NCBI GenBank assembly: GCA_050486345.1
Contig: JBJHDC010000004.1
Location: 1-51,506 of the forward strand
Reading direction: 5' to 3'
Source of the DNA: Dehalococcoidia bacterium
GTDB lineage: Bacteria; Chloroflexota; Dehalococcoidia; UBA2979
Length of the DNA: 51,506 bases
The notes under the pieces: model-generated
Told to the model about the DNA's origin: nothing
The model's input: the letters and a program-made list of their open reading frames with translations, nothing else
Database searches by the model: none
In this document: one piece after another, positions 1 to 51,506 of the stretch
Numbering within the stretch: the first letter of the stretch is position 1
Layout of the letters: the number at the start of each line of letters is the position of its first letter
Position numbers and translations under genes: made by a program

Positions 1-1
1 G

Positions 2-283
2 AACCAGTTCCACGAACTGCAACACACGATCGCCTTCGATCTCGCATGGATGCAGGTCGAGAACCAGCGGGTATACGAGGCGTTCAGCGAGCTGGTTGAT
101 GCGCTCAAGCGCGAATGTGCTGAGCCGATCCGCGAAGCGTGGGAGACCGATCCCTCCGGCGACGTCGGCCTGTTACGCGGACAGGCCTTCGAGATTGACG
201 TGAGCCAGCAGATCGATGCCTACGTAGCAACGGTGCGGCGGCAGACTAGCTTCTGGGGCCTGCGCCGACGCATCGGACCGTGA
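2..283 (+). CDS. Hypothetical protein, C-terminal part (5' truncated by window edge)
   Basis: The frame of ORF 50..283 stays open back to position 2 (NQFHELQHTIAFDLAW-MQVEN...). No family recognised. Confidence 0.5.
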   Translation, partial: NQFHELQHTIAFDLAWMQVENQRVYEAFSELVDALKRECAEPIREAWETDPSGDVGLLRGQAFEIDVSQQIDAYVATVRRQTSFWGLRRRIGP

Positions 284-380
284 CGGGTCACCGGATCACG
301 TACCCTCCGATGCAGCGTTCCGATGAATCCGACGAGCCCGAGGACCGCACCGACGCGATCCGACGAGGAGGCAAGTGACC

Positions 381-983
381 ATGGTGACAGGCGAGCGGCT
401 GGACCCGGCGTGCACGGCGCTGGTCGTGTTCGACATGCAGAAGGGCCAGCTGGGCATCCCGTGGCGGAAGCAGTTCCTGGATGAGCAGCAGCTGATCCCC
501 CGCTGCGCCGAGCTGATCGAGATCGCCCGCACCGCCGGCATGCCCGTCATCTACGTGCAGAACGTGCGCCAGGCCAACGGCAAGGATCAGCCCGCCGTGA
601 TCACGGACGATAGCCTCGCGGGCGGCGCACCCGATGTGAGCAAGGTCCCGCCCGAGGAGCGCATGGACACCATCGACGAGCTGCGCCCGGAACCGCAGGA
701 CTTCATCGTCGGCAAGATCCGCTGGGGCGCCTTCCACTACACGATCCTCGATAGCCTCCTGCGCACCAACGGCATCGACACCGTGATCATGTGCGGAGTG
801 CGCACGCAGGTCGGCATCGAGGGCTCACTGCGCGACGGCCGCGAGCTCGGCTACCACATGATCGCCGCCCGCGACGCCACCGGCGGCTGCCCCCAGGAGA
901 TGCACGACTACCTGATGGACAACATTTTCCCGATGTTCTCGCGCGTGCGGACGGTGGGGGAGGTGCGGGGGATGGTGGGGTAG
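381..983 (+). CDS. Isochorismatase/cysteine hydrolase family protein (YecD-like)
   Basis: Motifs ALVVFDMQ, K in GKIRWGAF and GVRTQVGIEGSLRD. RBS GAGGAGG upstream; start ATG 381 (alternative GTG 375). Confidence 0.85.
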   Translation: MVTGERLDPACTALVVFDMQKGQLGIPWRKQFLDEQQLIPRCAELIEIARTAGMPVIYVQNVRQANGKDQPAVITDDSLAGGAPDVSKVPPEERMDTIDELRPEPQDFIVGKIRWGAFHYTILDSLLRTNGIDTVIMCGVRTQVGIEGSLRDGRELGYHMIAARDATGGCPQEMHDYLMDNIFPMFSRVRTVGEVRGMVG

Positions 984-985
984 GG

Positions 986-1054
986 GTTTGAGTGAGAACC
1001 CTACACGCCGACCACCGAGTAGGTTAGCAGGAGCACCAGATACCGAACTCAAAC
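986..1054. repeat. Nested imperfect inverted repeat
   Basis: GTTTGAGT (986-993) pairs with ACTCAAAC (1047-1054). Inner AACCCTAC (997-1004) pairs with GTAGGTT (1019-1025) with one bulge. Confidence 0.45.
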
Positions 1055-1081
1055 GATGGAGCCTTGGCCGCCGATCTCGTC

Positions 1082-1230
1082 ACCGCCGTTGACGACTCTC
1101 ACGGCCTCTTCAACGCCAGTCTCACCGCTGGCACCGCCGCGACATCGACGTGCGCGAGGGCGAGGTGGTCGACGCGGATGTGTTCAAGGTGCTGGTCGCG
1201 GAGGCGGTGACGCGGAACTCGGGAGCGTGA
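1082..1230 (+). pseudogene. Frameshifted 3' remnant of a DUF1801-family gene, paralogous to 42663..43061
   Basis: Reads TAVDDSHGLFNASLTAGT, then after a 1-nt shift at ~1135 RRDIDVREGEVVDADVFKVLVAEAVTRNSGA*. Aligns with AALEDPSGLFNASLEGSTRRAIDIQEGETLDAEAFKALIREAVSLN of the intact copy. 5' half missing. Confidence 0.8.
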
Positions 1231-1306
1231 CTGAGCTGCCATCTTGCGAAGCGCACCGAAGGCCTAGTCCACCGTCTCGCGCTAGGCATGCAACGAGGAT
1301 GCTGAC

Positions 1307-2179
1307 CTAGACGGCAGTGAGCTCGGTTCGAATCTTGTTCTGTCGGTAGTATCCATGACCGAGCGAAGCGGAGTTCGCGCTTGCTGCTCGTCTTGGCCAA
1401 CTCGCGCGGAACTCGTCGATGGTCTCGTCGAACGCGGCCGCGAGTGTTCCCGCGAACTCGTCCACCCTCGCGACTTGGCGCACCATCCGATCAAGCGACC
1501 GCTGTGCTCCGTCGAACAGGCGGTAACCCGGATAGAGCGGAAATTCCTCACTGCTATCATCAAGAAGTGCGACGGTCGCGAGGAACCAGACGACGGACTC
1601 ACGGTACTCCTCCTGGTCGATGAACGCCTTCTCGAGTCCAGCGTCCCAGGCGGACGAGAGATAACGCATCGGAAGATCCGCGTACCCGAGAAATGTCTCG
1701 GGAAAGAACAGGATGCTCAGTTCTGGAAGCGGCTTGAAAGACGTGCGGCCCCCGAGCAGCTCAAGTTCTAGGTCGGTCCGGAGGACAACCCGGAGGGAAT
1801 CAGGAGCCTTTTCTCGAACTGCCCTTCCTCCCACGATCAGGAGCAGTCGAAACGCGAGAAATGTGGGTAGCCCGGACGTGAAACGCAGCCCCGACTGACG
1901 GTCCCCGTAGGAGATCAGCGCGGACGCGACATGCAGGGCACCTTCCACACCGTCGCTCCAGTTCTCGCCAGCCGCTGCCGCGTAGAATTCCTCGACGGGG
2001 AACATCAACGGCTGGACTTCACTTACGAAGCTACTCGCGACGGGGATGATCTGGTCCTGGGTGATGTTGGGAGAAAGTTCGGCTCGCCGCTCCTGTAGTT
2101 GAGGAAGGAGTTCGTCGAGTGCGGCGACGACATCGCGCGCCGTAGCGCGCGCGAGCCGTCGACTTTGTGCGTCAGCCAT
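1307..2179 (-). CDS. Hypothetical 290-aa protein, translationally coupled to the upstream NDT-like gene
   Basis: Long ORF. ATG overlaps the upstream stop (ATGGCTGA); GAAGAGG lies 7 nt upstream. No family recognised with confidence. Confidence 0.75.
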   Translation of the reverse strand: MADAQSRRLARATARDVVAALDELLPQLQERRAELSPNITQDQIIPVASSFVSEVQPLMFPVEEFYAAAAGENWSDGVEGALHVASALISYGDRQSGLRFTSGLPTFLAFRLLLIVGGRAVREKAPDSLRVVLRTDLELELLGGRTSFKPLPELSILFFPETFLGYADLPMRYLSSAWDAGLEKAFIDQEEYRESVVWFLATVALLDDSSEEFPLYPGYRLFDGAQRSLDRMVRQVARVDEFAGTLAAAFDETIDEFRASWPRRAASANSASLGHGYYRQNKIRTELTAV

Positions 2180-2849
2180 GAGAGAGCCTCTTCGCCATCT
2201 CAGCCCAGGTTAGGTTGTCAGGCGGATCATCAAGCAGCGAACGAATCTCCGAAGAAGGTCGCGGTGCTCGCCCGAATCCAGACCATCCATGACCGCCGAC
2301 TTCCTCCTCGAGCTCCGTTACCCGGCGCTGAAGGTCAGCAAGATCTGCTATGGCCCCTGCCTCTTCCGAGTTCCCGCCCGATCGTAGGAAGTCGCTCACC
2401 GGATTGTCCTCGCGAGCCGGTTCACTATCGACATCGCGTAGTAGTCCCCGAATCGCGCCTGTAAGGGCTTCGCGTCCCTCCTCGGTCTGCCAATCATACT
2501 CGTGGTTAGCGTAGCCCTGTAGGTCGAACGGGATGTCCGTGCGCCGCTGCGCGATGATGATGCTGCGGTCGGTCAAAGTGTGACGGACTCCTAGCTCATA
2601 GAAGACGTTCGCATTGCGGTCCGTCAGATCTGCGATCACCACGTGCGCGGCCTGGAGATCCTGGAGGATACCCTTCACTAGATTGCCTCGGGTGGCGACC
2701 GATCGTCGGCACTCGTAGCCGAGATCGGGATCGCCTTCCACCGCGGGCTTGAGAAGCGTCTCGAAGATCTCCGTCCACTCCTCCTCTGAACATGAATGGG
2801 TCTCGGCAAACGGCATGATTACGAAACAGAGCCGCGCGGCCGAAGCCAT
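2172..2849 (-). CDS. Nucleoside 2-deoxyribosyltransferase-like (NDT/TIR-like fold) domain protein
   Basis: N-terminal CFVIMPF and IADLTDRNANVFYELGVRH...IPFDL motifs typical of NDT-like nucleotide hydrolase domains. Short coiled coil LADLQRRVTELEEEV. Confidence 0.8.
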   Translation of the reverse strand: MASAARLCFVIMPFAETHSCSEEEWTEIFETLLKPAVEGDPDLGYECRRSVATRGNLVKGILQDLQAAHVVIADLTDRNANVFYELGVRHTLTDRSIIIAQRRTDIPFDLQGYANHEYDWQTEEGREALTGAIRGLLRDVDSEPAREDNPVSDFLRSGGNSEEAGAIADLADLQRRVTELEEEVGGHGWSGFGRAPRPSSEIRSLLDDPPDNLTWAEMAKRLSHG

Positions 2850-2924
2850 CAGCAGGTTCCTCGGGGGAGACTCGTCGAGGCGGACCTCGCAGCAGAATGT
2901 GTCACACCCTCCATCTGCACCCCC

Positions 2925-5900
2925 CTAACTACACCCACTAGTCGCGCCGCAGTTCATGCACTTCAGGCAGGTGCCGTTGCGGACCATCATGAGCTGGCCG
3001 CAGTCGGTGCAGGGGTCGCCTTCGAAGCCGAGCTGGCGTGATTCCTCGCGGGTGAGGGTGCCGGTGGTGGCCGTGGCGACCGCGGCGGCGTGGCCGTTGT
3101 GGGCCTCGAGGGCTACCGCTACGTTCACGCGTCCCGCGCGTCCTTCGACAGGCTCAGGACGAACGGAGGGGGATGGCTCAGGACGAACGGCGGGGGAGAC
3201 GAGCTCGGTGCGCACGGCCACGGGCGCAGCCGCGGCACGCGGGCCGACTGCTGCTGCGGGGGCCGAGGCGTGGACGGGGCGCACCTGGGACTCCAGCGTC
3301 GCCTCGTCGGCGCGGTCGTCGCTGGTGGCCGGGTCCGTGACCAGCTCGATGGGGCCGGTGTGCGCGAGGTCGTCGCGGTCCAGGTAGGTGACGGCCAGCT
3401 CCCGGAAGATGTAGTCGATGATCGAGTTGGCGAACTTCACGCGGTCGTGACCCTGCACCGCGCCCATCGGCTCGAACTTCGTGAACACGAAGCGGTCCAC
3501 GAACTTCTCCAGCGGCACGCCGTACTGCAGGCCCATGGAGATGCTGATCGCGAAGCAGTTCATCAGCGAGCTGAACGCCGCGCCATCCTTGGACGTGTCC
3601 ACGAAGATCTCGCCCAGGCGGCCGTCGTCATACTCGCCGGTGTGCAGGTAGATGGTGTGGCCACCCACCTTCGACTTCTGCGTGTAGCCGGTGCGGCGCG
3701 TGGGCAGCTCCTCGCGCTCCGCGCGGGCGAGGCCGGCGGTGGCGGTCAGCTCCTCCACCTTCAGCGCCAGCATGCGCTCCGCGGCGGCGACCACGGCCTC
3801 CGCCTCCGGCGCATCGACGTCCTCGTCGTCGTACTCATCGATCGCGGCGGTGAGACTGTGTGCGAGCGGCTGCGAGAGCTTGGAGCCGTCCCGGTAGAGG
3901 GCCAGCGCCTTCACCATGCTCTCGGCGGCGGCGGTGTAGACCTCCTTCACCTCGTCAACGGTCGCCTCCAGCGGCATGTTGATGGTCTTGGAGATGGCGC
4001 CGCTGAGGAACGGCTGCGCCGCGGCCAGCGTGCGCACGTGCGCCATCGGCTCAATGAAGCGCGTGCCGTACTTGCCGCACTTGTTGGCGCAGTCGAAGAC
4101 CGCGTAGTGCTCCTCGCGCAGGTGCGGGGCGCCCTCCGTGGTCATGCGGCCCAGGATGTGGTCGTTGGCGGCCTCGATCTCCTCGCTGGAGAAGCCGAGC
4201 GCCGTCAGCATGTTGAAGCCGGGCTGCGCGAGCTCCTCGTCCGTGAAGCCGAGCGAGTCGCGGCAGAAGTCGTCACCCAGGGTGAAGCGGTTGAAGACGA
4301 AGGAGATGTGGAAGGCGGACTTCAGTCCCTCCTCCACGCTGTCCAGCGCGGCACGGGTGAAGCCGCGCTCCGCCAGCGTGTTGCGGTTGATGAAGGGTGC
4401 GCCCTCCAGCATCTGCGTGCCCACGGCGTACTCGATGATCGCGCGCGTCTGCTCCTTCGTGTAGCCGAGGCGCTTGAGGGCGGGGGGCACGGACTCGTTG
4501 ATGATGCGGAAGTAGCCGCCGCCGGCGAGCTTCTTGAACTTCACCAGCGCGAAGTCCGGCTCCACGCCGGTGGTGTCGCAGTCCATGAGCAGGCCGATGG
4601 TGCCCGTGGGGGCGATCAGGGTGGTCTGAGCGTTGCGGTAGCCGTGCGCCTCACCCAGCTCCAGCGCGCGGTCCCAGGCGGTGCGCGCGGAGGTGAGTAG
4701 ATCGGCCGGGCAGACCTCGGCGTCGATGCCGGTGGGGAAGACGCTCAGGCCCTCGTACTCATCGCGCGGCGCGTCGTAGGCGGCGCGGCGGTGGTTGCGG
4801 ATCACGCGCAGCATGTGCTCGCGGTTCTCCTCGAAGCGCGGGAAGGCGCCCAGCTCGCCGGCCATCTCTGCGGAGGTGGCGTAGGAGACGCCGGTGAGCA
4901 CGGCGGAGAGCGCCCCGGTCCACGCCAGCGCCTCCGGCGAGTCGTACGGGATCCCCTCCAGCATCAGCAGCGCACCGAGGTTGGCGTAGCCGAGGCCCAG
5001 CGTGCGGTAGTCGTAGGAGAGGCGCGCGATCTCCTCGGACGGGAACTGCGCCATCAGCACGGAGATCTCGAGCACCACGGTCCACAGGCGCGTCGCGTGC
5101 TCGTAGCCCTCGATGTCGAAGACGCCGGTCTCCAGGTCGGTGAAGGCGAGCAGGTTGAGCGAGGCGAGGTTGCAGGCGGTGTCGTCCAGGAACATGTACT
5201 CGGAGCAGGGGTTGGAGCCGTTGATGCGGCCACCCTCGGGCGTGGTGTGCCACTCATTGATGGTGGTGTCGTATTGCAGGCCGGGATCGGCGCTCTGCCA
5301 CGCCGCCATGGCGATACGGTCCCACAGCTCCCGCGCCGGCAGGGTCTTCGTCACGCGGCCATCGATGCGCGCCGTGAGGTGCCAGTCGCGGTCGTCGTTG
5401 ACGGCGTCCAGGAAGTCCTGCGTCACGCGCACGGAGTTGTTGGAATTCTGGCCGGAGACGGTGACGTAGGCCTCGCCCTGCCAGTCCGTGTCGAACTCGT
5501 TGAAGTCGAGCGTGGTGACGCCCTGGCTCGCCAGCTGCAGCACGCGCTGGATGTAGCCCTCGGTCACGCTGTCGCGGCGGGCGCGCTTGACGGCGCGCCG
5601 CAGCGGGCGGTTCGCGGCGATGTCCAGCCCACCGGCCTCCTCGTCCAGCGCGGCCTCGAGGATCGCGCGCAGGTGGCGGCGGGTGACGGCGGAGCCGGTG
5701 ACGAGTGAAGCGACCTTCTGCTCCTCGTTCACCTTCCAGTCGATGAACTGCTCCACGTCCGGGTGGTCCGCGTCCACGATCACCATCTTGGCGGCGCGGC
5801 GCGTGGTGCCACCGGACTTGATCGCGCCGGCCGCGCGGTCACCGATCTTGAGGAACGACATCAGCCCGGAGGACTTGCCGCCGCCGGAGAGGGATTCGTT

Positions 5901-6599
5901 CTCGCCTCGGATCTGGGAGAAGTTGGAGCCGGTGCCGGAGCCGTACTTGAAGATGCGCGCCTCGCGGGTCCAGAGGTCCATGATGCCGCCGGGGTTCACC
6001 AGATCGTCGGCCACGGACTGGATGAAGCAGGCGTGCGGCTGCGGGCGCTCGTACGCGCTCAGCGAGCGGCGCACCATGTCGGTGGCCGGGTCCACGTAGG
6101 AGTGGCCCTGGGCCGGGCCGGTGATGCCGTAGGCCCAGAAGAGGCCGGTGTTGAACCACTGCGGCGAGTTCGGCGCCGCCATCTGCCGCGCCATCATGTG
6201 GCAGAGCTCGTCGTGGAACGCCTGCGCGTCCGCCTCCGTGTCGAAGTAGCCGTACTTCCAGCCCCAGTAGGTCCACGTCCCGGCGAGCCGCTCGAAGGTC
6301 TGACGAGCGTCCGTCTCGCCGGCGAACTCGGCGTCCTCCGCGGGCAGGCGGCGCTGCAGCCACTCCGGCACGCCATCCTCCGCCACCGGCTCCGTCGCGG
6401 ACGGCACCCCCGCCTTGCGGAAGTACTTCTGCGCCATGATGTCGGAGGCGACCTGGGAGAATGCGGCGGGCATCTGCACGTCGCGCGCCTCGAAGACCAC
6501 GGAGCCATCCGTGTTCACGATGCGAGAGGTGCGGGGAGCGAAGGGGATGCCCTCGTAAGGGTCCTGGTAGGGGGTGGTAAAGCGGCGTTCAATGCGCAT
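2925..6599 (-). CDS. nrdJ: Vitamin B12-dependent class II ribonucleotide reductase
   Basis: [15 protein letters not shown], catalytic NPCSEY, IAPTGTI and GAISKTIN motifs. C-terminal TSCPD domain and CxxC...[11 protein letters not shown] tail. Confidence 0.97.
3142..3198. repeat. REP-like element plus 24-bp tandem duplication inside nrdJ
   Basis: CCTTCGACAGGCTCAGGACGAACGG. The unit GGCTCAGGACGAACGG occurs at 3151-3166 and 3175-3190 and encodes [16 protein letters not shown] on the minus strand. Confidence 0.7.
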
Positions 6600-6692
6600 C
6601 GGGGGGCCTTCCTCGGGCTGATCTCCGCGATGCAGTGCCTGGGGTCGCTCCGGTGCGAACGTGCCAGCGGTTGGGGACGGTGGGCCGGCGGG

Positions 6693-6708
6693 ACACTACA
6701 TCTTGTGG
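6693..6708. promoter_or_regulatory. NrdR box
   Basis: ACACTACATCTTGTGG matches the NrdR consensus acaCwAtATaTwGtgt at 13/16 positions, ~95 nt upstream of nrdJ. A degenerate second box may lie 32 bp away (6661-6676). Confidence 0.8.
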
Positions 6709-6834
6709 TAATTGTGCATGCGCGTGAGCAGATGCTCCTTGCGCGGACCCGCATCATCGATCTCTTGAGGAAGGATGTCAACCTGATCGATCGCGTATGC
6801 AATTACCGGTCGTTCAACGGCCCGGGTTTCGCCT

Positions 6835-7926
6835 CTACGGCGCACCCCAATCATGCGCCTCGTACGCCCACTCGATGAGGTCGATGGCATCCTGCGCGCG
6901 GCTGGGGGCGTCGAGGAGCACGACATAAATCCGGTGGCCGTCACGCTCCACGGAGGCGGCGAAGGTGCGGCCGGCCTCCTCCGTGAAGCCTGTTTTCACG
7001 CCGTCGACACCGTCGGTGTAATTGAGTAGCGGGTTGTGGTTGTAGAGCTCGAAATCAATCACCTCGCCGGCGCGCACCCCGGTCACGGTGATCTCCTCGG
7101 TGCCCACGATCTCGCGGAGAGACTCGTAGCCCATGAGGTGGCGTGAGAGGAGCGCGAGGTCGTACGCGGTGCTGTACTGGCCGGGTTCGCTGAGGCCGTG
7201 CACGTTGCGGAACTGGGTGTCGTTGAGACCCAGCCGTTCCACCAGCAGGTTCATCGCCACCACGTACGCCTCTTCGGAGCCGGCGAGGTGGTGCGCCAGT
7301 ACCTGGGCGGCCTCGTTGCCGGAGACCAGCATGAGGCCGTAGAGCAGGTTCCGTAGTGACAGGGCGTCATTCGGCTCGATGCCCATCACCGTGCTGCCGG
7401 GCAGGTCCCAGTAGTGCACGTTCGAGACCGCGACGTCATCGAGGCTGGCGTGCTCCACCGTCACGATGGCGGTCACGATCTTTGTGAGGCTCGCCGGTTG
7501 TCGACGTTCTCGAGCGTTGAACTCGTAGAGGACGGCGAGCGAGTCGCCGTCCAGCACGACCGCGGACGCTGCTGAGATCTCGGGCGCCTCGATGCCAAGC
7601 GCAGTGGGGGCGGAGGCCGTCGGCGGTGAGAGGCCCGGAATCTGAATCGGTTCTGCGCGGAGGGTCGGCAGGGGCGTGGGGTTGGCAGGTGCGACCTCGA
7701 CAGCGGTGTCGGGTTCGGGGGTGCCCACCGGGGGCAAGGTGGCATCTGTGCTGCCGAAGGCGCGCCAGGCGATTCCAACGACCAGCGCCACCGGAATGAG
7801 CACCGCGATCGTGAACCAGATGGGCATGCCACTGCGCCGGCTTCGCCCCGTGTGGAGCGATCCGTATGACGGGCGGCGTCCGAAGCGCCGCCGCTCCCAG
7901 GGGTCGGGAATTCTGCGCCGGTTCAT
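6835..7926 (-). CDS. D-alanyl-D-alanine carboxypeptidase (peptidase S11)
   Basis: N-terminal TM anchor, Pro-rich linker, SxxK (ASLTK), SxN (SGN) and KTG motifs. Confidence 0.92.
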   Translation of the reverse strand: MNRRRIPDPWERRRFGRRPSYGSLHTGRSRRSGMPIWFTIAVLIPVALVVGIAWRAFGSTDATLPPVGTPEPDTAVEVAPANPTPLPTLRAEPIQIPGLSPPTASAPTALGIEAPEISAASAVVLDGDSLAVLYEFNARERRQPASLTKIVTAIVTVEHASLDDVAVSNVHYWDLPGSTVMGIEPNDALSLRNLLYGLMLVSGNEAAQVLAHHLAGSEEAYVVAMNLLVERLGLNDTQFRNVHGLSEPGQYSTAYDLALLSRHLMGYESLREIVGTEEITVTGVRAGEVIDFELYNHNPLLNYTDGVDGVKTGFTEEAGRTFAASVERDGHRIYVVLLDAPSRAQDAIDLIEWAYEAHDWGAP

Positions 7927-7944
7927 GACCGGGCCCCGCGTCTG

Positions 7945-9246
7945 CTAGCGATCACCCACGATGGCTTCCAGCTCCTCCGGCTTGGAGGGGATCCCTTCGC
8001 TCAGGTTACGCCGCCCGCGCGCCGTCACGGCGATATCGTCCTCGATTCGGATCCCAATGCCCTGCAGCCGCTTCGGCACGCCCCGCGCGCCCGGCGCGAA
8101 ATACAGGCCCGGCTCCACCGTGAGCACCATCCCCCGCCGCAGCGGGATCGACTTGCCATCAACGCGGTACGGGCCGGCATCGTGTACGTCCAGACCTAGC
8201 CAGTGGCTGGTGGAGTGCATGTAGTAGGGGCGGTAGTGCTCCTGCTCGATCAGCCCGTCCACTTCGCCCTTCAACACACGGAGGTGCACGAGGCCCTCAA
8301 CGAGCGTTCGCACAGCCGCGACGTGCACATCGTGGAACGCGACGCCCGGCGCCACGAGCTCAATCGCCCGCCGCTGCGCCTCCAGCACGATGTCGTACAC
8401 ATCACGCTGGGCGCGGGAGAACTTGCCGTTCGCGGGGTAGGTGCGGGTCACGTCCGCGCTGTAGTAGTCGTACTCCGCGCCCGTGTCGATGAGGAGCAGC
8501 TCGCCGTCCTCGAGCACGTCGCGGTTCGTCGTGTAGTGCAGCGTGCAGGCGTTGTCGCCGGCTGCAGCGATTGTCGGGAAGCTATCGCGCGGCGATCCGC
8601 CGCGGCGGTACTCAGCCTCCAGGACCGCCTGCACCTCGAACTCGTGCATGCCGGGCCGGGTGGCGCGCATCGCCGCCTCGAAGCCCGCGCCAGTGATATC
8701 GATGGCGCGCTGGAGCGCCTGGAGTTCTGCGTTGCTCTTGATCAGCCGCAGCTCATCGACCAGCGGCCCGGGGTCACGCACGGCCTCAACGGCGCGTGCG
8801 CCGCGCTGGCTGGCGGACCGGCGTGCTGCGACGAGGCGCGTGATCATCGGCTCCACCACGGGATGCGCGCCGAGCGAGAACCAGAGCGTGGAGGCGTCCC
8901 GCAGCAGCTCCGGCAGGCGTATCTCCAGCTCCTCGATGGGATACGCCGCGTCAGCGCCGTGGTGCTCAACGGCGCCCTCGACGCCTGCGCGGGGGCCGAC
9001 CCAGATCGCCATGTCCGGGTCAAACGGGCGCACGAAAAGGACGTAGGGCTGCTCGTGCCCGGGGCGGATGACCGCGACGCTATCCGGCTCCTCGAATCCC
9101 GTCAGGTAGTAGAAGGTCGAGGTCTGCCGGAACGGGTACTCCACATCGCCGTTGCGGATGGTGTCCGCTCCGGAGACGAAGATCGCGGCACTGTCCGATC
9201 CCAACCGTCGCGCCAGTCGCTGCCGTCGCTGCGCGAACTCGCTCAT
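7945..9246 (-). CDS. pepP: Xaa-Pro aminopeptidase (aminopeptidase P)
   Basis: FRQTSTFYYLTGFEEP, DTGAE...SADVTRT, HWLGLDVHD, TVEPGLY and GIRIEDD. Start may be 9246 or up to 9264. Confidence 0.93.
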   Translation of the reverse strand: MSEFAQRRQRLARRLGSDSAAIFVSGADTIRNGDVEYPFRQTSTFYYLTGFEEPDSVAVIRPGHEQPYVLFVRPFDPDMAIWVGPRAGVEGAVEHHGADAAYPIEELEIRLPELLRDASTLWFSLGAHPVVEPMITRLVAARRSASQRGARAVEAVRDPGPLVDELRLIKSNAELQALQRAIDITGAGFEAAMRATRPGMHEFEVQAVLEAEYRRGGSPRDSFPTIAAAGDNACTLHYTTNRDVLEDGELLLIDTGAEYDYYSADVTRTYPANGKFSRAQRDVYDIVLEAQRRAIELVAPGVAFHDVHVAAVRTLVEGLVHLRVLKGEVDGLIEQEHYRPYYMHSTSHWLGLDVHDAGPYRVDGKSIPLRRGMVLTVEPGLYFAPGARGVPKRLQGIGIRIEDDIAVTARGRRNLSEGIPSKPEELEAIVGDR

Positions 9247-9350
9247 CGCCGCTCCCATCATCACCGGGTGGGGAAGAAGATTCGTGTGGTCCGTCTAGGG
9301 TACCGCGCCAGAGGCTCTGTGCTCTCCCCGGGCATGTTCCTCGTGCTTCG

Positions 9351-10169
9351 CTAGAGGACGATATCGAGCGCCGTACGGGCCGCGACGAAGAAGATGCCGA
9401 TGCCCAGCATGCGCATGAGGATGCCCTCGCCCAGCCGTCGCCGCACCCAGGAGCCCGCCGGACTGGCGAGGATCACGCCGATTCCGAGCCACGGCACGTC
9501 ACGCATCGGATCGTCCGGGCTACCCATGGCGAGGTGGAGCGCGAGCACACAGGTGGTCTGCAGCACGATCACGAAGTGCATCGTGGGCACCGCGATCGCG
9601 TGTGGCACACGCATCACGCGTGTCAGGATCGGCACCCCGATTGGCCCACCACCGATGCCGGTCAGAGCCGCGAGGAATCCAGAGGCGGCGTTGGGTGCGA
9701 TGCTCGTCACCATCGGCACGCGATAGACGAAGCGGTTGCCCTCGCGATCGACACGCTCCCGTCTCCATGCGCGGCGGCGTGTGGGCGTAGCGATCGTGGC
9801 GACGGGACGCATGATCACGTAGGTACCGATCCCAAACAGCAGCACCGCGAACATGAGCGCGAACGCCTCGCGTGGCAGCTGAGTAGCAGCAAACGCGCCG
9901 AGGAGTGCTGCGGGGATGGTGAGTGAGGCCATGGCGAGCCCCACACGATGGTCCACGCGCCGCTCACGGGCGATCAGCGCGGATTGCGCACCGCTGCTCA
10001 GCAAGACCACCGTGAGGGACGCGGCGGTGATCGCGGCCGGATCTGCCTCCGGGTAGCGAATCAGGAGCAGCGGCCCGATCAGGAACCCACCACCCGCGCC
10101 CGTCGCCGAGGCATACGTGCCGATGGCGAAGCCGACGACGATCAGCGCGATCGCGAGTTCAGGACTCAT
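9351..10169 (-). CDS. Sulfite exporter TauE/SafE family membrane protein
   Basis: Two repeats with GAGGG / GIGGG motifs and about 8 hydrophobic segments. Confidence 0.88.
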   Translation of the reverse strand: MSPELAIALIVVGFAIGTYASATGAGGGFLIGPLLLIRYPEADPAAITAASLTVVLLSSGAQSALIARERRVDHRVGLAMASLTIPAALLGAFAATQLPREAFALMFAVLLFGIGTYVIMRPVATIATPTRRRAWRRERVDREGNRFVYRVPMVTSIAPNAASGFLAALTGIGGGPIGVPILTRVMRVPHAIAVPTMHFVIVLQTTCVLALHLAMGSPDDPMRDVPWLGIGVILASPAGSWVRRRLGEGILMRMLGIGIFFVAARTALDIVL

Positions 10170-10266
10170 GGGCGCAGCCTACGCGGCGATCGCTCACGCG
10201 CAACGGTTTCTGTTGCCGCGATGGAATCTGACATCTACAGTAGGCACCACCCTCGCGCTCAGTCTG

Positions 10267-11262
10267 GTGCCGGCCCTGGAACCATTAGAGCTCGCCCGCG
10301 TCAACCTCACGTCGCCTGCCGTCCTTGCCTTCGTTCTGGGTGCACTTTCGGTCGCGATCCGCAGCGATCTGCGGATGCCCGATGCGGTCTACCAGCTGCT
10401 CTCGATGTATCTGCTCCTGGCGGTAGGCCTCAAGGGTGGAGTCGCATTGTCCGGCGCCTCGGTGGGGGACGTACTGGTCCCGGCGGTGGGGGCGGTAGCG
10501 CTGGGTGCGGTCATCCCGCTGGGTGTCTATCCAGCACTCCGTATGCTCGGCCGGCTGAGCATCCACGATTCCGCTTCCATCGCCGCGCACTATGGGTCCG
10601 TGTCCGTGGTTACGTACACCGCAGCGACCGTGTACCTGGCAGGGGCAAACGAGCCGATCGAGGAGTTCCTGCCGGCGCTGCTGGCGTTGATGGAGATCCC
10701 CGGAATCATCGTGGCCCTCGTGCTGGCGCAGTGGCGGCTGGGGTCAAGCCGCGGGCTGGGCGAGGCCGTCCACGAGGTGGTGACCGGGCGCAGCATCGTG
10801 CTCCTGGGCGGCGGGCTGATGATCGGCCTGCTGGCGGGCGCCGAGGGCACCGCGCCGATCGCGCCAGTGTTCGTCGACCTGTTCCAGGGGGTACTGGTGC
10901 TGTTCCTGCTGGAGCTGGGCGTGAACGCCGCGCAGCGCGGTCGCGATGTGCTGCGCGGGGGGCGCTTCCTGGTGAGCTTTGGTGTGATTACGCCGCTGGT
11001 GCTGGGGACGGCCGGCGCCCTGGTGGGCGTGATGGCCGGCCTCTCACCCGGTGGCGCGGCAACGCTCGCGACGCTCTCGGCGAGCGCCTCATACATTGCC
11101 GCACCGGCCGCCGTGCGCATCGCGCTCCCGGAGGCGAATCCGGGGCTGTCGCTGGCGGCGGCGCTGGCCATCACGTTTCCCTTCAACCTCGTCATCGGCA
11201 TTCCCGTGTACCACCAGCTAGCGCAGTGGTTACACGGCTTCGAGTTCCTCACCATCGGCTAG
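10267..11262 (+). CDS. sbtA: Sodium-dependent bicarbonate transporter SbtA family permease
   Basis: SDLRMP, YLLLAVGLKGG, AAHYGSVSVVT, LMEIPGII, SASYIAAPAA and ITFPFN motifs. Start uncertain; GTG 10267 chosen because the ORF-track start overlaps tauE. Confidence 0.9.
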   Translation: MPALEPLELARVNLTSPAVLAFVLGALSVAIRSDLRMPDAVYQLLSMYLLLAVGLKGGVALSGASVGDVLVPAVGAVALGAVIPLGVYPALRMLGRLSIHDSASIAAHYGSVSVVTYTAATVYLAGANEPIEEFLPALLALMEIPGIIVALVLAQWRLGSSRGLGEAVHEVVTGRSIVLLGGGLMIGLLAGAEGTAPIAPVFVDLFQGVLVLFLLELGVNAAQRGRDVLRGGRFLVSFGVITPLVLGTAGALVGVMAGLSPGGAATLATLSASASYIAAPAAVRIALPEANPGLSLAAALAITFPFNLVIGIPVYHQLAQWLHGFEFLTIG

Positions 11263-11327
11263 ACGGTGCGCACGATCGGGTAGGCTGGCGATATCAGCGC
11301 GCGTGGTGGAGGCAGGCAGGCACGCAG

Positions 11328-11642
11328 ATGACAACTGAACCCATGACGCTCCTCACTATCGTGGCTGAAGAGGTGCTGGAGCAGCGATTGATTCGCGATA
11401 TGCACCAGCACGGGATCGCCGGTTACACCATCACACGCGCCCGTGGCGAGGGCGCACGCGGCATGCGAGAAGGTGCGGCAGGCTCGAACATTCGTGTGGA
11501 GACGGTCACCACTGACGAGCTGGCGAACACATTGCTCGAGCACCTGCATGCCACGTACTTCACCAACTACGCGATCGTGGCATGGCTCGCCGAGGTCCGT
11601 GTGGCGCGCCCGGAGAAATACCGCCCAGCCCCCGGGGGCTGA
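11328..11642 (+). CDS. sbtB: PII-like signalling protein SbtB
   Basis: LLTIVAEEVLEQRL...GYTITRARGEGARG...NIRVETV...YFTNYAIVAW...VRVARPEKY, immediately after sbtA. Confidence 0.88.
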   Translation: MTTEPMTLLTIVAEEVLEQRLIRDMHQHGIAGYTITRARGEGARGMREGAAGSNIRVETVTTDELANTLLEHLHATYFTNYAIVAWLAEVRVARPEKYRPAPGG

Positions 11643-11661
11643 GCGGTAGCTGGCCTCCGGC

Positions 11662-13374
11662 CTAGACGTCCATCCACGCCTCCGTGCGGTACATGACGTG
11701 GGTGGACGCGGCGTTGATTTCCCAATCGTGCACGTAGTTCCAGCGCAGGTTCTGCACTGTGCGGGTGTTCAGCTGTAGGAACCGCCCGTACCGGGCTAGG
11801 ATCTCGCGCTGAATCTGCTTCACGATCTCGACGTTCGCGTCGAAGTCGAGTGTGATCTCCGATTCCTCGATCATCGCGTCGACCTCCGGGTCGCGGAGGT
11901 TCATCTTGCTGATGATCGTTTGCGGGTCCGAGTGGTGCCAGCGGAGCTGCATCTGCGGGCTATCAAATGCCGGGTGGGTGTTGACGGACATATCGAAGTT
12001 GCCCGTGTTCATCACCGGGCCCAGGTACTCAGAGAACTGGATCAACTGGATCTCCGCCTGGATGCCGACCTCTGTTAGCTGGCGCTCAAGGACCTGGACA
12101 CCGCCCTCTGTGCGCGCGCCGTTGAAGGTCACCAGCTCGTAGCGGTGGTCGAAGTCGAAGCCGGCGGCCTCCAACAACTGGCGAGCCTCGGCCGGGTCAT
12201 GTCGCCAGTACTCGGCCACTTCGGACTCATCGAGCTGGTAGCTCTCCAGTCCCACTGCGAGGAACCCCGGGGCGGGGACGGCACGGCCGTTGTCGACCAG
12301 GTCCACGAACTGCTGTTTGTTCAGGAGCCGGTAGTAGGCCTCACGTGCGCGAATGTCGTCCCACTGCTCACGCTCAGCGGACATTCCGGTCGTGTAATTT
12401 TCGAGGCCCATGTATTCCTCGATCACGATCCGGTCACCGAGGTCGTTCGCCAGGCGGTCGGCAAACTCCGCGGAGGGCGCGACGTGAACGTGGACCTGCT
12501 CGCTGCGGAAGGCAGATTCCTGCGCGGCGCCGTCCGTGAGGTCGAAGACGATGCGCTCATCGATGTACGGGCGGTTCTGCCCAGCCTCGCGGAAGGTGGG
12601 GTTGCGCCGGTAAACGAATCGCGCGCCCCACTGGTACTCGGCGAGCTGGTACGGTCCGGACCCCACAGGCTCGATGCTCTCCATGTCCTCGAGCCGCTCG
12701 CGCGGGACGATGGAGAAGTTCCCCGGGTGCCCCATCTGCGTGCTGGTGAAGAGATAGGCGTTGGGCCGGTTGAGCGTGAAGACCACCGTGCGATCGTCCG
12801 GTGCCTCGACAGAAGCCATGGAGTTGAGCTGGAAGGAGTTATTGTGTGCTCCCTCCGCCTCGCGCGTGTAGAGCTGCATCTCCACAATGTCGTCCGCGAC
12901 CACCGCGCGACCGTCCACAGGTGGCAGATCCTGGAACACCATTCCTTCCTTGAGGTGGAAGATCACCGTCGTGTCATCCGGGACTTCGACATCCTGCGCT
13001 GCCTCCATCACGTAGGCACGCTCGTCGAGGCGGGGTGAGAACAACCGGTCATATGTGTGGAAACCGGACATCACGTGGCCCTCGTGCCAGCTGGTGACCG
13101 GGTTGAAGTTCTGGACCGGCGTCGTGGTCATGATCGTTCCCAGCGTTCCGCCCTGTCTCGGCCCGCCATCGGGAGCAGTGGTGGTGGGGGCTGTGGTGCC
13201 ACTCGGCGGTGCCGTGCCCGCGCCGGGCGGCTGTGTCGCCGTGGGTTCCTCTTCATCGTCGCCGCAGCCGATGATGGCGGCACCAAGCAATCCACTACCC
13301 GCAATCGCGCCACCTCGCAGCGCGCTGCGGCGGCTGAGGCGCTTGTTCATCGGTCGTTTCCAGTAGTCAGTCAT
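11662..13374 (-). CDS. ABC transporter substrate-binding protein, family 5 (Tat-exported lipoprotein)
   Basis: SRRSALRG twin-arginine signal, lipobox AIIGC, Thr/Pro linker, PVGSGPY motif. RBS AGGAGGGA upstream of ATG 13374. Confidence 0.9.
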   Translation of the reverse strand: MTDYWKRPMNKRLSRRSALRGGAIAGSGLLGAAIIGCGDDEEEPTATQPPGAGTAPPSGTTAPTTTAPDGGPRQGGTLGTIMTTTPVQNFNPVTSWHEGHVMSGFHTYDRLFSPRLDERAYVMEAAQDVEVPDDTTVIFHLKEGMVFQDLPPVDGRAVVADDIVEMQLYTREAEGAHNNSFQLNSMASVEAPDDRTVVFTLNRPNAYLFTSTQMGHPGNFSIVPRERLEDMESIEPVGSGPYQLAEYQWGARFVYRRNPTFREAGQNRPYIDERIVFDLTDGAAQESAFRSEQVHVHVAPSAEFADRLANDLGDRIVIEEYMGLENYTTGMSAEREQWDDIRAREAYYRLLNKQQFVDLVDNGRAVPAPGFLAVGLESYQLDESEVAEYWRHDPAEARQLLEAAGFDFDHRYELVTFNGARTEGGVQVLERQLTEVGIQAEIQLIQFSEYLGPVMNTGNFDMSVNTHPAFDSPQMQLRWHHSDPQTIISKMNLRDPEVDAMIEESEITLDFDANVEIVKQIQREILARYGRFLQLNTRTVQNLRWNYVHDWEINAASTHVMYRTEAWMDV

Positions 13375-13392
13375 TGCCATTCCCTCCTGTAC

Positions 13393-13406
13393 ATCACGAT
13401 TGTGAT
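13393..13406. promoter_or_regulatory. Palindromic putative operator upstream of the SBP gene
   Basis: ATCAC-GATT-GTGAT within an AT-rich patch next to the RBS. Confidence 0.4.
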
Positions 13407-13448
13407 AATACAAATGAGCCGTTCCCCACTCCTCGGGTAAGGGATGGT

Positions 13449-14615
13449 TTAGATCAGCCCGTACATCCTGTTGAGATTTGCCATGTGAGCGGGATCGAGG
13501 TCCCGCTCGACGAGGCCGGGGTGGTTTGATGGGTAGCGGTAGGAGCGGAACAGCGACCCGGTGTGCGGACCCCGCGGGCGGGAGACGTAGATCGGGTTCC
13601 ACCACTCCCACGCGGGCTCACCACTGCGGGTGACCTCCAGCAGACGTCCCGAGGTGCCCTCGCACACCAGCACGTTGCCGCCCTCCAGCCGCGCCGCACC
13701 GGAGATGTGGCCGCTAAAGAACTGCTCGCGCGGTGTGCCTTCGTATCTCCACACCACCTCGCTCTTCGTGGGATCGACCTCGATCACACTCGACGTGGAG
13801 AGGGCGCCAACGCGGTGCATGCCGTTGTCGAAGATCTGAACATGGTCTGGCCCCACCCAGGTCGCGTGGTGCTGGTGCGCCGTGTTCGGGGAGCCGTACT
13901 TCCAGGTCATCTCCCCGGATGCACCATCGATAATCGCGACGCGGCTGTTGTTGCGGCAGGAGATCACGATGTCCCCTGCTGGGTTCACGTCCACACTGTT
14001 GATGTGGGTCCACTCGTGCCGTGCCTCCAGGGGGCAAATAGGGTCACGGCGAGGGTCGAAGAGTTCCCACGTGTGAATCCGGCGCACCTCGTTGCCCTGG
14101 GGATCCACCTCGACCAGATCGTCACCGACGAGGGGCATGCGCGGCTCCCGAGGTGGCCGGAAGCCGCCCCGGATCTGGCGGCTGAGGTCCTCCGAGAGCT
14201 CGACACACGAGATGTACATCACGTTGCCGTTGTCGAAGCGGTGGTAGTCGTGATGCATGGTGGGGTCGCGGTGCTCCCACAGCACCTCGCCCTCCCAGTT
14301 CACCTCGCGAAGCACGGAGTTGTTGCCACCGAAGCGGCGGATGCGTACCTCGAACGGTGGCGTGCCTTGGTCCTGCTCGGGCGGGGGCGGCTGTAGCGAG
14401 CGCTCCAGGCCCATGAGGATGAGGTTGCCGTTGCCCATCAGCTTCGGGTTCCAGACTTGGATGTCATCAAACTGCCACTGGTGGACGAAGCGGCCGTTCA
14501 TGTCCACCAGGTAGCAGGCGTTACCGTAGAGCGGCGTCACCAGGGTGTAGCCCTTCACCGACAGTTGCGGCCGGTGGTAGGTAAGCCCGAACTGCTGCGC
14601 GACCGACCAACCCAT
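13449..14615 (-). CDS. Arylsulfotransferase (ASST) family beta-propeller protein
   Basis: HHD, WTHINS, HQHHA, FDNG and SGAARLEGGNVLVCEG motifs typical of ASST. Confidence 0.85.
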   Translation of the reverse strand: MGWSVAQQFGLTYHRPQLSVKGYTLVTPLYGNACYLVDMNGRFVHQWQFDDIQVWNPKLMGNGNLILMGLERSLQPPPPEQDQGTPPFEVRIRRFGGNNSVLREVNWEGEVLWEHRDPTMHHDYHRFDNGNVMYISCVELSEDLSRQIRGGFRPPREPRMPLVGDDLVEVDPQGNEVRRIHTWELFDPRRDPICPLEARHEWTHINSVDVNPAGDIVISCRNNSRVAIIDGASGEMTWKYGSPNTAHQHHATWVGPDHVQIFDNGMHRVGALSTSSVIEVDPTKSEVVWRYEGTPREQFFSGHISGAARLEGGNVLVCEGTSGRLLEVTRSGEPAWEWWNPIYVSRPRGPHTGSLFRSYRYPSNHPGLVERDLDPAHMANLNRMYGLI

Positions 14616-14652
14616 CGTTCCTCCTCTTCCACCACAAGCCGTGCGTGGAGCG

Positions 14653-15501
14653 CTAGATCACGTCCAGATCGTTTGCCGCCACCAGTTCGCCGCCGTACGC
14701 GGCGCGGACCTCGGCGATGATGTCGTCCATCGTTCCGCCCATGAGGAGCGTGTGCGTGAGCACCAGCACTCCGGGCTGAGCGCTCTGAGCGAGCTCGCCG
14801 AGGTCCGGGCCCGAGGTGTGGAAGGCCGAGTGGTATGCCTGCCACTCCGGCGTGCGCTGCTTGAGGCCTTCGGCGTAGTACACCTCGTGGACCAGCACGT
14901 CACAGCCCGTGGCCTGCCGCTCGAGTTCCGCGCACCTCGTCGTGTCGCCGGAGATCACCACGGTGCGGTCGGGGCCGGTGACCTTGTAGCCGTAGGCGAC
15001 ATCCCAGTCACCGTGATCGACGAGGAACGCCTCCACCGTGACCAGTTCGTCCTCGAACACCACGCCCGGCTCCACGTCGTGTGCGTCGATGACACAGCCG
15101 CGGGGGTTGGCCGGCTCCTTGCCCTCCAGGCGGATGTGGACGTCGCTCTCGTAGGCGGCCGTAACGTGCTCGGCCATGGCGGCGGTGCGGGGCGGACCAT
15201 AGAGGTGCAGCGGTTCGTCGCGCCCGACTGTCCACGGCGTCAGCCAGAGGTCGGGTAGGCCGGCGGTGTGATCGTGGTGGAGGTGGGTCGCGAACGCGTG
15301 TGACAGACGACGTGGTTCGAGGCCGGTGATGCCATTCATTGCTGCCTGGGAAGCGCGGCGCACGACGCCCGGGCCGAAGTCAAAGAGGTAGGAGCGGTCA
15401 TCGACCACCACCGCAGTGCACGGTCCGGAACGGTCCGGCGTGGGATTCGGCATTCCCGTTCCCAGGGTCACCACGCGCGTGCGAGGAGTCGCCGGGCTCA
15501 T
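14653..15501 (-). CDS. MBL-fold metallo-hydrolase (RNase Z/arylsulfatase-like)
   Basis: LGTG, FDFGPG, THLHHDH, SGDT, DVLVHE, HTS and LTH motifs. Confidence 0.88.
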   Translation of the reverse strand: MSPATPRTRVVTLGTGMPNPTPDRSGPCTAVVVDDRSYLFDFGPGVVRRASQAAMNGITGLEPRRLSHAFATHLHHDHTAGLPDLWLTPWTVGRDEPLHLYGPPRTAAMAEHVTAAYESDVHIRLEGKEPANPRGCVIDAHDVEPGVVFEDELVTVEAFLVDHGDWDVAYGYKVTGPDRTVVISGDTTRCAELERQATGCDVLVHEVYYAEGLKQRTPEWQAYHSAFHTSGPDLGELAQSAQPGVLVLTHTLLMGGTMDDIIAEVRAAYGGELVAANDLDVI

Positions 15502-15745
15502 CTGGTGATGTCCCCTCGTGCGTCGAGCGAGCTGAGGTCGAATGGGCGCGCCATTTGCGGTGCTCCTCCCCGTATCATCTATGTGGTACGCGGGAGTGTG
15601 GCGGACTAGCTCGCGCGTATCAACGAACCAATGAGGTAGGGATTTTGTGATCGCCGTTCGCAGATGGCAGTACGCTGACCGAGGGCGACTGCCTGGCTGA
15701 ACGGTCGTGCAGTTCTGTCGACGGGTGCCGTGAGAGGAGAGCCGA

Positions 15746-16276
15746 ATGCAAATCTCCTCGCGTAGTGACTACGCGGTGCGTGCGTTGCTGCAGCTCGCCA
15801 TGCTCCCGGACGGTGAGGCGGCGCCGCTCGCCGAGGTCGCGACGCGCACCAACATCCCCCACAAGTACCTGGAGCGGATCTTTCGCGTGCTCCGCGAGGC
15901 GGGGCTGCTGGACGCGCGTCGAGGCCACTCCGGCGGCTATGTACTGGCCCGCCCGGCCCCCGAAATTACGATCGGCGAGGTGATCCGCATCCTCGATGGT
16001 CCGCTCGCGCCGATGCGATGCGCAGGCGATGAGGAGTACGCTCCCTGCCCGGAGTACCTGTGCCCCAATGAGGCGACCTGTGTGCTGCGGGACGTCTGGT
16101 TGGACGTGCGGGATGCTATCTCCAGCGTTCTGGACGAAACGACCTTTGCAGATCTCGCGCATCGCCAGCTCAGTCAGCCAGGTGAGACGGTGGCGGTCAT
16201 CGACATCTATGCGCAGCCACCGGAGGCGCGCCGCCGCCATTGGGCACGGCGGTCGTCGTCGCTGGATCAGCCGTAG
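15746..16276 (+). CDS. Rrf2 family transcriptional regulator (IscR/CymR-like)
   Basis: DYAVRALLQLA, YLERIF, RGHSGGYVLAR, IGEVIRILDG and a Cys cluster (RC...PC...LC...TC). Confidence 0.93.
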   Translation: MQISSRSDYAVRALLQLAMLPDGEAAPLAEVATRTNIPHKYLERIFRVLREAGLLDARRGHSGGYVLARPAPEITIGEVIRILDGPLAPMRCAGDEEYAPCPEYLCPNEATCVLRDVWLDVRDAISSVLDETTFADLAHRQLSQPGETVAVIDIYAQPPEARRRHWARRSSSLDQP

Positions 16277-16288
16277 GCGGGCTGCCCC

Positions 16289-17089
16289 CTACTCCCCGCG
16301 GAAGACCGGGTCGCGCTTCTCCACGAAGGATGCGAAGCCCTCGGTGGCGTCCGCCGTTACCCGCATGCGCGACTGGTAGGCCCATTCCTGCTCTAAGAAG
16401 TCGCGCATGCCCGTGTCCGTGGCCTGGATGAGCAGCCGGCGGACCGAGGTGTACGCAAGCGGCGGACCGGCAGCGATGCGCCGGGCGAATGCCGTCGCCT
16501 CCTCCATCAGGAGGTCGTCGGCGTAGACGCGGTTCACCAGCCCGATCTCCAGCGCGCGCTTCGAGTCCACGACGTCGCCGAGGTAGGCGAGCTCGAAGGC
16601 CTGCGCCGGTCCCACGATGCGTGGGAGCCAGTAAGACACCCCGTAGTCGGTCGAGAGGCCGCGTTTCACGAACACCGTGCCCAGCCGGGCGGACTCCGAG
16701 GCGAACCGTACATCGCATGCAAGGGCCAGGCCGAGGCCCGCACCCGCTGCAGCGCCGTTGACGGCGGCGATCAAGGGAACATCGCACTCCCGCATCGCCA
16801 TCGGGATGCGGCCGGCGATGCTCAGCGCGTCCATGCGCGCGTGCCGGGAGCGCTCGGCTGGCTTGTCTCGATCGTCGTTGTGGCTGACCGCGTCCGCACC
16901 GGCGCAGAATGCGCGGCCGGTGCCAGTGAGGATCACCGCCCGCACCTCGTCGCTGCTGTTCGCTGTATCCAGCGCACCCAGCAGGCCGCCGGTGATCGTG
17001 GGGGTGAGCGCGTTCATGCGCTCGGGACGGTCGATGGTGATCGTCATGACCCCGTGGTCATCGATGTCGACGTGCAGATCATCAGCCAT
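16289..17089 (-). CDS. Enoyl-CoA hydratase/isomerase family protein (PaaG-like)
   Basis: RPERMNAL, GRAFCAGAD, VNGAAAGAGLGLALACD and GLSTDYG (Asp-type, lacking the two crotonase Glu residues). Start at MADDLH. Confidence 0.9.
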   Translation of the reverse strand: MADDLHVDIDDHGVMTITIDRPERMNALTPTITGGLLGALDTANSSDEVRAVILTGTGRAFCAGADAVSHNDDRDKPAERSRHARMDALSIAGRIPMAMRECDVPLIAAVNGAAAGAGLGLALACDVRFASESARLGTVFVKRGLSTDYGVSYWLPRIVGPAQAFELAYLGDVVDSKRALEIGLVNRVYADDLLMEEATAFARRIAAGPPLAYTSVRRLLIQATDTGMRDFLEQEWAYQSRMRVTADATEGFASFVEKRDPVFRGE

Positions 17090-17248
17090 GGGGGACTCCG
17101 TGGATACTGTGGGCGAGCGTGGCTCGCGTCGGCCGGCCAGATCGCGGGCCGCGCAGCCGGACGATACCACGCTGTGGCCGGTCATCGGGCCGCAAGCCTG
17201 GCCTCACGTGGGGGCGATACGATAGAGGATGAACGGGCGGAGGCACCG

Positions 17249-17797
17249 ATGGCAAACCTGACAGATGCAGTGCAATCCCTGGCGGTTCTCGATCGCTATG
17301 GAGCGGAGATCCCGCTGGCACCGTTGTGGGCGGACACGCCCGTCGTTCTCGTCCTCGTGCGGCACTTTGGCTGCCAGTTCTGCCGCGAGCAGGTTGCGGA
17401 CATGCGTCACATCCGCTCGCAGGTCGAGGCCGCCGGCGCGCGCCTCGTGATCATCGGCAACGGCACACCCCCCATGCTGGATGCGTTCATCGAGGACTTC
17501 GGTGGCGACCTGGAGCATGTGTATACGGACCCGTCCCGGGCTGTGTATGACGCACTGGGCGCGCGCAGCGGAAGCGTGCTGTTCATGTTCGACCCGCGCA
17601 TCTGGCTGAACACCATCCGCTCCCTGAGGCAGGGCGCACGCCCGGGCCGCACGCGTGGCGATGCCTCGCAGCTGGGCGGAGTGTGGGTTGCCCGAGCGGG
17701 TGGCGACGTGGTCTTCGAGCATCGCAGCGACGTGGCCGGCGACCACCCGGCCAACGACGACATCATCGCAGCCCTGCCGAGCGCGGCTGCTGTCTAG
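17249..17797 (+). CDS. Peroxiredoxin-like (AhpC/TSA-2, PRXL2/SelL-related) redox protein
   Basis: RHFGCQFCRE CxxC, YTDPSR and QLGGVWV motifs. RBS GGAGG before ATG 17249. Confidence 0.85.
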   Translation: MANLTDAVQSLAVLDRYGAEIPLAPLWADTPVVLVLVRHFGCQFCREQVADMRHIRSQVEAAGARLVIIGNGTPPMLDAFIEDFGGDLEHVYTDPSRAVYDALGARSGSVLFMFDPRIWLNTIRSLRQGARPGRTRGDASQLGGVWVARAGGDVVFEHRSDVAGDHPANDDIIAALPSAAAV

Positions 17798-18042
17798 GTT
17801 TCATTCGCATGCGAGCAGGCAGTTTCGGTGCGCATCGAGGGCGCTCGGGGGAGCATCCCCAGCGGACGCCGCTCCGCGTACGATCGATTACGATTGTGTT
17901 CTACCGATGAAACGCGACGTTGCAAGAATTTCAATGCTGGGGGAGTTGGAAGTACTCGCAGCCGGCGTCTGAGGCGGTACATTCTCGCCAGGGTTCATGC
18001 CGTGATTGCGGCAGGCTCGCTCAGTCTCCAAGCATCGAGCCA

Positions 18043-18162
18043 CGAGGTGCGGCGCGATGCGCTCGGCGTTCCTGGGGCACCCACCGGGGTTCGTTGCGTG
18101 GGCCAGGGATCCGCGAGAGGCTTGGGTTCGCTGCTGGGCACCCGCCAGCACTCCGCACCTCG
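18043..18162. other. Candidate structured non-coding element (multi-stem)
   Basis: Perfect 10-bp closing stem CGAGGTGCGG/CCGCACCTCG enclosing further stems, inside a ~400-nt intergenic gap. Confidence 0.35.
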
Positions 18163-18194
18163 GACCACATCGCAACTGGGCGCTAGGCTAATAC

Positions 18195-19115
18195 GTGATC
18201 AAAATCCTCTCCCCGGCCCTCCGTCACCCCGAGAACCGAACGCTGGCAGATTTCCACCGCTACTGGGCGGAGAGTCACGGTCCGCTGTTCTCGCAGACCG
18301 CGGCGCTGCGTCGATACGTTCAGCACCTCACGTTGCCTGAAGCCTACGGCCGGATCCCGAATCCGACGTATGACGGGATCTCGATGTTCTGGTTTGACGA
18401 CGTGGATGCGATGACCATCACTGATTCGAGTCCAGCGCGGGAGCAGGCGCTTCGTGCAGCTGTGATCGAAGACGATCGTCAGCTCTTCGATCGCATCCCG
18501 GAGTGGCCGACCGCGCACAAGCGTGCCTCGATTACCGCAACCGAGGTGGTCATCATCGAAGGCGAGACGACGCCTGAGATGGTGAAGCTCATTGTCGTCG
18601 TGGCCCGACGCCCCGGACTCAGCCATCGCGAGTTCTTCGAACACTGGCAGGGGCCATACGGCGAGCGACTCCACAGTGTGCCCGGCGTCCGTCGCTATGT
18701 GCAGAACCACGCGGTGCTCTCCACGTTCCAGAGTGGACGCATGACGCACGATGGCTGGACCGAACTCTGGTTCGATGACCTCGAAGCGCTGCACGCGGCG
18801 GTTCGGACCACTGAGTGGCGAGAGGCGCAGGAGGACGTTTATACGTTCATCGCCGAACCGATCGGCATCGGTGTGGCGCGTGAGATCGTGCAGAAGGAGT
18901 TTGACGTTCCGCTGCCGGAGCCTCAAGCGCTGTCGATGAGCGAGGACGAGATTCGGGCGCGGCTCAAAGAGCAGGGCTACCGCAGCCTCGCCGCCGATCC
19001 CGTGGCTCCTGCGCGCATCAAGGGGGCGGCGCAGGCAGGGATGCTCGCCGTCTGGACGCACGAGCACCTGGTCACGATCGATGACTCACACATCGACGCC
19101 CGCCCGGAGCGGTAG
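18195..19115 (+). CDS. EthD domain-containing protein (two tandem EthD/Dabb domains)
   Basis: Repeated F..YW...HGPL / RRYVQ / YDG...WFDD motifs. GTG start. Confidence 0.85.
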   Translation: MIKILSPALRHPENRTLADFHRYWAESHGPLFSQTAALRRYVQHLTLPEAYGRIPNPTYDGISMFWFDDVDAMTITDSSPAREQALRAAVIEDDRQLFDRIPEWPTAHKRASITATEVVIIEGETTPEMVKLIVVVARRPGLSHREFFEHWQGPYGERLHSVPGVRRYVQNHAVLSTFQSGRMTHDGWTELWFDDLEALHAAVRTTEWREAQEDVYTFIAEPIGIGVAREIVQKEFDVPLPEPQALSMSEDEIRARLKEQGYRSLAADPVAPARIKGAAQAGMLAVWTHEHLVTIDDSHIDARPER

Positions 19116-19129
19116 CGCCTGCATTCAGC

Positions 19130-19648
19130 TCACGACTTGTCGGCGAAGGTCACGTGACGGGCCGTCAGCCCGTCGTGTGCCTCGAGGATGCCGAAAGAGA
19201 AGTGCGGTTGGCGGCGGCGATCTGTTGGTGATCCGGGGTTGAAGAGCAGCACCGCGTCTCGTCGTTCGTGCAGCGGGATGTGCGAGTGTCCAAAGATCAC
19301 CGCATCGACTGCCTCGCCGCTGAACAGGTCAAGCGCGCGCTCCGGCGTCGTGCGCCCTCGGCCTTCATGTCCGTGCGTGAGCCCGATGCGATAGCTGTCC
19401 CACTCGAGCAGCTGCTGGAGCGGGAAGCGCCGGCGGATCGCCTCGTCGTCGTTATTCCCCGCCACGCCGATGACCGGTGCGAACGATTCGAGGGCATCGG
19501 TTGCGGCCTCAGTCATGAAGTCGCCGGCGTGGAGGATGAGATCGGCGTCCTCGAGCGCGGCGCAAAGTGCGATCGGGAGCCGCTTCGCCATGCGTGGCAT
19601 GTGTGTGTCAGAGACCACCACGATGCGGGCGGTCGCCGGCAGCTCCAC
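19130..19648 (-). CDS. Metallophosphoesterase, YfcE/MJ0936 family
   Basis: SDTH, HAGD, GNND, HGH, GHSH and NPGS motifs. Confidence 0.92.
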   Translation of the reverse strand: MELPATARIVVVSDTHMPRMAKRLPIALCAALEDADLILHAGDFMTEAATDALESFAPVIGVAGNNDDEAIRRRFPLQQLLEWDSYRIGLTHGHEGRGRTTPERALDLFSGEAVDAVIFGHSHIPLHERRDAVLLFNPGSPTDRRRQPHFSFGILEAHDGLTARHVTFADKS

Positions 19649-19692
19649 GAGGCGAAGCGGAATCTCCCGGTCGCGTACGTCCTGTACCAGTC

Positions 19693-20874
19693 CTACTTCC
19701 AGAGCCGCTCAGAGGCGATACGCGCGCCCTCGGACATCGCCGCGAGCTTCGCCCACACGACCTCCTCGTGGCCCACACGGGAGCCGATGCCGCAGTCCGT
19801 GCCCGTCTGCACGTGCTCGCGGCCGACGAGGTTGGCGTAGCGGACGATGCGTTCCGCAACAAGCTCGGGGTGCTCCACCAGGTCGGTGGCGTGGCTGATC
19901 ACGCCGGGCATGAGGATCTTGCCCTCGGGCAGCTTGAGGTTCTCCCAGACGTGGTACTCGTGCTCGTGCCGCACGTTCGCGGCCTCAATCGAGTAGCCCT
20001 GCGCCTTGATCTTCAGCGCGAGGTCCGCGATGTGCTTCAGCTCGATGTCGGTGACGTGCGGGCGGTGACCGCTGCCCCAGCAGAAGTGGAAGCGGATCTG
20101 ATCCTCCGGGATGCCCTCCAGCGAGTGGTTGATGTACTCCACCGCCTTCTCCAGGTAGCGGCGCATGTCCTCCACGGTCCAGTCCGGGTAGAAGGTCCAC
20201 GTGGTGGCGAACTCGGGCTCGTCGATCTGCACGATGAACCCGGCGTCGGTGATGATCTTGTATTCCTCGCGCATCGCCTCGGCGACGGCGGTCATGTACT
20301 CCTCTTCGGAGTCGTAGTGCTCGTTGATCCCACGGGCGCCCAGGCTGAGCACGCCCAGCGATGCGAAGTAGCCCTCGACGTCCTTGCCGGCGAGCGACTG
20401 CTGCAGGCGCTCCACATCGGCGCGGGCTGCATCGTGACCCACGTACTCGACGGGGCCGGTGCATACGCGATCGTTCATCGGCGGTGGTGCACCCGGGGTC
20501 ATAAAGCCGGGGCGGATGGGGCCACCGGACCCAGCCATCCAGAGGCCGGACTCGTAAAACCCAGGGAACATGCGGCGGTCCCGCTCCGCCGTCCCGTATC
20601 GCTTCCGCTCGGTCAGGCCGTCCGCGGGGCGGTGCTCGAAGCCGGTGACTCGCGAGGTGATGTAGCCGCCGTAGCTCCCGGCCTTCGGGAACTCGCCGTC
20701 ATTGACCACGTCCACGCCCAGCTCAATCTGGCGGTCCACGATGCCCTGCACAGCGCCCGGCAGCAGTTGCTGGAAGGTCTCGGTGTCCTGCGCCGCGATG
20801 GCTTCATTGACATCGTCCGGGCGCGGGAGGTTACCGGCGTGCGACACGAGAATGCGGTCGGTGCTGAGTCTCAT
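19693..20874 (-). CDS. Cobalamin-independent methionine synthase II family protein (single-barrel MetE-like)
   Basis: HAGNLPRP, DVVNDGE, QIDEP, zinc ligands HxC (FHFCWG), E (IEAAN) and TDCG. Confidence 0.9.
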   Translation of the reverse strand: MRLSTDRILVSHAGNLPRPDDVNEAIAAQDTETFQQLLPGAVQGIVDRQIELGVDVVNDGEFPKAGSYGGYITSRVTGFEHRPADGLTERKRYGTAERDRRMFPGFYESGLWMAGSGGPIRPGFMTPGAPPPMNDRVCTGPVEYVGHDAARADVERLQQSLAGKDVEGYFASLGVLSLGARGINEHYDSEEEYMTAVAEAMREEYKIITDAGFIVQIDEPEFATTWTFYPDWTVEDMRRYLEKAVEYINHSLEGIPEDQIRFHFCWGSGHRPHVTDIELKHIADLALKIKAQGYSIEAANVRHEHEYHVWENLKLPEGKILMPGVISHATDLVEHPELVAERIVRYANLVGREHVQTGTDCGIGSRVGHEEVVWAKLAAMSEGARIASERLWK

Positions 20875-21221
20875 GGGTGTGTGGGGTCCTCTCTCCTGCT
20901 CTCAGAGCAGCGGTGCGGGTCGGGCGCGCTCCGCGCCAGGCCGTATGGCGCTGCGGCGGAGGGCGCATGTCATCGTGCGGTTGCATGGTAGACGATGCGA
21001 TTGAGGTCAGGCGCGGCACGCGGGTGATGGTGGTATCGATGGCGCTGATAGCTCGCATGCCCAACATCGATTGATTGCGGAGATTTCGATGCGCGCGGGC
21101 TTCCCTGGCGGGGGTAGTATGCGTACATCACGGTCGTGGTCCGGGATCCGCCTCATCGTTTCGATGACCACGATGGACTACTCGGTGAGGGAAAGCCCGT
21201 GAGGGAAAGGGAGCGAATACG

Positions 21222-21812
21222 ATGACGACAGCTAAGCCACAGCCTGGTAAGCGAGCGGGAGCGACCGTTCGACAGCCAGATCCGCCGGGACCCGGTGAAC
21301 TGACCCCAACGCCGCAGGAGATCGACGGCCCCTACTTCCGCCTCGGCGCCCCGGAGCGCTCGGATCACGTTGAGCCGGACTACGTGGGTGACAAGATCAC
21401 CTTCTCGGGCCGCGTGCTGACGACGATGGGCAACCCGGTGCCGGACGCCGTGGTGCAGATCTGGACCTCGGACGAGAATGGCAACTACGACATGATCGGC
21501 TACCGCTACCACGGGTGGCAGCGGACCGACGCCGAGGGCCGCTATGAGTTCCGCACGATCGTGCCCGCCTGCTACGAGCCGCGTGACGCGAAGCACATCC
21601 ACGTGAAGGTGCAGGGCAACAGCAGCCCCGTGACGACGCAGCTGTACATTGATGGTGAGCCAGGGAACGAGGACGATGACTTCTTCCACCCGGATCTGGT
21701 CATCAAGTGGGAAGGCCCCTCGGAGGAGCGCCGCGGTACGTTCGATTTCGTCATTCGCCAGGTGACGGAGCGCGAGAACGTGACGCCGGAGAGCCTCGCG
21801 GCGCGGGTGTAG
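21222..21812 (+). CDS. Intradiol ring-cleavage dioxygenase family protein
   Basis: DGPYF, QIWTSDENGNY, TDAEGRYEFRTIVPACY, HIHVKV and TTQLY; the Fe ligands Tyr, Tyr, His, His are present. Confidence 0.88.
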   Translation: MTTAKPQPGKRAGATVRQPDPPGPGELTPTPQEIDGPYFRLGAPERSDHVEPDYVGDKITFSGRVLTTMGNPVPDAVVQIWTSDENGNYDMIGYRYHGWQRTDAEGRYEFRTIVPACYEPRDAKHIHVKVQGNSSPVTTQLYIDGEPGNEDDDFFHPDLVIKWEGPSEERRGTFDFVIRQVTERENVTPESLAARV

Positions 21813-21840
21813 TCGCAGTAGACACGGGAGCGGAGGACTG

Positions 21841-23058
21841 GTGACGTACGATCTCTTGTTGAAGGGCGGTCATGTCCTGGACCCGGGCGAGGGTCTGGAC
21901 GGCCGCATGGATATCGCCATCACAGATGGCCGGATTGCAGCGATTGAGGCGGACATTCCCGTAGAGGATGCCGCCAAGCTTATCGAGATTCGTGGCGACA
22001 ATCGCTACGTGACGCCGGGCCTGATCGACATTCACACCCACGTGGCGTTTGGCGCTCAGACGGTTGGCGTGGGTATGACTTGCTGCGAGCCGGATGAGAT
22101 CGGCGTACGCGCCGGGGTGACCACGGTGCTCGATTGCGGCTCCGTGGGAATCGCGAACATCGGCGTGTTCCGTCACCACATCCTCCCTCATGCCAGCACG
22201 CGAGTGCTCCCGTTCGTGAACGTGGGCAGCTTCGCGCACACGATGCCGGGTATGTCTGACGTGAATACGCTGGAGGAGGTCAATCCCGAGGCGATCGCTT
22301 CAGGTATTGAGGCGAATCCCGGTCTGATCAAGGGGCTTAAGCTGCGGCTGGTCGGCCCCGTGGCCCAGAATCAGGGTGAGCGGCTCATCGATCGCTGCAA
22401 GGAGATCTCTCGCGAGCACAACATTCCGCTGATGGTTCACATTGGTGACCGCACCGCGGAGTTCACGTCGCACTCTGAGGTGACGAAGCACCTCCTACGT
22501 AGTTTCGATCCCGGCGACATCCTCACGCACATGGCGACGCCGCATGCCGGCGGGGTGATGGCGGATGAGGCACGCACGACCACTCTGCCCGAGCTCCTCG
22601 AGGCGCGCGCTCGTGGCGTGGTGCTGGACCCGGCGCTGGGCGCTGGCAACTTCGGCTTTGACCTCGCCCGTACGCAGGCGGAAATCGGGATGCACCCGGA
22701 CACGATCAGCAGCGACCTGACGGCAGGCGGCCAGAGCCGCGTGGTGTACAGTCTGCTGGAGTGCATGGGGCGCTACATGGCGGTGGGCTACACCGTGCGC
22801 GATATGGTGCGCATGGCCACCACCAATGCGGCCAAGGCACTGGGCATGCAGGACGAGATCGGTGCGCTGGTGGTTGGCCGCGAGGCGGACATCAGCGTAA
22901 TCGAGGAAGCCAACGGCCGGTGGGGCTTCGTGGATACCCTGGGCCAGGACTTCAGCGGTGAGAAGGCGTTGCAGCCGGTCCTCACTGTCCGCGCCGGCGA
23001 GGTCTTCACGCCTGGCTGGGGTCCACACCCGTGGGGCTGGCTGCCGCCCGAAGTGTGA
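21841..23058 (+). CDS. Amidohydrolase/deacetylase family metallohydrolase (dihydroorotase-like)
   Basis: PGLIDIHTH, GVTTVLDCGS, GLKLR, MVHIG, GDILTH and TISSD motifs. Confidence 0.88.
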   Translation: MTYDLLLKGGHVLDPGEGLDGRMDIAITDGRIAAIEADIPVEDAAKLIEIRGDNRYVTPGLIDIHTHVAFGAQTVGVGMTCCEPDEIGVRAGVTTVLDCGSVGIANIGVFRHHILPHASTRVLPFVNVGSFAHTMPGMSDVNTLEEVNPEAIASGIEANPGLIKGLKLRLVGPVAQNQGERLIDRCKEISREHNIPLMVHIGDRTAEFTSHSEVTKHLLRSFDPGDILTHMATPHAGGVMADEARTTTLPELLEARARGVVLDPALGAGNFGFDLARTQAEIGMHPDTISSDLTAGGQSRVVYSLLECMGRYMAVGYTVRDMVRMATTNAAKALGMQDEIGALVVGREADISVIEEANGRWGFVDTLGQDFSGEKALQPVLTVRAGEVFTPGWGPHPWGWLPPEV

Positions 23059-23185
23059 TGCGAAACGCTGCCATGCAGCGTCATTCAGAAGGGGCCGCGA
23101 AGGTCACATACCGGGGGCGCACACGTAATGGTGTGGCCCCCACGGTATCTGCCGAACCGGCGTAGTAGCGATTCGAGGTAGTGAC

Positions 23186-25474
23186 ATGGTCAGTGCTCAG
23201 GCGCAGGGTGCGTTGCAGGGCGTACGTGTGATCGATTTCGGGCAGTACATTGCCGGGCCACTGGCCGCGGTGATGCTGGCCGACCAGGGCGCAGAGGTGA
23301 TCCACGTGGATCCTCCCGGCGGGCCGCGCTGGGACTCCCCCTCTGACGCGTTCTACCAGCGTGGGAAGCGCCGCGTCACCCTCGACCTCAAGTCCGACGA
23401 GGGCCTGGCCGCCGCGCAGCAGCTCATCGACGAGGCCGACGTGCTGATCGAGAACTTCCGGCCCGGCGTCATGGAGCGCCTCGGCCTCGGTCCGGACGCG
23501 ATGGGTGCGCGGAATCCCCGCCTCATCTACTGCTCGCTGCCCGGTTTCTCCTCGGATGACCCGCGGGCCGGGATGCAGGCATGGGAGGGCATCCTGCACG
23601 CGGCGACGGAGAACTGCACCCCGCGCGTGGGCGAAGAGCCGCCGGAGTGGGACTGGACCCGCCCCTTCTACACCGCCGTGACGCAGCCATCGAACTTCGG
23701 TGGGTTCCTCGGCGCGACCAGCATCGTGATGGCGTTGATTGCGCGGGAACGCACCGGCCAGGGGCAGTTCATCGAGGCGCCGCTCTTCGACGCCATGTTC
23801 ACGCTGATCGGGCACTCGGGCTCCTACCTGCGCTCGCGTGGCTTCCACCTGCCGTCTGGTATCCACGGTCGCGGCGCGGGTGCCTTCCGCTGCGGCGATG
23901 GACGCTACGTGCAGTTCGACACCTCCAGCGCCCGCCACCTGACCTGGTTCGCGCGCGCCGCGGGCCTCAACGGCAAGTGGGAGCCGGAGCTGCTCGACCA
24001 CTCGCGCAACCGCGACCCGGAGGTCAACGAGCGCCTGCACACCGCGCTCCGTGAGCTCTTCCTCACCCGCTCCGCCGAGGAGTGGGAGGCACTCGGCAAC
24101 GAGGCCGGTGGCTCGATCGGCGTCGCTCGCACAGTGTCCGAATGGATCGAGAACGACCACGCACGCTCGACCGGGGCGGTGACCCGCCTGGAGGACCCGG
24201 AGTTCGGCCCCACGTGGATGTCCGGCACCCCGGTGCACCTTGGTGGAACCCCGGGCAAGCCGCAGGGTCCGCGTGAACTGCCTGGTACCAACGATGATGC
24301 ATCCTTCACGGCAGCGGCCCGCTCAGAGGTCGGCGGTGAGTCGATTGGTCACCCGCTCGAGGGACTGAAGGTCCTCGACATCTGTCTCGCCCTCGCCGGC
24401 CCCACCTGCGGCCGTCTGTTACTCGAGTACGGTGCAGAGGCCATCAAGATCAGCCCGCCTCACCGCGGTGTGGGCAGCTACCTGAACCGCGGCAAGCGCT
24501 CGTTGCTCGTCGACCTCGACACGCTTGAGGGACAGGACATCTTCCTGAAGCTGGCGGAGCAGGCAGACGTGGTGGTGGAGAACCTCTCCCCCGGCACCAC
24601 GGATCGCCTGGGCATCGGCTACGAGGAGGTCCGCGCTCGGAACCCCAACGTGGTCTACACCTCGATCAGCGCGTACGGGCCGGGTGGTCCCATGAGCAGC
24701 GGCCGAGGTTGGGAGCGGCAGGGCCAGGCAGTGGCCGGCATCATGGAGCGCACGAGCGCGGTGCCCGCGATCCTCGGCCCGTACAACCTCGTGGATCACG
24801 GTACCGGCGTCTTCGGTACCTTTGCGACGGCGCTGGCGCTCTACCACCGCCAGCGCACCGGCGAGGGCCAGCACGCGTACGCAGCCCTCGCGTGGACGGG
24901 GACCTACCATCAGACCCCGTACATGCTCCAGTTCGACGGCTACGAGGCGACTGAGCCGCGTGGGTACGATGCACTGGGTCGCGGGCCGCTCTACCGCTTC
25001 TACCGTGGAAGCGACATCTGGTTCTTCCTCGCCGCGCCGGACCGCGACGCCTCGGCGCTCGCCGGCATCGAGGGGCTTGGGGACCTCCCGGGAGAGAACG
25101 ACGCGCTGGAGTCGGCCCTGGAGCAGGCATTCCTGTCGGAGCCGGCGGCCACCTGGGTGGAGCGCCTCACGGCGGCCGGGTTGAGCGCCCACACGGTGGT
25201 CCCGCTGGCCGAGACGATGGAGGACCCGGATCTGCAGAAGCGACATGTGACTGTGGTGCAGGAGATCGAGGAGCAGGGCGAGGCGATTATGCCGGGTGTG
25301 CCGGTGCGCCTCTCGAAGACGCCCATGCGCATCGGCGCGCCTTCCCGGCGACCCGGCTCGGATGCGGCGGAGATCCTGGGTGAGATCGGGATGAGCGACC
25401 GGCTGGAGGCGTTGGAGCGCTCCTGGGTGGTGCAGGCATCGGACCTGCCGCTGCCATGGGGCGGAGCCATGTAG
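23186..25474 (+). CDS. Class III CoA-transferase (CaiB/BaiF), two fused domains
   Basis: Two copies of L.G.RV.D...AGP....L...GAEVI, (N/Q)RGKR, ADV..EN..PG...RLG. Confidence 0.92.
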   Translation: MVSAQAQGALQGVRVIDFGQYIAGPLAAVMLADQGAEVIHVDPPGGPRWDSPSDAFYQRGKRRVTLDLKSDEGLAAAQQLIDEADVLIENFRPGVMERLGLGPDAMGARNPRLIYCSLPGFSSDDPRAGMQAWEGILHAATENCTPRVGEEPPEWDWTRPFYTAVTQPSNFGGFLGATSIVMALIARERTGQGQFIEAPLFDAMFTLIGHSGSYLRSRGFHLPSGIHGRGAGAFRCGDGRYVQFDTSSARHLTWFARAAGLNGKWEPELLDHSRNRDPEVNERLHTALRELFLTRSAEEWEALGNEAGGSIGVARTVSEWIENDHARSTGAVTRLEDPEFGPTWMSGTPVHLGGTPGKPQGPRELPGTNDDASFTAAARSEVGGESIGHPLEGLKVLDICLALAGPTCGRLLLEYGAEAIKISPPHRGVGSYLNRGKRSLLVDLDTLEGQDIFLKLAEQADVVVENLSPGTTDRLGIGYEEVRARNPNVVYTSISAYGPGGPMSSGRGWERQGQAVAGIMERTSAVPAILGPYNLVDHGTGVFGTFATALALYHRQRTGEGQHAYAALAWTGTYHQTPYMLQFDGYEATEPRGYDALGRGPLYRFYRGSDIWFFLAAPDRDASALAGIEGLGDLPGENDALESALEQAFLSEPAATWVERLTAAGLSAHTVVPLAETMEDPDLQKRHVTVVQEIEEQGEAIMPGVPVRLSKTPMRIGAPSRRPGSDAAEILGEIGMSDRLEALERSWVVQASDLPLPWGGAM

Positions 25475-25497
25475 GCGGCCAGAAGCGAGGATGTAAG

Positions 25498-25573
25498 TGG
25501 TACCCCCGGGAGGATTCGAACCTCCGACCTAACGATTAGGACTCGCTTGCTCTGTCCTCTGAGCTACGGGGGC
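25498..25573 (-). tRNA. tRNA-Arg(CCT)
   Basis: Cloverleaf GCCCCCG TA GCTC AGAGGACA GAGC A AGCGA GTCCTAA TCGTT AGGTC GGAGG TTCGAAT CCTCC CGGGGGT A CCA. A20 Arg identity element present. Confidence 0.93.
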
Positions 25574-25716
25574 ACGGGCGCGTATCAGCCGTGTTCATGA
25601 ACAGCGGCCAGCCGCAATCGTGATTCGAGGATACGGTCCCGCGTCCCCCCGTGCATCAGGCCACCCGTGCGGGTGGCACAGTCGCTGGCGACGGGGCGGA
25701 CAGGCAGGGTGAACGC

Positions 25717-26535
25717 GTGTCGGAGTTGCCCGATGACTGGTGGTTGCGGATCGCCCTGGCGCTCGTCGTCGGCGGTGGTTCCGTTGTCGTCGTGCGGTTG
25801 CTCTCGGGGTCACTGGTGCGCCTGCTCATGCGACCGCCGCGGTGGCTGGAACGGGATGCGTTCAGCCCGCCAAGCGAGGATGCGCGGTTCGTTCGCCGTC
25901 TGAGGACGTTGGAACGCTTTGCGGCACGCGCCTATACGACCGTGGCGATCGTCGCGGTCCTCGTCTTCATCATGTACACGCTGAACCTGCGTCTCTACGG
26001 GATCCTCGCGGGCGCGGGTATCGTTGGTATTGCGGTCGCGTTCGGCGCGCAGGCGCTGATCAGGGACGCCATCGCCGGGATCCTGATCCTCATCGAGAAC
26101 CCGTACGACGTCGGCGACTACATCCGCCTGAACCTGGTGGAGGGCGAGGTGGTGGCGATCTCTCTACGCCACACCACGCTGGTGGGTGACGAGGGAACGG
26201 TGCACACGGTGCCCAACGGCGTGATCACCCTGACCACGAACTACACCCGCGACGCTGTCAGCCACTCGCTCATGCTACGGGTCTCGTCCGTGACTCCCTA
26301 CGAACATGTAGCACGCGCGGTGGATGGCGTTGCCGAACGCATGGCGCTGGCGCCCGAGCTGGGGGAGCGCATCGTGGACGGCCCGCGGGTGCGCGGCGTC
26401 GTGAGCTTCCGCAGCGACTCGTACGAGGTCGAAGTGCGCACGCGGATCCATCGTTCGCTACGGCGGACCTGGCCACTGACACTCAACCGGCAGCTTCAGG
26501 AGGCCCTCAGCAGCGCAGGCATCGAGGTCCTGTAG
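25717..26535 (+). CDS. Small-conductance mechanosensitive channel (MscS family)
   Basis: AGAGIVGIAVAFGAQALIRDAIAG, ENPYDVGDYI, EGEVVAISLRHT and VPNG. Start uncertain (25651 or 25717). Confidence 0.9.
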   Translation: MSELPDDWWLRIALALVVGGGSVVVVRLLSGSLVRLLMRPPRWLERDAFSPPSEDARFVRRLRTLERFAARAYTTVAIVAVLVFIMYTLNLRLYGILAGAGIVGIAVAFGAQALIRDAIAGILILIENPYDVGDYIRLNLVEGEVVAISLRHTTLVGDEGTVHTVPNGVITLTTNYTRDAVSHSLMLRVSSVTPYEHVARAVDGVAERMALAPELGERIVDGPRVRGVVSFRSDSYEVEVRTRIHRSLRRTWPLTLNRQLQEALSSAGIEVL

Positions 26536-26560
26536 GCGTGGGTCCGGTGTCTCCCGCTCT

Positions 26561-26941
26561 TCAGTTCGCGTGGGATGTCGGTGCCGTTTCGCTGGCATCC
26601 TGTGTCAGCACGGCCTCGTAGAGTCGGACCTGCGGCGGCCCCTGCAGGATGCCCATGAGTGATCCCTGTGCGTGCCCGCGACGGAACGCATCGCTCTCTG
26701 TCCACGCAACGAACGCATCGCGCGACTCCCACGTGGAGTGAGAGAGGTACTCTCCCTCGTTGTCCCCTCGGAGCAGGGCGAAGTGTACGAAGCCGGGGAC
26801 CTCGTTGAGATAGGTCTCGCGCTCACGCCAGATCTGCTCGAATTCTTCCCCTTTGTTGGGTGCGACCTGGAACTGATTCATCGCGAAAAACATCGGGACG
26901 GTCCTCTCTGGCGCGGTGGCTTGTTCGAGAGTAGCCGTCAT
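26561..26941 (-). CDS. Antibiotic biosynthesis monooxygenase family protein, IsdG/HmoA-like
   Basis: AMNQFQV...FEQIW...VPGF...STWESRDAFVAWTESDAFRRGH retains the Asn/Trp/His triad of IsdG-type heme oxygenases. Confidence 0.82.
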   Translation of the reverse strand: MTATLEQATAPERTVPMFFAMNQFQVAPNKGEEFEQIWRERETYLNEVPGFVHFALLRGDNEGEYLSHSTWESRDAFVAWTESDAFRRGHAQGSLMGILQGPPQVRLYEAVLTQDASETAPTSHAN

Positions 26942-26963
26942 CCCCTCCGCACGCGAACCTGTG

Positions 26964-27036
26964 CATTACAAACGTTGACGCCCTATCCCGACCGTGATAA
27001 ATGTTACTCGCCGATCACATTACAAATCATATTTGA
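26964..27036. promoter_or_regulatory. AT-rich divergent promoter with direct and inverted repeats
   Basis: TTGACG (26975-26980); CATTACAAA at 26964 and 27018; palindrome CAAAT-CAT-ATTTG (27023-27035). Confidence 0.5.
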
Positions 27037-27117
27037 GTCGGTACTGAGCGCGTTAAAGGTGATTGTTGCGGAACTATCGAGCGATGCTGGGACGGGTGCT
27101 CGAGGAGGGACAGAGGG

Positions 27118-28815
27118 ATGACGGGGAATTACTGGCTGGACCGAGGTCGCGTATCGCGCCGTTCGGTGATGCGGGGAGCTGGCGTGGGGGCCATCGGCCT
27201 TGCTGGTGCTGCGATCATCGGTTGTGGTGACGACGATGACAACGGTGGCCCGAGCACGGGGACACCGACGACCGGGCCCGGGAACGGGGGTGGCGATAAC
27301 GGGGCATCCCGCCAGGGTGGACGACTGGGCATTCACGCCACGATTAACTCACCCAACTTCAACCCGGTCACGAACTGGACCGAGGGCAACTATCTTGCCG
27401 GCATTCATGTATACGACCGACTCATCAGCCCCCGCATGGATGACAGGGTCTACGTGCTGGAGGCGGCCGAGAGCGTCGAGATCCCGGATGAGCAGACGGT
27501 GGTGTTCACGCTCAAACCAGGCATGGTCTATGAGGACAAGGCGCCTGTTGGCGGGCGCGAGGTGGTGGGCGAGGACATCGTCGAATTCCAGCTCTACTGC
27601 CGCGATGAGGATCAGGCGGAAAACAACGCTTTCCAGAACAACTCGATGGACGGCGTGGAGGCTCCGGACGACAACACTGTGGTGTTCACCCTCCAGCGTC
27701 CGAATGCCTACCTGTTCAGTGGCACGCAGCTGGGCCAGCCAGCGAACCAGGTCATTGTTCCCCGTGAGTTGCTCGAGAACCTCGAGACGACCGAGCCGGT
27801 AGGATCTGGGCCGTACCGCATGATCGAGCACCAGCTCGACACCCGGTACCTGTACGGGCGCAGCGACAGCTACCGACAGGCGGACGAACACAAGCCCTAC
27901 ATCGACGAGCGCGAGGTCTTCCTCATCCCGGATAGCTCGAGCATCGAAACGGCGTTCCGCGGGCAGCAGATCAGCGTGTGGGTTGGAACCCCACCGATCG
28001 ATATCGTCGATCGCCTGGTAGCGGACCTCGGCGATCAGCTGGTGGTCGAGGAGTACGAGTCGCTCTCGCCGTTCACCTGGATGGCTTCGCGCGACCGCGA
28101 GCCATGGGGTGATATCCGTGCCCGGGAAGCGCTCTACCGGCTGTTCAACCCGCAGCCGTTCATCGACCTGGTGGACAGTGGCTACGCGGTCCCCGCTGTC
28201 GGCCCGCTCGCGGGCGGACTGGAGGCGTACCAGCTGGATCCGTCGCAGTCCGAAGACTACCTGCGCTTCGATCTCGACGAGGCCCGGCAGTTGCTGGAAG
28301 CGGCCGGTTTCGACTTCAACCACAACCACGACCTGATCACCCTGGCGGGTGGCAGTGGTGGCCGCAACGACCTCGCCGCGCAGGTGTGGCAGCAACAGCT
28401 GGAGGCAGCCGGCATCCGCACGACGCTCTCCGGTCTGCCGTTCTCGGAGTGGCTCGGACCCCGGCTGGGCACCGGCAACTTCGACTTCAACCTGAACGGC
28501 CACCCGGCGTACGACACGCCCCAGACGCCGCTGCGGTTCCATCACACAGACCCGCAGCACATCATCCGAACCTCCAACCTCGCCGACCCCGAGGTAGACG
28601 CGATGATCGAGCAGTCCGAGATCACCCTGGATCGCGATGAGAACATCGAACTCGTGAAGCAGATTCAGCTGGCGCTCCTGGAAAACTACGCGCCCTTCGC
28701 TCAGGTGAATTCGAACATCCTCAAGCAGCCGCGGTGGGCGTACGTCATGGACTGGGAGTTCACCCCGGCGACGCACCCGCTCTACCGCACGGACGCCTGG
28801 CTGGATGAAGCGTAG
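27118..28815 (+). CDS. ABC transporter substrate-binding protein, family 5 (Tat-exported lipoprotein), paralog of 11662..13374
   Basis: SRRSVMRG, AAIIGC, NFNPVT, YDRL.SPR, PNAYLF, PVGSGPY and the C-terminal YRT.AW.D are shared with the paralog. Confidence 0.92.
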   Translation: MTGNYWLDRGRVSRRSVMRGAGVGAIGLAGAAIIGCGDDDDNGGPSTGTPTTGPGNGGGDNGASRQGGRLGIHATINSPNFNPVTNWTEGNYLAGIHVYDRLISPRMDDRVYVLEAAESVEIPDEQTVVFTLKPGMVYEDKAPVGGREVVGEDIVEFQLYCRDEDQAENNAFQNNSMDGVEAPDDNTVVFTLQRPNAYLFSGTQLGQPANQVIVPRELLENLETTEPVGSGPYRMIEHQLDTRYLYGRSDSYRQADEHKPYIDEREVFLIPDSSSIETAFRGQQISVWVGTPPIDIVDRLVADLGDQLVVEEYESLSPFTWMASRDREPWGDIRAREALYRLFNPQPFIDLVDSGYAVPAVGPLAGGLEAYQLDPSQSEDYLRFDLDEARQLLEAAGFDFNHNHDLITLAGGSGGRNDLAAQVWQQQLEAAGIRTTLSGLPFSEWLGPRLGTGNFDFNLNGHPAYDTPQTPLRFHHTDPQHIIRTSNLADPEVDAMIEQSEITLDRDENIELVKQIQLALLENYAPFAQVNSNILKQPRWAYVMDWEFTPATHPLYRTDAWLDEA

Positions 28816-28861
28816 CCAGTAGCAGGATGGGGCACGCGTCTTCGCTGCCCGTCGCAACGAT

Positions 28862-28895
28862 CGACGAAGCCCGGGTAGACACCCGGGCTTCGTCG
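28862..28895. terminator. Probable bidirectional intrinsic terminator
   Basis: Perfect 15-bp stem CGACGAAGCCCGGGT-AGAC-ACCCGGGCTTCGTCG between the convergent SBP gene and tRNA-Ala. Confidence 0.75.
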
Positions 28896-28923
28896 TGTTG
28901 TGGATCTGTGGAATGAGGATTGG

Positions 28924-28999
28924 TGGTGGACCTGAGGGGGCTCGAACCCCTGACCTCTGCATTGCGAACGCAGCGCTCTCCCAGCTGAGCTACAGGCCC
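28924..28999 (-). tRNA. tRNA-Ala(CGC)
   Basis: GGGCCTG TA GCTC AGCTGGGA GAGC G CTGCG TTCGCAA TGCAG AGGTC AGGGG TTCGAGC CCCCT CAGGTCC A CCA. G3-U70 identity pair; TATACT -10 box at 29014-29019. Confidence 0.96.
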
Positions 29000-29065
29000 C
29001 GGAACATCTTCCCAGTATAGAAACCGTGAGGTGACAGCGCCAATCGGTTGCTGCGGCGGTCGTCC

Positions 29066-29584
29066 CTACGTTTCGTCCAGCAGCCCCGGCACGACCTCGA
29101 TCACCATACGGCGCGAGTCGAGATCGACCTCGCGGACGACATCGCTGAGCGCGGGGATCAGAGCATCTCGTTTGCCGGGGCGGCGCACGAGATACACGTC
29201 GTTCGAGCCGGTCTGGATGACCTCCTCGAGCCGGCCGATGCTCTCGCCTTCAGTGGTGATGACCTCGAGCCCCTCCAGATCGTGCACGTAGTACTCACCC
29301 TCAGGGAGCTCGCGTAGTTCCTCTTCGGGGATCTCGATGAGCGTGCCGCGGAGCAGATCGGCTGCACCGCGGTCCATGTAGCCCTCGAACTGGACGATGG
29401 GATACCCCTGCGGGGTGCGGACATCCACGATCCGCGTGGGTTGTCCCAGGACAAGCACGGTGTTGCCCGCCTGCAGGCGCTCCGGGTTGGACGTGAACGG
29501 CGTCACCTTCACGTGACCGCGGAGGCCCCACAGTGAATTGATGCGGCCGACGGCAACGCGGCCCGGTGTTGGCTCGTCGACCAC
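29066..29584 (-). CDS. rimM: Ribosome maturation factor RimM
   Basis: VGRI...GLRG.VKV, LPEGEYYVHDLEG and TGSNDVY; position in the rpsP operon. Confidence 0.95.
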   Translation of the reverse strand: MVDEPTPGRVAVGRINSLWGLRGHVKVTPFTSNPERLQAGNTVLVLGQPTRIVDVRTPQGYPIVQFEGYMDRGAADLLRGTLIEIPEEELRELPEGEYYVHDLEGLEVITTEGESIGRLEEVIQTGSNDVYLVRRPGKRDALIPALSDVVREVDLDSRRMVIEVVPGLLDET

Positions 29585-29589
29585 CGGCG

Positions 29590-29817
29590 CTACTCGATGG
29601 AGAGCGTGGCGCGGACTCCGGAGCGGACGGCGGCCACGTGCAGCAGCGAACGCATGGCGTTCGCACAGCGACCGTCGCGTCCGATCACGCGTCCCTTGTC
29701 TTCGTCGTTGACGTAGAGGTGCAGGATCACGCGGTCGCCGTCGTGTTCCTCTTCGACCACCACATCATCCGGGTGTTCTGCGAGAGCGCGAGCGAGATAT
29801 TCGATGAGTGGCTTCAT
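29590..29817 (-). CDS. khpA: KH domain RNA-binding protein KhpA
   Basis: LIEYLARAL...DKGRVIGRDG...AMRSLL, between rpsP and rimM. Confidence 0.92.
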   Translation of the reverse strand: MKPLIEYLARALAEHPDDVVVEEEHDGDRVILHLYVNDEDKGRVIGRDGRCANAMRSLLHVAAVRSGVRATLSIE

Positions 29818-29847
29818 GGTGGTGGTATTTCGCGGGATAGCCAGCGG

Positions 29848-30264
29848 CTACCCCGCGTCCTCGGTCTCTGCTGCGTCATCCTCGGTGGGCGCCTCGGCTT
29901 CGGCTTCGGTCGCGGCTGCTGCAGCTTCCGCCTCCGCACGGGCCTCAGCGGCGGCGCGCTCTGCAGCGGCAGCAGCCTCGCGCTCGGCGCGGCTTGGCTT
30001 CGTCTGCCGCTTTGGCGGCTCAGCCTCGATCATGCCGTTGCGGTGGAGGAGGCGGTGCACCGTCTCGGACGGCTGCGCGCCCTGGCCGATCCAGTAGCGG
30101 ATGCGCTCCTCATTCACCTCGAAGGTGATGGGCTCGGTGCGAGGGTTGTAGTGGCCGACGATTTCCACGAAGCGCCCATCGCGCTTCATGTCCTTGTCGG
30201 CGACGACCACTCGGTAGCTGGGCTGGTGCTTCTGGCCGGTGCGGCGCAGTCGAATACGTAGCAA
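29848..30264 (-). CDS. rpsP: 30S ribosomal protein S16 (with Ala/Glu-rich C-terminal extension)
   Basis: IRLRRTG.K.QPSYRVVVAD...RDGRFVE.VGHYNP...GAQPSETV. TTG start with GGAGG RBS. Confidence 0.97.
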   Translation of the reverse strand: MLRIRLRRTGQKHQPSYRVVVADKDMKRDGRFVEIVGHYNPRTEPITFEVNEERIRYWIGQGAQPSETVHRLLHRNGMIEAEPPKRQTKPSRAEREAAAAAERAAAEARAEAEAAAAATEAEAEAPTEDDAAETEDAG

Positions 30265-30396
30265 GCGGATCCTCCGGAGGAGCGGTTTCAGCGTCCCACG
30301 TGGGCGCTGCGTTCATTGGCTGGTTCGGTCAGGGTGCCTGTTACGCCGGGATCATCGGCAGGCGCGCTTGCTGCGATCTGACAACAGCAGTCGCAA

Positions 30397-31734
30397 TTAT
30401 AGCCCCAACATGCGCATGAGGCCTCCGCCACCTTTGCCGGAGGTCATCGCTTGCATCAGTTTGCGGGCATCCTTGAACTGATTCAAGAGGCGGTTCACGT
30501 CCGCCGGGGTCGTGCCAGAGCCACGCGCGATACGACGGCGGCGTGAGCCGTTGAGGATATCCGGGTGCCGGCGCTCCTGCGGGGTCATCGATTGGATGAT
30601 CGCCTCCGCCTGCTTTAGGTGCCGTTCGTTGACGTCCACGTCACCCATCTGCGCCTTCATCTGGCCTGCACCGGGCAGCATGTCGAGAATGCCGCCGAGC
30701 GGCCCCATCTGCTTCAGCTGCTGCATCTGGGCGAGGAAATCTTCAAGGTCGAATTGGCCGGAGCGCATGCGCTTGGCGACATCCTGCATGTCGCGCTCGC
30801 CCATGGTGGACTTGGCTTTCTCCACCAGGGAGACGACATCGCCCATGCCGAGGACGCGGGAGGCGAAGCGGTCCGGGTGGAACTCCTCCAGCGCCTCCAG
30901 CCGTTCGCCGGTGGTGATGAATTTGATCGGCAGTCCGGTCACTTCGCGCACGGAGAGCACCGCACCGCCGCGGGAGTCCGAGTCGACCTTCGTGACCACG
31001 ATGCCGGTGCCCTCGAGTACCTCGTGGAACTCGCGCGCGAGGGTGACGGCCTCCTGGCCGGTCATGGAGTCGACGACGATGAGCAGCTCGGTGGGGTCGA
31101 CCTCGTCGGCCAGTTCCGCAAGCACATCAGCCATATCGTCGTCGAAGGCGACGACACCGACGGAGTCCACGACGATCGCGTTTGCGCCCAGCCGCTGCGC
31201 TTCCTTCATGGCACGCTTCGCGACCTCGGCGGCGGGCGCCTCGTTCTCCTCAACGTAGATGGGGACATCGATGGAACTCGCCAGGACCTGCAGCTGCTCG
31301 CTGGCCGCAACACGCTCGAAGTCCGTGGCCACCAGCAGCGGCTTGAGGCCCTCGTTCTTGAACTTCAGCGCGAGGCGTCCCGCGAGTGTGGTCTTCCCGG
31401 ATCCCTTTGCGCCCACCACCATCACGCGAGTGGGGGCATTGCCCTCTGCGCGCAGCATGGGGGCGTGTTCAGTGCCCAGTGTTTCGATGAGCGTCTGGTG
31501 GACGATGCCGATGACCTGCTGGCCGGGGGTGATGGACTGGAGCACTTCCTGGCCCAGCGCCTGCTCCCGCACGCGCGCAATGAAATCGCGCACCACGCCG
31601 AAGTTGACGTCTGCTTCCAGCAGGGCCAGCCGCACCTCGCGCAGCGCCTCGTCCAGCTCCTGCTCGCCAATGCGACCAGATGATCCGAGACGGCGGAAGG
31701 TACCCTGCAACCGTTCAGATAGAGCGTCAAGCAT
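30397..31734 (-). CDS. ffh: Signal recognition particle protein Ffh
   Basis: ALLEADV, GSGKTT, DSMTGQ, TKVD...RGG, FHPDRFASRVLGMGD, M domain with SRRRRIARGSG; upstream of rpsP. Confidence 0.95.
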   Translation of the reverse strand: MLDALSERLQGTFRRLGSSGRIGEQELDEALREVRLALLEADVNFGVVRDFIARVREQALGQEVLQSITPGQQVIGIVHQTLIETLGTEHAPMLRAEGNAPTRVMVVGAKGSGKTTLAGRLALKFKNEGLKPLLVATDFERVAASEQLQVLASSIDVPIYVEENEAPAAEVAKRAMKEAQRLGANAIVVDSVGVVAFDDDMADVLAELADEVDPTELLIVVDSMTGQEAVTLAREFHEVLEGTGIVVTKVDSDSRGGAVLSVREVTGLPIKFITTGERLEALEEFHPDRFASRVLGMGDVVSLVEKAKSTMGERDMQDVAKRMRSGQFDLEDFLAQMQQLKQMGPLGGILDMLPGAGQMKAQMGDVDVNERHLKQAEAIIQSMTPQERRHPDILNGSRRRRIARGSGTTPADVNRLLNQFKDARKLMQAMTSGKGGGGLMRMLGL

Positions 31735-31818
31735 GCACTGAGTGTACGCGGGAGGGGCGTGGAGGTGCTACCGGAGTGACTACCCGGTGGGCTCGGTGGC
31801 TTGTGCCGGGTGAGTTCC

Positions 31819-32337
31819 CTACGCCACCTTTGTGCCCCACTTCGCGAGTTCGCCCTGGAGGTCCAGGCGACGGGTGACGGCGTTGTGCTCCATCTCACCC
31901 CATGCTTCCACGGGCACGCGCCACATGACCTCGAACTCGATGCCGTCCGGGTCCTGCGCGTAGAGCGACTTGCTCACGCCGTGGTCGGTCGCGCCCACCA
32001 GCGCGCCCAGCTCCGCGAGCACGCCAGCTGCATGGGCGAGATCCTCGATGGTTGGGACTTCCCACGCGAGGTGATAGAGGCCGGGTGTGCCGCGAGGCGG
32101 CAGGGGGGCCTGCTCACCCACGGCGAAGAGGCCCAGGTCGTGGTGGTTGTCGCTGTCGCCGGCATCGCCAGCCCGCAGGAAGGCGGCGCGGTGCGGAATC
32201 TCGGTGACCGTCTGGAAGCCGAGGGCGCGTCGGTAGAACTCAGCGGACTGCTCCACGTTGCGCACATAGAGCACGGCGTGGTTGAGGCGAGAGACGCGGA
32301 CGGGGTTGGGCTCGGAGTTCACGGATTCGGCGTTCAT
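31819..32337 (-). CDS. VOC family protein (glyoxalase/catechol dioxygenase-like)
   Basis: LNHAVLYVR, HHDLGL, GLYHLAW and DHGVSKSLYAQDPDGIEFE. Confidence 0.9.
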   Translation of the reverse strand: MNAESVNSEPNPVRVSRLNHAVLYVRNVEQSAEFYRRALGFQTVTEIPHRAAFLRAGDAGDSDNHHDLGLFAVGEQAPLPPRGTPGLYHLAWEVPTIEDLAHAAGVLAELGALVGATDHGVSKSLYAQDPDGIEFEVMWRVPVEAWGEMEHNAVTRRLDLQGELAKWGTKVA

Positions 32338-32366
32338 GGGCGGGACCTCCGTTGCGGTGCAAGTCA

Positions 32367-32385
32367 GTTACTTACTAATCGTAAC
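32367..32385. promoter_or_regulatory. Palindromic operator upstream of the VOC gene (TTAC-N5-GTAA)
   Basis: GTTACTTACTAATCGTAAC contains TTAC-N5-GTAA (32372-32384) and GTTAC-N9-GTAAC; AT-rich in a GC-rich background. Confidence 0.55.
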
Positions 32386-32403
32386 AGAGTAGACGAGCGG
32401 CCG

Positions 32404-33441
32404 CTACCGGTTCCGGAGCGGCTTGATTATCCCCTCAGAGATGGCCTTCATGTACCGGTCTGTGAGGATGTCTTCCGCGTGGGTCACGGAGAGCGCCGGG
32501 TGCGGCACGATGATCTCGAACCCGAGGTCGAGCGCGAGGATGGCCTCCAGCTGTTCGCGCACATCGTCGATGGTGCCGTGCAGGGAGAAGGCGTCCGCTG
32601 CTTCGTCCGACAGGAAACTCACCACCTCGCCGGATTCCTCGAGGTCCGGGTGGTGGTGGAAGTCGGGCCACACCTGCTGCTTCAGCTCGTGCACGTCCGG
32701 GCCATCCCACGGGATGCCGACCTGGTCGAAGAGCATGGGCGAGTACTCGTAATACCCGGCTGCCATAGAGCGGGCGATACGCCAGGCCACGCGGCGGTCA
32801 TCGTCGAGCGTGGTGTGGAAGATCGCGCCGATACGCACGTCCTGCGGCTCGCGGCCGGCTGCCCGTGCGCCCTCGTGGATCGCATTCACGGCGATGCGCA
32901 GGTTCTCGGGGTGGGTGCCTACGCGGATGAAGACGCCGTCCGCCACGCCGCCGGCCATACGCAGCGTGCGTGGGCCACCAGCGGCGATCCAGACGGGCAC
33001 GGGCCTCGCGTGTGGGAGGCGAGCGGGGCGCGCGGCGCCCACATCGATCTCCTCGCCCTGAAGCAGCGCGCGGGTGAAGCGCGTTGCTTCCTCGAGGTCC
33101 TTCATGCGTGCGGGACGCCGCCCCACCAGCCGGACCGCGGTATCCCCGATGCCGTAGACCATGATGGTCCGCTCCGGCGCGAGGTGGTCGATGGTGGCGA
33201 TGGCTGAGGCGACGATCGCCGGGTCCCGAGAGACCGGGTTCTCCAGTAACGGCCCCATCTGGATGTGCTGAGTCTGCGCGGCGACTGCGGCGAGCATCAC
33301 ATACACGTCCATCCGTCGCAGCGGCGACGAGGGGATGAATGCGTAGTCGAAACCTAGGTCCTCGGCGCGCTGCGCGTGGCGGGCGAACGCGTCAGGGGAG
33401 CTGTAGTCGAAGCGGTTGAGGCCGAACGCAGGAGTGGTCAT
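32404..33441 (-). CDS. LLM-class flavin-dependent oxidoreductase (Mer-like)
   Basis: AEDLGFD, NPVSRDPAIVASAIATID and PVWIAAGGPRTLRMAGGVADGV. Confidence 0.88.
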   Translation of the reverse strand: MTTPAFGLNRFDYSSPDAFARHAQRAEDLGFDYAFIPSSPLRRMDVYVMLAAVAAQTQHIQMGPLLENPVSRDPAIVASAIATIDHLAPERTIMVYGIGDTAVRLVGRRPARMKDLEEATRFTRALLQGEEIDVGAARPARLPHARPVPVWIAAGGPRTLRMAGGVADGVFIRVGTHPENLRIAVNAIHEGARAAGREPQDVRIGAIFHTTLDDDRRVAWRIARSMAAGYYEYSPMLFDQVGIPWDGPDVHELKQQVWPDFHHHPDLEESGEVVSFLSDEAADAFSLHGTIDDVREQLEAILALDLGFEIIVPHPALSVTHAEDILTDRYMKAISEGIIKPLRNR

Positions 33442-33525
33442 GCGCGGGATAGTAGCACGCGTCTACGTCACTCTCCGGGCAGTTCAGGGGGCATCGAGGC
33501 GCCGGCGCCAGGTGTGATTCGCGGT

Positions 33526-34212
33526 TCATGCCGCCTTCTCGTCGGAATCGAGCATTCCGTCGCGCAGCGACACGATGCGGTCGGCCTGTTCCGCCATGCG
33601 AGGGTCATGCGTCACCATCAGGCAGGCTTTGTGGTGACGGTGGACCTCGTTGGCCAGCGATTCCACCACCTGCGAACCCAGGTCGGTGTTCAGGCTCGCG
33701 GTCGGTTCGTCCACGAGCAGCAGCAGGGGATCGCGCATAAGTGCGCGCGCGATGGCTACCCGCTGGCGCTCGCCGCCGGAGAGGCGAGTGGCGATTTGCC
33801 CCGCGACCGAGGTCAGCCCAAGCTCCTTGAGCAGCTCGTCAGCGCGATCGTTCAGTGCCTTGCGGTTCGTGCCGCCGAACTCGCCGACAACGAGGAGGTT
33901 CTCGCGTGCCGTGAGGAACGGCACCATGTTGCTCCCCTGGAAAACGAACCCCACGCGATCGCGCCGGAACCGGGTGCGCTGCCCGGGGCTGAACTGCGCG
34001 ATGTCCTTGCCGTCAACCACAATGGATCCTGACGTTGGGGTGAGCAGCGCGCCGACCATGGCGAGCAGCGTGGACTTACCTGACCCGGAGGGACCGACCA
34101 GCGAGATCATCTCTCCTGCGTCCACATCCAGGCTCACGCCACGCACGGCCTCGACGATCTGCCCACTCTCGCGGAAGGTCTTGGTCACATCGCGGATTTC
34201 GAGGCTCGCCAT
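33526..34212 (-). CDS. ABC transporter ATP-binding protein (LolD/MacB/HrtA-like)
   Basis: GPSGSGKST, LSGGERQRVAIARAL, VDEPTASL and VTHD. Confidence 0.93.
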   Translation of the reverse strand: MASLEIRDVTKTFRESGQIVEAVRGVSLDVDAGEMISLVGPSGSGKSTLLAMVGALLTPTSGSIVVDGKDIAQFSPGQRTRFRRDRVGFVFQGSNMVPFLTARENLLVVGEFGGTNRKALNDRADELLKELGLTSVAGQIATRLSGGERQRVAIARALMRDPLLLLVDEPTASLNTDLGSQVVESLANEVHRHHKACLMVTHDPRMAEQADRIVSLRDGMLDSDEKAA

Positions 34213-34227
34213 GGATGATCGCTCCGG

Positions 34228-35325
34228 CTACTGCTGCTGCATCGCGATGATCGGGTCGACGGAGCCAGCCTGGCGCGCGGACAGTGCTGCGCCGATGATC
34301 CCCGCAACGACCATCGAGACACCCGTCGTGAGGACTGCGCCGGTGGTGAACGCGATCGGCACCTCGGCGGAGGAGAGCACGGTCGCCTTCGTCGCCAGCG
34401 CCAGGCCCGTGGCGATTGCGGTGCCGGCGAGGGAGATAAGGAGGACCTGGAGTAGAGATTGCCGCGCGAGGTACCAGCCTGATGCACCAATCGCCTTCAG
34501 GATCCCAAGGAGTGCGATCTTCTGTAGCGTAATCACGTAGAAGAAGACGCCGATGACCATCGCGCCGATCAGCAGTCCCATGTAGCGCAGCGCATCCACC
34601 GTCGACTGTTGCGCGGCGACACCCTCGATGTTGTTGAAGCCTTCCTGCTTGGTGACCAGCATCCACCCATCGCCCGATGTGCCATCCAGTTCGCTGCCGC
34701 GTACCAGCACGATACTCGCCGCCGGCGCCTGGTCGGCGTCGCCCTGGTGAACTAGCGTCTGCCAGTCCTCGAGGGTGATGTAAGTAGCAGACTGGAAGAA
34801 GAAGTACCCCTGGTTGACGATGCCGACGACCGTGAACGGAGCGGTCTCGAAACCGACCGGCAGGCCCACCTTGTCCCCCACCCCAACGCCGGTACTGTCC
34901 GCGAAAATGCGATCGAGGAGGACCTCGGACCCGTTCCCGGAGAGCGCGTTGCCCTCGATCACTGGTGGCATGCCGAACGATTCCGGTTCGACGCCGATGA
35001 TGGCGACCGTGTCGCGCTGGTCTGTGTCGTAGTCGATGACGGCTGCAACGTAGCCGATGGGGGTGGCGCCATCCACACCTGCGGACGCGGCTACCTCCTC
35101 GACCTGCGCAGCGGTGAGGAGGGAGCGAATGACGGAGAAGTCCGCGCGATCTGAGTAGGCGAGGTAGTCGCCGTCCAGCGCGAGCAGCGCGGTTCCCGCG
35201 CGATCCTGCAGGCCGAGCCCGAGCCCGGTCACCATCAGGACGAGGTAGGCAATCAGAATCACAACGCCGGTGACGAGCCCGAACTGGACCTTGCGTCGCC
35301 AGATCTCCGTCGTCGCGAGATTCAT
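34228..35325 (-). CDS. ABC transporter permease (FtsX/MacB type, HrtB-like)
   Basis: One N-terminal TM, a large extracytoplasmic domain and three C-terminal TMs; FFYVITLQK...GILKAIGAS. Confidence 0.88.
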   Translation of the reverse strand: MNLATTEIWRRKVQFGLVTGVVILIAYLVLMVTGLGLGLQDRAGTALLALDGDYLAYSDRADFSVIRSLLTAAQVEEVAASAGVDGATPIGYVAAVIDYDTDQRDTVAIIGVEPESFGMPPVIEGNALSGNGSEVLLDRIFADSTGVGVGDKVGLPVGFETAPFTVVGIVNQGYFFFQSATYITLEDWQTLVHQGDADQAPAASIVLVRGSELDGTSGDGWMLVTKQEGFNNIEGVAAQQSTVDALRYMGLLIGAMVIGVFFYVITLQKIALLGILKAIGASGWYLARQSLLQVLLISLAGTAIATGLALATKATVLSSAEVPIAFTTGAVLTTGVSMVVAGIIGAALSARQAGSVDPIIAMQQQ

Positions 35326-35408
35326 CCGCCGCCCATCACTGGTTCCCTCGTGTAGATCCAGTGAACCATGTCCGGCTGGCTGCGGCTAAGCGGGTGCGGG
35401 GTCGACCG

Positions 35409-36422
35409 CTAGAGTCCGCGTTCCGCGATCATCGCGACGACGTCGGTGAGGCGACAGGAATAGCCCCACTCGTTGTCGTACCAGGTAACCGTCTTTGCCA
35501 TCCTGCCGCCGTCCACCACCATCGTGGATGGCGCATCGTGAATCGCGGAGCCCGGGTGGCCCTTGAAGTCCATGGAGACGAGTTCGTCCGTCTCGTAGTA
35601 GAGGTAGCCCTTGAGTGGTCCCGCTGCGGCCGACGCAAAGGCCTCATTGATCGCGCCCTCGGAGGCGGTGTCGCTCAGAGTGGTCACGAGGTCCACCACT
35701 GAGACGGTAGGTGTGGGGACGCGGAAGGCGAAGCCATCGAACTTGCCGGCGAGCGAGGGGATGATCTGCCCCACGGCATCCGAGGCGCCCGAGGATGTTG
35801 GCACGATATTGAGCCCGGCGGCGCGGGCGCGTCGCAGGTCCTTGTGCGAGTTGTCGACCAGGTTCTGGTCGCCGGTGTAGGCGTGCACGGTAGTCATCAT
35901 GCCGCGCTCGATACCGAAGGCGTCGTTGAGCACCTTAGTGGCGAGGACGACGCAGTTGGTGGTGCAGGAGCCGGCCGAGATCACGTTGTGTGCGGCGGGG
36001 TCGTACTGCTCCTGGTTGGCGCCCATGATCACGGTCCAGTCTGGACCCTTCGCGGGTGCGGAGATGACTACCTTCTTGACGCCGTGGTTGAGGTGCGCGC
36101 CGGCATCCTTCGCGTCGCGGAACTGGCCGCTCGACTCAATCACCACGTCCACGCCCGCCTGGTCCCATGGGATCTCGGCCGGGTTGTTGGCATTGAACAC
36201 CTTGACTTCGTGGCCATCCACGGTGAAGGAGTCGGTGCCATCGACGATCTCCGCGGGGAAGCGACCGTAGTCAGAATCATAGCGCAGCAGGTGCGTGCGC
36301 ACCGCGACCGGACCGCGGTTGATCGCGACGATCTCGAAATCGTCGCGGCGGTTCTCGAACCATGCGCGAAACGCCTGGCGTCCCGTGCGCCCGAAGCCGT
36401 TGATCCCCACCCGTACCGTCAT
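35409..36422 (-). CDS. gap: Type I glyceraldehyde-3-phosphate dehydrogenase
   Basis: GINGFGR, SCTTNC, HAYT.DQ, RVPTPTVS and WYDNEWGYS. Start at MTVRVG. Confidence 0.95.
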   Translation of the reverse strand: MTVRVGINGFGRTGRQAFRAWFENRRDDFEIVAINRGPVAVRTHLLRYDSDYGRFPAEIVDGTDSFTVDGHEVKVFNANNPAEIPWDQAGVDVVIESSGQFRDAKDAGAHLNHGVKKVVISAPAKGPDWTVIMGANQEQYDPAAHNVISAGSCTTNCVVLATKVLNDAFGIERGMMTTVHAYTGDQNLVDNSHKDLRRARAAGLNIVPTSSGASDAVGQIIPSLAGKFDGFAFRVPTPTVSVVDLVTTLSDTASEGAINEAFASAAAGPLKGYLYYETDELVSMDFKGHPGSAIHDAPSTMVVDGGRMAKTVTWYDNEWGYSCRLTDVVAMIAERGL

Positions 36423-36565
36423 CGCATCTGTCCCCTCAGCGCGGAACTGCTGGCTTTCCAGCCGGACATCGCCCGGTAGCCCGATTCTATCGCGCAAGAT
36501 TCTTGAGCGCCGAGAGGAGGGGGCATTCCGCGTGCAGACGCCTGCGATGCCACGAGGGCAGTTGC

Positions 36566-37486
36566 CTACAGCAATACCCGCTGCGGGGCGTCTGCCTGCT
36601 GGCGGCGGAACTCAGTGATCAGGAGGCGCCGACGGCCTGCCTCGTCCTGCCACTCCTCGGCGCGACAGCGCGCGCCCTCGTCCAGATGGGCCTCGGCATC
36701 GCGGACGTGCGTGACGATCTCGTCGCGAAGCTCTGCGGACGCAGGGAAGTGGCGGTCGAGGTGGAGCGCCGTGTGGAGCTGGGTGATCCCGGCGCGGAGC
36801 GTCCAGCCGAGGGTCAGCTCCGCCCAGCCGATGTGAAACGCCTGGTCCGCGAAGACCAGCGGGTAGCGCTCGTGTGAGGCCTCGTTCGCCACGAAGAGCA
36901 CGGTGGGCCCAAAGTTGGGTCGTGCCAGGTCGCTGCAGGCACGATAGATGAGCTTCAGGTGTGGGTCGTTCGCGATTGCCTCGCCCCCGAAGAAGTGGCC
37001 AAGTCCCATCTCGATGGAGCGGGTGTCAGCGTGGCGACCGTAGGCTTCGTGTGTCCATCGACGCCACTCGTCCAGCTCCCCACCGAGCGCCATTTGCGCG
37101 CCGACGAACTCGATCGCCTGTCGAAGCAGGCTGAACGCGCCCTGGTACGCGCCTCGCCGGGTCAGCGCGACGGTGTCGGAGGTGGAGAGCAGCGCGCGGC
37201 TCCAGAGGCTGGCGAATCCAGCCATGGTCATGTTCCGGGCCGTGGGCGTGTATCCAGTCGCCGCTAGGCGTGCTTGCAGCGCCAGGTTCTGCTCGATCAG
37301 CCGCAGGTCTGCGCCGCAGGTGAAGCCGGTCTGGCGCCAGGCGTCCTCCGCGTCGGCGTCGAGGTCGGCAGGTTTCCCGGGCAGACGCCAGCCGTCCCGC
37401 ACGCGCATGCCGGAGACGCGCTGCGGTGGATCGGCGATGGGCAGTTCGCCGTCAGGGCCAGTCGGGAAGTCGCCATTGCTCGTCAT
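36566..37486 (-). CDS. Hypothetical 306-aa protein between eno and gap
   Basis: Long ORF with ATG 13 nt after the eno stop. Helical; LLRQAIE and IY..CS...RP loosely recall DUF5677-type proteins. Confidence 0.75.
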   Translation of the reverse strand: MTSNGDFPTGPDGELPIADPPQRVSGMRVRDGWRLPGKPADLDADAEDAWRQTGFTCGADLRLIEQNLALQARLAATGYTPTARNMTMAGFASLWSRALLSTSDTVALTRRGAYQGAFSLLRQAIEFVGAQMALGGELDEWRRWTHEAYGRHADTRSIEMGLGHFFGGEAIANDPHLKLIYRACSDLARPNFGPTVLFVANEASHERYPLVFADQAFHIGWAELTLGWTLRAGITQLHTALHLDRHFPASAELRDEIVTHVRDAEAHLDEGARCRAEEWQDEAGRRRLLITEFRRQQADAPQRVLL

Positions 37487-37499
37487 GTCGTACTCGAGG

Positions 37500-39787
<2,288 letters not shown>

Positions 39788-39979
39788 GAGACCCCCCGCC
39801 GCCGACCTTCCGATCGGCGTCTACCGCCCGACGCCGCGCAGTCTACACGCGTACCGGCGATCACCTGAAAGCGGTGACCGGATCGCGTGCCCCGCTCACT
39901 GTATAGCGGCTTCCGCGAGTGCTGTCTACATAACGGTACCACCCAGGGCGGCTCCCGGCACCCCGCTGGAGTCTCTTGA

Positions 39980-40633
39980 TCAATGAGGTTCGCCGTCGAA
40001 GCCGTGCCTACCCACCAGCGGAACGAAGCGACATGGCCCCAGTCGTTCGATGTCATGGCCTTCTGTCCGCTGCGTCATGAGGAGCAACTCCTGCTCATCG
40101 CGCCGGCCCACGGGGATCACCAGCCGCCCGCCGGGCGCCAGCTGCTCGACGAGTGGCGGGGGGATCGCCGGCGCCGCCGCCGCGACGATGATGCCGTCGT
40201 ACGGCCCGTACTCGGATGCACCAAGGTGTTTCCCTGGATCCCCGACGCGGACGTTGGTGATTCCGAGGGCCTTGAGCACTTCTGCGGCGCGCTGCCGCAG
40301 TTCATCCACGACTTCCACGCTGATCACCTCTGCAGCGAGGTGGGAAAGCACCGCGGCCTGGTACCCGGAGCCGGTGCCGACATCGAGCACGCGTTCATTG
40401 CCGCGCAACCCGAGTGCGGCGGTCATGAGCGCGACGATGGTTGGCTGCGAGATGGTCTGGCCGTAACCGATGCGCAATGCGCGATCCTCGTAGGCGTAGG
40501 CCATTGCTTCCGGTGCCACGAACTGCTCACGGGGAACAGCTGCGATCGCATCGAGCACCCGCTCGTCATTGACGCGCCCTCGGAGTTGTTCGAGCAGGCG
40601 CGTCACGGCAGGGGGGCGATCGTCGGCGGTCAT
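39980..40633 (-). CDS. pcm: Protein-L-isoaspartate(D-aspartate) O-methyltransferase
   Basis: VPREQF, GQTISQP, VLDVGTGSGYQAA, GGRLVIPVG and CRFVPL. Confidence 0.95.
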   Translation of the reverse strand: MTADDRPPAVTRLLEQLRGRVNDERVLDAIAAVPREQFVAPEAMAYAYEDRALRIGYGQTISQPTIVALMTAALGLRGNERVLDVGTGSGYQAAVLSHLAAEVISVEVVDELRQRAAEVLKALGITNVRVGDPGKHLGASEYGPYDGIIVAAAAPAIPPPLVEQLAPGGRLVIPVGRRDEQELLLMTQRTEGHDIERLGPCRFVPLVGRHGFDGEPH

Positions 40634-40640
40634 GCTGGCC

Positions 40641-42542
40641 TCAGAGGGATCGCTTCACCGTCTCCGCGAGCGAGCGGGTGAAGCCCACGGTGGCAGCTAC
40701 CTCTTCAACATCGGCCTCGCGAATCGCCTTCACCGAGCCGAACCGGCGGAGCAGCGCGCGCTTGCGCTTCGGGCCGATGCCGGGGATGGAGTCGAGTACC
40801 GACTGCGTCGCGCCCTTGCCTCGGAGCTTGCGGTGGTAGGTGATCGCGAACCGGTGGGCCTCGTCCCGGATGCGCTGCACCAGGTAGAGGGCCTCCGAGG
40901 TGCGCGGCAGCATGATGGAGTCTGCAACGTCAGCGACGAATATCTCCTCCTGCTGCTTCGCCAGCCCGCAGATAGGCACGTCGCGCAGGCCCAGGTTGCG
41001 CATGACATCGAGCACCGCGCCCAGCTGGCCCTTGCCGCCGTCGATGATCACCAGGTCGGGGAGTTCATCCCACGGGGTGGGCTCGGACGGCTCCTGTGCA
41101 TCGACAGCGGCGACGGCGTCCCCGTCCACGGTCCCTGCCGCTTCCGCGGCCAGCGCGGCCTGCCGCCGCTCCGCGATGCGCTTGAAGCGACGCGTCAGTA
41201 CCTCGCGCATGGAGGCGAAGTCGTCCTGTCCCTCGACGGTCTTGATGCGGAAGCGACGGTACTGGCTGTTCGCGGGTTGGCCCTGCTTGAACACCACCAT
41301 GGAGGCCACCGTGTTGGTGCCCTGGATCGTCGAGATGTCGTAGCACTCGATGCGCTCGGGGCGCGTGGGAAGATCGAGTTCCTCCTGCAACTGAGAAAGC
41401 GCAGCCTCGGTCTTGTCGCGGTCGGCCACCCAGCGCGCCTGGTGCATGCGCAAGGACTCGCCCGCGTTCTCCTCGGCCGTCGCGACCAGACCTCGACGTT
41501 CACCGCGCACCGGGACCGCGATCTCCACCGCGCCATGCCGGCGCTCGCGCAGCATCGCCTCCAACTCCTCGCGGTCCGCCGGCTCTACGGACAGCAGGAC
41601 GGTACGCGGGACGTAGGTGGCCGACTCGTAGAACTGTGCGAGGAACGCGCCGAGAACATCGGCATCGCGCTCATCCTGGGTGCCGTCCAGGAGGAACGAG
41701 TCCGTATCCGCCACCACAGTTCCGCGCACAAAGAAGGCCTGGACACATGCCTCGTTGTCCTGCCGTGCCAGCGCGAACACATCGGCATCCAGCGGCGTGG
41801 TGGTGGCCATCTGCTGGCGCTCGGTGACGCGTTCGATGCCCTGTAACTGGTCGCGCAACCGGGCGGCACGCTCGAACTCGAGTTCCTCCGAGGCTCGCTC
41901 CATCTCCTTGCGGACGTGGCGCTTCACCTCGTCCGACCGACCCTCCAGGAAGAGGATCGTTTCGCGGATGACCTCGTCGTACTCTTCCTTGGTGCAGTAC
42001 GCCGTGCATGGGGCGATACAGCGGTTGATGAAGTAATCGAGGCAGGGGCGGGGGTCGTTGCCGGTGATCTCCTTGGTACAGGAGCGCCACGGGAACAGCT
42101 TCTTCACCACATCCAACGTGCGGCGCACCGAGCCGGCGCTGGCGTAGGGTCCGAAGTAGCGCGCGCCATCGTCCTCGACCCGCCGGGTGATGGTGACGCG
42201 GGGCCACTCATTCTGCACGTCGACCTTCAGGTACGGATAGTGCTTGTCGTCCTTCAGACGCACGTTGTGCATCGGCTGGTGGCGCTTCACCAGCGTGGCC
42301 TCCAGATGGAGGGCCTCCGCCTCGTTGCGTGTCACGACATGCTCGATGGTGCGTACCTGCGAGGCGACCGCGCGCACCTTTGGTTCCAGGCTGCGCGAGG
42401 AACCGAAGTACGAGCGCACACGATCGCGCAGACGGCGCGCCTTGCCGATGTAGATTACATCGCCTCGTGCGTCGCGCATGATGTAGACGCCCGGCTTCTC
42501 CGGCAGCGCTCGAACCTGCGATTGGACGGCATCCTCAGTCAT
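40641..42542 (-). CDS. uvrC: Excinuclease ABC subunit C
   Basis: GIY-YIG (PGVY...YIGKA), UVR domain, RIECYDIS, DGGKGQ, RDEAHRFA and C-terminal HhH. Confidence 0.97.
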   Translation of the reverse strand: MTEDAVQSQVRALPEKPGVYIMRDARGDVIYIGKARRLRDRVRSYFGSSRSLEPKVRAVASQVRTIEHVVTRNEAEALHLEATLVKRHQPMHNVRLKDDKHYPYLKVDVQNEWPRVTITRRVEDDGARYFGPYASAGSVRRTLDVVKKLFPWRSCTKEITGNDPRPCLDYFINRCIAPCTAYCTKEEYDEVIRETILFLEGRSDEVKRHVRKEMERASEELEFERAARLRDQLQGIERVTERQQMATTTPLDADVFALARQDNEACVQAFFVRGTVVADTDSFLLDGTQDERDADVLGAFLAQFYESATYVPRTVLLSVEPADREELEAMLRERRHGAVEIAVPVRGERRGLVATAEENAGESLRMHQARWVADRDKTEAALSQLQEELDLPTRPERIECYDISTIQGTNTVASMVVFKQGQPANSQYRRFRIKTVEGQDDFASMREVLTRRFKRIAERRQAALAAEAAGTVDGDAVAAVDAQEPSEPTPWDELPDLVIIDGGKGQLGAVLDVMRNLGLRDVPICGLAKQQEEIFVADVADSIMLPRTSEALYLVQRIRDEAHRFAITYHRKLRGKGATQSVLDSIPGIGPKRKRALLRRFGSVKAIREADVEEVAATVGFTRSLAETVKRSL

Positions 42543-42662
42543 GCATCCATCGTACCGCGCGCGGAATCGCCGCATCCCGCTGCACTGACACCGAATGCGA
42601 GGGATACTTCACGTACGCGCGAATCTGGCACCGCCGCACCAGGTCGAAGGAAGAGCACAGCC

Positions 42663-43061
42663 ATGGCATCGAATGACTCGCAGCCCACCAGGTCAGCGTC
42701 CGATCTGATCGACGAACGAATCGATGAACTCGATGACTGGCGCGGCGACACCCTCAGCCGGCTCCGCACCCTGGTGAAGGAAGCCGATCCCGAAGTCGTT
42801 GAGGAGTGGAAGTGGCGCGGTGTTTCCGTCTGGTCGCACGACGGCATGATCTGCACCGGCGAGACGTACAAGACCGCCGTGAAACTCACCTTCGCGAAGG
42901 GGGCAGCCCTGGAGGATCCCTCCGGCCTGTTCAACGCCAGCCTGGAAGGCAGCACCAGGCGCGCGATCGATATCCAGGAGGGAGAGACGCTTGATGCCGA
43001 GGCGTTCAAGGCGCTGATTCGAGAGGCCGTGAGCCTGAATCAGGCGAAGGCGAAGCGCTGA
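42663..43061 (+). CDS. DUF1801 domain-containing protein
   Basis: DWRG.TL..LR.L...ADPEVVEEWKW, VKLTFAKGA.L.DPSGLFNASLEG..RRAID. Confidence 0.88.
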   Translation: MASNDSQPTRSASDLIDERIDELDDWRGDTLSRLRTLVKEADPEVVEEWKWRGVSVWSHDGMICTGETYKTAVKLTFAKGAALEDPSGLFNASLEGSTRRAIDIQEGETLDAEAFKALIREAVSLNQAKAKR

Positions 43062-43068
43062 ATCTGAC

Positions 43069-43908
43069 TCAGGTCGCCCTCGTCTGACCGCTCGCAATCT
43101 TCACCGACATCGGCACTTCGAGGCCACCGCCCGTGGTCTCGTACTCACGCACGCGCTCATCGAGGGCGGCGCGGATGCGGGCACGGATGTCGTCGGTCTG
43201 CTTCTCGATAATCCAGCGGGTGCGGCCGGTGCCACGGGTGAAGCCATCCCAGATCTCCTCCGCGCTGGCGAATGGCTGCGAGAACGTGACGGTGTCCACA
43301 CGCACGTCCTGAAAGGCCGCGTCTCCGAGGAGTGCTGCGAATTCGCCGTCGGCCGAGAAGCGGAAGAAGGGCGGGCCTGCTGGGATATCGCTCGGGGTCA
43401 CGGCGCCCGCGTCCGTGATCGCGCCGAGGATGAGGCCAAAGAGGCACGCGCGATCCGGCGTGTCCCACATCGAGAATGCCGCGCGGCCGCCGGGCCGCAG
43501 GATGCGGGCGGCCTCCTCTGCGGCTGCTTCTGGATGTCCGAGGTGCAGCACGATGAAGCTGCCGACGACGGCATCGAACGAGCCGTCCGGGAACGGTGGC
43601 GCCTCAGCATCACCGACGCGGAAGTCGATACGGGGGTGGCGATCGCGTGCGAGCGCGATCATGCTCGGCGCGACGTCGATGCCAATAACCTCCGCGCCGC
43701 GCTCGAGGGCACGCGCAGCGACGTAGCCGGGACCGGTGGCGAGGTCGAGCAGGTGCGTTCCGTCGCGGACCTCGACAGCATCCAGCAGTGGGTCGATGAC
43801 GCGGCTGGTGATCGGGCCGAACACGCGGTCGTACGCGTCCGTGGCCTCTTCCCATGAGGCGGCCTCGAAGGCATTGAAGGCCGCCGCATCGATCTGTTGT
43901 TTGCTCAT
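43069..43908 (-). CDS. Class I SAM-dependent methyltransferase
   Basis: LLDLATGPG, GDAEAPPFPDGSFDAV and RILRPGG. Confidence 0.9.
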   Translation of the reverse strand: MSKQQIDAAAFNAFEAASWEEATDAYDRVFGPITSRVIDPLLDAVEVRDGTHLLDLATGPGYVAARALERGAEVIGIDVAPSMIALARDRHPRIDFRVGDAEAPPFPDGSFDAVVGSFIVLHLGHPEAAAEEAARILRPGGRAAFSMWDTPDRACLFGLILGAITDAGAVTPSDIPAGPPFFRFSADGEFAALLGDAAFQDVRVDTVTFSQPFASAEEIWDGFTRGTGRTRWIIEKQTDDIRARIRAALDERVREYETTGGGLEVPMSVKIASGQTRAT

Positions 43909-43956
43909 CACCCCTCCTCGCGATGGCGATTCTAGGGCGGGCGCGGCGCAAGCGGG

Positions 43957-45030
43957 CTACTCGAAGACCGGCATCACCTCCTGCGCGAAGAGGCGCAGGG
44001 AGTTCGCGGACTCCTCGTGCGTGAGGTCGCCCCACTGGAACGACGCGACCATGTAGTTCGCGCCGGAATCGCGGTACTGCATGGCGTATTGGCGCAGGGT
44101 CTCGGGGGAACCGGCGCGCACGATGCCGGACTCTAGCGCGCGCTCCGCATCCAGCATCAGCGCCGCCGTGGTGGGTGGGAGGTCGCTGCCCGATCGACTC
44201 GCTTCCCAGTTGCCGACCAGCCGCTCGCGTTCCTCGGCGCTGGTGAAGCGGCCCTCGAACGCAAAGTTGTTGCAGTAGGTACGGTAGGCGCTGAGCGCGC
44301 GCTCGCGCGCCTCATCGTCTGTCTCGGCGATGAACACCCGGGACATACTGCCGTAGAGCGGATCCGCGGGTGGCGACACGTATGGCGGTGGGTCGCTGAT
44401 CGTGGCTTCCAGGGCGTTGCGGTAGTTCGCCATCACGTCAGGCAGAGCATGGATGGGCGCGCCGCTGACGTAGTTCGCACCGCGGGCGGCGGCGCTCTCC
44501 GCACGCCCGGCCCACCAGAACGGTGGGTGCGGCTCCTGCGCCGGTTGCATCTCCATCCACAGGCGTTTGAAGTGATAGAAGCGCCCTTCGTAGTCGAGGT
44601 ACTGCTCCTGCAGGCCGCGTCGCACGATGTCCAGCGTTTCCTCGAATCGCGGGTAATTCTCCTCCCGGTCGCCGCCCCAGAGAGCGAACTCGGTCCCGTC
44701 GCCGGTGCCGGGGCCGACGCCGATCTGGTACCGGCCGTCCGAGAGCTGATCGAGCATGCAGATCTCTTCGATCACGCGGATCGGGTGGTAGAGCGGCAGC
44801 ACCTGTACCAGCGGTCCAATGCGCAGCGTCTTCGTACGCTGCGCGACCGAGGCGAGGTAGACGTTCTGATTCGGCGCCATGCAGAGCGGGCCGTGGTGAT
44901 GCTCCGCGACGTGGTAGCCGTAGATGCCGGCCTCCTCCGCCAGCTGCACCAGCTGCATCCGTTCCTCGTACTGCTGCGCGAGCGAGACATCCGTGCGGCG
45001 CTCCAGGTGGTCAAAGATGCCGAATCGCAT
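43957..45030 (-). CDS. LLM-class flavin-dependent oxidoreductase
   Basis: MRFGIF, VAEHH, LPLYHPIRVIEEICMLDQLSDGR and P.QEPHPP. Confidence 0.92.
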   Translation of the reverse strand: MRFGIFDHLERRTDVSLAQQYEERMQLVQLAEEAGIYGYHVAEHHHGPLCMAPNQNVYLASVAQRTKTLRIGPLVQVLPLYHPIRVIEEICMLDQLSDGRYQIGVGPGTGDGTEFALWGGDREENYPRFEETLDIVRRGLQEQYLDYEGRFYHFKRLWMEMQPAQEPHPPFWWAGRAESAAARGANYVSGAPIHALPDVMANYRNALEATISDPPPYVSPPADPLYGSMSRVFIAETDDEARERALSAYRTYCNNFAFEGRFTSAEERERLVGNWEASRSGSDLPPTTAALMLDAERALESGIVRAGSPETLRQYAMQYRDSGANYMVASFQWGDLTHEESANSLRLFAQEVMPVFE

Positions 45031-45079
45031 CGTCAGGTCCCTTCGTTCCCGGCCCCACCGGGGAGTCGTGGTATCGCTC

Positions 45080-45916
45080 CTACGAGGTTGGCGCGGCTCG
45101 CTCGGCGGCGCGCATGCGCCAGAAGACCTCGCGTTCCGCTACGGCTTCGGTGAACGTCTCGTCTGCGATCAGGTAGCGCTCGAGGAAGTTCACCATGTCG
45201 CTCACGATGTGTTCGTGCATGAGGGGCAGGCGCTGGAACTCGTGCGTCATCTCAGCGTAGAGACGCAGGTCCGTGGGGACGCCCTGCGCGTGCAGTGCCT
45301 GGAACATCTCCATGGATACGGTGTGGGGGATCATGGAGTCGCTGGTGCCATTGAGCAGCAGCGTGGGCGGGAACTGCGCCGAGACATGCTCGATGGGGCT
45401 TGCCGCCCGGGCACCCTCGGCGTCCGTGGCGAGGTGTCCGGCATCGACAGCCGCCACGCGCACCGGAGCGAAGAACGAGATCACCGCATCCGGCCGCTCG
45501 CTGACCTCGGGCGTGGCACCGGGTACCGGGAAGGCGTCGGAGCCCGCGGTGCCCGCCGCCAGGAGTGCGAGGTGGCCGCCGGCCGAGTAGCCGATCACCG
45601 CCACGCGATCTGCTGCGTCGCCGAATCGATCGCGAGAACTGCGCACCCAGCGGATTGCCCGCTTCACATCCTCGATCTGTGCGGGCCACGGCGCCTCATC
45701 GAGCAGGCGGTACTGGGCGGCCACGGCGTGCCATTCTCGTGCGGCGAGCGACTCCCCGGTGTCCTGCATCATCAGGCGACTGCCCACGCGCCATCCGCCG
45801 CCGTGCAGCAGGATGGCGACGCCGGGCGCATCACCCTCGGCAGGCGCGTAGAGGTCACAGCGGAGCTCGGGGTCGGTGGAGATGATGACGTCAGGCTGGA
45901 CGGAGGCGGCAGACAT
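45080..45916 (-). CDS. Alpha/beta hydrolase (HSL-type esterase/lipase)
   Basis: HGGGW oxyanion motif, GYSAGG nucleophile, GTSD and HEF. Start at MSAASV. Confidence 0.9.
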   Translation of the reverse strand: MSAASVQPDVIISTDPELRCDLYAPAEGDAPGVAILLHGGGWRVGSRLMMQDTGESLAAREWHAVAAQYRLLDEAPWPAQIEDVKRAIRWVRSSRDRFGDAADRVAVIGYSAGGHLALLAAGTAGSDAFPVPGATPEVSERPDAVISFFAPVRVAAVDAGHLATDAEGARAASPIEHVSAQFPPTLLLNGTSDSMIPHTVSMEMFQALHAQGVPTDLRLYAEMTHEFQRLPLMHEHIVSDMVNFLERYLIADETFTEAVAEREVFWRMRAAERAAPTS

Positions 45917-46150
45917 CGCGATCCCTTCACGCTCAGCCACACGCGCATCACACGCGTGCTGGTTGCCCGACGTGATACCACGATCCGCCTGCCTTCGCAC
46001 AGGCCGGTCGCGCTCTAGGTGGGACGGTGGTGTGGGTTGGCGGGTGGGCGAGCCCGCTCTCGGAAGGGTACAGCCGAGGGGCACCGGCCTGCGCTCCGGC
46101 ACCCCTCGACGTCTGTGTGCTGCGCTCGCGGGTACGAGCGCCGGGTGGGG

Positions 46151-47569
46151 CTATATGCTGCCGGCAGTGACCTCCGCCGCGATCGGTGGAACGGCCAGGT
46201 GGTAGTCGGTGGTTTGCTGGTAGGCGTGACCGACCCGCAGGACCAGTGCCTCCGCAAACGGAGCGCCGACGATCTGCGTGGACAGCGGTAGCCCGTTGCT
46301 GGAGAACCCGGAGGGGATCGCGAGGGCCGGATAGCCCAGCAGGTTGAACGGCCCGGTGTAGGACGGCTGCATCAGGCGCTTCGTGATGTCCACGTTCGCG
46401 CTGGCGAGTGCAGGCTCGAAGATCGTCGGAGTCACGAGGACGTCAACCGTGCCCATCACCTCGGCGGCGCGCCTGGCGAACCAGCTGCGGAAGCGCTGGG
46501 CTTGTATGTAGTCCGCAGCGGTGAAGAGCGCCGCGCGGCCGACCATCGCGCGCAGGCTGCGCCCGTAATCCTCCCAGCGTCCGCCGGCCATGTCCTCGTG
46601 GTGATAGGCGTAGGCCTCCGAGAGCATCGTGAGGTAGTTCGCCTGCTTGGCCAGGTCCGCGTGCGGGAGCGTGACCTCGATGATTTCGGCGCCGAGATCG
46701 CTGAGCGCCATGATCACTGCTTCGCTAGAGGCCTTCTGCTCTGCGTCGAGCATCGCGTGGTCGAAGAAGTATTCGACCGGGACGCCGACTTTCAGGCCCT
46801 CGATTGAGCCGTCGATGCCGGCGAGGTAATCGTCCACGGGCGTCATGCTGGCGGTCTGGTCGCGAGGGTCGTAGCCCGCCATGACGTTGAGCATTGCGGC
46901 GCAATCCCACGAGGAGCGAGCCATCGGGCCGATGGAGTCCAGCGTGTAGCCGAGCGGCGCGCAGCCCCACTTGGGGACGCGACCGTAGGTCACCTTCAGT
47001 CCGGTGTGTCCGCAATAGGCGGCGGGGAAGCGCACAGAACCGCCGGTATCCGTACCGGTGCCGCCGAGGATCATGCCAGTGGCCACCGCGATGCCGGTCC
47101 CGGACGAGGATCCACCGGGCGTGTGGTCCAGGTTCCAGGGGTTTCGCGGGATGGGGAACGGCTTCTCCGGGTCGGGCATGCCGAGGGCGAACTCGGAGCA
47201 GACCAGCTTCCCGGTGAGCGGTGCGCCGGCCGCCCGCATGCGCTCGACCACGACTGCGTCGTAGCCCTCGCCCCAGTCCGGGTCCAGGACGAGCGAATTC
47301 GCAGTTGTGGGGGCGTCCTTCGTGGCGAGAATGTCTTTGTTCGCCATTGGGATTCCCTGAAGCGGACCGCGATCGATCCCTGCGGCGAAATCGGCATCTG
47401 CCTGCGCTGCGGCGTTGAGCGCTGCTTCGCCGGTGACAGTGATGAACGCGCCGACCGTGTCGTTGAGTGCAGCGGTGCTGCTGAGCGCAGCTTCGGTGAG
47501 TTCGACGCTTGTGGTGTCACCGGCGCGCAGGGCAGCTGCGGCTTCCTGGATAGTGAGCGGTGTCGTCAT
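46151..47569 (-). CDS. Amidase signature family protein
   Basis: GIPMANKD (Lys), PGGSSSG, GTDTGGSVRFPA (Ser-cisSer-Lys triad) and GLKVTYGRV. Confidence 0.93.
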   Translation of the reverse strand: MTTPLTIQEAAAALRAGDTTSVELTEAALSSTAALNDTVGAFITVTGEAALNAAAQADADFAAGIDRGPLQGIPMANKDILATKDAPTTANSLVLDPDWGEGYDAVVVERMRAAGAPLTGKLVCSEFALGMPDPEKPFPIPRNPWNLDHTPGGSSSGTGIAVATGMILGGTGTDTGGSVRFPAAYCGHTGLKVTYGRVPKWGCAPLGYTLDSIGPMARSSWDCAAMLNVMAGYDPRDQTASMTPVDDYLAGIDGSIEGLKVGVPVEYFFDHAMLDAEQKASSEAVIMALSDLGAEIIEVTLPHADLAKQANYLTMLSEAYAYHHEDMAGGRWEDYGRSLRAMVGRAALFTAADYIQAQRFRSWFARRAAEVMGTVDVLVTPTIFEPALASANVDITKRLMQPSYTGPFNLLGYPALAIPSGFSSNGLPLSTQIVGAPFAEALVLRVGHAYQQTTDYHLAVPPIAAEVTAGSI

Positions 47570-47746
47570 GTGGTCTTCTCGATTCCTCGGCGGAGCTGGT
47601 TCCGGGTCCGCCACCCGCCCCTCCGCGAGCCTCTACGGAGGAGCGGGCGGCGTGCTTCCCGGTGCGCTCGTGCGTCCCGCTTGCCGGAGGACGAACGAGG
47701 CTGGGCAGTGTGGCTTCGAGCCGGTATCGGCGGCTCTAGCGCGCTG

Positions 47747-47962
47747 TCAGTCGGTTGCCGGCGCAGGCGGAGCTGGCGGTATCGGTGTGAAGGCCAGCGC
47801 GGGCTCCTCGTACCGTGCGTCCTCGAGGTAGAGCGCATCCGTCTGCGCCCGCAAGATCGGATAGGCCTCTACGAAGCCTGCGAACTCCTCGTCGCTCAAG
47901 GGGAGGCCGGCCGCCTCTACCATGCCGCGCACGGCGGCGGTGACATCGGTTGGTTCAGGCAT
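47747..47962 (-). CDS. Small (71 aa) GatC/AtzG-like putative amidase partner protein
   Basis: MPEPTDV...AAGLPLSDEE...EPALAFTP with AAGGAG RBS, directly upstream of the amidase. Confidence 0.65.
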   Translation of the reverse strand: MPEPTDVTAAVRGMVEAAGLPLSDEEFAGFVEAYPILRAQTDALYLEDARYEEPALAFTPIPPAPPAPATD

Positions 47963-47996
47963 CGAGTGCTCCTTCGCTTCAGTCCCAGCGCTTCGG

Positions 47997-49085
47997 CTAG
48001 CTCGCCGCGGCCAGCATGGGCTGGTGGCGCGGCTCTGTGGAGCCCTCAGCATAGAGATGACAGGCCACGCGGTGGTCCGGTGCCGCCTCGACAATCGGTG
48101 GGCGCTCCTCAGCGCACACCTCCATGGCGTACGGGCACCGTGTGCGGAACCGGCAGCCGGAGGGCGGGTCGAGCGGGCTCGGGATCTCGCCCTCCAGTGG
48201 GGGCGCCTCAATCGACGGCTCGTCGTCGGCCAGCCGCGGGATGGAGGCGAGCAGGGCCTGCGTATATGGGTGCAGGGGGTTGGCGTAGAGCCGCTCCGCG
48301 CTGGTCATCTCCACCGCCTGGCCGAGGTACATCACCAGCACCTCGTCGCTCATGTACTGCACCACGTTCAGGTCATGGCTGATGAACAGATAGGTGAGCT
48401 GCAGCTCCTGCTGCAGGTCCTTCAGCAGGTTGAGCACCTGCGCCTGGACGGACTTGTCCAATGCGGAGACGGCCTCATCGCACACCACAAGCTTCGGTGA
48501 GAGCGCCAGGGCGCGCGCGATGTTCACGCGCTGGCGCTGGCCTCCGGACATCTGGTGCGGGTAGTAGGAGGCGTGGTTGCCGTGCAGGCCTACCTGCTCC
48601 AGCAGCCAACGCGTCCGCTCCTGCTGCTCCTCCTTCGAGAATCCGTGGACCTTCATGGGGAAGGAGATGATCTCACCGATGGAGGCGCGCGGGTTGAGCG
48701 CAGAGTGGGGGTCCTGGAAGACCATCTGCATGTTGCGCCGGAGCTGCCGGCGGTCGTTCCGCGTCTGCGGACTTTCCCGCTGAGCACGCAGGTTCCGGCC
48801 CTCGAAGAGCACCGTCCCCTCATCCATGGGGATCAACCCCAACAGGAGCCTCGCCGCAGTGGACTTGCCGCAGCCTGATTCGCCCACGATGCCCACCGTG
48901 GTGCCCCGCTTCACATTGAAGGAGAGGCCGTCCACGGCGGAGACGTAGCCCTTCTTGAGCAGGCTGAGACGAACGGGGAACCGCTTGCTCACCCCTCGTA
49001 CTTCCAGCAGCGGTGGAGTGCCGGGTGGTTCCGTGCTGACTGTGGGGGTGCCGGTAATCTCGGGGACCTGTGCCTCTGTCGTCAT
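47997..49085 (-). CDS. Oligopeptide/dipeptide ABC transporter ATP-binding protein (OppF/DppF-like)
   Basis: GESGCGKST, MSGGQRQR, DEAVSALD, HPYT and PPSGCRFRTRCP. Confidence 0.94.
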   Translation of the reverse strand: MTTEAQVPEITGTPTVSTEPPGTPPLLEVRGVSKRFPVRLSLLKKGYVSAVDGLSFNVKRGTTVGIVGESGCGKSTAARLLLGLIPMDEGTVLFEGRNLRAQRESPQTRNDRRQLRRNMQMVFQDPHSALNPRASIGEIISFPMKVHGFSKEEQQERTRWLLEQVGLHGNHASYYPHQMSGGQRQRVNIARALALSPKLVVCDEAVSALDKSVQAQVLNLLKDLQQELQLTYLFISHDLNVVQYMSDEVLVMYLGQAVEMTSAERLYANPLHPYTQALLASIPRLADDEPSIEAPPLEGEIPSPLDPPSGCRFRTRCPYAMEVCAEERPPIVEAAPDHRVACHLYAEGSTEPRHQPMLAAAS

Positions 49086-49097
49086 GACGTCTGCCTC

Positions 49098-49997
49098 CTA
49101 GCCGCGCACATCAAGCGAGTCACGGATAGCGTCCGCGAGCATGTTGAATGCGATCGAGGTAATGAAGATGAAGAGTCCTGGGAGAGCCGCCACCCACGGG
49201 TTCACGTAGATGGTTCCGCGCAGGGCGTTGAGCATGTACCCCCACTCCGCTGCTGGAGGCGAGACCCCCAGCCCGAGGAAGGAGAGGCTCGCCGCAATCA
49301 CGATCGAGAGTCCCACCAGTCCGGAGGCATACACGAAGATCGGACTGAAGATGTTCGCCAGTACCTGCGTGACGAGGATCTTTGGGGTGCTGGCGCCGGT
49401 AAGTCGTGCAGCCTCGATGAACTCAGCGACAGCGACACGTCGGGTGGCCGCCTCCGCGACCCTCGCAAGCGGCGCGATGTAGACGATGGTCATCGCGATG
49501 ATCACGTTGGTGAGCCCCGGCCCCAGGGAGGCGGAGACGGCGATCGCCAGGAGCACTGCGGGGAATGCGTAGAGCATGTCCATGCCGCGCATGATCACGG
49601 CGCCGACCCAGCCCTTCAGGTAGCCAGAGACCGCACCCAGCGTGGTGCCGATGATGGTTGCAATGATTACGGGCGTGAGCCCGGCGACTAGCGAGAGGCG
49701 GCCGCCGTACAGAAGGCGGGTGAGCATGTCTCGACCCTGCTCGTCCGTGCCCAGGATGTGGCCCGCTGAGCCGATGGGCTGGAGGCGCTCGGTGGCTACG
49801 CCGATCGTCGGGTCATACGGGGTCAGGAGCGGCGCTGCGATAGCGCTGGCCGCCAACAGAATGAGAATGCCCAGTGAGACCAGTCCCGTGCGGTTGGTCA
49901 TGAACCGCCGGCGTGCTGATTGGAGATACGACTCCGGCTCCGCCGGAACGTCTCGCTCCAGCCACTGTGCGGCGATCGATGGTGCGGCTGTGGTCAT
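49098..49997 (-). CDS. Oligopeptide/dipeptide ABC transporter permease (OppC/DppC-like)
   Basis: LGTDEQGRD, EFIEAARLTGAS and SLSFLGLG...EWG. Start at MTTAAP. Confidence 0.92.
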   Translation of the reverse strand: MTTAAPSIAAQWLERDVPAEPESYLQSARRRFMTNRTGLVSLGILILLAASAIAAPLLTPYDPTIGVATERLQPIGSAGHILGTDEQGRDMLTRLLYGGRLSLVAGLTPVIIATIIGTTLGAVSGYLKGWVGAVIMRGMDMLYAFPAVLLAIAVSASLGPGLTNVIIAMTIVYIAPLARVAEAATRRVAVAEFIEAARLTGASTPKILVTQVLANIFSPIFVYASGLVGLSIVIAASLSFLGLGVSPPAAEWGYMLNALRGTIYVNPWVAALPGLFIFITSIAFNMLADAIRDSLDVRG

Positions 49998-50055
49998 CGG
50001 AGGCTCCTTCTTGCTCCTCGCGAACGGGCGGGCGGCCCTATGTGCTGGCAGTGCG

Positions 50056-51000
50056 CTACGTCGCTCGCTTCTGACGCGGGTCGAAGGTGGCCTGCAACAG
50101 GTCCACGGCCAGGTTGAGCAGCACGAATGTGACTGCGATGACCACAGTGGCGGCCTGCACGACCAGCAGGTCACGCGCTGTGATGGCGGTGAAGACCAGT
50201 TGCCCCAGCCCCGGCCACGAGAAGATCGTCTCGATGAGCACAGAGCCGCCTAGCAAGTAGCCCACCTGTAGGCCGGACGTGGTGAGTACAGGCGAGATGG
50301 CGTTCTTGCCGACGTGAACCAGCACCTGCCACTCGCGTAGGCCCTTCGCCCGCAACAGTTCCACAAACTCCGCCTGGTACGTCTCCACGATGCTGGCACG
50401 GGTGACGCGGGCCGTGATCGCAACCGTGATGAGCGATCCTGCGATGACTGGCATGATCATGTACTTCGCGTATGACCACACCCCATCGCTCAGGTCGCCA
50501 ATGCCTCCGGCAGGCAACCACTGCAACTGCGCAGAGAAGATGATCAGCATGAGGATTGCGATCCAGAACGATGGGACGCTGAGCCCGACGATCGCAGCGC
50601 CGGTCACGACGCGGTCGATGTAGGAGCCCCGGTACACGCCTGCCACCGTTCCGGCCGCGACCCCCAGGGTGAGCCCGAAGAATGCCGAGACGCTCGCGAG
50701 GATCGCAGTGTTCTGCCAGGCGTTCGCGATCAGTTCGGACACTTCGCGACGTCGGAACGGTGAATAGCCGAAGTCGCCCTGCACGAAGTTGCCGAGCCAG
50801 CTCACGTAGCGGACCGGCAGAGGTCGATCCAGGCCGAGGTCACTTTCAAGACGAGCGCGATCCTCGGGGAGCGCATCCGGGGCGAGGAGACCCGCCAGCG
50901 GGTCTCCTGGGAGGATGGACAGCAGGAGCCAGATCACCAGCGTGACGCCGATCAACGTCGGAATCGCCATGCCGAGGCGGCGTAGAACGACCTGGATCAT
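50056..51000 (-). CDS. Oligopeptide/dipeptide ABC transporter permease (OppB/DppB-like)
   Basis: PGDP, LGLDRPL, GDFGYS, RAKGL and [10 protein letters not shown]. Confidence 0.93.
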
Positions 51001-51506
51001 GACCGGGCTCCGTTCGTGGGTGGCACTGTGGAGATCTCGAAGGCGGCGGACCGAGTTGCGGCAAGTGCCTCAATCGACACGGGACAGCGGGACAGGTGGT
51101 TGGATTCGCCGCTGGGCACAGCTGCCAACTCCGGGAGGCTGTCCCAGCAGCGGTCCTCCGCGATTGGGCACCGCGGAGCGAAAGAGCATCCCGGGGGCAA
51201 GTTCGCGAGGTTGGGTGGGGAGCCGGGAATGGCCATCGGACGGTCCGTCTGACCGGGCCGTACGTTGGCCTCCAGAAGTCCCTGCGTGTAGGGATGCTGC
51301 GGTGAGCGCACGATGTCCTGCACCGCGCCCTGCTCCACCACGCGCCCCGCGTACATGACGGCGATGTCGTCTGCGATCGCCGCAGCAACCGACAGATCAT
51401 GCGTGACGAAGATGACGCCCATCCCCAGGCGATCCTTCAAGTCACGGAAGAGTTCGAGGATGCGCGCCTGCACGGTCACATCCAGCGCGGTGGTCGGCTC
51501 GTCGGC
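50997..51506 (-). CDS. Oligopeptide/dipeptide ABC transporter ATP-binding protein (OppD/DppD-like), 5' truncated by window edge
   Basis: Frame open to the window end: [26 protein letters not shown] and GCSFAPRCP. Confidence 0.93.

Follow-up and report, generated by a model that had tools for sequence, protein, structure and literature searches.

A putative anti-phage effector gene with an NDT/TIR-type N-glycosidase domain, split at its interdomain linker, in a Dehalococcoidia bacterium

Two overlapping open reading frames, here termed ORF B and ORF A, were examined in the window (the whole stretch of 51,506 nucleotides that was analysed). On balance, and with fair rather than high confidence, we read them as a putative anti-phage effector that is normally a single protein of ~500 aa, built from an NDT/TIR-fold N-glycosidase domain (with the glutamate of a YELG motif), a stalk and a helical C-domain of ~290 aa, and that in this genome was horizontally acquired and divided at the linker, where the reading frame shifts by +1. 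The locus is composed of the following features:

2172-2849, minus strand: ORF B, 225 aa, from the ORF listing
1307-2179, minus strand: ORF A, 290 aa, from the ORF listing
2172-2179, minus strand: 8-nt overlap ATGGCTGA, which includes the ATG of ORF A and the TGA of ORF B
2850-2924, minus strand: spacer of 75 bp from the nrdJ stop to ORF B, whose ATG is preceded by GAGGAA at a distance of 7 nt
1040-1230, plus strand: possible remnant, frameshifted and weakly matched, of the C-terminal part of a resident gene at the downstream border of the cassette

The original prediction had described two co-oriented ORFs that overlap by 8 nt and lie 75 bp downstream of nrdJ; these coordinates were found to be right, with the minus strand as the coding strand, and the peptides it quoted (CFVIMPF...ADLTDRNANVFYELG and LPTFLAFRLLLIVGGRAV...LRVVL) were both present in the ORF translations. 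The nrdJ gene itself (2925-6599, minus strand) encodes Ribonuc_red_lgC, class II N-terminal and TSCPD domains. The deviation in codon usage from nrdJ that had been noticed is genuine, with GC3 values of 0.65 for ORF B and 0.68 for ORF A versus 0.94 for nrdJ; the isochorismatase gene at 375-983 has a GC3 of 0.95, and the GC content is 0.60-0.62 over positions 1000-3000 and 0.67-0.74 in the flanks. Two borders had also been proposed. The first, a broken gene, was weakly borne out, as a remnant in two frames was seen at about 1040-1230 and both of its pieces match one continuous frame of a relative (locus L043 of G013), though the matches are weak (E-values of 3.9e-4 and 0.055, computed against a tiny database). 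The second, an inverted repeat, was not borne out: the search for terminal inverted repeats returned only short or imperfect pairs of 10-20 nt, mostly 75-92% complementary and at chance level. No sigma-70-like promoter or terminator-like site was found over positions 900-3100; co-transcription of ORF B and ORF A with nrdJ is possible. When the left-flank DNA was searched against relatives, short GC-rich matches were all that was detected. A Logan contig from sequencing run X1 spans the junction (2043-3000) with zero differences at a depth of ~7, and because this independent contig crosses the junction unchanged, an artefact of one assembler is an unlikely source of the frameshifted arrangement. 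Run X1 is probably the sample from which the genome came. The single run in which the stretch was found consists of DNA data stored as contigs.

The fold of ORF B was assessed from an AF2 model, which was divided as follows:

Residues 1-145 of ORF B, minus strand: N-glycosidase domain, NDT/TIR-like (pLDDT 87.3)
Residues 150-186 of ORF B, minus strand: long stalk helix
Residues after the stalk of ORF B, minus strand: low-confidence linker, then a terminal helix at residues 215-224
2595-2597, minus strand: codon of Glu85 (YELG), the predicted catalytic residue, based on invariance and profile alignments

Foldseek returned NDT, MilB, DNPH1 and TIR structures as the top matches to this model, with E-values from 6.4e-5 (a cyanobacterial NDT) to 1e-3 over NDT, MilB and DNPH1. 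Alignment with VIA gave a Z-score of 13.7 against both DNPH1 (8rps_B, rmsd 2.6 over 123 residues) and MilB, with rmsd values for these matches ranging from 2.6 to 3.0 over 123-137 residues, and Z-scores of 12.7 against the TIR domain of SfSTING and 12.0 against SPARTA TIR-APAZ. The sole hit in the profile library was PDLC00733 of PADLOC, 'Effector TIR' (E 1.7e-10, residues 26-125). In Pfam, ORF B had two weak hits at E ≤1, with CAP12-PCTIR_TIR at E 0.16 and neither of them DUF4062 (PF13271); no match was found to PF05014 at E ≤1 or to TIR and TIR_2 (PF01582 and PF13676). Among 40 relatives, sub-threshold matches to Nuc_deoxyrib_tr (PF05014) were detected in 16 (best E 6e-5) and matches to CAP12-PCTIR_TIR in 10. 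The glutamate of YELG, Glu85, is invariant across the 40 aligned relatives, and in individually weak profile alignments it falls opposite the glutamate of 'GVGYELG' in DNPH1 (E 1.6) and that of 'NYELDG' in AbTIR, the latter with a profile that contained one true TIR protein (P0150). Both glutamates we take to be the catalytic residues of those enzymes. The proposal of an NDT/TIR fold with a glutamate at the catalytic position is thus upheld by Foldseek, VIA, invariance and the profile alignments, and the PADLOC and Foldseek comparisons that had been suggested gave the PDLC00733 effector match and N-glycosidase-fold matches, respectively. As modelled, ORF B has the flavodoxin-like alpha/beta fold of the NDT/DNPH1/MilB/TIR-like N-glycosidases, and its catalysis is predicted.

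The two frames had been viewed as a two-gene cassette. The gene is single in most relatives, however, so the window pair is better described as a product of fission: because the two ORFs line up in order along single proteins of 487-532 aa, they are, by sequence comparison, the halves of one gene of ~500 residues cut at the interdomain linker. The protein P0002 (508 aa) aligns in order with ORF B over residues 2-231 (59% identity) and with ORF A over residues 210-496 (48% identity), and the window matches lie in two frames. Full-length single proteins of this size account for 16 among the 150 cluster representatives listed, and both domains run uninterrupted in one frame at 21 of 28 metagenomic loci. 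In the window, the frame of ORF A is +1 relative to that of ORF B and the change of frame occurs at 2172-2179; a search of the genome contigs with P0002 gave one irrelevant short match. A common split was also found at the equivalent linker position of two other loci, L029 and L031, where each C-half has its own ATG, the stops are TAA, and a spacer of 2-4 nt separates the halves with no overlap. These halves have stayed intact though they are 62% and 54% identical (about 40-46% divergence), and the break in the window falls within ~5 residues of their split.

Whether the split pair could still work was considered with a model of the complex, which contributed one further feature:

2178-2246, minus strand: tail of ORF B (residues 202-224), the predicted docking segment for ORF A

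The complex scored 0.74 (0.74, 0.74 and 0.65 in the separate runs) compared with 0.00 for the best of three controls, a mark that was attained by 116 of 157 complexes of solved structure and by 2 of 215 pairs of mismatched proteins, with the caveats that halves of split genes tend to pass and that the alignments contained fused proteins and so were not of the calibrated kind. At least 42% of the contacts agreed between runs, the partner pLDDT was at least 69, and the modelled interface involves residues 202-206, 209, 214-220 and 222-224 of ORF B. Since a second lineage keeps the split and the model docks the tail, a working two-subunit form is plausible. The strongest competing account is that this copy is a pseudogene: a single frameshift of recent date knocked out a one-protein effector that was costly or toxic, leaving two remnants that do not cooperate. 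Several observations lend themselves to this account: (i) the fused form is the norm; (ii) other copies are visibly decayed, with the G014 copy in three frames, L026 interrupted by a stop, L027 truncated at its 5′ end, and L037 and L040 frameshifted; (iii) P0043 and P0004 resemble pieces of one broken copy, as judged only from equally sized contigs (63,056); and (iv) the decayed gene remnant lies next door at 1040-1230. In addition, the ATG of ORF A and the SD-like AAGAGG preceding it may be fortuitous and need not reflect selection, because they sit inside the coding sequence of ORF B. On the other hand, both window ORFs are full length with zero internal stops, the break is placed exactly in the linker and close to the stable split of the second lineage, and the docking score stands well apart from its controls. 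Weighing these points, we regard loss of function as a serious contender but an unlikely one, and we retain the reading of a putative effector that may persist as two subunits.

The distribution of the gene was next compared across genomes. Patchy presence in relatives had been anticipated and was found: any match was detected in 6 of 61 relatives, with full-length coverage only in G014; among the same-family genomes searched, a full-length copy was present in 1 of 36, and that copy was broken; and the C-domain occurred in a single genome among the 401 that make up the phylum sample. Copies that are 80-98% identical in DNA occupy unrelated flanks, and relatives are located on conjugative plasmids and temperate phages. 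No C-domain relative was found in viral contigs. The low GC3 of both halves relative to nrdJ, the sparse matches and the unrelated flanks together argue for a foreign, patchily distributed gene. Neighborhoods were surveyed at 20 of the 28 metagenomic loci (149 ORFs), leaving out seven short loci and the duplicate L033. Defense or mobile genes were often found beside the relatives, as had been expected; the tallies are raw counts over the 20 loci, many of which are on short contigs. They include GajA/GajB of Gabija (adjacent at L022), Type III restriction-modification with PDC-M19B (L035), Type IIG restriction-modification with a TnsA-like gene (L036), BsobI restriction-modification (L016), an adjoining type II restriction endonuclease (L032), an adjoining PDC-S44 (L014), a weak LmuB-like match (L038), integrase/recombinase genes (L017) and a Prim-Pol (L034). 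Only housekeeping neighbors were present at five or more of the 20 loci (L015, L024, L025, L027 and L030), and no neighboring gene was conserved across the annotated loci. From these sequence comparisons, the gene looks like a horizontally acquired one of a predicted anti-phage type. The window was also considered as a defense island, and this was set aside: no further defense gene lies within reach of the contig, and specific defense family matches were found in 0 of its 44 other ORFs.

The C-domain encoded by ORF A was modelled with high confidence (AF2 pLDDT 95.4, pTM 0.93) as all-helical with one small hairpin, and its conserved motifs include RFxxGxPxxLAWRLL, LFxPExFLGxAD and PLYPGYR. Searched by sequence and by profile against Pfam (at E ≤1), PADLOC, NCBIfam and the PDB, ORF A gave zero matches. 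Foldseek returned nothing for the model at E ≤1e-3, and the best VIA-wide matches, to HEAT-like and designed helical repeats, reached a Z-score of 6.1, which is in the noise range for helical proteins; the lack of a structural match is thus no demonstration of a new fold. Word-indexed homolog searches with ORF A gave at least 4 and at least 6 matches. In the ESM Atlas, stand-alone clusters of 274-293 aa at 0.94-0.97 and a TIR/SEFIR-labelled cluster at 0.77 serve as leads only, the recognition value being low. A stand-alone C-domain is represented by P0209 (64 member sequences); it and P0006 (221 aa, 69% identical), which ends where ORF B ends, may be further split forms. The original prediction had likened ORF A to the helical region behind SIR2, TIR and caspase effectors and suggested that its N-terminal partners be tabulated. 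Behind TIR_2 the C-domain was indeed found (P0150), as it was behind AAA_31/ParA plus RNase_H_2 (P0208), ECH_1 of the crotonase fold (P0186) and RHH (P0173), in addition to the NDT-like domain, while SIR2 and caspase were absent in the 28 proteins scanned. The four proteins are scattered in a quick IQ-TREE tree that carries SH-aLRT support only. Such varied N-terminal domains would fit a sensor or regulatory role, and the sequence data thus point to the C-domain as a putative sensor or regulatory module with swappable outputs. Its strongly conserved polar and aromatic motifs are no less compatible with a site for small molecules than with a sensor of phage proteins.

The closest described relative of the N-domain is ThsI, the type VIII Thoeris effector, which, as described in its preprint, consists of a CMP-hydrolase-like domain plus TPR-S and is activated by cADPR (bioRxiv 10.64898/2025.12.03.692087). 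At 31% identity (E 6e-18), ORF B matches a protein from an Acinetobacter baumannii plasmid in which TPR-S follows the matched domain; the gene of this protein has two flanking ThsB_TIR genes and adjoins AlwI restriction-modification and BrnTA, and the domains suggest that this operon is a type VIII Thoeris system. The effector domain can therefore not be called wholly undescribed, since it is homologous to that of the plasmid protein, whose architecture is the one known from ThsI. The N-domains are homologous, with CFV(I/V)M and ADxTxxNANxxYELGxRH common to both, and in each an N-terminal N-glycosidase-fold effector is followed by a helical domain. The window protein differs in that it is in two pieces, in that ORF A is without TPR-S (neither ORF has a TPR-S or TPR hit in Pfam at E ≤1), and in that a ThsB TIR gene is absent beside the cassette and among the 149 neighbors of relatives; PF13676 had no match in the whole genome, which is 94.7% complete. 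A second comparison is with Swarozyc, described in two preprints as a single-protein NADase with a TIR/NDT-superfamily domain, stalk and auxiliary domain that is activated by a phage portal (bioRxiv 10.64898/2026.05.01.722283, 10.64898/2026.09.04.749371). Like Swarozyc/DUF4062 (NIR), the fused relatives have a catalytic-Glu domain, a helical stalk and a C-terminal auxiliary domain, the window copy being split, and both show a patchy distribution with near-identical copies in different neighborhoods. DUF4062 was, however, absent from ORF B at E ≤1 and from the best 25 of 66 families for the 40 relatives, and ORF A is likened to the auxiliary domain by its place in the architecture. The only link to the TIR effectors of CBASS and Pycsar is the PDLC00733 match; unlike those systems, the neighbors include no cyclase (CD-NTase or PycC), and no SAVED or STING domain was found. 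An NDT-type effector is used in defense by retron Ec86/Eco1. An NDT-fold defense effector is what the two have in common, whereas no reverse transcriptase was detected among the neighboring ORFs scanned. The earlier statement that no reverse transcriptase, cyclase or other known partner is present therefore holds near the window genes, and, with PF13676 searched across the genome, for a TIR partner as well.

These comparisons bear on how the effector would be activated. The C-domain may be the receptor of a nucleotide second messenger or metabolite, in the role of TPR-S, SAVED or CARF, with the signal made elsewhere. This would suit the response of ThsI to cADPR (bioRxiv 10.64898/2025.12.03.692087), the invariant polar and aromatic motifs of the C-domain, and outputs typical of ligand sensors (TIR, nuclease-like and RHH DNA-binding domains). 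Against it, cyclase and TIR genes are absent among the 149 neighboring ORFs of the 20 loci and beside the window genes, the genome lacks a PF13676 match as noted, and no neighboring gene is conserved; we hold such signal activation to be a tentative and somewhat doubtful proposal. Broader still, and rather improbable in our estimate, is the suggestion that the ORF A domain is a widespread new receptor module for an immune small-molecule signal or an infection-linked metabolite, comparable to CARF, SAVED and TPR-S, and either fused or a separate subunit. It would serve at least five outputs: an NDT-like N-glycosidase, a canonical TIR, a ParA plus RNase-H-like nuclease, a crotonase/ClpP-fold enzyme and an RHH repressor.

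A functional link to nrdJ had been left open by the original prediction. If real, the pair might be a housekeeping hydrolase of nucleotide salvage or sanitation, similar to DNPH1, MilB or NDT, that partners the dNTP-producing nrdJ. These metabolic enzymes (the clan of PF05014, with the nucleoside 2-deoxyribosyltransferases) are indeed the best structural matches and share a YELG-type glutamate, and the ORFs are co-oriented with nrdJ, 75 bp downstream and with no terminator-like site between. Yet each of those enzymes is a small protein that stands alone, with neither stalk nor C-domain, and ORF B and its relatives fall short of the PF05014 gathering score. Moreover, no ribonucleotide reductase neighbor was found at any of the 20 annotated homologous loci or at G014, the lone full-length copy among the 36 same-family genomes is broken, the codon usage is foreign, and relatives reside on conjugative plasmids and temperate phages. 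A salvage role is thus very improbable, and by these neighborhood comparisons the adjacency to nrdJ is incidental, a matter of chance.

Least credible of all is the synthesis of one fused protein by +1 ribosomal frameshifting at GGC-UGA-C. In its favor, ORF A lies +1 relative to ORF B, the joined product would be colinear with fused relatives, and the stop has the UGA-C context known from the frameshift site of prfB. Against it, the halves of L029 and L031 do not overlap and have TAA stops and their short spacer, GGC is to our knowledge not among the slippery codons, and the SD-like AAGAGG lies farther upstream than the arrangement at prfB would call for.

In the preferred reading, that of a putative anti-phage effector, the C-domain would act as the sensing or regulatory part that detects an infection cue and switches the N-glycosidase on, probably via oligomerization. 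The activated enzyme would destroy NAD+ or a (deoxy)nucleotide, and phage growth would be halted by abortive infection. In the split form, the C-terminal tail of ORF B may hold onto the first helices of ORF A, by which a two-subunit enzyme would be possible. Abortive infection is the mode reported for Swarozyc and Avs-DUF4062 (bioRxiv 10.64898/2026.05.01.722283, 10.64898/2026.09.04.749371) and proposed for the Thoeris effector ThsI (bioRxiv 10.64898/2025.12.03.692087).

For this genome, a tempting link to ribonucleotide reductase is corrected as unsupported. If the preferred reading is true, a sensor or regulatory domain that is without a profile or solved structure would join the TIR/NDT-type effectors of abortive infection, and the effector domain of ThsI would prove to be in use beyond Thoeris, where no TIR signal generator accompanies it. 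The family would also offer a natural experiment, in which the same protein exists in a fused form and in a form divided at the linker, the latter in two or more independent lineages, such that the interface between sensor and effector becomes testable.

Two overlapping open reading frames, ORF B and ORF A, were found downstream of the ribonucleotide reductase gene nrdJ, with the 8-nt overlap and 75-bp gap (nrdJ end to ORF B start) that had been claimed for them; all three genes are on the minus strand:

2925-6599, minus: nrdJ, class II ribonucleotide reductase with a TSCPD domain
2172-2849, minus: ORF B, 225 aa
1307-2179, minus: ORF A, 290 aa
~1040-1230, plus: apparent C-terminal remnant of a resident gene, in two frames here and in one frame in related genome G013 (L043:1487-1624)

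The overlap (2172-2179) lies within ATGGCTGA, which holds the ORF A start ATG and the ORF B stop TGA. Instead of the two-gene cassette of the original prediction, sequence comparison argues that the pair is one gene, split in two. P0002 (508 aa), the top relative of ORF A, has an ORF B-like start and an ORF A-like end and is colinear with both, as its residues 2-231 matched the ORF B frame (59% identity) and residues 210-496 the ORF A frame (48%) in a search of this genome. A phmmer search with P0002 against 1.84 billion representatives returned 15,188 proteins at E ≤ 1e-3 (2,578 at 1e-10 and 155 at 1e-30), with at least 16 full-length two-domain proteins of 487-532 aa (P0125-P0140) among the 150 matches listed. 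A metagenome scan with an alignment of the ORF A-type domain (C-domain) gave 28 loci:

21 of 28: both domains in one uninterrupted frame (19 are complete ORFs, 489-511 aa; a contig end truncates the other 2)
2 of 28: split at the linker (L029, L031)
4 of 28: damaged elsewhere (L026, in-frame stop; L027, 5′-truncated; L037 and L040, frameshifts)
1 of 28: uninformative fragment (L039)

In the window, homology follows the ORF B frame until ...LTWAEMAKRLSHG and resumes in the ORF A (+1) frame at ADAQSRRLARATARDV; the break is therefore the 8-nt overlap itself, in the interdomain linker. Two other proteins may, from their end points, be further split forms: P0209 (336 aa; 64 member sequences), a C-domain-only protein beginning within the linker, and P0006 (221 aa), which is ORF B-like, 69% identical, and has the same end point as ORF B.

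The AF2 model of ORF B (pLDDT 87.3) comprises a five-stranded α/β domain (residues 1-145), a long helix (150-186), an ill-defined stretch and a last helix (215-224). This model was matched by Foldseek to the cyanobacterial NDT 8pqt (E 6.4e-5) and by VIA to DNPH1 8rps_B (Z 13.7, rmsd 2.6 over 123 residues), MilB 4ohr (Z 13.7 over 137 residues), SfSTING TIR (Z 12.7) and SPARTA TIR-APAZ (Z 12.0); because the NDT-type enzymes are ahead by only ~1 Z unit, the domain is named NDT/TIR-like. Invariant in 40 aligned relatives (ORF B numbering) are P13, W25, C47, R49, A73, V82, Y84, E85, L86, G87, R89, H90, Y118 and P150. E85 was aligned by profile to the Glu of DNPH1 'GYELG' (E 1.6) and to that of AbTIR 'NYELDG', alignments that are weak alone and agree with the fold; both Glu residues are catalytic in their enzymes. 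Thus, the anticipated NDT/TIR-like fold with a Glu at the catalytic position is borne out by the structural matches and the invariant E85. ORF B also matched PADLOC PDLC00733 'Effector TIR' (E 1.7e-10) and Pfam CAP12-PCTIR_TIR (E 0.16), with no match in NCBIfam; among the 40 relatives, sub-threshold Nuc_deoxyrib_tr was found in 16 and CAP12-PCTIR_TIR in 10.

ORF A was modeled with high scores (pLDDT 95.4, pTM 0.93) as all-helical with one small hairpin. Foldseek returned zero matches for this model at E ≤ 1e-3, the top hit of a VIA-wide search (Z 6.1, to helical repeats) was at noise level for helical proteins, and no match was found in Pfam, PADLOC, NCBIfam or PDB sequences. The C-domain carries the strongly conserved motifs RFxxGxPxxLAWRLL, LFxPExFLGxAD, PLYPGYR and W...AN, and is preceded in some relatives by other N-terminal domains:

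P0150: TIR_2, then C-domain (E 2.2e-44)
P0173: RHH, then C-domain (E 6.6e-40)
P0186: ECH_1, then C-domain (E 2.5e-38)
P0208: AAA_31/ParA and RNase_H_2, then C-domain (E 6.1e-36)

These four are dispersed among the NDT-like fusions (quick tree, SH-aLRT support only), and this scatter indicates repeated domain swaps. The proposed effector swapping was thus supported in these partners, and the SIR2 and caspase partners also envisaged were not seen among the 28 proteins scanned.

Several findings favour a split form that could still function. In the window's pair both halves are intact, the break is located in the linker, and ORF A has an ATG start 7 nt after AAGAGG. L029 and L031 are cleanly split at the corresponding position (TAA stop, 2-4 nt, ATG); their halves are intact at only 62% and 54% identity, and the split has therefore been long retained. 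In the quick tree (SH-aLRT only), L029 and L031 form their own clade (support 100) apart from the window's ORF A, which groups with the fused P0002, P0125 and P0128 (support 96); hence at least two independent fissions. The ORF B-ORF A complex prediction scored 0.74 (runs 0.74, 0.74 and 0.65), with the best of 3 controls at 0.00; solved complexes attained the mark of 0.74 in 116 of 157 cases and mismatched pairs in 2 of 215. This is a test that split-gene halves tend to pass, and the input alignments contained fused proteins, not the calibrated kind. At least 42% of contacts agree across runs (partner pLDDT at least 69), with confident contacts predicted between ORF B 202-224 and ORF A 2-20 and 58-77. 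That the pair is an inactivated remnant would fit with the fused form being the norm among relatives, with the decay of several other copies, and with the location of both the ORF A ATG and the AAGAGG within ORF B coding sequence, where they may be fortuitous; the intact halves, the equivalent split kept in L029 and L031 despite divergence, and the complex score against controls make this reading the less likely one. The frame change is unlikely to be an artefact of one assembler, since run X1, from a mine-tailings metagenome and probably from the very sample that yielded this genome, has a Logan contig spanning 2043-3000 with zero differences at depth ~7 (contig level; rare variants invisible).

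The window is a complete contig (C4) of a 2.84-Mb genome (242 contigs, 94.7% complete), and the split gene is therefore 1.3 kb from a contig end. The suspected codon bias relative to nrdJ is strong, with a GC3 of 0.65 (ORF B) and 0.68 (ORF A) versus 0.94 for nrdJ and 0.95 for an isochorismatase-family gene (375-983), and GC is 0.60-0.62 here versus 0.67-0.74 in the flanks. The broken gene reported at the border was weakly supported: both pieces of the remnant match one frame of G013, its codons are GC-rich and native-like, and it may mark a rearrangement. No convincing inverted repeat was found at the borders, nor a convincing sigma-70-like promoter or terminator-like site around the split gene. 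Separately, the nrdJ C-terminus (2925-3400, minus) has a long extension beyond the TSCPD domain, in which a Pro/Ala-rich stretch of low complexity includes a short tandem duplication (~3140-3200) and a Cys-rich, zinc-ribbon-like motif lies at the very end. A 564-aa ORF (9948-11642, plus) of unusually low GC3 (0.57) has a P-II domain (residues 466-557, C-terminal end) as its sole Pfam match; the long stretch ahead of that domain could be either a wrongly called frame or a further foreign segment.

Presence in related genomes is patchy, as expected: P0002 had any match in 6 of 61 relatives' genomes, full length in G014 only, and the C-domain profile matched 1 of 401 phylum-sample genomes, namely this genome itself. 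The G014 copy (L041, G014:C18, 9280-10790) is in three frames with stops and low GC3, away from nrdJ, between an ABC transporter and PNPOx and NAPRTase genes; its location beside these NAD salvage genes (PNPOx, nicotinate phosphoribosyltransferase) is probably chance. In five metagenome loci that make up one subgroup of fused relatives, 80-98% DNA identity is limited to the gene, ~25 bp downstream of it and ~150 bp upstream, the upstream part having a TATAAT-like box at its end:

L013:5021-6703
L014:5790-7473
L016:2687-4382
L017:9212-10899
L022:5314-6985

As their flanks are unrelated, the gene seems to move alone, as a discrete mobile unit of ~1.7 kb.

Annotation of 149 neighbouring ORFs at 20 of the 28 loci (7 short loci and duplicate L033 left out) identified specific defence neighbours and, where so marked, mobile-element genes:

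L022: GajA (E 9e-197) and GajB (E 6.7e-213), directly upstream
L035: type III restriction-modification, PDC-M19B and a UvrD-PDDEXK protein; also phage tail and ParB genes
L036: type IIG enzyme and TnsA-like gene
L016: BsobI-type restriction-modification and REase-ARP
L032: HNH type II endonuclease, adjacent
L014: PDC-S44/DUF429, adjacent
L038: weak LmuB-like match
L018, L039: PADLOC 'OGG' model
L017: integrase, serine recombinase and RusA (mobile-element genes)
L034: Prim-Pol (mobile-element gene)

Five loci (L015, L024, L025, L027 and L030) had housekeeping neighbours only, the remaining annotated loci had unknowns, and no ribonucleotide reductase, TIR gene or any common neighbour was found across the annotated loci. 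Against defence models, the 44 other window ORFs had cross-matches of a generic kind only (ABC, methyltransferase and oxidoreductase); as this small control is unmatched, the association of the family with defence genes is suggestive rather than measured.

The ORF B-type domain (N-domain) belongs to a large family (2,369 matches), partnered in other proteins with NUDIX, radical SAM, FGE-sulfatase, GAF and ParB-CE. Relatives of P0002, in its N-domain part only, were found in 91 plasmid records (43 conjugative) and 49 phage records (by organism name mainly Streptococcus, 24, and Staphylococcus, 16). One phage record, Staphylococcus phage P630 (L051), encodes at 4992-5642 a 216-aa N-domain-only relative with a weak Nuc_deoxyrib_tr match, in opposite orientation to the replication module, as a moron gene would be. 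On an A. baumannii conjugative plasmid (L050, NZ_CP103340.1), a relative with 31% identity to ORF B (E 6e-18) lies in an operon (5573-7788) of ThsB_TIR, the ORF B-like domain plus TPR-S, and ThsB_TIR, adjoining an AlwI restriction-modification system, BrnT/BrnA (BrnTA) and a PIN-like gene. Its domains suggest that this is a type VIII Thoeris system, matching the architecture described in bioRxiv 10.64898/2025.12.03.692087, where ThsI is a 'CMP hydrolase' plus TPR effector activated by cADPR.

The N-domain is a member of a known effector superfamily, apparently homologous to the ThsI effector domain. Neither the C-domain nor the NDT-like plus C-domain architecture has a model in Pfam, PADLOC or NCBIfam or a PDB relative, and a literature word search found related systems, none of them a description of this architecture; an earlier mention is possible, supplements being outside that search. 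For an enzyme controlled by the C-domain, as proposed here, Swarozyc (DUF4062 TIR-like domain, stalk and auxiliary domain) offers an analogue, being an NADase activated by a phage portal according to bioRxiv 10.64898/2026.05.01.722283; in an Avs protein, bioRxiv 10.64898/2026.09.04.749371 describes a 'CMP hydrolase' effector that turned out to be a DUF4062 NADase, and ThsI is a third analogue. The C-domain may bind a small molecule, judging by its conserved polar motifs and by its fusion to RHH. Fold, invariant Glu, domain architecture, distribution and genomic context are results of this analysis; from the three analogues we infer the N-glycosidase activity, substrate, trigger and defence role of the family: the helical C-domain would keep the N-glycosidase off until an infection cue, after which the enzyme would oligomerise and hydrolyse NAD+ or a (deoxy)nucleotide, leading to abortive infection.
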